Positions 1 to 64,000 of a DNA stretch of 64,000 nt are shown here, piece by piece (the stretch's first letter is position 1; each line of letters begins with the position of its first letter). The notes below the pieces were generated by a model. It did no database searches. It worked only from the letters and a program-made list of their open reading frames with translations, and was not told where the DNA came from. The stretch covers positions 1 to 64,000 of the forward strand of contig MCFE01000132.1 of NCBI GenBank assembly GCA_002104905.1, read 5' to 3'. A program made the translations under genes and the position numbers. Source of the DNA: Basidiobolus meristosporus CBS 931.73. Its lineage: Eukaryota; Fungi; Basidiobolomycota.

Positions 1-325
1 CGATGTATTCTCGACGGTTGTGGTACGAGTAGTCACCGAGCTGTCTACACTTTGAGTTTGGATCCGCGCTCTTACAGACTTGGCCTGAGAGGATAATGAT
101 TCGAGGGTTTTGGTATTCAGGATTATTATTACTATTCTTGACATTCGCCGTTGTTGTTGAGGGCTCAGAGATGGGCCGTCCTCTTTGGTAGATTGGCTCT
201 ACGTAAGGTATACATGTCCTTGGGAAGTGGACGAATATATAAGGACCCACAAGGAGGGCAATGGTGGCAAGACAGGCGAGGATTAAGATCACCCGCTTGG
301 TCTTGAGGCGGAGAATAGGGACCAT
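1..325 (-). CDS. 5' part of a probable type II membrane glycosyltransferase (GT34, MNN10/GMA12-like); runs off the window start
   Basis: Open frame from ATG at 325 to base 1: MVPILRLKTKRVILILACLATIALLVGPYIFVHF...NPRIIILSGQVC...LGDYSYHNRREYI. Basic N-terminus, one TM helix, stem, then an S..NRR.Y segment like the GT34 N(K/R)..YA..HGY motif. Absent from the ORF track because it has no stop in the window. Confidence 0.55.
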   Translation of the reverse strand, partial: MVPILRLKTKRVILILACLATIALLVGPYIFVHFPRTCIPYVEPIYQRGRPISEPSTTTANVKNSNNNPEYQNPRIIILSGQVCKSADPNSKCRQLGDYSYHNRREYI

Positions 326-2397
326 TTGTGGTTTAGTTGCAAAAGGGGGAGGTGAAGGTGACAGAAGGCAACAGAAAGCATATACATATGGTTATCAGAC
401 CTTTGCCACACTTGGATTTTGGTCGGCGAATCATTACCTCCCACTTCCCCAGGCTTTTCTATATCAGGCGCACCCTTCAATCCATCTAATATTGGGTCTC
501 GAGTACAAGAAACGAATGTGGAATCTGTATCACTGAAAATCTTGGATATTCTATGAGACTAAATTGTTAACATAGAGAAGATTGCTGTTTCACTTGCTTT
601 AACTACTTATCACAATCGTTAGGCTTTCAATTCACACCGAGGTTCTGTTTATTCCTTCCATCTGCTAATCAAATCTTCCATATGCCGTATATTCTTTAAA
701 ATCAATTTTGTGTAGGCAACAGGCGTTAGCCCAAGGAGCCGTTTACAATTTTTCTTGTATATACAAGTTCTGCAGCATCTACAGGTTGATTTCTGGTGGC
801 TGATAAGTGGGAAGTTGCTACCTTGCAGCCTACAGATTATCTTTGGTTTGCTTACAATAATTTTCGTGTATGGAACAAATCAAGTTATCAAGTGAAGATC
901 GTTCTACAATGATACGAAAATGAAGAATCGACCAATATCACCTGTCAGTGGCACAATAGTACAGATAGGTCCATACTATTATATATGAACAGAGTTCTAT
1001 TAGTTACAAACATTCGCCATTGTCATTACAGGCACCACCTTTCCTGGATCATATAAACCAGCTTTATTGCCATCACAATCACTTCCATCGTAGCTCCCTC
1101 TGTTGCTATGGCCATCGTTACCGTTACCATAACTACCAAGCCCATTACCCTACTACCGTGTATATTACCGCGCGGTCGCTACCGTTATCATCCGTTTCCA
1201 CTACAACCACTGTCATCGCCTTCACCTCTGTAGCCTTTCCGGCCATCTCAGCCACTGAATACATACACCACATGGTAAACTTCGGCACTCCTAGCTTATA
1301 ACCTTCGAAAATAACCACGGCTTTGAGAACTGCCAAATCTGAGAGGAGACGCAAGATTTTGGACGTGGAGTATCATTCTTTTACTAAGCTGGTTAATGTC
1401 TAGGTTTACTCTAGTTGAACTTTGACTTTTTCTCGTTGGAATGACATTGATAGTATGGTGATGGTCGGATAGTTGTGTATTCAGTACCGATGACATGGAC
1501 AATAGCATCGACGACCTCAAGACTGAAGCGGCAGCGATTATCTCAATGTTGGATGTTGGACACAATCAAGGGCAGCAGCATTGATCAGCTCATTGTTATG
1601 GCATTCGGCACTAAAAATTAGCAGCCCAAATTAAAAATTGGCTTTCGCCAAGATTCGGTACCAATGACTATTAGATAGCACTAGAAGTACAGGCATATTT
1701 TAGTATAGTTTCTTGGTGGTGGTATGAATGCCGGCAAGTAATAGAACCCAATGGGCTGAGGATGATGTGTTATCTCTTTTTTGGAATTGTTTCGTGAATC
1801 AAGAATGGCAATCATTTGTTGGGCCATGTATCAGTGATGCTATTGGCTCGTAACCACCAAATGGATCAGACCATCTCCAATTATAGTAGGGATAATTATT
1901 TATCTGGAGTGGCAGGGAATTTGACAGATTCAACCATTAGCATTTGGTGGCCATCATCAAGTATGATTTAAGTCATCGTGGTACATTCATCGAGTAAGTC
2001 TGATTAGCTACTTTGCCATGAGATTTCGCTACATTAGAGCAAGGATTCTGAAATACACCTTACTTAATTTGGCTCAGTTGCCGTTGTAGCACATGACAGT
2101 CAGTCGTGATAGGATATCTTCTACTAGTCTATTTACTCACTGTGGCATTCTAACTACAGCGTAACATCCCATTGATTTGCTGCCAATTACCCTTTTCGAA
2201 TAACGTCTTGCGGAAGATCACCACACAGTTTTTACCACTGCGGACAGCGTTGGATAGAGGAGTTTTCCCGCTCGTCTAGTGAGTGAACCTAACTTCCCAG
2301 TACTTTCCGCAATATGAAACGAGTATAAAGACCATATTGCAGCTAGATGAAATAACCCTGTTCTGCCATTCCCAATCATCGACCCACCAAGTTCAAG

Positions 2398-4323
2398 ATG
2401 TGGGCTTTGCTTTTCAACTGGCTTCCGCTTTGCTTTGCGCTTTACGCTGCGTACCTCGTCAGTGGCTTTCCTCAGACTCCACTATCTTGCCACTGTAAGA
2501 TTAACCATTGCCAATAGGTGGCCGAGCATTTTCGATCCCCAGCTCTTAAGGTTCCCGGGCCATTTTTGGCCAAGTTAACCCCATTGTATCAGTTCTACTT
2601 TACGATTATCGGGACTATACATCAGAGACACCTCTCGTGGCATAAAAAATACGGCCCCATTGTACTTACTGGTAAACCATGCGCTTGCTAACCCTACATT
2701 AGCACCTACTCACCTCCCTCTAGCCCCCAACACTGTTAGTATCAACGATTTTTCGATCATGAGAGAGATCTATGGATCAGTTGAATTTGTCAAAGATCAA
2801 TCGTTCTACAAGATGATTGGCAACAACAACACTTGCTTCAACACATGGTTAGTATTCTTGATTCTTTGCAGTCTATTCGCCAAATTAATCCTTGACAACA
2901 ACCAGCGACGTAGCGTTTCACAAGAAGCGGGTAAGTCTTGAAGCTATAAACGCTATATCCCATCCAACTGATTTTTGCAGAGACGTATCATTGCACCAGC
3001 CTACAGTCAAACATACTTGAGTAGTATGGAGTCTCTGGTATGGCAATCAGGGGTGGAGTCCTTGATGAAGAAACTCGACCGGCTCGCCCAGTCCGGGAAA
3101 TCCATCAATCTTTTTTCGGAATTTCACTTCATGGCCTTTGTGAGTAGCATCTTGCAACTTATCTGCCTTATTTCTTAACTGAACCTTGCATTTTGTCTGC
3201 TTTGATCCTGTCTTATCTCCTTCCAGGATATAGTTGGTGAATTGGCATTCGGGAAATCTTTCGACCTTATCAGGAATGGAGATCACCCTATTCTTGGCTG
3301 GCTTCATGATGTCCAAGATAGATTAGCTCTGGTGAGTATTTGGACCATACTTGTGAATTCTCATGCTAATCCAAAGCGTTCATTTGAAAGTTGATCATGT
3401 TCCCTATCCTAAGATACATCGAACCCCCACTTTCTATTTTCAGAAAAGGCAGAGAGGCAGAGAAAAAAATCCGCGAGGTATATTCATTCTTTATCTACCC
3501 TAGTGAGTCTACTAAAGCTTCTTCGGTTCCGATTAGTTTGGCCTGAATGCCCAGAGAGAGCGTAGAAATATGGATATCCCTCGCCGGGACATCCTTCAAT
3601 TGATGTCTGAGGCCAGGGATCCAGACACTGGAGAGCAACTCACTGAAATGGAACTTCTGAGTGAGAGTATGGATCAGATGTAAGTGGCAGTTGGCGCCAC
3701 GTTCTTAGGCCTGGTGCTTATAGTCCATTAGTTTTGCAGGCACGGATACAACAAGCAACACCCTAACATGGGCGGTTTATTTGCTCACAAAGCACCCTAA
3801 ATCTGCCCAGAAGCTTGCAGAGGAGCTGGATGCTGCAATACCTGATCGCCAAGCTAAAATTCAGGATAGTGAATTGCACTCGTTACCATACCTCAACGCA
3901 GTCATATCGGAAACATTCCGTTGCCTTCCAACCGTTCCTATTGGGCTTCCAAGGGTTATCCCTAAAGGTGGGAAAACCATGAAAGGTTATTATCTTCCAG
4001 GTGGGACAACAGTTTCCGTTCCTATTAATTGCCTTCACCTGGACCCCCATGTCTTCCCTGATCCTGAAGCATTTCAACCGGACAGATGGTTGGTAGAGGA
4101 CACCCTGTTGATGAAGCGCTACCTCATCCCTTTCTCGTATGGAAGTCGGGCCTGCATTGGCAGAAACATTGCTATGATGGAGTTGAGACTGACTTTAGCC
4201 TCTCTGTATCGAAGATTTGATGTTCAAGCTGTTACAGGTCAGCATGTAGAAGATAGAGTGCAGCTCCTGGTATTGAAACCACACGGCCAAGCCTTCAATG
4301 TTCATCTGAAGGCCCGTGAATAA
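2398..4323 (+). CDS. Cytochrome P450, 9 exons, about 482 aa, apparently intact
   Basis: Manual splicing: exons 2398-2457, 2518-2671, 2724-2847, 2906-2930, 2981-3139, 3227-3331, 3391-3477, 3537-3679, 3732-4323 (1449 nt, in frame). N-terminal TM anchor, VPGP hinge, WHKKYGP, I-helix AGTDTT, K-helix ETFR, PDRW, heme motif FSYGSRACIG. Confidence 0.92.
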
Positions 4324-4619
4324 CCGCACTCTTGAATACGCACCCCTTTCCAGCTGGTCAATGCACAACAACTAAAATAAACATATCGATCTGAATGTCC
4401 TTAGGTAAAGCCCGGCAAATTTTCTATTGTAATGCACGCTAGATCTTCTATGATCATAATGGAATTTTGCCCATCAGGTGGATTAGATGAAATATGCATC
4501 GTTTTGCGAAGGTCAAACTGGCAGGATTTTAGTTGGCGATATCCAAAAACCGTTAGACACCTCTGTAGCGCGAACTGCCAATCTAAAATCCATCTCTTGC
4601 TTTGATTCTGGTGGTCTTA

Positions 4620-7080
4620 GTTGTCTATGCATTCTACGATGCACTACATATGTTGCTCATTGACCTATATACTGCTGAGACTCACTAATCATATCATCTA
4701 AGTAATACATCATCACTTCACCACTGTGTCTACACACTGATCACTCCGATTTATTCACTATCAGCACTACCTTGTAAGCATTGATATCAGCATACAGCTT
4801 GTGCTGAACTTTGTATTATTAAGCTCACATATTGTTTTGTGAAATAGTTCTCCATGGCTCTAGTTGTGGGGTAGAATTGCTAATGATCCAGTAATAAATA
4901 AAGGTTGACCAGGAAAGTGTTGTAAAAACTTCTAATTCCACCTAAATATTCACTCAACTTAGTCACTTGGATTATTGCCTACCAATCTTAGAGAATACTA
5001 ACCAAATTCCTTGTCAGGATTTACTTGGAATATTCTCACCAAAACATCCGGTACCCAGTGCATGAAAATTCCCATAGTTGTCCAAACAGCCCCAAACTTC
5101 TCTCACATATTCTTGGGACCTTCCTAAGCATATTTTAGGTGCTTGTTATGCCAGGATCATGTAAAAGTATCAATATTACTTTAACATTCAATAAATCATT
5201 AGGTGCAAAACCACAAAATCCACTTTTTCTCCCATTCACTTCCAATATCTCCAAGGCACTTACAATAGAATTCTCCGGAGTTGATATATCATATCTATGA
5301 ATCTTTGTCTCAGGTCATACCAAGTGCAATAGATAGTCTATCATCAGTGGTTGCAGCATTTCCATATTCAAGCTTTTCTGGCTCATTATCTCTCATTCCT
5401 AAGCACAATTCAGATGAATGCCTTTACTTTTTGCTGTAGCTACAGGAGAGATTGTTGCATCCTTAAACATGTCTTGAGTGTTCTAAGAGTCTTGAAGATA
5501 TTGGAAGTAATTGGGTATTTGTGTAGATTATGTGGCTTTCACTTAATGATTGATTGCATGTGAAAGTAGTGTTTATAATTTACATGGACTTGGCAGGACA
5601 AACATTTGTAAAATGGTTAGGAAGATCCCAAGAGTATGTATGCAGAGTTTGGTACTGGTTGGACAACCTATCAAAATCTTATGCTCTGGGTACCTGATGC
5701 TATGATCAAAATATTCTGCTTAGATCCTGTCAATATGCTTGGCTCATATTCTCTAAGATTTGTAGGCAATGATCCAAGTGACCCAGTTGTCATGAGATAC
5801 TCAGATGTAATCCCAAAGCTTACAACACTTAGTAGCTTGATATAGTGGCTATTGTTGCTTGTTAAGGCATTTTTTTCCTTCTTATTTGTTTGTGGATATC
5901 TCAATTACTTGTCCATGAGTCTTCTATATGGATAATTAAAGTCCAGATCTTCAGTTCTGGACTGTAGGTCTGACACAAGGCCCTGAAGCTTGTCTCTCAG
6001 GCTATACCAGAGGGTACCTATCACATCCTCATCAGTAGTTTGCACTCTCACTGATTCCATCTTATTAGTGAGTCAGGTCATTCTGGTTATTAGATTTTAC
6101 AGTTCTCCTCCTGGGGGGATTCTATTGCTATAGAATTTTTTTCCAAGATGCATCTTCCTAACAGCTGAATACAGCTGATAAGTGTTTTCTAATGCCTTCC
6201 AGCAGAGTGTGTGTGTCAACTGTGGACTATTAATGCTTGGGGCACCTGATGTTTTGGGAAAATATCTAAATGATATCCCTAAAACATCAAGGAGAATTAT
6301 CTAAAGCTTGTAGACAATGATCAAGTGACCAAGTTAGGTGAATATTTATGGTGTCATTACAAGACTTACAACACATATTGCATATTCTATCAGCAGTGCT
6401 TGATGACTGGTAAGTTAGAATACTGGTACAGGTTCAGTCAGTAACAATAAAGACAAGTATAGTTTTACCATGTTTTGACAGTCCAGGTTTACTTCAGTAT
6501 ACCAGAATCATAGACATATGCCGTCAGTGACCTATCACTTAATCCACTATTAGGATGCAACAATATCCCCTAATATCATATTGGCTGAGTATCAATACTG
6601 ACCTCTTTGTATGCCTACCGCCAATATTGCTGCTGGTATTAACATCTTGTATTGTGCTTAAGTGTATTTATAGTTGACATGGAGTTCACAAATGAAGTGT
6701 CATGAAATTGTGGCACAATTCACAACAGGGAAAAGGATATGAAATATGGTTTTGTAACTTTACTAGAGATTTTGGACACTTGTTTCCAATTTGAATGTCT
6801 TCTCTGTGTGGTCAAGGTAATTACATTCCATTGCTACATGAAAATAATTGTCATATGGTGCAGTCACCCAAATGTAAATTGTGGCCCATAGCAACAATCA
6901 AATGAGGGGATAAACAGAGCAACTCATATTACAATTTCTCAGTCAAGATCTTGAGTTGTACACACAGGAATGGTACTTTTCACGTAGCTTTTCATTCATA
7001 GTCACCAGGAAAAGAGGACTCATAGATATGGCTTTAGTGTTCCAAGAACCATGATTATGGGATTCCTTGTATTAACATGA
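4620..7080. mobile_element. Island of decayed copia-family (LTR-A related) debris
   Basis: CpG-poor. Contains an LTR-A-like copy at 4919-5266, an opposite-orientation LTR-A-like copy at about 5480-5830, a gag fragment at about 5930-6200 similar to 29340-29630, and an LTR end TTACAACA near 6373. Confidence 0.75.
4919..5266 (+). repeat. Degenerate LTR of the copia-A family
   Basis: Starts TGTTGTAAAAAC...CCACCTAAATATTCAC and aligns by eye to the reverse complement of the LTRs at 24328 and 29910. Confidence 0.75.
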
Positions 7081-7114
7081 GTAGGATATATACATCCAGA
7101 TATCATTGCTTTCA

Positions 7115-8352
7115 TTAACGAACAATCACGCTCATCATGATATTCAATACTACGGAGATTGCATCACAAGTAATGTTTACCCCAGCACCTGAATACAACC
7201 CACGCCAATTCCAAGCCAAAGCCCCTTTGGTGTTCTTGCACTTGGTTCTCTCTTGAGGGTGAAGTGCTGATTCTTCCGTCAGGATGCTCTTCCAGCAATC
7301 GATCACTCCCGTGTAAGGGACTTGGCGTGTTTGAACTACAGTATCAAAACGCCTCCCAGGGATCTGGCATCGAAGACGCTTACAAATGGTGTCCAGAGGG
7401 AAAGTAAGCACTGTCTGAAGGATTGAGAAACCTAGCGTCACCCACCCATCCAGAATAGGCGACTCGTTGGGATCGATATGAAGCACTCGCTTCCTCACAA
7501 AGTCACTGACTTGTCGGAGAAACGAGAAACCGGCATAGTAAATGGCAGTAGGAAGTGTGCTAGGTGACCAAAATAGCGATCCAAGCCCCTCTTCAGCAAC
7601 TACAGTACGCAGAAGATGAACAAGCCCTCGGTATTTGCGATGCTTCTTATTGGAGGCTTGGGCAACCAATCTTCATTCCACATTCGTTAGCATGATCAAG
7701 TCAGCAATAGAGGTATGATACCTACCTAGTTTGAGCAATCTCTATTGGACTGAGAAGCGCCCCTACTATGAAACTGGTTGTAACCCCAATGGCCATACCA
7801 CCCAGGCTCTGACAATCGCCAACTGCATCTTGGTCCAAGCCAAAGGCGGCGTTTAGCTTACGGTCCAAACTCCAATTAAGGTAACAGCAAGACGTACTGA
7901 ACAGCAAGGTTGTCAACTGTCCTACAAAAAGAATCAGATCACTTAGCCTCCAGGTTGAAGGCAGTAAGGCAAGCCTCACCTTTCCAAAGAGATTGCCATC
8001 CTTCCGTCTCCTGTTGAATCAATGCCTTAAGAATCCCCAAAGGGCCGGTGTACAACGGTGGAAGCTGAAAACTCGATTTGATGGGATGATTTCCGGGTGT
8101 TTTCGCCTCTCCTACATCGCTGCCCTTTACTCCAACTCCACCCACCTCATTCTCTTTGGGTAGATACTGTATTTGAAGCAGAGTTGCACCGACCGCGAAG
8201 GGCTGTATTGCAACTACTCCAGCAGCCGCGCCGAATATCCCCGGAAGGAAGCACCACCAACAACATTCGTCGGTCAACAGGGTGGTGGGGACCTCACAAC
8301 TATCAGACTGGTCCATATTTGATTGGCACGTCATGGGGGGAGGAGTCTTCAT
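7115..8352 (-). CDS. UGO1: UGO1-like mitochondrial outer-membrane fusion protein (degenerate mitochondrial carrier fold), 3 exons
   Basis: Exons about 8352-7980, 7921-7725 and 7670-7115 with GT-AG introns. Motifs QPFAVGATLLQIQ, EGWQSLWKG, SPIEIAQTRL, EEGLGSLF, FPLDTICKRL, WRGLYSG match the carrier-repeat pattern seen in fungal Ugo1. Confidence 0.65.
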
Positions 8353-8725
8353 TATATTTCAAAATTGAGTTTATTGCGGAAATTCGCGGTTGCTAAATCT
8401 ATATGTACCAGTCACCAAGCGTGTAACCAAGCTCCAGTCATATCTAATGACTACCACGGATATAGCTGGCTAAATGAACTTTTAAATACCTAGACACGCG
8501 CCACACCAACCTTTTGATGAAACAGTATTCACATGACTGAAGGTAAGCGGGATGATGAGTTCGTTGGATAGTATTGGAATTGTTTATTACAAGCAAAATA
8601 TAGAAGCCATGGGGGGGGGGTGAAGAGTGGTTAGAAGAGAGGAAAATTACAGGAGAAATTGCCCTTCGATGTAGGATATAATTGGCGCCAAGAGAGTTTC
8701 GATATTAGGTGCTATGAGTGGATTT

Positions 8726-11700
8726 CTAGTTACGTCTCTTGCCAGCCTTGGATCCCTTGAGGCTAAGCTTACCCCTGGACTTGAGGGCAGTAGGGTTCAA
8801 GGGAACATAGGCGTAAGGATCAAGGCGTCCCTTCTTGACATCACCACCAGCCTTCTTGGCCTTGTATTCTTTACCGACGATTTGACCGTCCTTGCCTCTG
8901 CGCTTTTTACCTTGAGCTTGAGGACGGGCTGGCGTATCATCATCTTCCTCTGGGAAGTCGTCCTCGTTACCTCTACGCTTGTTGCTGAACTTGATTCTGT
9001 TACCAACACGAGTGTAGCCCTCCTTGGAAGTCATGGCCTCGAGATAGTTGCTCTCAGCCTCGCGCAAGGCCTTCTGTTCTGCAGTAAGCTCGACAGGCTC
9101 CTCTTCGGAGTCGTCCGAGGACTCGTCAATCATTAGACGACCATCATCGGTAGCCTTGAAGTTGGCACCGACCGACTTGAGCTGCTGAGTTCTCTTGCTA
9201 GGCTTGGTAGATGTGACCTGAGAGACAGCACGTCTGTCCAAGAAATCAAGTGGGCCCTCATGGTCCTCCTTGATCCAAGCCTGGGCTTGTCCCTTCTTCT
9301 TGGGCTTCACTTCACGATCAACATCCATTTGGTCCTCGTCGGAATCATCGATTTCACTGTCACTTCCGTACAAGACATTCTCGTAGGCGCTACTGAAGCT
9401 GGCCTTCTTCTGGGTGGCGTCCTCCATCTCCTCATCCACGTCGCTGCCGGCGGCCTGACTCTTCTTTCTCTTGGCGCGCTCCTTTCTCTTCTTGATGTTG
9501 ATCACCAGCTTCTTGTGCTCCTCGGGGACGAACTGGGCGATGTCCTCGTAGCCGAATTTCCGGATCAACCGCTCGAAGATGTGGCGAACCTTGGCCTTGA
9601 AGTGGTTCTTGTGCTCGTGGGACCAGGTGAGGATGCCAATGACGATGTCGGAGAGATGAGGCCTCAAGAAGTCCGGTTCGAGGGTGAGCACGGAGACCTT
9701 GACGAAGCCAAGGGCGGATTTGACGATCTCTCGGTTGGTGGAGATCACGAACATCCGGATGGTCTTCAGGAGATCATCGACGATGGTCTGGGACACCTTG
9801 GACTTGAACTCGAACAGCAATCTGGAGAGGGAGGTGATGGTGGCCGAGATCATGTGGGGAGTGGATCCGGCAAGACCGGCGGTGACCATGGTGAAGTACT
9901 CGCTGATGGTGGCCTGAGCATTGTTGGCCACCACACCTCCCTCTTCCATACGGCTGCCCATAACCACGAGAAGGTCATAGGCGAGATTGCGCGAGCGCTC
10001 GTTGACCTCCTTCGTGCAGACGATTGCTTCCGAGAGGATGGAGGGGATCAGGTGAAGATCGTTGGATGGGAGGATGCTGACAACGTTGGCGAGTGCCTTG
10101 AGGCGCTCCTTCTTGGCGGATGGGGTGGTGGTAAGGGTGGCGTCCAGCACCTTGGTCTGAAGCTCCTCGATGTTGCGACGCAGATTTTCCTTTCCGCTCT
10201 CGCACTCACACATAGTGTTGATGACCTTGTAGGCCTTCTTCTGCAAAATCCCGTCCTCCTCTTGCCCAATCAAGGCAATGACTGTCTGGAACAGGCCGGC
10301 CAAGCTCTCGGGGTCGAGGTACACGATCATAGCGATGGCAAGATCCAGCATGGTGTGAGCCATAGGAGGAGCGCTGGTGGGGTCCTGGCTGGCGGTGGGA
10401 GTGTGGTTCTTCAGGGCATCCGCCAACAGATGGTGAACCTTCTTGAAGGTGGCGTTCACATCACTCTCCCCAGTGATCTTCAGAAACAGACGAATCGTCT
10501 CCAACAGGTATCCACGATACTCGGGGAGGGTCTGGCTGAAGATGTTGAAGAAGATGGCCAAGAAGTTGGTGGTGAACTGGGCCAAGTGCTGAACGTTCGC
10601 CGCGGCGTCCTTTTTCTCCAGCAGGTACTGCTTCTTGAGCTTCTCGTCCTCGATCTCCGATTGGCTGAACTCGAGATTCTTTTGGATCAGCAATTGCAAC
10701 GAGGTGCAGATCACTGGTCTCAGTCCGGGCTCGCTGTAGATGTTATTGCCCAAGAGCTCGGCGAAGTCCCTGTCGAATGCGGTGGGAAGATCGGTGGGAA
10801 GGTGGCAGAAGCCGGGCAACATACCCCAGATCTGTTGAACCAACGCCTCGTAGATCTTGGCCTCGATGGCTCTACCTTTGTTGTTGAACTTCAGAACGAC
10901 CCCCTGCAGACGCTCGCTAAGGGGAACAAGTTCCTTGACGAAATATTGGAGCTCGGTGTTGATGATGTTGTCCTTGAGGATGGGAAGCAGCCAGGCGCGG
11001 CCGATCTGCTTGGCGTCCGACGATGGGTTCTCCAGATTCAAAGGAAGAAGGTTCAAGAAGGTTTGTGGACCGATGGCGGCGATGATGGCCCCCAAGGTCT
11101 CATCGATCTCTTGCTTGAGCTCCATCCCGTCAGCGGATCTCATGTCAGCAATCAGCTCGATGGCACGGTTGAGAAGAGGAGTAGAGGCGCGCCCGAGCTT
11201 CTTGAACAAAGCGCTATAGATGCTCAGGATTCCTGGCCAAGCAGCTCTGTACCGGATGCTCAGCCCAGACTCCAACAACGATGCGATCTTCTTCAGGGGA
11301 GACTTGTTGCTCTCACCCGCCGACTCGATCAACTTCTCGGTGACGCAATTCTGGATGAAGCCGGACAGACACTCGGTGGCCGCATTGATGATCTGCTTCT
11401 GGTCGCATTCCAAGTCGGGGAAGATCAGTGCGAAGATCAGTCCAATTTGACGGGCGCACTTCTCTGCGTTACATTGGGCGTAGGCCTTGTAGCCGCTGTT
11501 CATGATCTTGAGCCAGGAGGTGGAGAGATGGACGTCGTTGATATTGGGCTTCATCTCCATGAGTGTTCTCAGCAAATCCTCGGTTCTTTCTTCACCAAAG
11601 TCCTCGCTGCTGTGTTGGAACAGATTTTCGAAGACTTCGAAGACCGCCACTGTCAAATAGCTGTTGTTGAATTTGGGCAGTTGTAGCAGGATCTCACAGA

Positions 11701-12425
11701 GGGGGTTAAGTTGGGCGGCAGGCCAAGCGAAGACGATGGGCTTGATGAGCGCAAGGATATGAAGAGCGGAGCTTGGGTCGGATTTGGTGCTTTCTTTCAG
11801 CACCTTGAGGCAGAAGTCGGCAGCAGGGAAGGAGGCGGGATGCTGAAGGGTGGGTGGAGGAGGATGGGCCAAGATTTCGTGAATGGATTCTTGGGCCTTT
11901 CTGCGGACCTTGGGTCTTCCATCTAAGCAAATCAACATAATGGCTTGGAAGGTCTTTTTGGCAGCAGAACCGCTCCAGGTTGCGCTGTCTTGAGCAGCGA
12001 GGAGGATTTCTAAGCAGGTGAGAGTAGAGCGGAGAGTGGGAGCAGACGAGTGGCTGGTTTCGAGAGTATTTACTAGGGTAGCCAACAATTGAGCGTATTT
12101 ACTTCTAAGGACGTTCTGAGAAAGGCTACAGATGAAAGGAATGGATCAGCACCATGCGGAAGTGGCTACATGGGACTAGCAAGACTTACTGGGGGAATAC
12201 TATACTCAGAAGATATATCACAGCTGACTTGATTTCATTCTCGCCATCGGTCTCTTGTTGCTCTTGCAGAAGAGTGAATAAGGTAGCGAAATAGGCGGTT
12301 GGGGAAGGCTCTACATTCTGCTCTCTTAGAGTTTCCTCCACCGCCAAAAGGGTCATGGCCGCACTTTTTTGGCTTCCCACAGTGGAGTTCACTTGGGTAC
12401 GAAGTTTAGAGAAAGTATTCTCCAT
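8726..12425 (-). CDS. RRP12: Ribosome biogenesis protein RRP12 (NUC173/HEAT repeats), 2 exons
   Basis: Exon 1 MENTFSKLRTQ...PSPTAYFATL, one intron (about 12188-12123), then the 1120-aa ORF with DGRPKVRR, QKKAYK, EVNERSR, TPHMISA, REIVKSALGFVK, HFKAKVRHIFERLIRKFG and a basic C-terminus ending AGGDVKKGRLDPYAYVPL. Confidence 0.93.
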
Positions 12426-13200
12426 GATGAATTATTATTTAGACAAGGAAAGAGGCAGGGATTATTAACCGGTTCAGACGTCGTCTATGGGTTGGTCGGG
12501 ACTATAGAAGAGGGTCGTTGAAGTTTACGGGTGCTCTCTCGATACAAACGTGAACCTTCTCTAATCAATATATTCTTGTTACCCTCGCTCGGGCATAATT
12601 CGAGCAAGATTGGCAAAAAAATGGGTGGAATTTTTTTATTTTTTTTTCAAGCCAAAAAAAATGCTGAGTTTTGCGCCCGTCGAAGTCGATCTTTCTCCTC
12701 CAATAGAAGCCCGAAAAACTCGGCGTAATCATCCTACTGGACGGGAGGAAATCAGAGCATTTTGGCATCAACCAGTGCGCGATCGATCTCGAGGATGTTG
12801 AAACTTCCGTACACAATGCAAGCTCGGTGGGAATAGTTTGGCTCACTGTGATTCTTCACGATTCAACTCTCAGGAGGAGCGATTTAATATAAGGTTTGAG
12901 AGGATACCTTCTGATTGAACAATGCTGCTTTATATAGCCACAGGTGGGATATAGATCAAATTTACGTAACAAGCTCCTGTTTCAATGCACTAATCAGAAA
13001 TGGATTCCTGTTCTGGAGCCCAGATATCGCACCTCCTTCCCAACATCGCTAAATTGATGTCTAGGGTTGTCAGTGAATTGGTACGAGGCCAAACATAGCT
13101 AGTCATCTAAGACCCATCTCGATACCAACTCAGGAGAAGTTGACTTGACTGCTCGAGGGTTTATAAATTCTGGAGGCTCGAGAGATCCGCTAACCAAACG

Positions 13201-14939
13201 ATGTCCCAGCTGGAGCCCACAGTCCCTTCCGCCTCCCCTGACAAAGTAAGCTTCCGGCGTTGGCCCTTCCCCCAACAATTCATCTTACATCTTTCCCGCA
13301 GCCCAGCTACCATCAAGATTTGGCAATAACGGTGACCGATAATGAGAAGCTCGACTATGTTGATCCACTGGTATGCATTCCCACACTGCACTCCCCGAAA
13401 GCCTCTGATGCTAACCACTGTCCAGACTTGGCGACGGTCCAAGAAAATGGGCATTCTGGTGATGGTTGCCCTTGTTGGGTTTCTAGGACCACTAGCAAGT
13501 GCAATCTATGTATGTACACCAGATATCGATTCCTCAAGTGTGCTTAACTAACCCTTGTTGCGACGAACAGCTGCCAGCATTGGTAGACGTCCGAGCCGCC
13601 CTTAACACCGATATCAATACAATCAATGCCTCGGTGGCTTGCTACGTACTCTTCAGCGGACTTGGGGTAAGCCTTGAGCTAGGTTCAAACCGCTGGTGAT
13701 GTGGAGGCTAACGTTTCTGTTAGCCGCTAGTTTGGGCACCTATTTCAGAGCGCCATGGCCGACGGGTCGTCTATCTACTCTCAACATTGCTCTTTTTCGT
13801 AGCCTCTATCGTTTGCGCACTCTCTAAGCATGTCACCATGTTTATCATCATGCGAATCCTTCAGAGTTCTGGTAGCTCGGCGGCCATGGTTGTGGGGGCA
13901 GGCTCGATTGCCGACTTGTTCGATATGCGGGAGCGTGGTACCGCCATGGGTAAGTGCTTGGTGGGATGCGAGCCGCGCTATAGAGCTAACCAGGCTTCAT
14001 CTAGGACTCTTCTTTATTGGCCCGTTGGTTGGCCCCATTACCGGCTCGATTATAGGTGGAGTGATTAATGAGTACTTGGGCTGGCAGTGGATTTTCTGGA
14101 CCCTGGCCATCCTCAGCGGCCTCATCCTGGTGGCGAGCTACTTCTTTCTGCCGGAGACCTATCCAGCCAAGTTGAACAATCTGATCGAAGGCCGTGGGAA
14201 ACGCCACTTCCCCAATCCGTTCAGGCCTCTGTATTTCCTGAGGCACCCCGCGGTGTTGATGATCACCCTCTACCCAGGCATCATTTTTGGTGTATTGTTC
14301 TTGCTGCTGACCTTGCTCTCGGAGACGTACGCGGAGAAGTACCTGCTCTCGTCGGCAGAGATCGGCTTTTGCTATGGGTTCGAGGGCGCGGGCAGTATCC
14401 TTGGGACTATCGTCGGCGGCGTGTATACTGACTATACTCTGCGTAAACGGATGAAAGCCCACGGGGGAGATCACCATCCCGAGATGAGGCTGCACTCCAT
14501 GTGGATTGGCGCGTTTTTGGTGCCTATCGGCTGCCTTACATACGGCTGGTTGCTCTATTTCGACGCCCATTTCTTGTTACCGCTGATTGGCCATTTTTTA
14601 TGTAAGTCGCCCACCATACCCCTTGTGTGCCGCAACACATACTAACCTTTGTTATCGAAAATCCCAGTCGGCTTCGGCATGAACATCATTATCACCACCT
14701 GTAATACTTACCTGGTGGATGCCTACTCGAAGTATTCCGCATCCATCACCAGCTGCGGGATCTTTGTACGCAACGTATTGGCCACCATCACGCCTCTCTT
14801 CGCCCTGACCATGAGGCAGCGTCTAGGCGACGGCTGGATGATGACCATCTGGGGAGCCATCACCGGTGTGGCGGTGGTCCTGCCTGTACTGGTCTTGTAC
14901 AGAGGTGCGATATGGAGAGGCCCGATGGAGGCCAAGTGA
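13201..14939 (+). CDS. MFS transporter, DHA1 (drug:H+ antiporter 1) type, about 7 exons
   Basis: Spliced product contains WRRSKKMGIL, PLVWAPISERHGRR (motif A), GAGSIADLFDMRERG, GPLVGPITGSIIGG, GWQWIFW, LPET, PEMRL, YLVDAY and about 12 hydrophobic helices. Confidence 0.9.
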
Positions 14940-15615
14940 AAAGTCCCGTTGTAAATTCACCCAATCCAACTATCATGAAATTTTGTTGTGCAATTCCGTC
15001 TTCATGATTTCCTTGTATAGAATAAACGCTGCATTGCATCGCTTAGAGAGTTCACTGCCTCTCGTTTGCCATGCCAAGGATCGGTTTGCTAGTGTGCAAG
15101 TGTGTCTTTCCCCAGCCATGTAAGACTAAAGGATTGGCACCCGTCTGAAACTCAGTAGATCTCGGAGAATTAAGCCTCCTGAACGCCAGTTTCATTGAAT
15201 AGCTTGTGAAGTTGTCTAAGCACACATTCGCCCTACCACACCCCAACCACCCAATTATCTCCTGTTGGCTAGTCTGCGGAGTTGACAGGTTTCTGCACGG
15301 TGTTGGGTGGATGCTCTGGACCATCCAGGGTCGTATGGTGAGACGGGGTTTTACTCGGGGCACCTAAACAACGGAGGCTCTCAATTACTCGTCACCTTCG
15401 CCACCATATGTGCTATCAAGAGTCGGTTTGGCACATCATAGATTCAGAACTGTCTCAGCAATTGCTAGATCCGATCAACAAACGCCATTCAAATTGGCAG
15501 GCGAGCGTTCAGGAGTCTTGCTCCAGCGATTGGTCGTTGGATGGCCAATTCTCCGACCCTAACCCCCGCCCAGACATCCATGCTGAAACCCGAACACTTG
15601 GCGAATTTACCGGAT

Positions 15616-17177
15616 TTATTTCCACAATTTGTAGGGGAAACCATCAGGAATCAGATGGGGCTGATCAAGTATGATACCCGCACAGAACTCCAACGCATCC
15701 ACCAGCCTTGGCCCAGGCCGATTGAACATCTGTCGAGAAGAGAGGGTGAGCGAGGGGACGGGGGAAGTTCCAAAGATGACGCGTGGATGAGGTGTACCTG
15801 GGATCCATCCACAAGGTAGATGGCTCGGGTTTGTTTCGTGGCCTGCTGCCACCAGTCGTTCTCGGCGAGCAAGTTGGTTTGCTTCTCCGTCTCGACCAAG
15901 TCCAGGCCACAGGGGGCGATGATAATGATTTCCGCCTGGGTATCCACGATCTCCTCGGGGGTGAATGGGCGGCCATATCGGGCGAATTTCTCCCCCCTGG
16001 CGTTCGTCTTGACGCAACTGTTCAACGGATGAAGTCCGCCCGCTTGGTCCTAGTGTCAGTACCCTGGGTGGGGATCGCTACTTTCGCTGACCACATACCC
16101 ATTTCTACGATTTGCGGGGTCCTTTCCATGGTGCAAACAAGATTAGCCCCGATACCAACTCATCAGAACAGGCGCAAGCATACATACCAATGCCCAGAAA
16201 CGTACACCTATCCCCAAACCAAACCGCGCTTGGTTACTCACTTGTCCAAGAAATACAGAAGAGAACTTCCACCTACCGGGTCCGGCCATTCGATGACCAA
16301 GCACCGCGGCTTGACGAAGTCCCCTCGGTCCAAGACGTGCTGTTCCACGGCCCGGATCCGGGCTGACAACTCGTCAAGCACCAACTGGGCTTCTTGCGCG
16401 AGGCCGACAGCATTTCCAATCATGGTCACCTCCTCCAGCATATCCCCCAAGCAATTGGGATTGAGGTCCAACACGACCGGGGTCTTCTCCATGGAAGCTG
16501 CTACTCTCTCCACCGACATGAAGTCAATAGCACATACCTTACACAGAGACTACGTCGAGGGGCGGAAGTGGGGATTCAGTTGACTTGTTCGTAGGTAGAC
16601 GGAATCGGGAAAAGTCCCCTCACCTGAGCCAGGATTACTTCGGGTTCGAGGGCTTTTAGCAGGTCCACGTCGAGGGTATACAAGCTTTGGCCCAAGGCCA
16701 GGGCCTCGGAGACCTGACGGTTAACGTCCGCGGGGGTCTGAAGTAGCTAGTTTAGAAGGGGTCGGGTGGAGAGCAGGCCTCTCGGGTTTACCGTGAACGT
16801 GGTCCTCTGCTTTGTCAGGCAAGGTCTGTCCGTGATACTTCTGCGAAGGGGCCGTCCGAGCCGGAGACCTGGCTTAGCGTCTCGAAAGTCCACTCACTAG
16901 CTTACACAGTGGGTGCACCTACCTGGGGTAATCGTCTGAAACCAGTTACCAACCGGAGACGGGGTGGTTCATTTATGGCTCAGAGATGCTTATGAAAAAC
17001 CCTACCTTCATGGCTTCTTCCCACTAGGAGTTCCGTGCCACCTGTTGAGGTCGAAAGTTGGGTTATAGGAATGGAAGGCTACGGCGGCGACGGTTGGAAA
17101 GTACCTGGAATGGAGCCGAGGATCTCGGTGGCGGAAGGCAGTAGGGAGATGACTCGTGTTTTGGGAGGAGACAGCAT
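15616..17177 (-). CDS. BtuF/COG0614-like (Peripla_BP_2) cobalamin/Fe-siderophore-binding protein homologue, 10 exons, 319 aa, no signal peptide
   Basis: Exons 17177-17105, 17041-17006, 16935-16923, 16840-16792, 16737-16624, 16549-16277, 16207-16188, 16121-16099, 16042-15798, 15729-15616 sum to 960 nt in frame. Protein: MLSPPKTRVISLLPSATEIL...LVGRSHEDDYP...LEPEVILAQSLCKVCAID...PRCLVIEWPDPVYVSGHWTPQIVEMAGG...IIIAPCGLDL...YLVDGSQMFNRPGPRLVDALE. Confidence 0.85.
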
Positions 17178-17802
17178 GATAGGGTTAGGATACGTGTTCT
17201 ACGAATTACACGGTAAGCGAAGAGGGAATTTTCAAGCCGGCAAAATTCCCCGCTCACCCCCCAGTCATCCACCTGGGATTCGTCTAGATGCCTGGTCTCA
17301 AGCCACTGCGTCGGAGTGATCTTTCACCCATGGTGATCCACGCAGATAAATCATCTCCCTCCGGCCTGTATATACCCAGTAATCCCCATCATTTCCCCTG
17401 TCAATCGGCGTGGAGAAAATTCTCCGATCCGCCTCGCCCAGCCAATAGCCTGAAGTTACCAGGCGGGTGGGCTTTCTTGCCTACCGCATCTCGAATGAAC
17501 TTCTCCACTTTTACCAACGAACTCCTCGAAGATCCTGACCCCCACCTGAGCAGAAGGTGCGTGGATGCTCTGAACATGTTGTGCTCGTTCCACGATGTCA
17601 ATGCGCATCCGGGTGAGGGTTGCTGTTGAGAATTCGCCAATTATGAACATCTGCGGCCAATCAGCAGTATCTATGTCGAAGAAGTGTACTGCTTTCGTAT
17701 ACTGGTTCGAGGGAATTGCATATCGTAGGCCTGACTATCAACCTGTACGATACATAGCCAATTGCCCAATTTGACATCTTGTTGAACCTGAATAAAGCCT
17801 GT

Positions 17803-17836
17803 CACACACACACACACACGCACGCACGCACACATA
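17803..17836. repeat. (CA)n microsatellite; an (ACCGTA)n repeat lies near 17928-17949
   Basis: Directly visible in the intergenic region upstream of the MBL gene. Confidence 0.85.
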
Positions 17837-17993
17837 CAAACGCACACATTCCCAGCCAACCTTTAACTATATAAAGTCCACCAGGACTGAATATTGGAAG
17901 GATCCCCACTCCATATCGTTCCATCGCAACCGTAACCGTAACCGTAACCGACTCCTCCAACGTTTCCCTAGATACTCCCACCTGCCCCTCACC

Positions 17994-18913
17994 ATGAACC
18001 AGATAACCCAACTCCCTTTCGTTCACGTCCCGGTTGGGTCCTTCCTTGTCCGGTGCGTTGACCCCGCCGGCCTACCCACTCACGACTGGATCCTGGTGGA
18101 CTCGGGCGAAGCGAGCCAGGTACCGCGCTTGCTGAAGGCCATCGATGGCCTGTTGTCCCACGAGGAGGACCGCGTCCGGTATGTTTGCCTCACCCACGGC
18201 CACCTTGACCATACCGCGGCCACCCCGGCCGTTCTGGAGAGGTTCCCGGGGTGCCAGGTGGTGTTGCACCCCGAAGAGATCCCATTCGTCTGCGAGGGAA
18301 AACCCTTCGGAAGTTGCCCGGGCGACACTTGGGCTTTCAAACTCTTGAAGAGGTTCTCCCACGAGGCCACCGTCAGGGTCCCTCGGGAGCGTGTTCTGCC
18401 TCTTAAGGATGGGGAGAGGTGGGAGTACGAGCATATCATACGGCTGGTAGAGACGCCCGGCCACACACCAGGTAATGGCGTTTCAGGCGAGTCGAGTGCA
18501 GGCGGTTCTTGTCCGGGTGCTTTGCATTGCATTGCATTGCATCGCATCGCATCGCATCGGATCATGCATCACGGCAGCATCGGGATCGAACACGTCATCA
18601 ATGATGCCGAGCTAATCCCTTCTCTCTCGTGCCAGGTTCTGCCTCGTATCTTCATGTTCCCTCACGATCGCTCTTGGTGGGTGATGCGGTGATGAACATC
18701 GTCGGGCCAATGGCCAAGCGGCCCGGTATCTCGGGGCCGATGGCCATGTCCACCTGCCATTGGGGGGATGCGATGAAGGCCATCACCAAGATCACCCAGC
18801 TCCACGAACAGGTGGACAACGTCTTCCCCGCGCACGACTACAGCCCCAAGGGCGTCCATATCTCCAAGATCCAATCGTTCCACCCCTCTGCACCGAAGTC
18901 TGGAACGAGCTGA
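17994..18913 (+). CDS. Metallo-beta-lactamase-fold hydrolase, 2 exons, about 251 aa
   Basis: Exons 17994-18471 and 18636-18913 (756 nt). All metal-ligand motifs present: LVDSG, THGHLDH, GHTPG, VGDA, PAHD. The intron contains (TTGCA)n/(TCGCA)n pentamers. Confidence 0.88.
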
Positions 18914-19220
18914 GGTAACCGTATTCATGTTCGCCCTCTGCATCACTGAAAACCTCGTCCTACGGACCGTAATAAACTGCCATCTCATCACGTGACTACC
19001 GTAGAATGAGGGGCGTCTTACAACATCGTTTATTTCTGGTTTCAACGTTCAACCGTTCAATCCCGTTCTCAGCGAGAGGGCTACGCTAGCGAGAATCGGA
19101 CCCGGTCCCAACGTCCCGGCAAGGGACCCAAGGACCTGCTGCTGTTACTAGGTCACATCCAACGATGACGGGAAACGACCAACCTACGTACCAACCTAAG
19201 TCCCGCCACCTCACCTCGAC

Positions 19221-19800
19221 CTAAAGTCCATCCGAAAGCGAGCGAGCCTGGTCCATGTTCAAGCCTTTCTGGCTGTAGTCATGCGCGGGGAAGACGGTAC
19301 CCACACGTTCCTGCAGGGCGGCCATCTTTTGGATGGCTTTCTTGGCGTCCCCCGAGTGGCAGGTGGAGATGGCGAGCGGGAGTCCGACCGTGGGGGTCTT
19401 GGCGCCGAACAGGCAGTAGGAAGTGTTGGTTATCGCGTCTCCGACCACGAGGGATCGGGACGGTACGTGGAGGAACGAGGCGGACCCTAAGTCGGCAAAA
19501 AGGTTAGGGTTGGTTGCCAAGCCGCCGGGACTTCTCGCGTGCCAACCGGGCTGGTTCAACGAACGGTTGGGTTACCTGGGGTGTGTCCGGATGATGCTTG
19601 CTACGCTGGATCCCAACTACACCGGGTTTTCAGTTCACGTATGCGGTGCTCGAACGACTCATGCATGGGAGGAACTCGTGGCACGATGGATTTTACATGC
19701 TACAGGGTCCAAGAAATGGCATGTGTCCTGGTACTCGGCGCGTCACGGGTAAACGGGGTTGCCGGCTTCCATATGTCATAGGTCCAAATTGGCTGAAAAA
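19221..19800 (-). pseudogene. Decayed second MBL-fold paralogue, tail-to-tail with the first
   Basis: Last exon 19486-19221 (GSASFLHVPSRSLVVGDA...STCHSGDAKKAI...VFPAHDYSQKG) is open and clearly similar to paralogue 1, with the same phase-1 intron after GHTP. The upstream frame (FEHRIRELKT) carries in-frame TAG stops, e.g. 19603-19601; no intact HxHxDH found. Confidence 0.7.
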
Positions 19801-20049
19801 GTCGGCGAATTTGGTGGCCTTCAGATGAGAGGAGTTTGTTGGTAGCTAATTCAGAATGATTGTCATCTGTCCAAAAGCCTGTACTCTATCTGTTGGCTCT
19901 TAAATTCGATTTGAGGGGAGGAGCAAACCAAACCATTCCTGGACCACATCAGAACGGTCAAGTGGCTGATGCAAAGAAAATCAATGGGTGCTCATCATCA
20001 ATCAACACACAAACTGACATGGTGTATGCACAACACCTTATGGCGGGAT

Positions 20050-20299
20050 TGTGACAGTGTTTGCTGTTTTTACTGCCAAATCAAGTAATAAACTTGATGA
20101 TGTTTTAACAGTCTTTTAGTGGAACTTACATGGCATTCAGATGGTTTTTATGTGGTCTACATTTACTGTAGCAGACCTAACCAGCCAGTACATGCAACTG
20201 CCTTATATGGCAGAAAACTTGAAAGTGCTTGACAGCCTTGATGCGGACCTCTGGTAGGCATTATCACAGCAGTACAACAGCCTGTAGCTAGTCCTGTAT
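20050..20299 (-). mobile_element. Fragment of the CACTA-type transposase 3' region
   Basis: Nucleotide similarity by eye to 21880-22010 and 38610-38740. Confidence 0.55.
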
Positions 20300-20660
20300 T
20301 GTTGTAAAATTTGCAATTCCACCTAAATATTCACCCAGCTCAGTCACTTGGATCATAATGTACAAATCTCAGAAAATACCCACCAAATTCCTTGTTGGGA
20401 GTTACATCAAAAATATTCACCAAAACATCAGGTACCTGTGACTTGAAGATTCTCAGAGTAGTCCAAACAGCTCCAGCCTTTGCACCTATGTTTTTGTTGC
20501 TGCAATATTCTGAGGAGTATTGGAAGTGATGTGGAGATCTAGAGGATTCACATGTTGTATATTTGTAGATAACAAGGCAAACAAAGGTATAGAGTTTGCT
20601 AAGGAAGGTCCCAACAATATGTGGGCTAAGTTTGGGGTCTTTTGAACATCTGAGAAAGGT
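20300..20660. repeat. Rearranged or chimeric LTR-A-related sequence
   Basis: 20300-20490 matches the reverse complement of the right half of the 24328-24676 LTR; from about 20495 a related LTR start in the opposite orientation follows. Confidence 0.6.
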
Positions 20661-21105
20661 CATATTGTAGACTTGTTCTGTTGGATTGTGCTACATTGAG
20701 CCATGAGTGCCAAATGATACCATAGTGTGCCAGGGAAGTCAAGTGGACCTATACTTCACCACAGAGTGTGAAACATAGTTTTTCATCTTCATGCAAAGCA
20801 GTCCCTGTGCTTCACCCATTATGCTGGAGAGAATCCATTTTTTGACCTTTTGTTGGGACCAATGTTGTGCAGGATGTGTAAGGGCACAGAAGAGCTGGAT
20901 ATATCTATCTGGTACTCAATACCCATGGCACTCTGAATCTAGCTCCTGAAGCTTGTAACATGTACCAAAAATGCATGGCACTATCTTAGTCTACTGGTGC
21001 TATCTGGCACTGTATTTAAATATTAGCCCTAAAGTAGAACCTATACAAAGCACTTATTGTGCCAGATAGTACCAGTGGCTCAAGATAGTGCCATGAGTAT
21101 ATATA

Positions 21106-21315
21106 AGACTTGTTCCATCATTCCAGCTGATCATGGTACCCAATAGTGCCATAGCATGCCAGATAGTGCCTGATCATGCCACAGAGTGCCAGATGGTGCC
21201 ATACAGTGCCAATTTAGGATCATAATGGACATGCATATGACCCTAAATATCAAATTAATAACAAAATATACAGCACTTTCTGGCACCATGATCAATGGCT
21301 CAATGGAGCAAGTCT
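21106..21315. mobile_element. MITE, 210 bp, TIR AGACTTGTTCCAT
   Basis: Ends AGACTTGTTCCAT / ATGGAGCAAGTCT, flanked by ATA/ATA, internal GTGCCA repeats; homologous to 36314-36494. Confidence 0.8.
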
Positions 21316-21699
21316 ATACTACTTTTACACTCAATAAGTGATTAAGTGAATGCCACAATAGCTACTGACTCTCCAAGTCACTTCTGGTATCTCCAAGACT
21401 CTTAAAACATGAATCACTTATTACAGGGAGAGAACACACTTGGTGGTACTCAATTTTCTGGATCAGATTTGAGGAGTTGTCATTGATCAATCCACAATCA
21501 AGCTCTGCAATACCAAATACTGATACACTGGAGTCTGACTTTGGAGTACTCATTAAGGTAGCTTTCAAATGCAGTTTATTTGATTCAACCTGGTCCATTC
21601 CATCAAAAGTTGTTATTGATCTAAGCCTTACAAGAGATAATTTGGTCCCATAGGAGGACCCAATCTAGATCAGCAGTCAGGATCCCACAATAAGGCCAT

Positions 21700-23610
21700 C
21701 ATAGTGCCAGCGGCTTGAAATTATTGACCCTTTACACAATCTTATGAAAGGATTGGGACAGTGTTTTGCCAAATTTACTGCCAAATAAGATTAAAAACTT
21801 GATGTTATTTAAGCAGTCTTTTGACAAGAATTGCTTGGCATTCTAACAGTTTTAATGTACTCTACACTTATTTGAGCAAACCTAAATGGCCAGTACATCC
21901 AAGTGCCTTTCATGGCAAGAAGCTCAACAGTGTTCTGATAGCCTCATTACAAGCCTTTGCTGGCATTAGCATGGCAGTATGGCAGCCTACTGCTAGTTCA
22001 GTATAATGCACTGTGCTAATGTACCAAGTGTCATCCCTTTTTCTACCTCACCTTGCACCATTGATTTATCCCACTGTAGAATCACTCACCTTTATTTGCT
22101 TACCCAATACTACCTTGGGCACTCCACATATAGTTCAAATAAACCCAGCTTACTAACCTCTACATATATGCACACCTGCTGCAATTGTCATACTTTGATC
22201 ACCTCAGCTTTACACCCTTTCAGTGTGATACGTGCAAAGTTGCACTATACCTTATATTGCTGGTGACATATAAATCTGGTAAACATATGTTTGGTTGCAG
22301 CCACTTTTGCCATGATTACCTCCTGAATATCTGCACAAAACCTTTGGTATTTAGCCAATATATTCCTTTGCCCTGCTGGATTCTAGTTGCCCTTATAGGT
22401 GTACTCCAGCTCTTGCTTATGCAGATTCTGTATGAAATAGTGTAGAAGTAAGCTTGTTACCAAGAGAAGCCAGGCAGACTTTGGTAAAGTTGTCCCAATA
22501 AAAACCAGTTGCTTGTTGTGTGCAAGCTAACCATGCATAACTTAGCTGACTATCCATGTATTGGGGCTGCTTAGCTTCATAATGCCAAAGGCATAGGTGC
22601 CTCCATGTGCACATCTGTCCTCAGTATTTTCCAACTCTTCCTGACTGCTGTCCATGTGCCAAATGATGACCTCTATGATGGACCTGAAGGTTCTATCCTT
22701 GAAGTGAATGGGATATGCTAATACCCACAACTTGACTTGTCTTCCTATCTCCCCACACATCCACTCCATAGAAAACTCCCAAAAGATGAAGTAAGGCCCA
22801 TTATTTTCCACACACTGGGCAAGATGGAGTAGATAATGGATACAGTAGTGGAAGAGATCTAAACATTCAGCTTTATGCTTGTAGTATAGCTGCTCAGATT
22901 CCATCATAAACTCCTTGCCTAAAAGCTATAGATGCATCAAATTGGCATTGGTGGTTTACTTTTGGATAAATATTGCCACAATGTCAACATAAGACTACTA
23001 ATGCTTCCAATTTACTCTTGGTAGAATTGCCTTCAGAAGGCCACCTGAATAAACACCTATCCAGCTCATCCAGTCCTTGCATTAGTATAGCTACATATGC
23101 ATATGAATATTGATTGGACAGTGCCAGAAGTACTTTGGGTAGCAGGTACTCTGTAATATCTTGCCAGCTCTTTCAGATTTTGTCAGTATCTCAAAGGGCT
23201 CATTCAGCTCAATATGCCCCATGAGCATCTTGGTTGTTAGTAAAGGGATATTGTTAAAAAGCAAATGCATTGCTCCTAATGGAAAGCTTTTGCTCCAACA
23301 GATACCCTCTATCTTAAGTATTTCTGATTTTGGATTAAATCCATATGCTGGCCAATGGCTTATAGCTTACCTACTTTGCTGCAATTACATGCTGACTTCT
23401 CTATGTTCTTTATGTGGGAAGATGACATTGTTAGTGTTAGTGATTAGTTAATATTCAAGTATGTGAGTTATGGAGTAAATCCAGTGGATCTCACACATTT
23501 GACAGCAATACCATCCATTGCACCCAGAAGAGCTGGCTGTCTTGCAGATGGCAGGGGTATCTCCAGTGCAGATAATATACTTGCTCCATGATATCATACC
23601 AGGGCATGCA
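21700..23610 (-). pseudogene. CACTA/EnSpm-type transposase (Transposase_21 + DUF4218-like), C-terminal half, decayed
   Basis: Fragments IICTGDTPAICK..GCNGWYCCQMC and IHYLLHLAQCVENNGP..WEFSMEWMCG; many stops. Confidence 0.75.
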
Positions 23611-26600
23611 GCATTGTGGTGGTATATAAGTCCAAGGGAGAGGTATGTCCAACACTTCTCAAACATTTTGTGTGTGGGGTGTTCACTGGGTGTAATAACC
23701 TCTGGCAAAAGCTTGCTAGGAACACTTAGGCTTTGCCTCTACTGTAAGGTGAAGGGGAATAAAGACACAAGCTTTTCAAAGGAAAACTATCAAGCTATAA
23801 TACCCAACTTGGTTGTCATCTTAACAAAAGTATTTGCTGGGTTCAGTGTCCTTTGAGATGACAATGTACTAAAACTTCCAAAGTCAAAACAACTGCAAAC
23901 TCCACCAGCAGGGACTTGATAAGAATGCAGCTGTGGTCAGTAATTTCAAAGACAGAACAGTATCTTAGACTGTACAACAACAAACTTGGAAGAGAATCAA
24001 AAATAATAAAAGATACCTAATCTTAGTATTCCTCCCAAGTAGTGCCTTCAAGGTCAGTAGGTTGTCAGCATGGTTTCCTGGGGGTATCCTGTTGTCAGGG
24101 ATTGAAAGTTCAGGTAGCAGCAGGTAGCAATGATCACACTAATCAATAAGTTAGTATTCTGATGAATGGGATGATCATTTATTGTGGAGGGATTGCCTCC
24201 TGTGAGTACTATTCACACTGGCTAGGTAATCTTAAATCATGGTGTTTAAGAAGGTTCTGGAGGCCAATAAAACCCTAAATTTCATCAGAATGAGCTAAGG
24301 ATGTTTGAAGTAGAAGCCAGAAGGTTCTGTTGTAAGAGTCTTGGAGATATTGGAAGTGATTGGGAGAACAAGTAGATTATGTGGTTTTCACTTAATGATT
24401 TATTGAATGTAAAAGTTGTATTGATATTTTTACCTGGTCTTGGCATTACAAACATGTAGAATAGGTTAAGGAAGGTCCCGAGAACATGTGTGCAAAGTTT
24501 GGGGCTGTTTGGACAACTTTGAGAAGTTTCATGTTCTGGGTACCAGGTATTTTGGTGAAAATATTCTAAGTAAATCCCCACAAGGAATTTAATCAGTATT
24601 CTCTAGGATTTGAAGGTGATGATCTAAGTGACTAAGTTAGGTGAATATTTAGGTGGAAATACAAATTTTTACAACACTCCCACTCAGCTAAATGTTCATA
24701 CTGACTAGTCCTAATTTTGACCTAAGATATTCAAACTTGTCTCTAGCTAATGGTTTGGTGAATATGTCTGCAATCATTTCATCTGTAGGACAGTAAACTA
24801 AGCTAACTAAGTTATTCTCTATAGCTTCATGTATGAAATGATGTATAAAATCTATGTGCTTGGTTCTAGCATGAAAAGTTGGATTTCTACCTAATTGTAT
24901 ACATCCTTGATTATCTTGAAATAAAGTAATAGGCATTTTTTGACATAGGCCTAAATCTGTAAGGAGCTTTCTTAACCACATTGCTTCTTTTGTAGCTTCA
25001 CAGGCTGCCATATACTCTGCCTCTGTAGTAGAGAGTGCTACGGTTGGTTGCTTTCTTGAATTCCACAAAATTGCTCCTTTACAGTAAAGAAAGGTGTATC
25101 CTGTGGTGGATCTTCTGTCTTCCTATTTCGTCCCCAATCAGCATCAGAGTATCCCACAAGATCCTGTTCGGAATCCTTATAAGTGTATCTTAAGCAGATA
25201 TCAGCAGTTCCTTTTAGGTATCTAAAAATCCGCTTAACTGCTGCAATATGATCAGATCCATAGTTCTGATTATGTTGGCTGACAACTCCCACTGAATATG
25301 AGATATCTGGACATGTTCCAAGCATGATATACATCAGACTGCCGGCCATAGATTGATAAGGAAAGTCAGGGCTTTCAGATGGCACCAAGCTCTCTTGATT
25401 TGGTTGAGTTTTGATCAAGGTAAGGTTTGTCTCCATTGGGGTAGCTGCCGGTTTACAGTCTTCCATTTTGTACTTCTTTAGTATATCTTGAATATACTTG
25501 GATTGGCTTAGAGTAATAGTCTGGGTACTTCTGTCTATGGAGAACTTAATCCCTAAGTAGTAACTAAGTTCTCCTAGATTGGACATCTTGAACTCCTTAG
25601 ATAGGCTGGATTTAGTCTCTTCCAATGTTTCTAGGTTATTGGCGGCTATAATAAGATCATCCACATATAGAGCTAATAGTACTGGATTTGCTCTATCTGG
25701 CTCATAGTATATACTATAGTCAGCATTACTACTTTTGAAACTCAAAGATTCCAAATAAGAATCTATCTTGCAATTCCAGGCTCTTGGTGATTGTTTGAGA
25801 CCATATAGTGACTTTTTAAGCTTGCAGACCAAATGGGGGTTATCTTGGTCAACAAACCAATCAGGCTGGTCCATATACACATCCTCATCAAGTTCTCCAT
25901 TCAAAAATGCAGTTTTTATATCCATTGGATAAATAAAAAACTTTTATTTGGCTGCAATAGCCAATATTAATCTGATGGAGTTAAACTTGGCTACCGGTGC
26001 AAAGGTCTCAGTATAGTCAAGTCCTTTTGTTTGAGAGTATCCTTTGGCTACAAGTCTTGCTTTGTATCTTTCAATTGTACCATCAGCCTTGTATTTTGTA
26101 TTGAAGACCCATCTGCATCCAATTGATTATTGGTTGATTGGTAATTTGACTAAGTCCCAAGTTTGATTTTCCATCAGTGCCTGATACACCTCAGTCATTG
26201 CAGATCTCCAAAACTTTGTCTGAGGCACTATTTAGGGCCTCTTTTACAGTCTGGGGTTCATCAATATGTACTGAATAGGCATAGGCTAAGTTTGTACCCT
26301 CACTGATATAGTAATTTGGGCTATTTCTTGTCTGATTTGATCTCCGGGCATTTGATACTGGAATGATCACTTCTGGGATATTCCTGGGCACTGATTCTGG
26401 CTAAACCACTGTTGTAGAGTCCTCTGGAGTGAAAAAGTTTTCATTGTTTTGCTCTGATTCAATCCTGACAATTGGTGGACTTGAGATCAAATTTTTGTCA
26501 TCATCTGATGTCTTTTTTGTGAAAATTTTGAATTTTCATCAAACAACACATCCCTGGACTTGATAAGCCTCTTTGCTTTGGTATTGTAGAGTCTGTATGC

Positions 26601-27519
26601 CTTACTCTTGTTGCAGTAGCCCAAAAATATGCATTTTACACTTTTTGGCTCAAATTTTGCCTGATTTCCGGCCAGTTTTTTGGCATATGCTGTACACCCA
26701 AATATTCTTAGATGTTCTGCACTTGGCCTGTATCCATACCATGCTTCAAATGGAGTAGAATCACAAAGTATTCTGTTATAACTCCTATTTTTAAGATATA
26801 CAGCAGTGGCAACTGATTCTGCCCAAAAATCATAGGATAATTTTTGATCATGGATCATAGATCTTGCCATATCAATTATTGATCTGTTAGCTCGTTCTGC
26901 TACTCCATTTTGCTGTGGGGAGTATGGTACAGTAGTCTCTTGCTTTATCCCATGAATTTTGCAGAAGTGGATGAAGAGTTTTGAGGTATATTCTCCACCA
27001 TTGTCAGAGCGTATTTTCTTGATTTTTTCACCAGTTTCTCTCTCCAACATGGCTTTAAACTCCCTGAACTTAGACAGAGCTTCTTCCTTTCTCTCCATGA
27101 AGTAGACCCATGTGTATCTTGTATAATGATCAATGAAAGTGATCAAATACTTCATCCCACCTAAGGATAAATTTTGCATAGGTCCACACAGATCCGAGTG
27201 AATTAGATCTAATTTTTTCTTAGTTTTGATTAACCCAGAGCTCTTGAATAGTTGTCTGGCTTGTTTCCCATATATGCAGGCTTCACAGTGATCCAAATTA
27301 GCTGGGGGATCAATTTTCACTCCAGAAATTAGCTGATCTTTGATCATTTTGCACAAATAATCAAAATTGATGTGCCCAAATCTCCTGTGCCAAAGCATTG
27401 GTGTTTCTTCATTTAAGTTACTTATATTGGCTTCCAGATATGATGGAATATAAGTCAACTTGTATAGATTCTGATCTCTGATGCCCAGAGCAATATGAGC
27501 ACCATTTTGATCAGTGATC

Positions 27520-28762
27520 TGTTGTGTTGTATTATGATTAGTTTGAGGCTTGTTCTACAATGTAGAGGCTAGTCAACAATATACAACAACTTCCAGTATG
27601 CTAATACTGAAATAGTTTATTGGGAGTTTAATATACCGATAGAAGATATAACTTTCACTAATTTCCTCACTCTTGGGCTCAAAATATACTGTAGGCAGTG
27701 TTTATCACTTCTACAGCAGTGTTCTGACCTTCTGTTGACTAATGGGCATATTTACTTTTATAGTAACTTTTCCTTTTTTGGAAGTCACTTTCCTTTCTGA
27801 GAAAATATTTCCTAATATGGAAATTCTGAACTCCCCTTTAACCTAAAGGGGTGTGTTGTAGAAGTCTCTAAAGGGGTCTTTAGACCTAAAGGGGTGTCTA
27901 AAGGGGTGTCTTTAGAGTCGAGGGGCTTCTTGTAGTGGTCTCTAAAGTGGACTTTACACTAAAGGGGTGCCTAAAGGGGCTTCTTTAGAGTAAAGGGGTT
28001 TCTTAAAGGGGTCTCTAAAGGGGTCTTTAGACTAAAGGGGTGTCTAAAGGGGTGTCTTTAGAGTAAAGGGGTTTCTTAGAGGGGACTTTTCCGACAGAAA
28101 AGTGGTAGTTTCTTGTAGAACTTAGATTGGATTCTTGTGAGCTTTGCAGTCTCTTTACTGATGTAGTACTGATCAAAGTCAGAATACTCAACAGTGCAAG
28201 TGATGCAGGGGAAGTCTTATAACCTTTAAACTTGTAATTGTAGTGTGGAGATTCTGGAAAGAGAGGCTCTCCCTTTATTTTTCAGCTGGGGAAGTCATAT
28301 ATATGAAAATCTTGAGGGATCAAAGTTTTTGGGCAATTGCGCAAGCAATACACGTGATACAAAGCTAAAATTTTGCAGTGGCGCAGATCGGACATAGGCG
28401 CAGCACCTGTGAAAATATCACGTGATTTGATTGGCTGGTTCGAAAGTTACACGCAATCAAAGTCACCATAGTAATCCTAGCAATAAGGCATAGTATATAT
28501 AATAGTTGGACTCTTTTGGTCATAACTCCTTAAGTACTGCTTCAAATGAGCTGTAATTTGAAACATGTGTTGGCTACTACGTGTTCTGTATGACATAATA
28601 TTCTTGGGTGGATTGCTTGTCAGGGTCTGGAGCATTTGTTCATCAAAGTTGGAAATTCTTGATCTTTCACTTGTGTGTTAAGATAGCAAAAAGCAAAATA
28701 AAGAAATGAGTGCAATATTGGTTTAGAGATATTGTAGTAATGGAATACTTTCCATTACCACA
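27520..28762 (-). repeat. Solo LTR family B (1243 bp) inserted between PR and INT of copia A1
   Basis: TG..CA ends, TSD GATC/GATC. Empty site visible in copia A2 near 35095. Reverse-complement homologue at 41428-42999. Confidence 0.88.
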
Positions 28763-29896
28763 GATCCTGCATCCAGAATTGTCAAAACTGAAACTGAGTC
28801 CTTCTGCTGTGGCCTTGCTTACAGAGAGTAGGTTCTTGGCTATTTCTGGTACATAGAGTACTTCTTTAAAGGTCAGTGTATGGCTTCCTTCACTGCTTCT
28901 AAGGTTTACTTGGATAGTTCCTTCTCCCACTGCATCAAGTGTTATATTGTCACCCATGAAAACCTTCTTAATTGGAATTTCTTGATATTGGGTTAAAAGT
29001 TCTTTTTGGTGTGTAAAGTGTTGAGAAGCTCCAGAGTCAATATACCACGTCTGAGAATCCTTGTTTGTGGTCATATTTAGTGCAGATATGAATAGTCTAT
29101 CTTCAGTTGTTGCAACATTTCCATAGTCAGGCTTCTTTTGCTGATAATCTATCTTCTTGAAACACCGGTCTGATGTGTGTCCTTTCCTTTTGCAGTAGTT
29201 GCAAAATAGGTTGTTGTTGCCTTTGTAGGGTCTTGGGTACCTCCTTTGTTGGTTATCATTGCTTATTAAAGCATTTTCTTCTTCCTTCCTATTGGCGCTT
29301 GATTTTCTTAATTCTTCATCCAGGAGCCTTCCATATATGTAATATAAGGTCAAATCTTCAGTTCTGGACTCTAGGGCTGATACAAGGCCCTGAAACTCGT
29401 CTGTCAGGCTATTCAGGATGGTAACTATCACATCCCCATCAGTAGTTGGTACGCCCACAGATTCCATCTCATCTACCAGCAGGGTAATTCTGTTAATTAG
29501 ACTTTTCATTTCTTCTCCTGGCAGCAACTTTGTGATAAAGAATTTTCTTCTCAGATACATTTTCTTGGCAGCTGAACATGACTGGTAGGTGTCTTTTAAT
29601 GCCTTCCAGACATTCTTTGCCGTTTTTGCTCTTGAGCATTAAATTTGCAATTTGTCCTTGACATTGAGGCAAATGCAGTTAAAGGCACTTTGTTCTTTCT
29701 TCTGGTACTTTAAGGCTTCCTCTCCCACATCTTTAGGAGGGCATTCTTCTCCCATGACAGTATCCCAAAGGCCTCTTTCTTGTAGCAGCATCTTCATCTT
29801 CCCCTTCCACACTTGGTAGTTAGAGCCATCCAACTTTTCAGCAGAGGGAAAGATTCCAGTAATAGCAGTAGTAGACATTGCAGAGAGTGACAGCTT

Positions 29897-29909
29897 GGGG
29901 CTCATAACC
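29897..29909 (-). promoter_or_regulatory. Primer-binding site complementary to the tRNA-iMet anticodon stem-loop
   Basis: The plus strand reads GGGGCTCATAACC directly adjacent to the LTR; the same motif occurs at 36232-36244. Confidence 0.85.
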
Positions 29910-31936
29910 TGTTGTAAGAGTCTTGGAGATATTGGAAGTGATTTGGAGAACAAGTAGATTATGTGGTTTTCACTTAACGATTTATTGAATGTAAAAGTAG
30001 TATTTATACTTTTACCTTATCTTGGCATTACAAACACGTAGAATAGGTTAAGGAAGGTCCCAAGAACATGTGTGCAAAGTTTGGGGCTGTTTGGACAACT
30101 TTGAGAATTTTCATGTTCTGGGTACCTGGCATTTTGGTGAAAATATTTTAAGTAAATCCCAACAAGAAATTTGGTCAGTATTCTCTAGGATTTGAAGGTG
30201 ATGATCTAAGTGACTAAGTTAGGTGAATATTTAGGTGGAAATACAAATTTTTACAACAAAATCATGGTGTTCAAGAAGGTTCTGGAGACCAATAGAACTC
30301 TAAATTTCATCAGAATGAGCTAAGAATGTTTGAAGTAGAAGCTAGAAGGTTCTAAGAGGCACAGCAAATCCAGCCAATCCGGAATCAATATTCTGAAACC
30401 TGAGCAACATATGGACACCATACATGGAATGAAAATGATAGGGATGGTGACATAACTTGTTCATGTGTCACAAGTCCTGGCACAAATACTTGCCTAATAT
30501 AGAAGAACTTTCACCTAGTAATCCTACATAAGGTGAGGGATGACTTATACAATATAAAAGTAGGGATTGTAGATAACTGGCTTATGAGATAGTACTGATC
30601 AGATAAGACAAACGTAATAATATTATACAAGGGTAGTAGAGAAATAGGGAAGTAAAAAATATGGGAATGAGCACATCTGTCAGTGGGTGTCACTATGACC
30701 CCACTACAGCATGATCCTTGGTTGTTAAGAGCAATCATGTGCAATGCTGGAGCTACCAGTAGGCAGCATTGCTCTTGGACAATTTTGCACTATGTGGGAC
30801 AATCTCCCACATTATAGCGCAATCTGACACATGTGATTGGCATGGATGATTGCACCTACTTGTGATGTTTGCATCATGTTTGCAATTGGATACCACTGAT
30901 ATGGTAGGTAAAAGCCAGTATTTGAATATGTTTCTGCAATGTAAACAGAAAGAAATGCATATCAAACTATATACACAATGATGCTTACCATTTTGGTAAC
31001 CAACACTCCATTTGGACAGTAAGCCTTTGATTGGTTGGTCTAATATTATCCTGAAGCTGTGAGCACTAATTGGCTCCTTGACCAGTACACAAGCCACCTG
31101 AGCAGCCATCAAATATCCTGTTTTGCCCATTGAGCAAGTGAATCCCTCATTTAAGTGATTGGACAAGGTGTCATAGCTTGCATGCAAACAATTGGGTAGG
31201 TGCAAGACATATCAAATAGCTGCACTGGTGTTAAAAATGGTGTATAAGTATGCAGGGTGCTTATTTGTAAGGGTTCTGTTGCAAGTATGAGATGACCTTG
31301 ATATTAATGATAGCAGAAATTTAGTGAACACTGATTTGCAATGGCTTCATTTGGATATCAAAAAAATTCCATTGTGTTGATCATGACAAATGATAGCAGC
31401 TCAAGGCAATTGCATCATCTTCTCCTAGGTTTTTTCTTGCAGGGATTACTACTGAAACATTTGGTAGTGATTCACTCTGCACACCTAAGTTACTTCCTTG
31501 TTGACTATCATGTTGGCTACTTGTGTACTTGTAGCCAGTATTTTGCCTGCTAGTTGATGATTCTGGGTGCCATGGGTGTTAAGTACCAAATACATCTCTT
31601 CAATCCTTTTGTGCTCTTACTCATCCTGTACAACATTGATGCAAAAAAAGGTCAAAAGTAGATTTTCTCCAGCACAATGGGTGAAGCACAGGGGCTGCTT
31701 GCATGAGGATGAAGAGTTATGTTTCACACTCTGTGGCCAAGTATAGGCTCACTTGGCCTCCCTGGCACACTATGGCATCATTTGGCACTCATTGCTCTAT
31801 ATGGGACTATCCAACAGAACAAGTCTATTGCATGTTGCATGATCAGCTGACTCTTGGCATATCCACATGTGATGTTCTAGTTTGTTCTTGAGTATATTTC
31901 TATCTTGGCTCACTTACTGTACCTCACCCCAGAGCC

Positions 31937-34900
31937 TGTTGTAAGAGTCTTGGAGATATTGGAAGTGATTGGGAGAACATGTAGATTATGTGGCATTTGC
32001 TTAATGATTTGTTGAATGTAAAAGTAGTATTTATACTTTTACATGGTATTGGCATAACAAACACGTAGAATAGGTTAAGGAAGGTCCCAAGAGCATGTGT
32101 GCAAAGTTTGGGGCTGTTTGGACAGCTTTGAGAATATTCATGTGCTAGGTACCTGGTATTTTGGTGAAAATATTCTAAGTAAATCCCAACAAGGAATTTG
32201 GTCAGTATTCTCTAGGATTTGAAGGGAATGATCTAAGTGACTAAGTTAGGTGAATATTTAGGTGGAAATACAAATTCTTACAACACTCCCACTTAGCTAA
32301 ATGTTCATACTGACTAGTCCTAATTTTGACCTAAGATATTAAAACTTGTCTCTAGCTAATGGTTTGACAAATATGTCTGTAATCATTTCATCTGTAGGAC
32401 AGTAAACTAAGCTAACTAAGTTATTCTCTATAGCTTCATGTATGAAATAGTGTCTAATATCTCCGTGCTTGGTTCTAGCATGAAAAGTAGGATTTCTACC
32501 TAATTGTATACATCCTTGATTATCTTGAAATAAAGTAATAGGCATTTTTGGACATTTGCCTAAGTTTGTAAAAAGCTTTTTTAACCACATTGCTTCTTTT
32601 GTAGCTTCACAGGCTGCCATGTACTCTGCCTCTGTGGTAGAAAGTGCTACAGTTGGTTGCTTTCTTGAATTCCATGAAATTGCTCCTTTACAGTAAAGAA
32701 AGGTGTGTCCTGTGGTGGATCTTCTGTCTTCCAAATCTGTCCCCAATCAGCATCAGAGTATCCCACAAGATCCTGTTCTGAATTGTTATAAGTGTATCTT
32801 AAGCAGATATCAGCAGTTCCTTTTAGGTATCTCAAAATCTGCTTAACTGCTGCAAAATGATCAGATCCATAGTTCCAATTATGTTGGCTAACAACTCCCA
32901 CTGAATATGAGATATCTAGATATGTTCCAAGCATGATATACATCAGACTGCCAACCATAGACTGATAAGGAAAGTTAGGGCATTCAGATGGCACCAAGCT
33001 CTCTTGAATTGTTTAAATTTTGACCAAGTTAAGGTTTGTCTCCATTGGGGTAGCTGTCGGTTTACAGTCTTCCATTTTGTACTTCTTTAGCATATCTTGA
33101 ATATACTTGGATTGGTGTAGGGTGCTAGTCTGGGTACTTCTGTCTTTGGAGAACTTAATCCCTAAGTAGTAACTAAGTTCTCCTAGATCAGACATTTTGA
33201 ACTCTTTAGATAGGCTGGATTTAGTCTCTTCCAATGTTTCTAGGTTATTGGTGGCTATAATAAGATCATCCACATATAGAGCTAATAGTACTTAATTTTC
33301 TCTGTCTGGCTTATAGTATATACTATAGTCAGCATTACTCCTTTTGAAACTCAGAGATTCCAAATAAGAATCTATCTTGCAATTCCAGGCTCTTGGTGAT
33401 TGTTTGAGACCACATAATGACTTTTTAAGCTTGCAGACCAAATGGGGGTTATCTTGGTCAGCAAACCTCATCAAGCTCCTCATTCAAAAATGCAATTTTT
33501 ACATCCATTTGATGAATAAAAAACTTATATTTGGCTGCAATAGCCAATATTAATCTGGTTGAATTAAATTTGGCTACCGGTGCAAAGGTCTCAGTATAGT
33601 CAAGTCCTTTTGTTTGAGAGTATCCTTTGGTTACAAGTCTTGCTTTGTATCTTTTAATTGTACCATCAGCCTTGTATTTTGCCTTGAAAACCCATCTGCA
33701 TCCAATTGATTTTTGGTTGATTAGTAATTTGACTAAGTCCCAAGTTTGACTTTCCATCAGGGCCTGATATTCCTCAGTCATTGAAGATCTCCAAAACTTT
33801 GTCTGAGAGCTGTTTAGGGACTCTTTGACAGTCTGGGGCTTATCAACATGGACTGAATAGGCATAGGCTAAGTTTGTACCCTCATTGATATAGTAATTTG
33901 GCTATTTCTTGTCTGATTGGATCTCCAGGCATTTGATACTGGAATAATCACTTCTGAGATATTCCTGGCCACTGATTCTGGTTGAACCACAGCTGTAGAG
34001 TCCTCTGGAGTGAAAAAATCCTCATTGTTTTGCTCTGACTCATTCCTGACAATTGGTGGACTTGAGATCAGATTTTTGTCATCATCTGATGTCATGTTTT
34101 GTAAGAATCTTGTATTTTCATCAAACAACACATCCCTGGACTTGATTAGCTTCATTGCTTTGGTATTGTAGAGTCTGTATGCTCTACTCTCATTGCAGTA
34201 GCCCAAAAATATGCAATTTTGCACTTTTTGGCTCAAGTTTTGATTGATTTCCAGGCAGTTTCTTGGTGTATGCTGTACACCCAAATATTCTTAGATTTTC
34301 TACACTTGGTCTGTATCCATACCATGCTTCAAATGGAGTAGAATTGCAAAGTATTCTGTTAGAACTCCTATTTTTGGGATATACAGCAGTGGCAACTGAT
34401 TTTGCCCAAAAATCATAGGATAATTTCTGATCATGGATCATAGATCCTGCCATATCAATTATTGATCTGTTAGCACATTCTGCTACTCCATTTTGCTGTG
34501 GGGAGTATGGTACAGTAGTCTCTTGCTTTATCCCATGAATTTTGCAGAAGTGGATGAAGAATTTTGAGGTATATTCTCCACCATTGTCAGAGTGTATTTT
34601 CTTGAATTTTGCACCAGTTTCTCTCTCCACCATGGCTATAAACTCCCTGAGCTTAGACAGAGCTTCTTCCTTTCTCTCCATGAAGTAGACCCATGTGTGT
34701 CTTGAATAATCATCAATAAAAGTGATTACATACTTCATCCCGCCTAGGGATAAATTTTGTATAGGTCCACACAGATCTGAATGAATTAGATCTAGTTTTT
34801 TCTTAGTATTGATTAACCCAGACCTCTTGAACAGTTGTCTGGCTTGTTTCTCATATATTCAGGCTTCACAGTGATCCAAATTAACTGGGGGATCAATTTT

Positions 34901-36803
34901 TACTCCAGAAATTAGCTGATCTTGGATCATTTTGCACAAATAATCAAAATTGATGTGCCCAAATCTCCTGTGCCAAAGCATTGGTGTTTCTTCATTTAAG
35001 TTACTTATATTGGCTTCAGAATATGATGGAATATAAGTCAACTTGTATAGATTCTGATCTCTGATACCCAAAGCAATATGGGCATCATTTTGATCAGTGA
35101 TCTTACATCCAGAATTGTCAAAGCTGAAACTGAGTCCTTCTGCAGTGGCCTTGCTTACAGGTAGTAGGTTCTTGGCTATTTCTGATACATAGAGTACTTC
35201 TTTAAAGGTCAGTGTGTCGCTTACTTCACTGCTTCTTAGGTTTACTTGGATAGTTCCTTGTCCCACTGCATCAAGTGTTCTATTCTCACCCATGAAAACC
35301 TTCTTAATTGGAATTTCTTGATATTGGGTAAAAAGTTCTTTTTGGTGCGTAAAGTGTTGAGATGCTGCAGAGTCAATATACCACATCTGAGAATCCTTGT
35401 TTGTGGTAATATATAGTGCAGATATGAATAGTCTATCTTCAGTTGTTGCAGCATTTCCATTTTCAGGCTTCTTTTGCTGATTATCTTTCTTTTTGAGACA
35501 CTGGTCTGATGTGTCTCCTTTCCTTTTGCAGTAGCTACAAAGCAGGTTGCTGTTGCCTATGTAGGGCATTGGTTACCTCCTTTGTTGGTTATCATTGCTT
35601 ATTAAAGCATTTTCTTCTTCCATCTTATTTGCACTTGATTTTGTTAATTCTTCATCCAGGAGCCTTCCATAAATGTATTCAAGGTGAAATCTTCAGTTCT
35701 GGACTCTAGGGCTGATACAAGGCCCTGAGACTTGTCTGTCAGGCTATTCAGGATGGTAACTATGATATCCTCATCAGTAGTTGGTATGCTCAGAGATTCC
35801 ATTTCATCCACCAGCAGGGTATTTCTGTAAATTAGATTTTTCATTTTTTCTCCTAGCAGCATCTTTGTAGTAAAGAATTTTTGTCTCAGATACATTTTTT
35901 TAGCAGCTGAACATGACTGGTAGGTGTCTTCTAATGCCTTCTAGACATTCTTTGCTGTTTTTGCTCTTGAGCATTGAATTAGCAATTTGTCTTTAACATT
36001 AAGGCAAATGCAGTTAAAGGCACTTTGTTCTTTCTTCTGGTACTTTAAGGCTTCCTCTCCAATGCTTTTAAGAGGGAATTTTTCTCCCATGACAATATCC
36101 CAAAGGCCTCTTTCTTGTAGCAGTATCTCCATCTTCACCATCCACACTTGGTAGTTAGATCCATCCAACCTTTCAGCAGAGGGAAAAATTCCAGTAATAG
36201 CAGTGGTAGACATTGCAGAGAGTGACAGCTTGGGGCTCATAACCTGCTGTAAGAGTCTTGGAGATATTGGAAGTGATTTGGAGAACAAGTAGACTATGTG
36301 GTTTTCACTTAATAGACTTGTTCCATTGTGACACTGATCATAGTGCCAGAAAGTGCTGTATATTTTGTTATTAATTTGATATTTTAGGGTCATATGTGTG
36401 TCAATTTTGATCCCAAATTGGCACTGTATGGCACCATCTGGCATGCTATGGCACTATTGGGCACTATGATCAGCTGGAACGATGGAACAAGTTCAATGAT
36501 TTATTGAATGTAAAAGTAGAATTTACTACCTATCTACAAATATATAACATGTAAATCCTCTAGTTCTGTACATTATTTCCAATACTCCTCAGAATATTAC
36601 AACACCAAAAACATAGGTGCAAAGGCTGGGGCTGTTTGGACAACTTTGAGAATTTTCATGTTCTAGGTACCTGGTATTTTGGAGAAAATATTCTAAGTAA
36701 ATCCCAAAAAGGAATTTGGTCAGTATTCTCTAGGACTTGAAGGTAATGATCTAAGTGACTAAGTTAGATGAATATTTAGGTGGAATTATGATTTTTTACA
36801 ACA
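31937..36803 (-). mobile_element. Ty1/copia copy A2, more decayed
   Basis: LTRs 31937-32285 and 36245-36803 (the latter carries a MITE and a replaced segment). Same gag-PR-INT-RT-RH fragments, same PBS and PPT. 5-bp TSD GAGCC/GAACC. Confidence 0.93.
36314..36494. mobile_element. MITE, 181 bp, inserted in the 5' LTR of copia A2
   Basis: AGACTTGTTCCAT...ATGGAACAAGTTC ends; 3-bp AAT duplication relative to the empty LTR sequence CACTTAATGATTT. Confidence 0.8.
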
Positions 36804-38479
36804 GAACCCAATCAGTATTAGCCAATATCTCTTGGCATCCATATTGCCAATAAGTATATATAGTTCTATCCCCCATTATATATTCCTTAGACTGATAAAC
36901 ACAGATGTTGAATCAACAGCCTTGCCTTGTTGATCTACACCTAAGTCCTTTTCTGGTCCTACCTTGCCTAGTTCTACTCTCCTGCCTTGTGTCTATTCAT
37001 AACATTTACATGTTTTGTCACTTACTTTTCTAAGCAAGGCATGCAGGCATAATCTAGACACAGTTGCCTGTGGACTGTTTTCTTCCTGCTGAAGCACACC
37101 TTCTTATTCCCTAAGGCATTCACTTACCCTTGGACTGATACTTCGGAACTGCTGCCTTGATGCATCCTGCATACATGGCTCTTGGAAGCCACTTTGTTCC
37201 ACTTTTATATCAGGCAGTATATTAGTCACTTGAGGCACAAGCTTATTCAAGTCTCCTTGGTTCCCAAAGCTGAAGTATGTGCAGATGTGTCTGGTTTGCT
37301 CCACAAAAATTGCACAGAACTGTTTGTGCACAGTTTCCTCATCAAGTCCATTCACTCTCAGGTCATTGTTGATTTCAAAACCTGTTGTGTTATATATCTT
37401 CTTATATACATCTGCTGGCATCTTGATGTACAACTTATGCCACAGCTCTCTGCTCAAATTCTTCCATCACTCTCAACTCTCTGAGGTGTCCAGTCCTGCT
37501 AGATTAATAAGAGTTGCCAAAATATTGGTATGAAGGCTCATCATAGTCACTTGGGCCATACTGAAATCATCTGGCAAGAACTCAAACAGAGCCAACATTG
37601 TCTTTTTTGGTCTGACAGAGCTAGTAAGCTGGGGGATGGGTTATGTCTGAATTATACAGAAGATGAGCTGAGACTTGGTAAAGGGACCATAGTGCCTGTT
37701 TTGAATTCTTATACAGTATTATATTGGGTCCAACTCAGTCTTAGATCAAATATATATGAATACTAGTGTGATTGGCAAACTTTTCATATTTATGCAAGAT
37801 ACACATTGGATTGCATGGACATGGATCAGATCCCATTAGTTGCAGATTTCCTGTATGACTATAAATCTGTGAATACATCTCCAATAAAATCACCAAGTCA
37901 TTGTTTATGGTTGATTTTTGCAACAAAATGATGGGATATATGGCAATTGATAGAGATCTAATCATAATGCATGTAAAGTAAGATTAACTAAACTGATAGC
38001 ACCAAATTGAATCCAATCAGATAAACCTGATCACCTACCAATCCTATAACAGCTTACTCATCTGAATGGTCTTTTCTCATCAATCCCACAACTACCACCA
38101 GATCTCCTTGTGAAAAATTAGAGGCAATCAATACCAAGTACTGTAGACCATATACCCAAATGCACTCAAGGAGATCCCTTGTCAAGCCTTTCTGCTTTTA
38201 CAAGTGCTATTGCCCTACAAGGTTTCATCCCACTGCCCATGGCAACAGGTGCTCTGGAAGCTTTCATTCCCAGCTGAAAGCAAAGGAGAACCACCTTACA
38301 GATGGTATGAAGGAACTAGAACAAGCTGAGAATACTAGGCTCAAGAGTTCCAACAGATTTCCCCCTAGGAAACATAATTTAGTCATGTCAGTGGATCCAA
38401 TCCACATCAGCTGTCAGGACTCCACCATGGGCATGTCATAATGGCAGGACCTTGGATTATTATCCCTCCATATGATCTT

Positions 38480-41200
38480 ATGATGGATTGCAGCAGCATT
38501 TTGCTAATTTTGCTGCCAAACAAAGTAAAAGGCTTGAGAGTGTTATTGTGGTCTTTCAGCAAGAATTGCCTGGCATTCTAAAGGACTTAATGTGATCTTC
38601 ATTCATTTGGGCAGACCTAGCCAGCCAATACATCCAATTACCTTATATGGCAAGAAGCTTGATGGTGTTTGAGAGCTTCATTGCAAACCTCTGCTGGCAT
38701 TATATCAGCAGTACAGCAGCTTACAGAGGGTTCTGTACAACACTATTATGCCAATTTACCAAATGATAATTTCCTTTTATACCTCCCCTTGCCCCATTCA
38801 TATATTCCACTGTAAAGTCACCCCTCTATATTTGCTTACCTGCTACTACCTTAGGTACTCCACATGTAGTTTGATCAAAAAAACTATGGCCTCCTGCATT
38901 CTAACCTCTACATAAGTGCACACCTACTGCAACTGACACACTTGTATCACTTCTACTCTACTGCTTTGTAGTGTGATACTTGCAAAGCTGCCATATACAT
39001 TAAATTACTAGTGCAGTTATATCTTGCAAACATATGCTTGGTTGCTGCAACTTTTGCCATATACACCTCCTGAATATCTGCAACAAACTTTTGGTATTTG
39101 CTAATACATTCCTTCTTCCTGCTGGATCCTGGTAGCCCCTATAGTTGTGCTCTGGCTCTTGCTTGTGTGAGTTCCATATTGAATGGTGTAGAAGCTGGCT
39201 TATGACCATAACAAACCTGGCATATCTTGGCAAAGTAGTCCTGATAAAAATTAGTTGCCTGATGCACCCAGCCCAACCTTGCATTACTTAACTGATTACC
39301 AACTCATTGGGGCTGCTTAGCTTCTTAATGCCAAAGGCATAAGTGTGTTCATATGCATATCTGTCCTCAGAATTTTACAACTCTTCCTGGCAGTCCTCCA
39401 TGTGCCACATCACATCCTTCACAGACTTGATGATGATATTCATGACAGGATTGGGATATGGTAGTACCTGCCACTTGACTTGTCTTCCTATCTCCCAACA
39501 CATCCACTCCATAGAACACTCCCAACAGGTGAAGCAGGGCCCAATATTTTCCATACCCCAAGCAAGGTAAAGTGGAGAATGGAAACAGTGGTGTCAGAGA
39601 TCTATGCATTCAGCTTTTTGCTTGTTGTACAGCTGCTCAAATCCCATCACAGGCACCTTGCATAATAGCAGTAGATGCATCAAGTTAGCATTGGTGATCT
39701 GCCTCTGGATAAATATTCTTACAATGTCAGCATATGACTCCCAATGCTTCCAATGTATTCTGGGTAGAAATGGCCTCCAAAAGCCACTTGAATAAATACA
39801 TACTTTCATTTGTATTGTTGCAAATGCATATGAGTATTGATAGGAGTCTACAAGAAGTACTTTGGGTAGCAGTTACTCTATAATATCTTACCAATTCTTT
39901 CAAGTTCCTCCAGTATATCAAAGGGCTTATTCTGCTTAATGTACTCCATATATACTTGGTCAATAGTGTAGGGATATTGTTGAAAAGCAAATGCATTTCT
40001 CCCAGTGGAAGGCTTTTGCTTCATCAGATACACTTTATCTTAAGCATCTCCAATTTCCAATTAACTCCATATCCCAGCAAATGGCTTCAAGCTTGCCAAC
40101 ATTACTGCAATTGCTTGCTGACTTCTGTACATTCCCTCTGTGAGAAGATGATGCTCTTAGTGCTAGTGTTTGAACAATCAAGATGTGTGTGAGTAATGGA
40201 GTAAATCCCCTGGATCTCATACATTTGACAGCAATGCCATCCATTACGCCCTGAAAAGCCACATATCTTCCTGATAGCTGGTGTATCTCCAATGCAGATA
40301 ATTGTATGAGCTTTGATACAACAGCCATCTAGTTGTATCCTGCTGAAAGCATACAAACCAATCCAGCAATGCTTACAAGTAGCTGTCCAGGCTGGACAGT
40401 GATTTAGGCCCAGATGCCAGTGAGACTACCTTCAGATTTCTGCTCTGATACTCTAAGATAGGGAGCATATCAGCATTAGTGAGAATCAGTGGCCAGCAGG
40501 ATTTGCTGGTAGAAAGCCTTTGTAATGAGAATCCATCAAGTACCTAGGTAAAGTCATGGTTGTACAAGCTCTGAAAGCAGTTGTTCTTTGTAGGTTGTAT
40601 GTAATGTTTGCCATCAAATATACTGAAAAAGCTCACACTGGATTGTTGCCAAGTGCAGTACTCTATAGCTGCACAATATTTGTTGGACTACATTAGCTTC
40701 TTTAGATGGGGCATTACGGGTGTATATTTGGAGTGTGAACAATGTTCTCCTCTAATGGTTCTGAATTCCCAATAAGTTGAGCACCTTACAATGGTGGCAT
40801 TTTCCAATGCTAATGCTATGAAACTGCTAACACTTGCCGGTATCAGGATGATTGCTGGGTCATTTGGAGCCAGATGCTTGATGGTTGTTCATATGTACCA
40901 TATACATGGTTAATTGCATCCCACAATGACTTGGGCTAAAATTAGGGGTATATGCACAAGGTCCCCATTCCTGACATTTGTGGGAACATGTCATTTCTCT
41001 GGCCATAACATCACATCATTCACCAGTTGATGAATTACTGGGCTTATTTAGCTCCACAAGGTATCCATGGCATCTTTTCCTATGGGTGTAGTCTCATTGC
41101 ATATTGGGATCTCACTGGGCTCATGCAGGGTCCTGTTGTTATGGCCAATAGGCACACAATCCATTTGTTAGCCTTCTTCTTCCAAGCTATCACTCTGCAT
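38480..41200 (-). pseudogene. CACTA-type transposase relic, second copy, longer
   Basis: Colinear nucleotide similarity to 21700-23600 and, at its 5' part, to 44720-45480; IICIGDTPAIRKICGFSGRNGWHCCQM fragment. Confidence 0.72.
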
Positions 41201-41427
41201 GCCATATTCAGAAGGCTGAGGTAAGCCTAAAGTGGTCACACACTCACCTGACTCAGTTTGAGCAATGCAACAGAGACAGCTGGGTGCCAATATAGAAGCA
41301 TCAACTTGCCAGCAAGATAATGAGTGTCAAACTGTTTGCCCCATGGACATGACTACTTTGATTCAACACTGTAAGAGAAGAGAAAAGAGACCATGTTGCT
41401 ATTGTAATAAGCCTCTCAGCCATGAAG

Positions 41428-44400
41428 TGTAGTAATGGAAAGTATTCCATTACTACAATATCTCTAAACCAATATTGCACTCATTTCTTTATTTTGCTTT
41501 TGCTATTGTAACACACAAGTGAAAGATCAAGAATTTCCAGCTTTGAAGGACAAATCCTCCAGACCCTGACAAGCAATCCACCCAAGAATATAATGTCATA
41601 CAGAACACGTAGTAGCCAGCACATGTTGCAAATTACAGCTCAATTGAAGCAGTACTTAAGGAGTTATGACCAAAAGAGTCCAATTATTATATAAACTGTG
41701 ACTTATTGCTAGGATTTTTATGGTGACTTTGATTGCATGTAGCTTTTGACCCAGCCAATCAAATTATGTGACACTATCACAGGTGCTGCGCCTATGTCCG
41801 ATCTGCGCCACTGCAAAATTTTAGCTTTGTATCACGTGTATTGCTTGCACAATTGCCCAAAAACTTTGATTGTTTAAAATTTTCATATAAATGACTTCCC
41901 CAGCTGAAAAATAAAGGGTGAGCCTCTCTTTCCAGAATCTCCACACTACAATTACCAATTTAAAGGTTATAAGACTTCCCCTGCATCACTTGCACTGTTG
42001 AGTATTCTGACTTTGATTGGTACTACATCAGTAAAGAGACTGCAAAGCTCACAAGAATCCAATCTAAGTTCTACAAGAAACTACCACTTTTCTGTTGGAA
42101 AAGTCCACTCTAAGAAACCCCTTTACTCTAAAGACACCCCTTTAGTCTAAAGATCCCTTCAGAGACCTCTTTAAGAAGCCCCTTTACTCTAAAGAAGTCC
42201 CTTTAGGCACCCCTTTAGTGTAAAGTCCGCTTTAGAGACCACTACCAGAAGCCCCTTTACTCTAAAGACACCCCTTTGGAGACTTCTACAACACACCCCT
42301 TTAGGTGAAAGGGGAGTTCACAGCTTCCATATTAGGAAACCTTTTCTCAGAAGGGAAAGTGACTTCCAAATAAGGAAAAGTTACTATAAAAGTAAATAAG
42401 CCCATTAGTCAACAGAAGGTCAGAACACTGCTGTAGAAGTGATATACACTGCCTATAGTATATTGTTATGATCTGCCGCTTGAATGTTTAAGTTAAATAA
42501 GTTTTTGGTCAAATCAATTAGTATATGTTTAGGTTATCAGTATATCAGTATTATCTATCAAATCAGTAGCATTAGTCAGCAATTGAATCAGCAGATCCTT
42601 ATCAGACAGAAATAGATATATTAAGTAGGATCTTATTGGGTGATGATGATGCAATCAGATGAGTCATCAGCCACAACCTACATTAGGAAATACAATTAGT
42701 CAGCAATTTATCTGGCAAAATGTCTATAAGGAGCTGCTGGAACCTCAATAAAAATCAGTTCAAGTTTTAGTGAATACAATACTAGCTAAACTCCCTATTC
42801 CTCTACAACTCTTATACCAAGACTTGTAACAATATTTTGAGCCTAAGATTGAGGAAATTAGTGAAAGTTATATCTTCTATTGGTATATCAGACTCCCAAT
42901 AAGCTATTTCAGTATTGGCATACTGGAAGTTGTTATATATTGTTAATTATCCTCTGCATTGTAGAACAAGCCCCAAACTAATCATAATACAACACAACAA
43001 GAATTTGGTGGAGGACCTGAGTAGTTTGAACCTTTCACTATACAAGCATCAGGAAACTTTACAAGAATGACCATTACACCACTCTCAGAGCTAATAGCCA
43101 CTTTAAAATGTGCCATTCCAGTAAAGCTCTCAGGAAAGAATGTTACTGAGTCTCTAGAAGAGTTTAACAATATAGCTGCAGCATTCAAGCTATCACACAA
43201 TAACAAAATCCAGTTATTTCCCTTTCTCTGTGAAGTTGAAGTATCAAGATTCTTACAAAGTTTGGATCCATTTAAGATATCTGTTGGTGCTAACTATAAC
43301 TGGGACACTGCTCAACAAGCTATTTTAGCTGAGTACCAAAAGGAAGAACAGTTTGTTACACTAAATGAGCTAGAAATGCCTTACAACAAGACCCAACTGT
43401 TGCAAAGTACATTCAAAAGTTTGAGTCAAAAGCAAGGCATGCTGAAGCAGCTATTGGAATTTCAAGATTTTATCAGAGAAACTATTTTCTGATGAATATG
43501 CCTCCTGAGATACGTAATGGCATTAGCCACCAAGTTCAGGCTACAAGTTCCTACAATAATGTTAAACAAATGGTGTTAAACTATCAATAAGGGAGACAAG
43601 TCATGGATTTCATTAATACTCAAATGAGGATTTCCACTCCATCTGAACAAATTCTTCATTGAACAAATAACCCACAAAGTGATCAGGTTAATGAATTAAT
43701 TGATGCATTAGGAAAACTGACGCTTAAGTTGGACTCTCAAAGTGTACCATCATCAAGCATCAACAAGGCAAGACCAGAAAATCCCAAAACAACCAGTAGT
43801 TATCCACAGCAAACCAAATATTGTGTGTACTGTGAATCTGCTGAGCATAGCCATTATGGTTGTCAAATATTGAATATTGATATTGACAGTCATAAGGTTA
43901 TGATTGAATGTTATGGGAAGATCTGTGATTTTGGTGGAAACCCCTTGCCTATCAACAGAGGTTATGGTGGAATGAGATCCTTTGTACTTGCTCAAGAAGA
44001 GTCAGTAAAAGCATCATGACATCAAATTTCATACAAATCCAAAAGACTGCAGAAATTCCAAGCAATGAATGTTACGTACTCACAATATCAGACCCATCAG
44101 GGCAGGTCCAAGAATATCTAATGGAAAAAGAGGAAGTTGAAGAGTTTAATTGCCTTATTGATAAGAGAAAGTATGTTTCTACAGAGAACAATCCTAAAAA
44201 AGTGTGCACCAACAAAAGAAATCAGCCAGTTGTTGAAATACCAGTACAGTCGGAAACATCAAAAATCCAAAAAGAACACTTGCAATCTCAATTTAAGTAT
44301 GATTCTACTGCAATTACACAGAGAGTTATTGATAAATTCTGGAAATCTACATTTACACAACTTACAAATCAAGAAATGTTCACTGACATCAGTAAGATCA

Positions 44401-44715
44401 GTCAACTACTACCAGGAATAGTTAAGCCTATGAACAAAGATATCCTGAAGAATTATCAAGACAGTCATCAACAACATTATCAAGTGAACAACCACAATTT
44501 GAAGTGGAAAAAGCCTTTTACTCTATTACAACAGGAAGCTATGCTGCTACAATCAAAAATGTTGAAGTGGAATGTGTTTTTAATTCTGGATCAGAAATTA
44601 ATGCTATCATTGCTATGACTTTTGAAAAAATCAAATTGCCATTAACAGAAGTTGACTGGAATATGAGAACTGCTACAGGTGCAACAGAAAAGATGCTTGG
44701 ACTTTTTGTAATCCA
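41428..44715 (+). mobile_element. Truncated gypsy-type element of LTR family B: 5' LTR, PBS, gag, zinc-knuckle-like segment, protease remnant
   Basis: LTR 41428-42999, then TGGTGGAGG PBS-like sequence at about 43006. Gag-like ORF 43067-43492, CVYCESAEHSHYGC, retropepsin-like VFNSGSEIN (D to N). No RT follows. Confidence 0.7.
42464..42831 (+). repeat. Solo LTR family D inserted in LTR-B
   Basis: TGTTATG...GTAACA ends, TSD ATAT/ATAT; empty site visible in the solo LTR-B near 27685. Confidence 0.88.
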
Positions 44716-44719
44716 TTTA

Positions 44720-45480
44720 CTGGTGAATGATAAGATATTGTGGCTAGAGAAGTGGCAGGTTTCCACTAATATCAGTAATGAGCACCTTGAGGATTTGCTA
44801 CTACTTGCCAAAATCATCCCAGGATGCAGCTTACCATGTACATAGTATAAATGGAGAGCCATCATGCTGCAGGCAGCATATGACGCAGAGATTGTCCTGA
44901 TACTAGCATGTGTCAACAGTTGAGTGGCATTTATACCAGAAAATGCCACCATTACAAGGTGTCCAACTTGTCAGGAATCCACCATCATTGGGGGAAAACA
45001 TTGTGCACACTCTGGTTATATTCCAGTAATACTCCTTCTGAAGAAGCTCATGCAGTCCAATGAATATTGTGAAGCTATAAGGTACTGTACTCAGTATCTA
45101 TTAGGTGCAAATATATCAGATATACTTGATAGCATATGTTATAAACAGCTAAGAAGCAAGGGCTACCATGAAGATATGTATGAGTATGCCTTTGCTTTGG
45201 CACTTGATGGTTTCTCATTAAATAAGTACTCTACCAGCAAATCATGCTGGCTACTGATTGTCTTCATCCTGAATCTGTCACCTATCTTACCATATCAGAG
45301 CAGAAAGTTGATGGCAGTCTCTCTGATATCTGGGCCTAAAGCACCATCCAACCTGGATTGCCGCCTGTATCCATTGCTGGATGAATTTTGTACGCTTTCT
45401 AGTGAGATAACAGTAAATGGACATAATATAAAAGCACATATAATTACCTGCATTGCAGATACCCCAGCTTCCCCAAGACC
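44720..45480 (+). pseudogene. CACTA-type transposase N-terminal half (Transposase_21)
   Basis: ORF 44924-45508: CPTC, ALDGF, WLLIVFILNLSP, ISGPKAP, PLLDEF, IITCIADTPA, after which similarity stops. Confidence 0.78.
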
Positions 45481-46793
45481 CCATGACAAGGAGGGCCAAA
45501 AGCTCTAAACAATCATCAAAAAGACATCAGGCAGCTGGAAGAGTACCAATAAGGGACAAGCAGGCAGAAACAGATGCACCAGCACAACATTTCTCAAGGA
45601 AAAAGTGTAGTTCCACTCTAAATGCACTCAGTCAAATTAGTAGTGAAGGACTTGGAAGTGATAAAATCAGTGGCTACCTCAGGAGCCTGAGACAACTTGG
45701 GCTGAGGGATCAAAACAAGCAGGAAGAAGCTTCAGGCTGCCTGAAGAGTGACAGCAAGGGACACACAGGCCAAGACAAATGCATCAGTGCAGCATTTATC
45801 AAGGAGAAAATGTAGTTCAATACAGGAAGCACTTGGACAAAGTAGCAGTGAAAGACCTGGCAGTAATAAAGGAAAAAGTCCACCCAAGCCAGTGCCAGGG
45901 AAGCATAAGAGAAGAGCAGCAGTTCTTGCCGATTAACACTGTAAGCTTAGAACAGACAGAATTCCATCATTGCCAGACAAATTACCCGCAAGAAAACAAC
46001 TGTTTTCACAAGAGCTGGAAGTGCAGCCAGTTGAGTTACATTCCAGCAAGGCAGATGAATTTGCCAAGAAAGGCAATATGCCAACCACAGCCTCCACAAC
46101 CTCCATTGCTAAAAGAGTGGAAGTTCTATCAACACACAAAGCAACAACATCAAACAGTCAAAAAGTTTGCACAATGCCTTCTGTGGAATTTTGGAACATA
46201 AAAGGCACACCAAGAGGTTCCAGCACTTCTTCAGGAGCAGTTCTCAAGAAAATGCACTTGAATAGTGCAAGGATTTGTTTCAAAGACTGGCAGTTTAGGT
46301 GCTAAACCTTGCAGTGCTGCCTGAAGACCAGGATATATGGGAGCCAGTGAACAAATGGTGGCATAAAGCCATAGGGTTTCTGCCAAAGTCATGGAAACGG
46401 AGCAATACAACATAAGTACTTATTGAGTGGCAGATTTTGATGGAGTTATTTGTTGGGTGTGGGATTGAGCTCAATGCTAGTGCAGGGTAAAGGGAACAGC
46501 ATAGGTCAATACAATTGGCCATTAAGGTACAACTGAAGTTTCAACAGCAATGAATCAATTTGTATACATGAAAGTGAGAGAAATGGTTAAGCCAGGAATT
46601 AAGGAGTGCAAAAAAGAGGTAACAGCCAATCAATTTGCACAAGTCTCAGAGGTGATAGAGTGTCTGGGATCAGAAAGTGAGAGAATTGGCGGAGAGCCAA
46701 TCAAAAGCCATTTATGTATTGTAGTGATGAAGAATTTTGGCCAATTTTTTGTGAAATCTGCAGTGCAGTTACTATCTTTGAGTCTTTGCACAG

Positions 46794-47911
46794 TGTAGTG
46801 GGGTCACAGTGACACCCACTGACAGATGTGCTCATTCCCATTTTTTCTACTTCCCTATTTTTTACTACCCTTACATAAGTTTTATCCCCTTTGTCTTACT
46901 TGATATCTACTATCCTATAAGCTGGCTGACTATCACACCTGTGTACCTTGTTGCATAAGTTATCCCTTACTTTATGTGAGATTACTTGATGTAAGTGCTT
47001 CTATATTTGGCCGGTACCCACACCAGTACCTGTAACACATGAACAAACTGTGTCACCATCCCTACCACTTTAATACCATATATGGGATCCCTATGTTACA
47101 CAGGTTCAAATACTGATACCTGATTGGATGGGTTTGCTGGGCCTCTTAGAGCCTTCTGGCTGCTACTTAGAGCATTCTTAGCTCATTCTGATGTCATTGA
47201 GACTTCTATTTGAACACAAGAACCTTCTGGAACACCATGATTAGAAATTATTTTGCCAGTGAGAAAAGTATATATGGGGAGCAATCCCTCAACAATAAAT
47301 CACCATCTGTTTTGTCCATATAAAACTTGCTTATTATTCTGATCACTGCTACCTGCTGCTACCTGAACTTCCAATCCCAGACTACAGGACACTCCCAGGA
47401 AGCCATGCTGACAGTCAATTGACCTTGGAGGCACTACTTGTGAGCAATACTCAAAGTAGGTATCTTTTAATATATTTGATTCCTTCCCAAGTTTGCTCTT
47501 GTACAGGCTAAGATACTTTTCTGTCTTTGTCACTATTGACCACTGCTGCATTCTTATCAAGTCCCAGCTGGTGGAATTTACAGTTGCTTTGACTTGGAAG
47601 TTTTAGTACATTGTCATCTCAGAGGACACTGAACCCAGCACACACTTTTATTAAGACACCAACTAGTTCACAAATCTTCTATGTCAAAACCTTTTTGAAA
47701 AAAATGATACCAACCAAGTTGGGTATTGTTGGTCAACAGCTTTCCTTTGTCAAGCTTGTGGCTTTATTCACCATCACATTAAATTAGAGACAGAATCCAA
47801 GTATTCCTAGCAAGCTTTTGCCAGATGTTATTGCACCCAATGGGCACCACACACACAGAACACTTGAGAAGTGTTAGATGTTTCTCTCCCTTGGACTTAT
47901 ACACCACCACA
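46794..47911. repeat. Solo LTR family C
   Basis: TGTAGTGG...ACCACA ends, TSD ACAG/ACAG; reverse orientation relative to the 23615 copy. Confidence 0.82.
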
Positions 47912-49154
47912 ACAGTGTCTTGATGGGGTCAATACCTCTTAGTCACAGGACTTAGAATTTGTGATGGCCTTTGATAAAATCCTCACAGTTATTTCTCATG
48001 GGGTATAATACTAAAATATAAATCAGAAGTTGCATTCAGAAGTGCATGTCTCCACCATTACGTTTGCAAGAGTTTGCCAAGACCTAAAGCTACCACATGC
48101 AGCCTGGTGTTAAGAAAAATGGTATCACAGAGGCTCTGACAAGTCATATACTATGCTGCAACAGGTCAATGAAGCCTTGAGATTTACTCAGTGTACCATC
48201 CTCAGTATTAGAGACTCTGAATGAAGTCATCAGAACAAGAAAGCACCCAATTCAATCAGCCCAAGGTAACCAGGTAAAGGGAGCTCTGGGGAGCCAATAT
48301 ATAAGTAAGCTGGGTCAAAACCTGAGATCTTACAACTCAGTGGCATCTATAACAACTATTAAAACTACTTTCTATCAAGGAACCTTATGTCATGTAGTGA
48401 GTGGGTCTAAGTTATGTGAGCTGCTTTTACAGGCTTTGGACAAACTTGCACACAAAGACCTATTGCCCATGGACTTTAACATCAACTGGAGCATGAGTAG
48501 TGCCAACTACAGAAAATCAAAGATTTTAGGAATCAGTATAGTTTCTGACTCACTAATCAAAGAAAAACAGCCCAATATCTCAATCTTAGTTTGTTTCAAT
48601 GGCAACTTTGACTGACTTCTTACAAGGCCTTGGGGGGTGAAAGCAAGAGCAACTGAAGTAAACTGCCAACATGGCTTAGCAGGGTATACTATATATTCAG
48701 AGTGCCCAGGACTATTGGCAATCTTTTGTGGTGTGCATTCAAGTATAATACAAGCAATGAGTTCATGTAGACTTTTATCTCAAGAAAAGGCAGAAATTTG
48801 ATTAAGGATCACTCAGAGAGCATTTTGTTCTCCATACTTGCAATGGTTAGCTAAAAAGGAGGATATATATGATCTATTAAAGTAAATATCACAAGGCAGG
48901 AATAAATGTGCAAATAGCTTCATTGGGAGTTAAATATCCCAGATCAGGAATGAAGAATGCTCAGGCTAAATAGAGTTGAAAAGACTAGTCTGGAAGAAGA
49001 AACACCATGTCAACTGGTGAAGAATAAGGCTACCATAATGCTGACCATTTGTTAGTCCTAGCAGATGATATATGGAATACATGAGGAGAGCAATTATCCA
49101 GATCCAGTTAAGGGTATATGGAGAAGAGTCTAGGTGAATCACACTACATAGAAG

Positions 49155-50209
49155 TGTGGTGGTGTGTAAGTCCACAAGGGAGATATGTCCATTGCTTCTC
49201 AATTGCTTTGTTTGTTGGGTGCTCAAAGGGTATAATAACGTCTGCTAAAGCTTGATAGGAATACCTGGGTTTTTCTCTACTCTAATACAAAGGGGAATAA
49301 AGCCATAAGCTTATCAATTGAAAACTATTGTGCAACAATACCCAACTTAGTTGGTAACATAACAAAAGTATGTGCTGGGCTCAGCATTCTTTCAGATGAC
49401 AATGTACCAAAGCTTCCAAAGTCAAAAAAAACTGTAAACTCCACAAGCAGGGACTTAATAAGCCTACAGCTATGGTAAATAGTTACAAAGCCAGTAAAGC
49501 ATCTTTGCCAGTACAAGAATAATCTTGGGAAAGAATTAAATATCATAAAAGATTTATACTTTGAGTATTCTTACAAGTAATGCCTCTGAGGGCAATTGGC
49601 AGTCAGCACAACTTCCTGGCAGTGTGCTGTGTTCTGGGATTAGAAGTTCAGGTAGCAGCAATTATGCTAAGCAACAAGTCAGCACTTGGATAAAAGTGAT
49701 GATGATTTACTGCTAAGGGAATGCCTCCCTTATATACTTTTCTCATTGGCCAAATGAATACCAATAATGATTTTCCACAAGTCTTGGTAATCTGCAAAAA
49801 TCTTAATGGCATCAAAATAAGCTAATAATGTTCCGAGTAGATGCCAGAAGTTTGCATGAGGCACAGCACAGCCTAATAATCAGGGCTCAGTATTCTGAAA
49901 CATGTGCAGCATAGGGATACCATTTATGACATCAAAATGTAAAAGATGGTGAGATATTCTGATCATAGGTCATGGTTCCAGTCACAGGTACTTGTCCAAT
50001 ATAGGTGCACTTACATCTAGCAAGCTTACCTCTAGTAAGAAATAACTTATGCAATATATAAGCAGGTATTATACTAAGCTGGCTTAGGGGATAGCACGGA
50101 TCCAGTAAGACAAAGGGACAAAACTAAAATAAAGTTAGTACAGAAATAGGGAGGTAGAAAATGTGGAATGGGCACATCTGTCAGTGGGTCTCACTGAAAC
50201 CACACTACA
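49155..50209. repeat. Solo LTR family C, older copy
   Basis: TGTGGTGGTG...CACTACA ends, colinear with the other two copies; TSD not clean. Confidence 0.72.
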
Positions 50210-51198
50210 CTAGAACTATAGATGATCCAGATATACTGCAGAAAAACTTTACCCAAACTTTACCATTTTTGATTAATTTTGCGCAAATAAAAATAAACAG
50301 AAAGCTGAAAAGCCCAGCTATCTAATATTAGGTAGTATAAGAGGACTTAGCTGGTATGTGAAAAACTTTACTTCAATTGATGCATGATACACATTCAGGG
50401 ATATTTTAGAATGAGATTGGAATTCAGATGCAAAGCATTTTGATCTGAAGTATGTAATTAGCATTATAAGCTAATGGTAGTTATTTCAGATAATATTGAA
50501 ACCTCAACAGTTACTGGAAAATACGTTAGTTCAATAGTTGGGATGGTCAATTGCAGAGTTAAGTACAATGGGACAATACATGCCACCACAGCAAGTTCAT
50601 AATTATATGAAGAAATTTTGAGAGTGGGGGTGTTGAAATAAGAAAGAGTCCGCCTAGTTATTGATATATTATGGGCTAGCACTTTGTTAGATGATGTATA
50701 TTGGGCTATTAACTTGGAAACTACAGCGGGAGACCTAGTGTTTCCTCTTCTGGACTGGTGCTTTCAATGGCATTTAGCCTAGGCTTGTTCATTCCTGATC
50801 TGCCTTATTATACTCCTGCTGCAACTACATTTTCTGGTGCTTCCTGCCTACTAAAGCTGGGTTATATGGATCATATATATCCTTCTTGCCTAGGTTTAAC
50901 CTTCTTGTACCAATATCTCTGCTAACATACTCAGATCTTCCCTTTGAATCTTAATAGGCTTGATTTGGTATGGTAGAGTACCACAACCAGATTGATAGCT
51001 TGCCATAGAGGTCTCATCCTAGGCAAGATAGATATGGTTTCATGTAAGCTATTGCAATTGAAACATTCAACCTGTTCTGGCACTTTCCAGATGCATAAAT
51101 CTACCATAATAGCTCTAATATACTCTTCTTGCTTCTGATCAAATATTCCAGCATGAGGCTTGTTTGACAGTGCAAATGGGTAAGTTCATGATCATCTG

Positions 51199-51576
51199 TG
51201 TTATGATCTGCCACTTAAATGTTTAGATAAGATCAGCTTTTGGTCAAATCAGTTGGCTTTAGGTTTAGCCTATCAATTGATCAGTAGTATCTATCAAATC
51301 AGTGGTATTAGTCAGTGGATGAGTCAGCAGAACCTTATCATTATTATAAGATAGGAATAGATATATTAAATGAGACTTGATTGGGTAATAATGATGTATT
51401 TAAAGGAGTCATCAGCCTCAACCTACAATAGGTGATATACTTAGTCAGCAATTGATCAGGCAAAATGTATATAAGGAGCAGATTGAACTCCAACAAAGTT
51501 CAGTTTAAGTTTTAGTCAATACAACACTAGCTAAACTCCCTATTCCTTTACAACTCTTATATCACAACTTATGGCA
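51199..51576 (+). repeat. Solo LTR family D
   Basis: Aligns to 42464-42831; TSD TCTG/TCTG. Confidence 0.82.
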
Positions 51577-53339
51577 TCTGCACCCATTATCACCTTTTGT
51601 TGGCTCTTGGCACAATTCTTCTATCTTTAACTGCAAGCAAGTTGACTTCATTTTTCATTGTAATGCTGTTGCCTCAAACTATGTGGATTCATCTAGACTG
51701 CACTGCTGCATTCCCAAGAAGCACTGCTCCATTGTCCTTGTGTGGCAGGACTACTTGAGCATATCTAATGTGTCAAATAGTCCAAATCTAACTTAGGTAT
51801 CACCTAACTACATTTAGAAACTGACAGCCTATTGGCAGTGGATCTCCTTATTCCACGTCTAATCTTGAAGATGCCAACTGCTATATGTTCCCTATTGATC
51901 TAAGCATGAATCTTGCAGGTAGCATGGCTATAGTTTGTCAGATCCTCTACAGTGTTCAGGGACTTCCTGTTCACAAAACACTAATATTTTCAGATGTTTC
52001 ATTCAAATCTGTCATCCATCTAGATCTGTCATTACTTTTCACAGGCTTGATCAAGTTTGATCAACTGGACTTCCTTAAAGAGCTACTTCTTGCAGAATCC
52101 TGGTAGTAGATGTCAATATTGCAGTGCCACCTGCAGCTGGGTGCAGCAAGTAACTTGATTGGATTGTAATAGCAAAAATACACGTATTATATATCATTCT
52201 GCTCCTTGGAATATGGGCAACCTGATCTATGCTTTGTTAGCATATCCAATTCCATTTGAGACTGGCAGGTGGTTCAAAGGTGCCTGCATACCATCAAATA
52301 TCAGACAACTGCAGACTTATGAGAATTCACAGCAGGAATATGGGTACTTTGTGGACTAAAGGAGTCTAATACAAACCCAGGTTAGGTAGATCTTCAGCAC
52401 AGAACCTTTATGTTTTAATAACAAGGATCCAAGTATTGTTACGTATATCATGTAGTATGCCCCTTATTGATCTGGACTCCCTGCTGGGATTATGCTTTGT
52501 TTCACACTTCATCTGTGTGCACATTTCATAATTTGAGATTAGTCCAGCATAGCCTCCTTACCATATAGCCATTTTCTTCTCTTAGTCTCTTCTTCAAAGG
52601 AACATTGTCCATTAGTACTCAAGAAAAACTTTATGACATTTGTTCACAACATGGCAAGATGTACTTCCTAAAAACTCATAATGTGGCCCCACAAGCAGTG
52701 AATCACTCTGAGTGAATGGCAGAAACAAACACAGCATGCATAATGATGCTAACTTGAATCAACAATGAAGCTGAAAATTTCTCTTAAAAATTTGCAAAGT
52801 TCTTCTCCACAACAGGTAAGCTGTTCTCATACTATTTTCCACATACTCTGTAGCAAATTAGAGTAGCCAAATGTGCAAACAGTACAAAAGTAGAAATGGG
52901 AAGATGTATGCTACATCATGAAGGGATGGAATTTAAGCTTTAGGCTAGGTCTGTTGCTAGTGAAGTGTACACTTAGAGTTGATCACTAACAGCAGTACTG
53001 TGTACTATAATACCCTTAGAGGTAGATACAGGCAAAATACCAGACCTATAGCCACTAAGATTTTTGGCTATGATAAGTCCTAATACATCCCTGACAAAAA
53101 TGCACAAATGCACAAATGCACAGCCAAGCACTGGAGAAGGGATCTTTCCAATATATAGTTAAGAAACACAATGGTATAGAGTGCATTATGGCAATACATG
53201 CCGCTAATCAAGTGGATCTTAGACATGAAGAAAATTCAGATCAGAAAGCTAATGATGTCATTGGTAGGCAATCTGATAACTCATTTACCATTGAATAATG
53301 AGGTGCATACAGTATACAACCAGATATAGATGAAAATAC

Positions 53340-54800
53340 TTCCTGTAGCAGATCAGAGCAGATTATCCCAGTTAGGCAATGTACTATGATAAGAAATGCC
53401 CTTGGTGCTAGAACATCGGAACTGGCAGGTTTTCTAAGGGAGAGAAAGCCAATGGAGTGTGAATTGGTCTAGAAGCTGAAGATAACTCCAAATGGCAAGG
53501 TTGATAAGTACAATGTACAATTGGTGGCTAAGGGCAGTTCACAGCACCAGACACTACACTTCAGGAAGCATTTGTTCCATTAGTCAAGTTTAACTCTGTT
53601 AGTGCAGTTTCAGCCCTGGCAGCTATGGAGGATTTAGATGTAAAGAAAATGAACAACAGCTATGATATGCTGCTTAAATACTTAGGTTAGATCTGCTTTG
53701 AGTCAAACCAACTGGCTATGCATAGCCTACCAGTATGTCAGTGTTGTATCAAGTCAGTAATATTAGTATGCAGAAAAATTAGAGGATGTTTTTCACACAG
53801 AAATTAATACATCTAATAGGATCTATTAGGTGAAGATGAATCAATCCAATAAGTCAACATCTTAAACCTACAATAGCAAATACAATTAGTCAGCCCTTGA
53901 TCCAGTGAAATGTATATAATGAGCTTATCAAACCCTAACTAAAATTAGTTCACATTTGTCCATACAATACTAGCTAAACTTTCTATAGCACTACAGCACT
54001 TATATTGTGACCTACAAGATGTCACAAGAGCCTTCCCAAATGGGGCACTTCAAGGAATTATACATGTAGAGCAACCAGAAAGTTCAGCTGATACAAAAGG
54101 TCCTAATAAGGTGAGTTCAAACCAAAAGCTGTAATTCTTGCTTAAGCAGGTACCCTTAGCTGGGATTACTGGGATCGATGCACTTCTATAGGAGACTGGG
54201 TTGATTTGTAGCACTGCAGGTCACTGTATATATGTGAATTGGCATAATAAGAGAGAATATATGCTGATTCTTGGAGTAAAAAACATAACATTAGTTATTG
54301 GTGATCAGGAGACACTGTAACAGAAAAAATTAGATTTCTTTAGCAAGTGTAAGTTGAAGGGCTTGGCAGATAGGGCAACTCTCTGGGGGCTATGGTAATA
54401 TTTAGCAAATCTGAGCAAAAGAATGTGAGATATCAATCAAAGTGCATCAAGGAGATCCTATAGCACCTCAAATAATAAGTTGCCATCCAGCATCAACATT
54501 CACAAGCATAACAAAAATGAGGTAAAGTTTAGTCAGTGTTGGCTCAAAATTGTTCCAATTTGCACCTGAATTCTGCTTATCCATCATATGTTGGTAGTGT
54601 GAAGTACTTACTAGTATCTACAAGCTTGTATATTGCACTAACAGTAGGAACAAACAGTCAATTAGTACAAAAATATGGTTCTGATCATATTGCAGCTTAT
54701 TAGAAGAGTTGTAGATGATGAAATATTGAACTAATTGGTATTGTTTGGCAGCCAAAAGTCTACTTAGATACTCTGTGCTACTCTGTGTCCCTTGTGGGAC
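53340..54800 (+). mobile_element. Heavily decayed copia RT relic interrupted by an LTR-D-like remnant (about 53660-54020)
   Basis: Residual translation ..QLVAKG..AFVPLVKFNSV.., similar to the RVT_2 segment [18 protein letters not shown]. Confidence 0.5.
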
Positions 54801-57286
54801 TAATTTACAGTCATAACTTTGCCTCTTTTTGCTGCTCTGTGAGCCTATGATTATTTCCCTTTAAAGCAAAAAATTACCACCGTTATCACACAATATATAC
54901 TTACCCTGAAACTGCAGCTGAATACTCCTGAATGTTGAGCAACTCTCCTTACTTGGTGCTACAGTTGTAATACCTCTACAAGGGTATAAATACAGAGCTT
55001 CCTTATGAATCAATAATAGTTCAACAATTTCATTGTTGCTTGTTAAGTTCCCTATATCCAAAACATGGCTGAAATTAAAGCAGATTATGAGCCCCAAGTG
55101 CCCCAATCTATTCCAGAGAAGACCTCCACTGGAAATAAGAATAATACAATCATCTTTCCTGTAAAGGAGAAGCTCAATGGGAAGAACTACAGACTTTGAA
55201 GAATCACAATGCAGATCCACCTTGGGTAAAGTATGCTTTGAGATGTAATAATTGGAGGGGAAGTTAAGCATAAAGGTATAGCAGAAGAAATAGAAAAGTT
55301 TCAATTGAGGGAGAGAAAAGCCTGGTATGCCATATGGAGCAATGTGCAAGATTCCTTCATTGGACAGATTCATGCTTTTAATACTGCCAAAGCAGTATGT
55401 GAGTCCTGGGATAGCATCCTTAGAGCAAAGTTGGTATCAAGCAAACTCTATTAAGAAAGGAAGTTATTTAGCATAAGGAGGGAGCCAGAGGATGACATGC
55501 TGCAACCCATTTCCTGAATGGGGACACCTAGAGCAGAGCTTTACTAGATTAATGCTGGTGTAGATGATGCAGAAAAGCTAATCTTTCTGCTTTGCAGCCA
55601 ACCAGATCAGTATGAGCCATTCATACTTTCTTTTGAAATCAGAGAAGATAGTACTACCTTAGACTATGGCAAAGAAAGACTTCTTCATGATGAACTGACA
55701 CATAATGACCAAGCAGAGAGAACTTAAAACAATTTTTATTTAGCTCCAAAAAGTACACAAAACACAAGCAAAGGCAACAGGACTAAAGTAAACTGGTTGC
55801 TGTAACTACTACAATGGTCAGGTTGTTGGGCAAGAGAATCTAAGAAGAAACAAGCAGACAAACAGCAGAAAGTAGAGCAGGAAAAACATATAACTACAGA
55901 AGAACAGTTATTTGTAACTGTAAAAGAGAGTGCAAGTAACTGTAGAAATGAATGGTATATTAGCTCTGGAACACAGCAGCATATTGGTGGTCCACAGGAG
56001 TGGCTCAGCAAGCTGAATACTATTGCAGTAAAAAAAATTTATCTTGTAGACACTCTACATTGAGAGCTACCACCAGTGTATCTATACAGCTAAATATGAT
56101 TGATATCTCAGGAGCAACAACAGCAAAACTAACAAATGTACACTTTGTGCCTGAAATAGCTTCAAACCTACTCTCAATAAGTAAAACAATTACTCAGAGC
56201 CTGATGTTTCTCTTTACCAGGTAGAGCTGCTCAATATTGAGTAAGCATGAACAAAAATTAACTTTGGCAATCAGAAATTACTATATATACAAGTCATAAT
56301 ATAAGGGCATTGTACATGAGTATGTCAACATTGCTAAAACTTCTGAAACTAAGTAGGAGATGTGGTATAAGAGGCTAGGCATATTGAGAAGCAGTGAATG
56401 AGCCAATTAGTGAAAAATCAACTTGTTTGGGTCTTAAGTTGTGCATTTTCAATCTAATAAAGTGGCTGTAAGGAGTGTTCATATGGCAAACAAGCTGGGC
56501 CACATTTCAGGTGCTCATAAGGGATATATACAGCTTAAATACTGGCCATCATAGATGCAGCTATATGTGGACCTGTGAGAACACTCTCTTTTGAAGCCAA
56601 AAGATATCTTATTTTGATAACATATGTGTACTTTCTGAAGACAAAGGAAGAGGCTTTAAAGACACTCAAGCACTTAAAGAACATGGCAGAAACATATAAT
56701 GGGTTCAAATTGCATGCACTTCAAAGTGACAATGGAGGAATATACTATTCTAAGCAGCTTGCAACAAACTGCTTAAATACAGGTGTACTTCAGTTGACTA
56801 ATGTCCTGCTTACTACACAGCAAAATGAAGTAGTAGACCATGCAAATAGGACAATAGTAGAGATAGGATGATGTATGCTGCATGGCAAGGGATTGGTCCA
56901 TAGGTTTTGGGCTTAATCTGTTGCTTCTGCAGTATTCATCAAGCAGAGATGCCCAATAGCAGCACTGTGTGCTACTACACTCTTGGAAGCTTATACTGGC
57001 AGAAAACAAGGCCATCAGAAATGTTATTAGTGATGCTTTCTACCACATCTTGGAAAAAATACGCTCCAAGTTGAAATCACAAAGTGCAAGAGGGACCTTC
57101 CTTGGCTGATATTAGGTACCAAAGGGTACAGTGTCTATGTTGGCAAGACTCAGAAGCAGATTAAGCGCAGGGATACTGCATTTAAGAAGAATTATAATCA
57201 GAAAGTTACTAAGATTGTTGGACAGCTGCCAGATTATGCAAATACTTCTAATGAAGAAAATACAAGCCTAACATAGCCAAATACAG

Positions 57287-60200
57287 TGTTACAAGCTTTG
57301 GTATAAAAGTTGTAGAGGAAAACAGAGTTTAGCTAGTGTTGTATTCACTGATAATTGGACTGATTTTTATTGAGGTTGCAGCAGCTTCTCATATACATTG
57401 TGCCAGATCAATTGCTAACTAATTGTATTTCCTTATGTAGGTTGTGACTGATGACTCATTTGATAGCATTATCATCACCCAATAAGATCCTACTTAACAT
57501 ATTGATTTCTGTCTGATAAGGATCTGCTGATTCATTTGCTGACTGATGCTACCAATTTGATATATAACACTGATATACTGATAGGCTAAACATATAGCAA
57601 TTGATTTGATTAAAAACTGCTCTAACTTAAACATTCAAGTGGTACATCATAGTGTTCTCCCCTACCAAAGTTGGTGGGTTCTCCTGAATCTCTTTTCTTG
57701 TGATACAAATATTTTGATGCTTCAGTTTTGTTGGCAAGTCTGGCAAGCTTGAGTTGGTCTCTATGAACTAAATATTCCCAGATATTCCCTTGCTTGTCCA
57801 CTAGTTGGTTAGTAGCAAATGAACATTCTCTGATGATCCTAAAAGGTCCTGTCCATTGTGGCTCAAACTTCTTCCAAGTGCAGTTTCTCAGCAATACAAG
57901 GTTCCCAACTGTGAATGATTCTGGTGATATAGTCTGATCAAATCTCTGCTTTATCTTTTCAGCACTTTGAGATAGTTTGGCCTGTGCCTATTGACCTCTT
58001 TGTTCCAGCTGCTGGTGTCCACTAGGCCAAGTGAGTGCATCTTCTAAGGCATATGTAAGCTTTGTTGGTGTGAGATCTCCTGGAATCCTTGGTTCACATC
58101 AATACACTAAGAAAAATGGCAATTGTTGAGTGGTGTTGTGTACTCTAACTCTGCATGCAAAGAGTGCTTGGTCTGTATGCTCTTCCCATCTACTGACAGC
58201 CCTATATGCATACTTGGTCAGCATTTTTCCACATAATCCATTAAACTGCTATAATTGGCTGCTTGAATGTTTAAGTTAGATCAGTTTTTAGTCAAATCAA
58301 TTAGTTATATGTTTAGGTTATCAGTGTATCAGTATTATCTATCAAATCAGTAGCATTAGTCAGCAAATGAATCAGCAGATCCTTGTCAGACAGAAATAGA
58401 TATATTTGGTAGGATCTTGTTGGGTGATGATGACAAAATCAAAGGATTCATCAGCCTCAGCCTACATTAGGAAACACAATTAGTCAGCAATTGATCTGAC
58501 AAAATGTATATAAGGAGCTGCTGGAATCTCAATAAAGATCAGTTCAAGTTTTAGTGAATACAATACTAGCTAAACTCCCTATTCCTCTACAACTCTTACA
58601 CCAAGACTTCCAACACAGGTAGTAGCAACAACCAGAAACATCCCTCCTGAAGAAAGAAGAAGCCTCCCTCAAGATGGCCAAAAATCAAGAATGGAAGAAT
58701 ACCTAGGATTGATGAGCTCTTCAACCAACTCAATGGGCCACTATTTTCATCAAGATTGACCTCATGTCAGGATACAACCAGATTAGGGTGAAGCCAGAAG
58801 ACATCCCATACCCAGGTGTAAATTCTCAAGGAACATGTTGAATATCTGGGATACATAGTGACTAGTATGGGAGTGACCTTAGACCCTAAGAAGGTTGAAG
58901 TTATCAAGAATCTGAAGCAGCCCCATAGCATATCAGAGCTCAGATCATTCCTTGGAATGGCTTCCTATTATTGGAGATTTGTCAAGTCCTTTGCAAGTAT
59001 TGCAGCCACTTTAACTGATATCCTCAAGAAAGACAATACCTACAAGTGGGACATAACTTGTGAGACTGCCTTCCAGATGCTCAAGAATGAACTTGCTAAG
59101 CAACCAAACTGAAGAATACCTGACTTCAGAAAAGAGTTTACTCTGTGCACAGATGCTTCAGATTGTGCAATCAGTGGAGTGTTGAGCCAAGAATATGAGG
59201 GAAAGGACTACCCTGTTGCCTTTGAATCCAAGAAACTCAACTCAGCAGAACAAAACTATGCAGTGCATGAGAAGGAAATGCTTACTGTAATACACTGTTT
59301 GAAGACATGGAGATGCTATATTGAAGGAGTCAAATGCACTGTAGATACTGATCATGCCTCCCTCAAGTATATATTTACTCAGAAGGTACTCTCTAGAAGA
59401 ATGATAAGATGGAGTGAATACATTCAGCAATTTGACTTCAAGATTGTCTACTGCCCTATAAAAACAACACGGTTGCTGATGCCATATCAAGATTAGAACA
59501 AGTTGCACAACTCAACTTGGTGCATTAATTGGATTGGCCTAGCCTATTACCAAAGTACTTGGGGGACCAAGCCATTCCTAATGAGGTGAATGAAGATATC
59601 AAGAAGATAATCCAGAATGAAGCCAGCAAATTTGTAGTACAGGATGAAACACTCTACTGAATTGTTGATGGAAGCCCTATTGCCTATTGCCCTTATGTTT
59701 CTCACCTGGATTCAATACATAAGCTACACAATGAATATGGACATCTTGGAATTGAAGGAACCTATAGCCTTGTGGAAGCCAGACCGTGGTGGTTCAGAAT
59801 AAAACATGAGATTGAGAAGCTAGTGAAAACATGCCCAAATTGCCAAATCCACAAAGGCCAACCACACAGAATTGCTGAACTCTTTCCCTTGGAGCCTGTA
59901 AGACCATTTGAAAGATGGGGAATTGACTTTATTGGAAGACTGCCAACTACCATAAAGTGCAACTGCTGGACCCTAGTAGCAATTGACTATGCCACTAAAT
60001 GGCCAGTGGCTAAAGCTGTACCTACAGCCAGTGAACAAGAAGTTGCAAATTTCATTGGCCATGATATCCTTATAAAGTTTGAATGCCCTGTAGAGATTCT
60101 ATCTGACAGAGGTGCAAACTTTATGGCAAAGAGATTGGAAGCTTACCTGGAAATGCAGCAGATCAAACACTTGAAAACCTTGGCATATCACCCCAGAACC

Positions 60201-63200
60201 AATGGAGTCACTGAGTGGTTTAATGGATTATTTGGAAAATGCTGACCAATTATGCAAATGGAGTTTACAGTAGACGGGATGAGTATATAGACCAAGCACT
60301 CTTTGTGTGCACAGTCAGAGTACACAACACCACCCAGCAATCACCATTTTACTCACTGTATGGATGTGAACCAAGAATTCCAGGAGATCTCACATAACCA
60401 AACATTACAGACCCCTTAGAAGATGAACTCAGTCAACCAAGTAGACACCAGCAACTGGAACCAAGACATCAAGAGCCACAGACCAAAGTATCTCAAAGAT
60501 GAAGCAGAGATTTGGTAAGACTATGCCATGGGAAGCATTGCCAGTTGGGAACTTTTATTGCTAAGAAATAACACTTGGAAGAAGTTTGAGCCACAATGGA
60601 CAGGACTATTCAAGATCATGAGGGAATGTCTATTTGCAACTTACCAACTAGTGGACAAACAAGGCAATATCTGGGAAGACTTAGTGCATAGGGACAGACT
60701 CAAGCTTGCAAGACTTGGTAATTATACTGAACTATCAAGATATTGGTATCACAAGAATAGAGATTCAGGAGAACACTCTCAACTTTAGCAGGGGAGAATG
60801 TTATGATCTGCTGCTTGAATATTTTAGTTAGATCAGTTTTTAGTCAAATCAATTAGTTATATGTTTAGATTATCAGTATATCAGTATTATCTATCAAGTC
60901 AGTAGCATTAGTCAGCAATTGAATCAGCAGATCCTTATCAGACAGAAATAGATATATTAGGTAGGATATTATTGGGTGATGATGATGCAATCAATGGCAT
61001 CATCAGCCACAGCCTATGTTAGGAAGTACAATTAGTCAGGAATTGATCTGGCAAAATGTATATAAGGAGCTACTGAAATCTCAAAGATCAGTTCAAGTTT
61101 AAGTGAATTCAATACTAGCTAAACTCCCTATTCCTCTACAAATCTTACAACAAGACTTGTAACAAAACAACTTAGTGACTCCATTAGTTCTAGGGTGATA
61201 TGCCAAGGTTTTCAAGCATTTGATCTGCTGCATTCTCAGGTAAGGTTCCAATGTCTTTGCCATAAAATTTGATCCTCTATTGGATAAAATCTCTACCGGC
61301 CATTTGGGGTACTGGGGTAGAGGAATCCTCCTTTAATACTATCATGGACCGTTTGGGGTACTGGGGTAGAGGAATCCTCCTCTAATACTATCATGAGGAA
61401 CATCTGGGTGCCTTTTCTTAGTGCTCTACAGAACTGTGTCTTGCTAAGCTCACTTGTCTCACACATACTGGAATTGACCAAGTTGAAATCTAGCCTGGCA
61501 GGTATTAGCTCATAGGTCTTGGAGTCCTTTTGGGTCTGAGTAGCATGGCTTCTCCAGTTGATTGATGGATTACAACAAAATAGCCAGGTTTTTCCAAGTA
61601 CAAGGTCAAACTTGCAGTTCCCAAATATATAAGCCTGTTGGGCTTCTTCATATTCATTGATCTTCATTCTTACTGGCTGGGTAATACGGCTGATTATGTG
61701 CAAGTTCCCATCAGCTGTGGAGACTGAAGTTGATTTGGCAGGTTCCAAGTTGATTCCAGCTTTCAAGGCAAATTGTTCTGACATGTATTCATGTTATGCT
61801 CCAGAGTCAATCATGATTTTGGCAGGTACTCCATTGATTACTCCATTTAAGTACAATAACTTCCCTGAGTTTGAGGTCATTTGGGACAAGTACTCTTCTG
61901 TCATATGGAAGGTGAGTTCCAAGTCTTCTTCAAGCTTATCTTCCACATTACTGTGTTCATGGGACTCAATATGGTTGAATGTTCTTGTTGGCTGGTGTCC
62001 ATTTTTTCTCTGAGGGCAGTACTTTGCAATATGTCCTTGCTGGTGGCAATTAAAGCAAAGTCCTTTCTTCTTATATTTTTCTGAGGTAGGATTCTTCTGC
62101 ATAGCATCTATTTCCATTGGCACTGCTTCTGATTGTCTTTGTTCATAGTGATTGTAGCCTTTGTGATTAGTCACTGTAGGCTTCCCAACTCCAAACATAG
62201 CTGAGTCATAGTCAATGGCAATCTTTGTGGCTTCTTCCATAGTCTGAGGTCTTTGATAATTCACTTTCTTGCAAGTTATTTCTTTCAACCCATCAATAAA
62301 GTATTCAACTTGATCCAGGGGGTCCATTCTTTCAATTTGTCCAAGTAGACATCTGTACTCATAGATGTATTCTTGTACCATTACTTTCTGTCTGAGTGTC
62401 TTTAACTTCCTTCTTAGTAGTGTCTGCTGGTGTGGAGGCTCAAAAGCATCCTGAATTTCCAACACAAACTCATCCCATGTAGAGTTTGTAGAGCATCCCA
62501 TGATAGTGGCTGACCTTATCTTGTTGTGTTACCACTGTAAAGCTGCATCTGCCAGGTAAGAAGCTGCATAATGCAATTTGCTTTCTGGAGCAATTCCTTT
62601 AGCCTTCAAAGCTTCTTCAATCTGAAAGAGCCAAGTGTCAGGTTTTCATTGACTCTGCCATGGTACCAGTTGACCTTCACACTAAAGTTGCTCTTGATAG
62701 GGCTTTGCTGGCTCTGAGCCATAGTAGTCATTCCTTGTTGCTGTTGGCTGAGGATCTGGAGTAACTGTTGCTGTTGGGCCAGAATTTGCTGCATAGCATT
62801 CTTCCATTCTTGATTGTCCTATATCTTGAGGGTGGTTTCTTCTTTCTTCAGGAAGGAGGTTTCTGGTTATTGCTACTACCAATGTCACAAGTCTTGGTAT
62901 AATAGTTGTAAAGGAATAGGGAGTTTAGCTAGTATTGTATTCACTATAACTTGAACTGATTTTTATTGATGTTCCAGCAGCTCCTTATATACATTTTGCC
63001 AGATCAAATTCTGACTAATTGTACTTCCTAATGTAGGTTGTGGCTGATGACTCATTTGATTGCATCATCATCACCCAATAAGATCCTACTAGATATATCT
63101 ATTTCTGTCTGATAAGAATCTGCCGAGTCAATTGCTGACTAATGCTACTGATTTCACAGATAATACTGATATACTGCTAACCTAAACTTAAACTAATTGA

Positions 63201-63250
63201 TTTGACTAAAAACTGATCTAACTTAAATATTCAAGCAGCAGATCATAACA
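57287..63250 (-). mobile_element. Ty3/gypsy element family D, internally deleted (gag and PR kept, RT/RH lost, INT 3' half kept)
   Basis: LTRs 62883-63250 and 57287-57654, PBS TGGTAGTAGC, PPT GGTAGGGGAGAA. Gag with CFNCHQQGHIAKYC, protease IMIDSGA, integrase AYHPRTNG. Flanks ACAG/GTAG. Confidence 0.88.
58247..61164 (+). mobile_element. Ty3/gypsy element family D, internally deleted (gag/PR and part of RT lost), nested in the minus-strand D copy
   Basis: LTRs 58247-58615 and 60799-61164, TSD AAAC/AAAC. RT remnants (RIDELFNQL, ELRSFLGM), RNase H (TDASD, EQNYAVHEKE), integrase (HLG..CPNC, WGIDFIG, SDRGANF, HPRTNG), PPT GCAGGGGAGAA. RT-RH-INT order. Confidence 0.92.
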
Positions 63251-64000
63251 GTAGACTATTGTATTAATAATATTGACATCTCCAGATATTGAAGATGCAG
63301 TGGTAATAGTCAGTCAGTTGATGTAGAATTATGGATATGATCAAATTGTTGCGGTAAGGCAGATTTTCAAATATCTTAAAGTACTCTAGATATGGTGCTG
63401 AAATGCTCTGGAGAAGCTAAAAGGCAAAAAATCTGATGCTTATAGTCATTCTGATTGAGGAAGAGGTCTGTTTGACAGATGCTTCATAACTTAATATAGG
63501 TTATTATGTAATTGTATAGTTGTTACCTGGAATATCAAGAAACAACCAACTTCAACATTCTCAGCACCAGAGGCAGAGTATGTGCCTTCTTCTCACGCAA
63601 TCAGCAACAAAATATAGGTAAAGAGCTTACTCAAAGACTTTTGTATCAATGCTCATGAGCTAGTTTGTATTTACAAGGATATTCAAAGTTGTATTTCATT
63701 GGACAGAAGGGTTGGTGATAATTGATTAGTTGATTTCATTCAGTTTCTGAGAAGTTTACTTATTAACTCTGGACCTGTTTAACTCAGTGTTGGACTTATT
63801 TGCACAGCAGATGTCACTATCTTTTGGATCTATGATTTTATCATTGTTCCCCTACAGTCAAGATCAAGTTAATGCTTTTACTAAATAGTAGTACTTTAGA
63901 TCCATAAACCTCTCAAACAGCCACAGAAGGCTGAAGAGACTTTGACAGAAAATAACTGCCTGTTAATACCTCAATCAAAATTGATGTTTACTTGCACTAG

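Follow-up and report, generated by a model that had tools for sequence, protein, structure and literature searches.

The gene on the minus strand of contig MCFE01000132.1 from Basidiobolus meristosporus CBS 931.73 raises the question of what a protein resembling the bacterial cobalamin-binding protein BtuF, leaderless and encoded in ten exons, might do in a fungus. The analysis covered positions 1 to 64,000 of the contig, a 64,000-nucleotide stretch referred to below as the window, together with homologues from other genomes.

An intron-rich gene in Basidiobolus

Rebuilt from raw sequence, the locus is an intact 10-exon gene at complement 15616-17177, beginning with an ATG at 17177-17175 and ending with a TAA at 15618-15616. 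Nine introns of 54-82 nt each, all of which (9/9) are bounded by GT...AG, interrupt a coding sequence of 960 nt that specifies a 319-residue product. The features, with the exons in order, are as follows:

15616-17177, minus strand: whole gene, start to stop codon, rebuilt model; a GenBank gene has the identical span (L001:5249-6810)
17105-17177, minus strand: exon 1, 73 nt, coding for MLSPPKTRVISLLPSATEILGSIPG; donor GTACTT
17006-17041, minus strand: exon 2, 36 nt, GTELLVGRSHE
16923-16935, minus strand: exon 3, a 13-nt micro-exon, DDYP, required to rebuild GRSHEDDYP and also found in the paralogue
16792-16840, minus strand: exon 4, 49 nt, from the model and comparison with the paralogue
16624-16737, minus strand: exon 5, 114 nt
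16277-16549, minus strand: exon 6, 273 nt, containing the invariant C98-x-V-C101 and E182-W183
16188-16207, minus strand: exon 7, a 20-nt micro-exon, VYVSGHW, with its last codon split
16099-16121, minus strand: exon 8, a 23-nt micro-exon, TPQIVEM, from the model and the paralogue
15798-16042, minus strand: exon 9, 245 nt, containing the invariant C245-G246
15616-15729, minus strand: exon 10, 114 nt, MFNRPGPRL...KLWK, ending in the TAA at 15618-15616

This architecture is shared with P0387, a syntenic, annotated paralogue whose nine introns match those of the window gene in every codon position and phase, including the phase 1 intron after residue 24 that follows exon 1. Four of the nine are also sited as in other fungal phyla or Chlorella. 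The intron after exon 2 (phase 1, within SHE-D) is common to Umbelopsis isabellina, that after exon 7 (phase 2, inside a codon of GHW) to Spizellomyces, and that after exon 9 (phase 0, following DGSQ) to Spizellomyces and Rhizophagus. The intron after exon 5 (phase 0, between TQ/AQ and S/D-L-C) recurs in Spizellomyces, Umbelopsis, Rhizophagus and Chlorella, such that one intron is common to four fungal lineages and the alga. The contention that this is an intron-rich fungal gene and not contamination is upheld by the nine GT-AG introns, some of them placed as in other phyla.

The concern that automated annotation might miss the gene proved unfounded, as GenBank holds a gene of the same span and dozens of fungal genomes carry annotated members of the family. 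The presence of the gene in Basidiobolus is thus already known, under generic names, and is not new. The deposited product is 324 residues long, as opposed to 319 in the rebuilt model, and its PF01497 match is flagged as weak in GenBank. Enumeration of single-intron variants gave two 975-nt solutions for a 324-residue product, of which the plausible one is a 15-nt extension of exon 9 to a GC donor near 15782.

Family membership and predicted fold

The spliced product carries the motifs of the original prediction in the order in which they were quoted: RVISLLPSATE (residues 8-18), GRSHEDDYP (32-40), QSLCKVCA (95-102), EWPDPVYVSGHWTPQIVEMAGG (182-203), APCG (243-246) and DGSQMFNRPGPRL (279-291). 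Seven residues lie ahead of the first strand, which leaves no space for a leader, in agreement with what had been proposed for the fungal protein; being leaderless, the protein is presumably cytosolic. Residues 6-319 align end to end with fungal proteins of about 320 residues (blastp E 1e-96 to 4e-114), and on these alignments the match to fungal relatives far exceeds chance.

Against Pfam and PDB, individual exons gave matches below threshold only (for exon 6 alone, PF01497 at E 0.049 and 13.5 bits). A search of a representative library with exon 6 gave 338 matches at E≤0.001, through which full-length relatives were reached, and the paralogue P0387 stood in for the window protein in the Pfam comparison, the structure prediction and the fold search. 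The spliced window protein itself was scored against homologues only, and the PF01497 score is that of the paralogue and the family: P0387, which is 70% identical, reaches 41.7 bits where the cutoff is 27.5, and PF01497 matches 127 of the 140 family members. The family profile in turn finds PF01497 proteins of solved structure, with E 1e-21 to 1e-8, V. cholerae BtuF among them (E 5e-17). The predicted BtuF-type homology is confirmed by these matches, and by sequence the protein is a member of a conserved clade of class III binding proteins (PF01497) resembling BtuF and the heme binders.

Existing models and names describe the clade loosely. NCBIfam has no model specific to this leaderless BtuF-like family, some members match its IsdE model weakly, and no fungal member matches the BtuF equivalog NF002894 at all. 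Some sources label members "helical backbone metal receptor", and literature searches on DUF5522, DUF6580, the family name and eukaryotic BtuF homologues returned nothing on this family.

Across all four clades, including eukaryotes and the clade whose operons carry riboswitches (see below), the residues Cys98, Cys101, Cys245, His192, Trp193, Glu182, Trp183, Arg286 and Arg290 are invariant. Residue 37 is a cysteine in all prokaryotes examined and an aspartate in the window protein and most eukaryotes. In an AF2 model of the paralogue P0387, made in place of the window protein (pLDDT 96), a helix at 145-168 joins two alpha/beta lobes, and Cys98, Cys101, Cys245 and His192 (window numbering) are predicted to lie in loops that follow strands; by analogy with BtuF, these loops may be taken to line the cleft. 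The closest solved fold to this model is E. coli BtuF (1n2z; Z 23.7, rmsd 2.7 Å over 242 residues), with which the heme binder PhuT ties, and Z lies at 19-24 for over 30 class III binding proteins of known structure. Judged by its paralogue, the window protein has a BtuF-like predicted fold.

The likeness to BtuF (1N2Z/1N4A; V. cholerae 5YSC) extends to the two lobes and single long helix, with 242 of 245 residues aligned, and to SLxPSxTE after strand 1, S-x-x-DYP after strand 2 and R-x-x-PR near the C-terminus; V. cholerae BtuF also shares GHW. However, identity is only 17-21%, the family proteins are some 70 residues longer, and BtuF lacks the family-invariant Cys98, Cys101, Cys245 and His192. 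Furthermore, BtuF is exported, whereas family members with a readable start have no signal peptide. The class III hallmarks, an export signal or lipobox and service to a FecCD permease, are thus not those of this family. PhuT, ShuT, RhuT, BhuT and IsdE are equally near in fold (Z 21-23.6) and bind tetrapyrroles using side-chain axial ligands, yet PhuT-type proteins are exported components of ABC importers, while family members are without nearby heme-uptake genes.

A parallel had also been drawn with the algal protein CBA1, which is likewise eukaryotic, has a BtuF-like predicted fold and is tied to B12 use (PMC10828217). CBA1 is about 490 residues long, carries an N-terminal signal peptide and a membrane helix at its C-terminus, is sited in the ER and membranes, and shows "little sequence similarity" to BtuF; its distribution is linked to MetH and it is common in land plants (PMC10828217). 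The family, in contrast, is leaderless, belongs to PF01497 by sequence and has no land plant among its best matches, and the 319-residue product has neither a leader nor a hydrophobic C-terminus. By the published description, the conserved residues of CBA1 (K78, W255, W394-F395-E396 and others) have no counterpart at the family-invariant positions (PMC10828217). Identity with CBA1 was therefore rejected on the missing leader, the missing C-terminal helix and the different conserved residues, and the parallel is reduced to an analogy.

Gene neighbourhoods and ancestry

Prokaryotic homologues provide a functional context. In 9 of 80 prokaryotic loci, eight from Gammaproteobacteria and one from a Dadabacteria MAG, an RF00174 cobalamin riboswitch (60-113 bits) heads the operon of the homologue, so that BtuF and the family co-occur in riboswitch-controlled gammaproteobacterial operons. 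These operons carry a TonB-dependent receptor, four of the nine also carry BtuCD-type genes, and at least two encode a separate, leader-bearing BtuF; it follows that the family protein is not the docking partner of the transporter. In one such operon (L090), the riboswitch is followed by the TonB receptor, a PP-loop ATPase, the homologue, a CobO adenosyltransferase, FecCD, an ABC ATPase and a leader-bearing BtuF. The homologue (L090:4007-4924) fails the BtuF equivalog, with 31 bits against the NF002894 cutoff of 234, and its leader-bearing neighbour, at 162 bits, is also under the cutoff yet a far better match.

A PduO-type adenosyltransferase lies directly downstream of the homologue in one gammaproteobacterium and three archaeal MAGs. 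Two non-homologous corrinoid adenosyltransferases, CobO and the PduO type, thus adjoin it in different lineages, and B12 gene context recurs in at least four prokaryotic lineages. In protists, members are fused to DUF5522 and a PP-loop domain, the latter being 30% identical to the PP-loop protein of the operons (E 6e-22); DUF5522 was not found in the prokaryotic loci.

In 65 of the 71 remaining scanned loci, neither a riboswitch nor a B12 gene was found within 4 kb. This holds for all of the Planctomycetota loci nearest to the eukaryotes, and the neighbourhoods of Planctomycetota, Nitrospirota, Acidobacteriota, Rubrobacter and Syntrophobacterales contain no riboswitch or B12-related neighbour. 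The genes found there are lineage-specific: secretin/T2SS, ClpB, HAD hydrolase, squalene/phytoene synthase, NamZ and FxsA.

Eukaryotic members occur in non-Dikarya fungi, green algae, a haptophyte, a labyrinthulid and Corallochytrium; Dikarya, land plants and animals are absent from the best 120 matches of either family search. In a quick tree, rooted on true BtuF and supported by SH-aLRT values only, the 37 eukaryotic sequences form a single clade (97) within a Planctomycetota clade (100). The window protein nests inside the fungal clade, and the AU test does not reject monophyly of the fungi (p-AU 0.78). This nesting and the shared introns agree with the proposed ancient bacterial origin, followed by retention in early-diverging, B12-using fungi, and indicate that the eukaryotic family is an ancient transfer from bacteria. 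A branch of 1.33 parts the Planctomycetota and eukaryotes from the riboswitch clade, and so long a branch makes a functional shift between the two possible.

The original prediction had further described a periplasmic protein that became signal-less in the fungus, and this part is contradicted. The N-terminus could be read in 63 of the 80 fetched prokaryotic loci and in protein P0244, and all of these begin directly at the fold, reading M-R/K-I/V-x-SLLPSATE without a leader. With every readable prokaryotic relative leaderless, and a separate leader-bearing BtuF present in at least two operons, the leaderless state is ancestral to the family.

The fold and family are of a bacterial type, and Basidiobolus is a genus known for the uptake of bacterial genes, so that a recent transfer, bacterial contamination or a decaying relic might be suspected. 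These explanations are extremely improbable. Transfer and contamination are ruled out by the spliceosomal introns at sites held in common with other phyla, by the nesting within fungi, by flanking genes that are fungal housekeeping genes, and by two old paralogues kept in two Basidiobolus species. Three Basidiobolus proteins of 319 residues align with the window protein without gaps at 70-72% identity. The reading frame is intact, every family-invariant residue is present, and dN (0.23) is far below dS, synonymous sites being saturated, which excludes a pseudogene or relic. The gene is under purifying selection.

A candidate corrinoid-handling role

To our knowledge, intracellular B12 handling is known in detail only in animals, through CblC, CblD, MMAA and MMAB. 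Basidiobolus meristosporus itself is a B12 user: the suggested genome check for MetH and methylmalonyl-CoA mutase finds both, along with class II RNR, and CblC is absent (Table S1, PMC8085122). Orlowska et al. (PMC8085122) noted many B12-using fungi without CblC and suggested that "other proteins" may replace it. However, several fungi possess both CblC and the family protein, and B12-using Mucorales and animals are not among the best family matches; the family is therefore not shared by all B12 users, nor does it simply stand in for CblC.

A cytosolic corrinoid-handling role is the favoured reading, and is given slightly better than an even chance. What began as a guess at B12 handling has gained comparative support from the riboswitch operons, the adenosyltransferase neighbours and the PP-loop fusions. 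Once inside the cell, a corrinoid (B12, a precursor or an analogue) would be bound in the inter-lobe cleft and then held or presented for processing. Likely partners would be a corrinoid adenosyltransferase and the Dph6-like PP-loop ATP pyrophosphatase in prokaryotes, and the homologous PP-loop/DUF5522 module or the MetH/MCM loading pathway in eukaryotes. Cys98, Cys101, Cys245 and His192, with residue 37, probably serve as ligands, either to the cobalt or to a metal or Fe-S centre that takes part in the processing.

Those same residues could instead belong to a cytosolic metal or Fe-S protein that binds no corrinoid, its cysteines and histidine holding Zn, Fe or a cluster, with the link to B12 operons a lineage-specific recruitment. 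Three invariant cysteines, a fourth that is aspartate in most eukaryotes, and an invariant histidine, all in post-strand loops, are classic metal ligands that true BtuF lacks; B12 context is missing at most prokaryotic loci, and the label of metal receptor is already in use. Yet sequence and structure group the family with the tetrapyrrole and siderophore binders of PF01497, not with ZnuA/TroA, and recruitment sits poorly with B12 context in at least four lineages, involving two unrelated adenosyltransferases, and with signature residues that are identical between the riboswitch clade and eukaryotes. Holding a metal centre would moreover not prevent the protein from binding a corrinoid. This alternative is possible though doubtful.

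A role as a cytosolic heme or iron chaperone, with heme, some other tetrapyrrole or a siderophore as its ligand, appears considerably less probable. It would accord with the tie of PhuT, ShuT, RhuT and IsdE with BtuF as nearest structures, with the weak IsdE matches, and with the frequent use of cysteine and histidine as axial ligands of heme. However, no heme or iron genes recur beside prokaryotic members in the scanned loci, whereas B12 genes and riboswitches do, and it would be surprising for such a chaperone to be lacking in Dikarya, plants and animals, none of which is among the best matches.

Within the favoured corrinoid-handling role, a functional analogy may exist to CblC (MMACHC) and the Cys-ligating decyanase activity of BtuM, which process B12 in the cytosol or at the membrane and have unrelated folds. 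Incoming cobalamin is held there while it loses its upper ligand or has its cobalt reduced, ahead of cofactor loading, and thiol chemistry is central to both. A broader reading, rather unlikely when taken as one claim, would make the family a cytoplasmic corrinoid-processing factor of bacteria, archaea and B12-using eukaryotes. The Cys3(Cys/Asp)-His site on the BtuF fold would ligate cobalt or carry a metal or Fe-S centre, would act on incoming B12 in the manner of CblC by stripping or reducing it, and would pass it to the adenosyltransferase, while the Dph6-like PP-loop ATPase (with DUF5522 in eukaryotes) would repair or remodel corrinoid carboxylates. If true, this would explain how CblC-less fungi and algae, such as B. 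meristosporus among the fungi, obtain usable B12.

Since its bacterial and archaeal relatives adjoin B12 riboswitches, importers and adenosyltransferases, and protist members are fused to the PP-loop enzyme that is an operon neighbour in bacteria, the gene is a concrete, testable candidate for a missing step in intracellular B12 handling, in fungi and algae as well as in many prokaryotes. The PP-loop ATPase with DUF5522 is also picked out as part of the same system, as is DUF6580.

Gene model and genomic setting

When the minus strand between 15580 and 17260 is read and the coding pieces are joined at GT...AG sites, a coding sequence of 960 nt is obtained, divided into ten exons by nine introns of 54-82 nt. 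Window coordinates are also those of the contig (GenBank MCFE01000132.1). The original prediction of an intron-rich gene is borne out by the 319-aa spliced product, which carries each of the quoted motifs, in the order given. N-terminal of the first strand motif, RVISLLPSATE, there are just seven residues, MLSPPKT.

Exons of the binding-protein gene (GT...AG splicing model) and the nearby RRP12 frame
17177-17105, minus strand, exon 1
17041-17006, minus strand, exon 2
16935-16923, minus strand, exon 3, a 13-nt micro-exon
16840-16792, minus strand, exon 4
16737-16624, minus strand, exon 5
16549-16277, minus strand, exon 6
16207-16188, minus strand, exon 7, a 20-nt micro-exon
16121-16099, minus strand, exon 8, a 23-nt micro-exon
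16042-15798, minus strand, exon 9
15729-15616, minus strand, exon 10
8726-12085, minus strand, RRP12/NUC173 ORF of 1119 aa, 100% identical to a B. meristosporus CBS 931.73 protein

By blastp, residues 6-319 align to proteins of ~320 aa with E-values of 1e-96 to 4e-114, and three Basidiobolus proteins of 319 aa each (P0387, P0389 and P0398) align to the window protein without gaps at 70-72% identity. P0387, the B. meristosporus paralogue, was mapped exactly to its own locus, where nine introns share the codon positions and phases of the window gene, the three micro-exons included. Non-synonymous divergence between the two copies is 0.23 against saturated synonymous sites (pS 0.82), which argues that both are under purifying selection; the window copy retains all family-invariant residues. 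The window gene is therefore real, but it is one of many orthologues. The suggestion that annotation might miss it proved incorrect, as GenBank holds a gene of identical span with a 324-aa product and a weak PF01497 match. If exon 9 ran on for another 15 nt to a GC donor, the five surplus residues could be explained; the 319-aa model is favored because all relatives align gaplessly around the DGSQ/MFNRPG junction.

In GenBank, a metallo-beta-lactamase (MBL)-fold gene lies on one side of the window gene, and an MFS transporter gene and RRP12 lie on the other. On MCFE01000065.1, the P0387 segment keeps the order of binding protein, MFS and RRP12 paralogue, to which three catalase genes have been added, and this common gene order marks a segmental duplication. 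In the tree the two B. meristosporus copies have separate partners in B. ranarum, which makes the duplication older than the split of the two species. Of the catalase genes, which encode 483 aa each (7451-15668 of the P0387 segment, L007), one lies upstream of P0387 and the other two separate P0387 from the MFS gene; none is found at the window copy. Positions 8000-20000 of the window form an island of 48-57% GC between flanks of 37-42%, containing five genes (mitochondrial carrier, RRP12, MFS, binding protein and MBL-fold). GC3 is 0.69 in the window copy (15616-17177) and 0.41 in the paralogue (L007:10001-11525), so the two duplicated segments are sharply unlike in base composition.

An unannotated ORF at 19221-19559 (minus strand) encodes the C-terminal part of an MBL-fold protein (FLHVPSRSLVVGDA...FPAHDYS). 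It clearly shares ancestry with the last part (18629-18913, plus strand) of the annotated MBL gene, which lies at 17994-18913 and is convergent. The ORF probably represents a pseudogene or a partial inverted duplicate. The MFS, RRP12, mitochondrial-carrier and P450 genes occur again on the 12-kb contig MCFE01001251.1, whose RRP12 product is identical to the window's and whose sequence stops short of the binding-protein gene; this contig is probably a haplotig or a redundant piece of the assembly.

Fold, N-terminus and conserved residues

Profile searches agree with the predicted PF01497 homology: 127 of 140 aligned family members match the model, and P0387 scores 41.7 bits (cutoff 27.5). The family profile matches solved class III binding proteins, among them V. 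cholerae BtuF (E 5e-17), with which the GHW motif is common. The AlphaFold model of P0387 (pLDDT 96, pTM 0.93) consists of two alpha/beta lobes and a connecting helix of 24 residues. Its best structural match is E. coli BtuF (1n2z; Z 23.7, rmsd 2.7 A, 242 of 245 residues), the heme binder PhuT reaches Z 23.6, and further BtuF, heme and siderophore binders lie 1-4 Z units away. As modeled, the BtuF-like fold of the family is solid; the ligand cannot be named from the fold alone.

The gene had been described as a periplasmic protein domesticated as a signal-less fungal one. The absence of a leader stands, but its loss in the fungus does not, as prokaryotic relatives with a readable start are leaderless too. 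A scan of bacterial and archaeal genomes yielded at least 598 relatives, and 80 loci were examined; the start is readable in 63, and all of these, as well as the prokaryotic relative P0244, begin M-(R/K)-(I/V)-x-S-L-L-P-S-A-T-E, straight at strand 1. This argues that the family is a cytoplasmic binding-protein offshoot that arose in prokaryotes. At least two operons carry a second PF01497 protein, of the leader-bearing type, with an N-terminal extension of 32-51 residues ahead of the fold. In the prokaryotic locus L090, the BtuF equivalog model gives this protein 162 bits, as opposed to 31 bits for the leaderless family member.

In its modeled fold the family protein resembles BtuF and the heme binders, and its working would be similar. 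Identity with BtuF was nonetheless rejected, as the family protein fails the equivalog model, is without a leader, and coexists with true BtuF. Identity with the algal CBA1 was similarly rejected, since CBA1 bears a leader and a membrane helix, conserves a different set of residues and occurs in land plants (PMC10828217).

Across eukaryotes, Planctomycetota, the riboswitch clade and the remaining prokaryotes of the alignment, E36, Q95, C98, V100, C101, E182, W183, G191, H192, W193, P195, C245, G246, R286 and R290 are invariant (window protein numbering); the true BtuF outgroup lacks these signature residues. At position 37 all 61 prokaryotes have Cys, whereas 30 of the 37 eukaryotes, the window protein among them, have Asp. 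In three archaeal proteins, which were aligned on their own, the Cys, H192 and W193 are retained and position 35 is Pro. In the P0387 model the signature residues come after predicted strands and, judging by the secondary structure and by BtuF, may sit where class III proteins touch ligand.

Distribution and origin

Two database searches seeded with close relatives gave more than 6000 matches each, and the best 120 of each were listed by taxon. These are mostly non-Dikarya fungi (Spizellomycetales, Rhizophlyctidales, Chytridiales, Cladochytriales, Polychytriales, Synchytrium microbalum, Monoblepharidomycetes, Paraphysoderma, Umbelopsidales, Bifiguratus, Calcarisporiella, Mortierellomycotina, Glomeromycotina and Basidiobolus), together with Chlorella, Bryopsis, Emiliania huxleyi, Corallochytrium, MMETSP protists and a few Planctomycetota proteins named 'cobalamin-binding protein' by NCBI. 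Cluster look-ups added Spirogloea and the labyrinthulid Mucochytrium. Dikarya, Mucorales, land plants and animals do not appear among the best 120 of the more than 6000 matches in either search, which is suggestive. Annotation is generic throughout ('Fe/B12 periplasmic-binding domain-containing protein', 'helical backbone metal receptor' or 'hypothetical'), and our literature searches found nothing on a leaderless BtuF-like family.

In a quick tree of 98 family members, rooted with two true BtuF proteins and supported by SH-aLRT values only, all 37 eukaryotic sequences form one clade (97), sister to a Phycisphaerales group within a Planctomycetota-plus-eukaryote clade (100). Amid the fungi, the Basidiobolus sequences, four in number, group together (100), and constraining the 25 fungal rows to one group was not rejected, the likelihood being better (p-AU 0.78). 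A phase-0 intron before the (S/D)LC motif is common to Basidiobolus, Spizellomyces, Umbelopsis, Rhizophagus and Chlorella; another before MFNRPG to Basidiobolus, Spizellomyces and Rhizophagus; a phase-2 intron in GHW to Basidiobolus and Spizellomyces; and a phase-1 intron in SHED to Basidiobolus and Umbelopsis. The gene was thus intron-bearing already in early fungi, which rules out recent acquisition by Basidiobolus and, with the placement of the eukaryotic clade, upholds the proposed old bacterial-type origin. The homologues at prokaryotic loci L039 and L043 are nearly identical (branch lengths 0 and 0.045) in MAGs labelled Planctomycetota and Chitinophaga pinensis, and one of the two bins is probably contaminated.

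Genomic context and putative function

An Rfam scan of the 80 prokaryotic loci and L003 found the cobalamin riboswitch RF00174 (60-113 bits) in nine, each time upstream and oriented as the operon, and in none of the other 65 loci scanned. Eight of the nine come from Gammaproteobacteria (SAR86, Porticoccaceae, Pseudohongiellaceae, Halieaceae, Thalassomonas and an unclassified MAG), the ninth from a Dadabacteria MAG; in a tenth locus with the same operon the sequence ends before the riboswitch position. In L090, the riboswitch is followed by a TonB-dependent receptor, a PP-loop ATP pyrophosphatase (PF01902), the leaderless family protein (4-nt overlap), a CobA/CobO/BtuR adenosyltransferase (PF02572), a FecCD permease, an ABC ATPase and leader-bearing BtuF. 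Six riboswitch operons (L066, at 3226-3762, L068, L070, L073, L077 and L084) encode a DUF6580 protein of ~180 aa between the receptor and the leaderless protein. DUF6580, of which the searched literature made no mention, is a candidate for an uncharacterised component of B12 uptake or handling.

A PduO-type adenosyltransferase (PF01923) lies directly downstream of the family gene in gammaproteobacterial L066, in two Thermoplasmata MAGs and in one Methanobacteriota MAG; in L059 the stop codon of the family gene overlaps the PduO start codon. Two non-homologous adenosyltransferases are in this way neighbours of one protein in lineages far apart, and this hints strongly at its function. A DUF5522 (CCGxGCRHCxYGH motif) is found on the C-terminal side of many protist members, some of which have a PP-loop domain (SGGKDS) in addition. 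The fused domain is 30% identical to the operon PP-loop protein over ~200 residues (E 6e-22), with motifs in common, so the bacterial operon neighbour is the fusion partner in eukaryotes.

The host uses B12, as foreseen: B. meristosporus has two MetH, one methylmalonyl-CoA mutase, five class II RNR, three adenosyltransferases, one MeaB, one CblD and no CblC (Orlowska et al. 2021, Table S1, PMC8085122). The same authors note that other proteins may perform the task of CblC in fungi lacking it, and do not mention the leaderless family. The B12 idea, a guess in the original prediction, has since gained a basis in riboswitches, operons, fusions and conservation, for which the searched literature gave us no earlier description; the gene itself is already annotated. 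This evidence makes the family a good experimental target.

The most economical reading of these sequence data, and one we modestly favor, is that the family handles a corrinoid. The protein would bind it in the cytoplasm and present it to processing enzymes, while the Cys and His set could provide cobalt ligands, or a metal or Fe-S site. Yet B12 context is missing at most prokaryotic loci, among them those closest to the eukaryotes, a long branch parts the two halves of the family, and some B12 users seemingly do without the protein. The conserved residues, moreover, resemble metal ligands, as would suit a metal or Fe-S protein that binds no corrinoid; with the riboswitch operons set against it, we regard this as rather unlikely. 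A binder of another tetrapyrrole or of a siderophore, to which the structural matches with heme and siderophore binders would be equally suited, appears improbable beside the same operons.

Besides the corrinoid-handling reading, several smaller observations were made. The Dadabacteria locus L053 has two full-length cobalamin riboswitches (17-208 and 5043-5233), one ahead of the receptor and leaderless-protein unit and the other ahead of the BtuF/ABC unit. In some fusions SGGKDS is gone from the C-terminal PP-loop domain (e.g. 'WIGDVSS'; P0028 of Spirogloea muscicola, and P0001), which suggests a degenerate, possibly non-catalytic domain. Finally, the gene at L008:1107-2860 of Spizellomyces punctatus, whose transcription diverges from that of the Spizellomyces orthologue of the window gene, encodes an Aminotran_5 protein with no more than a faint precomputed match to the B12-binding domain PF02310.
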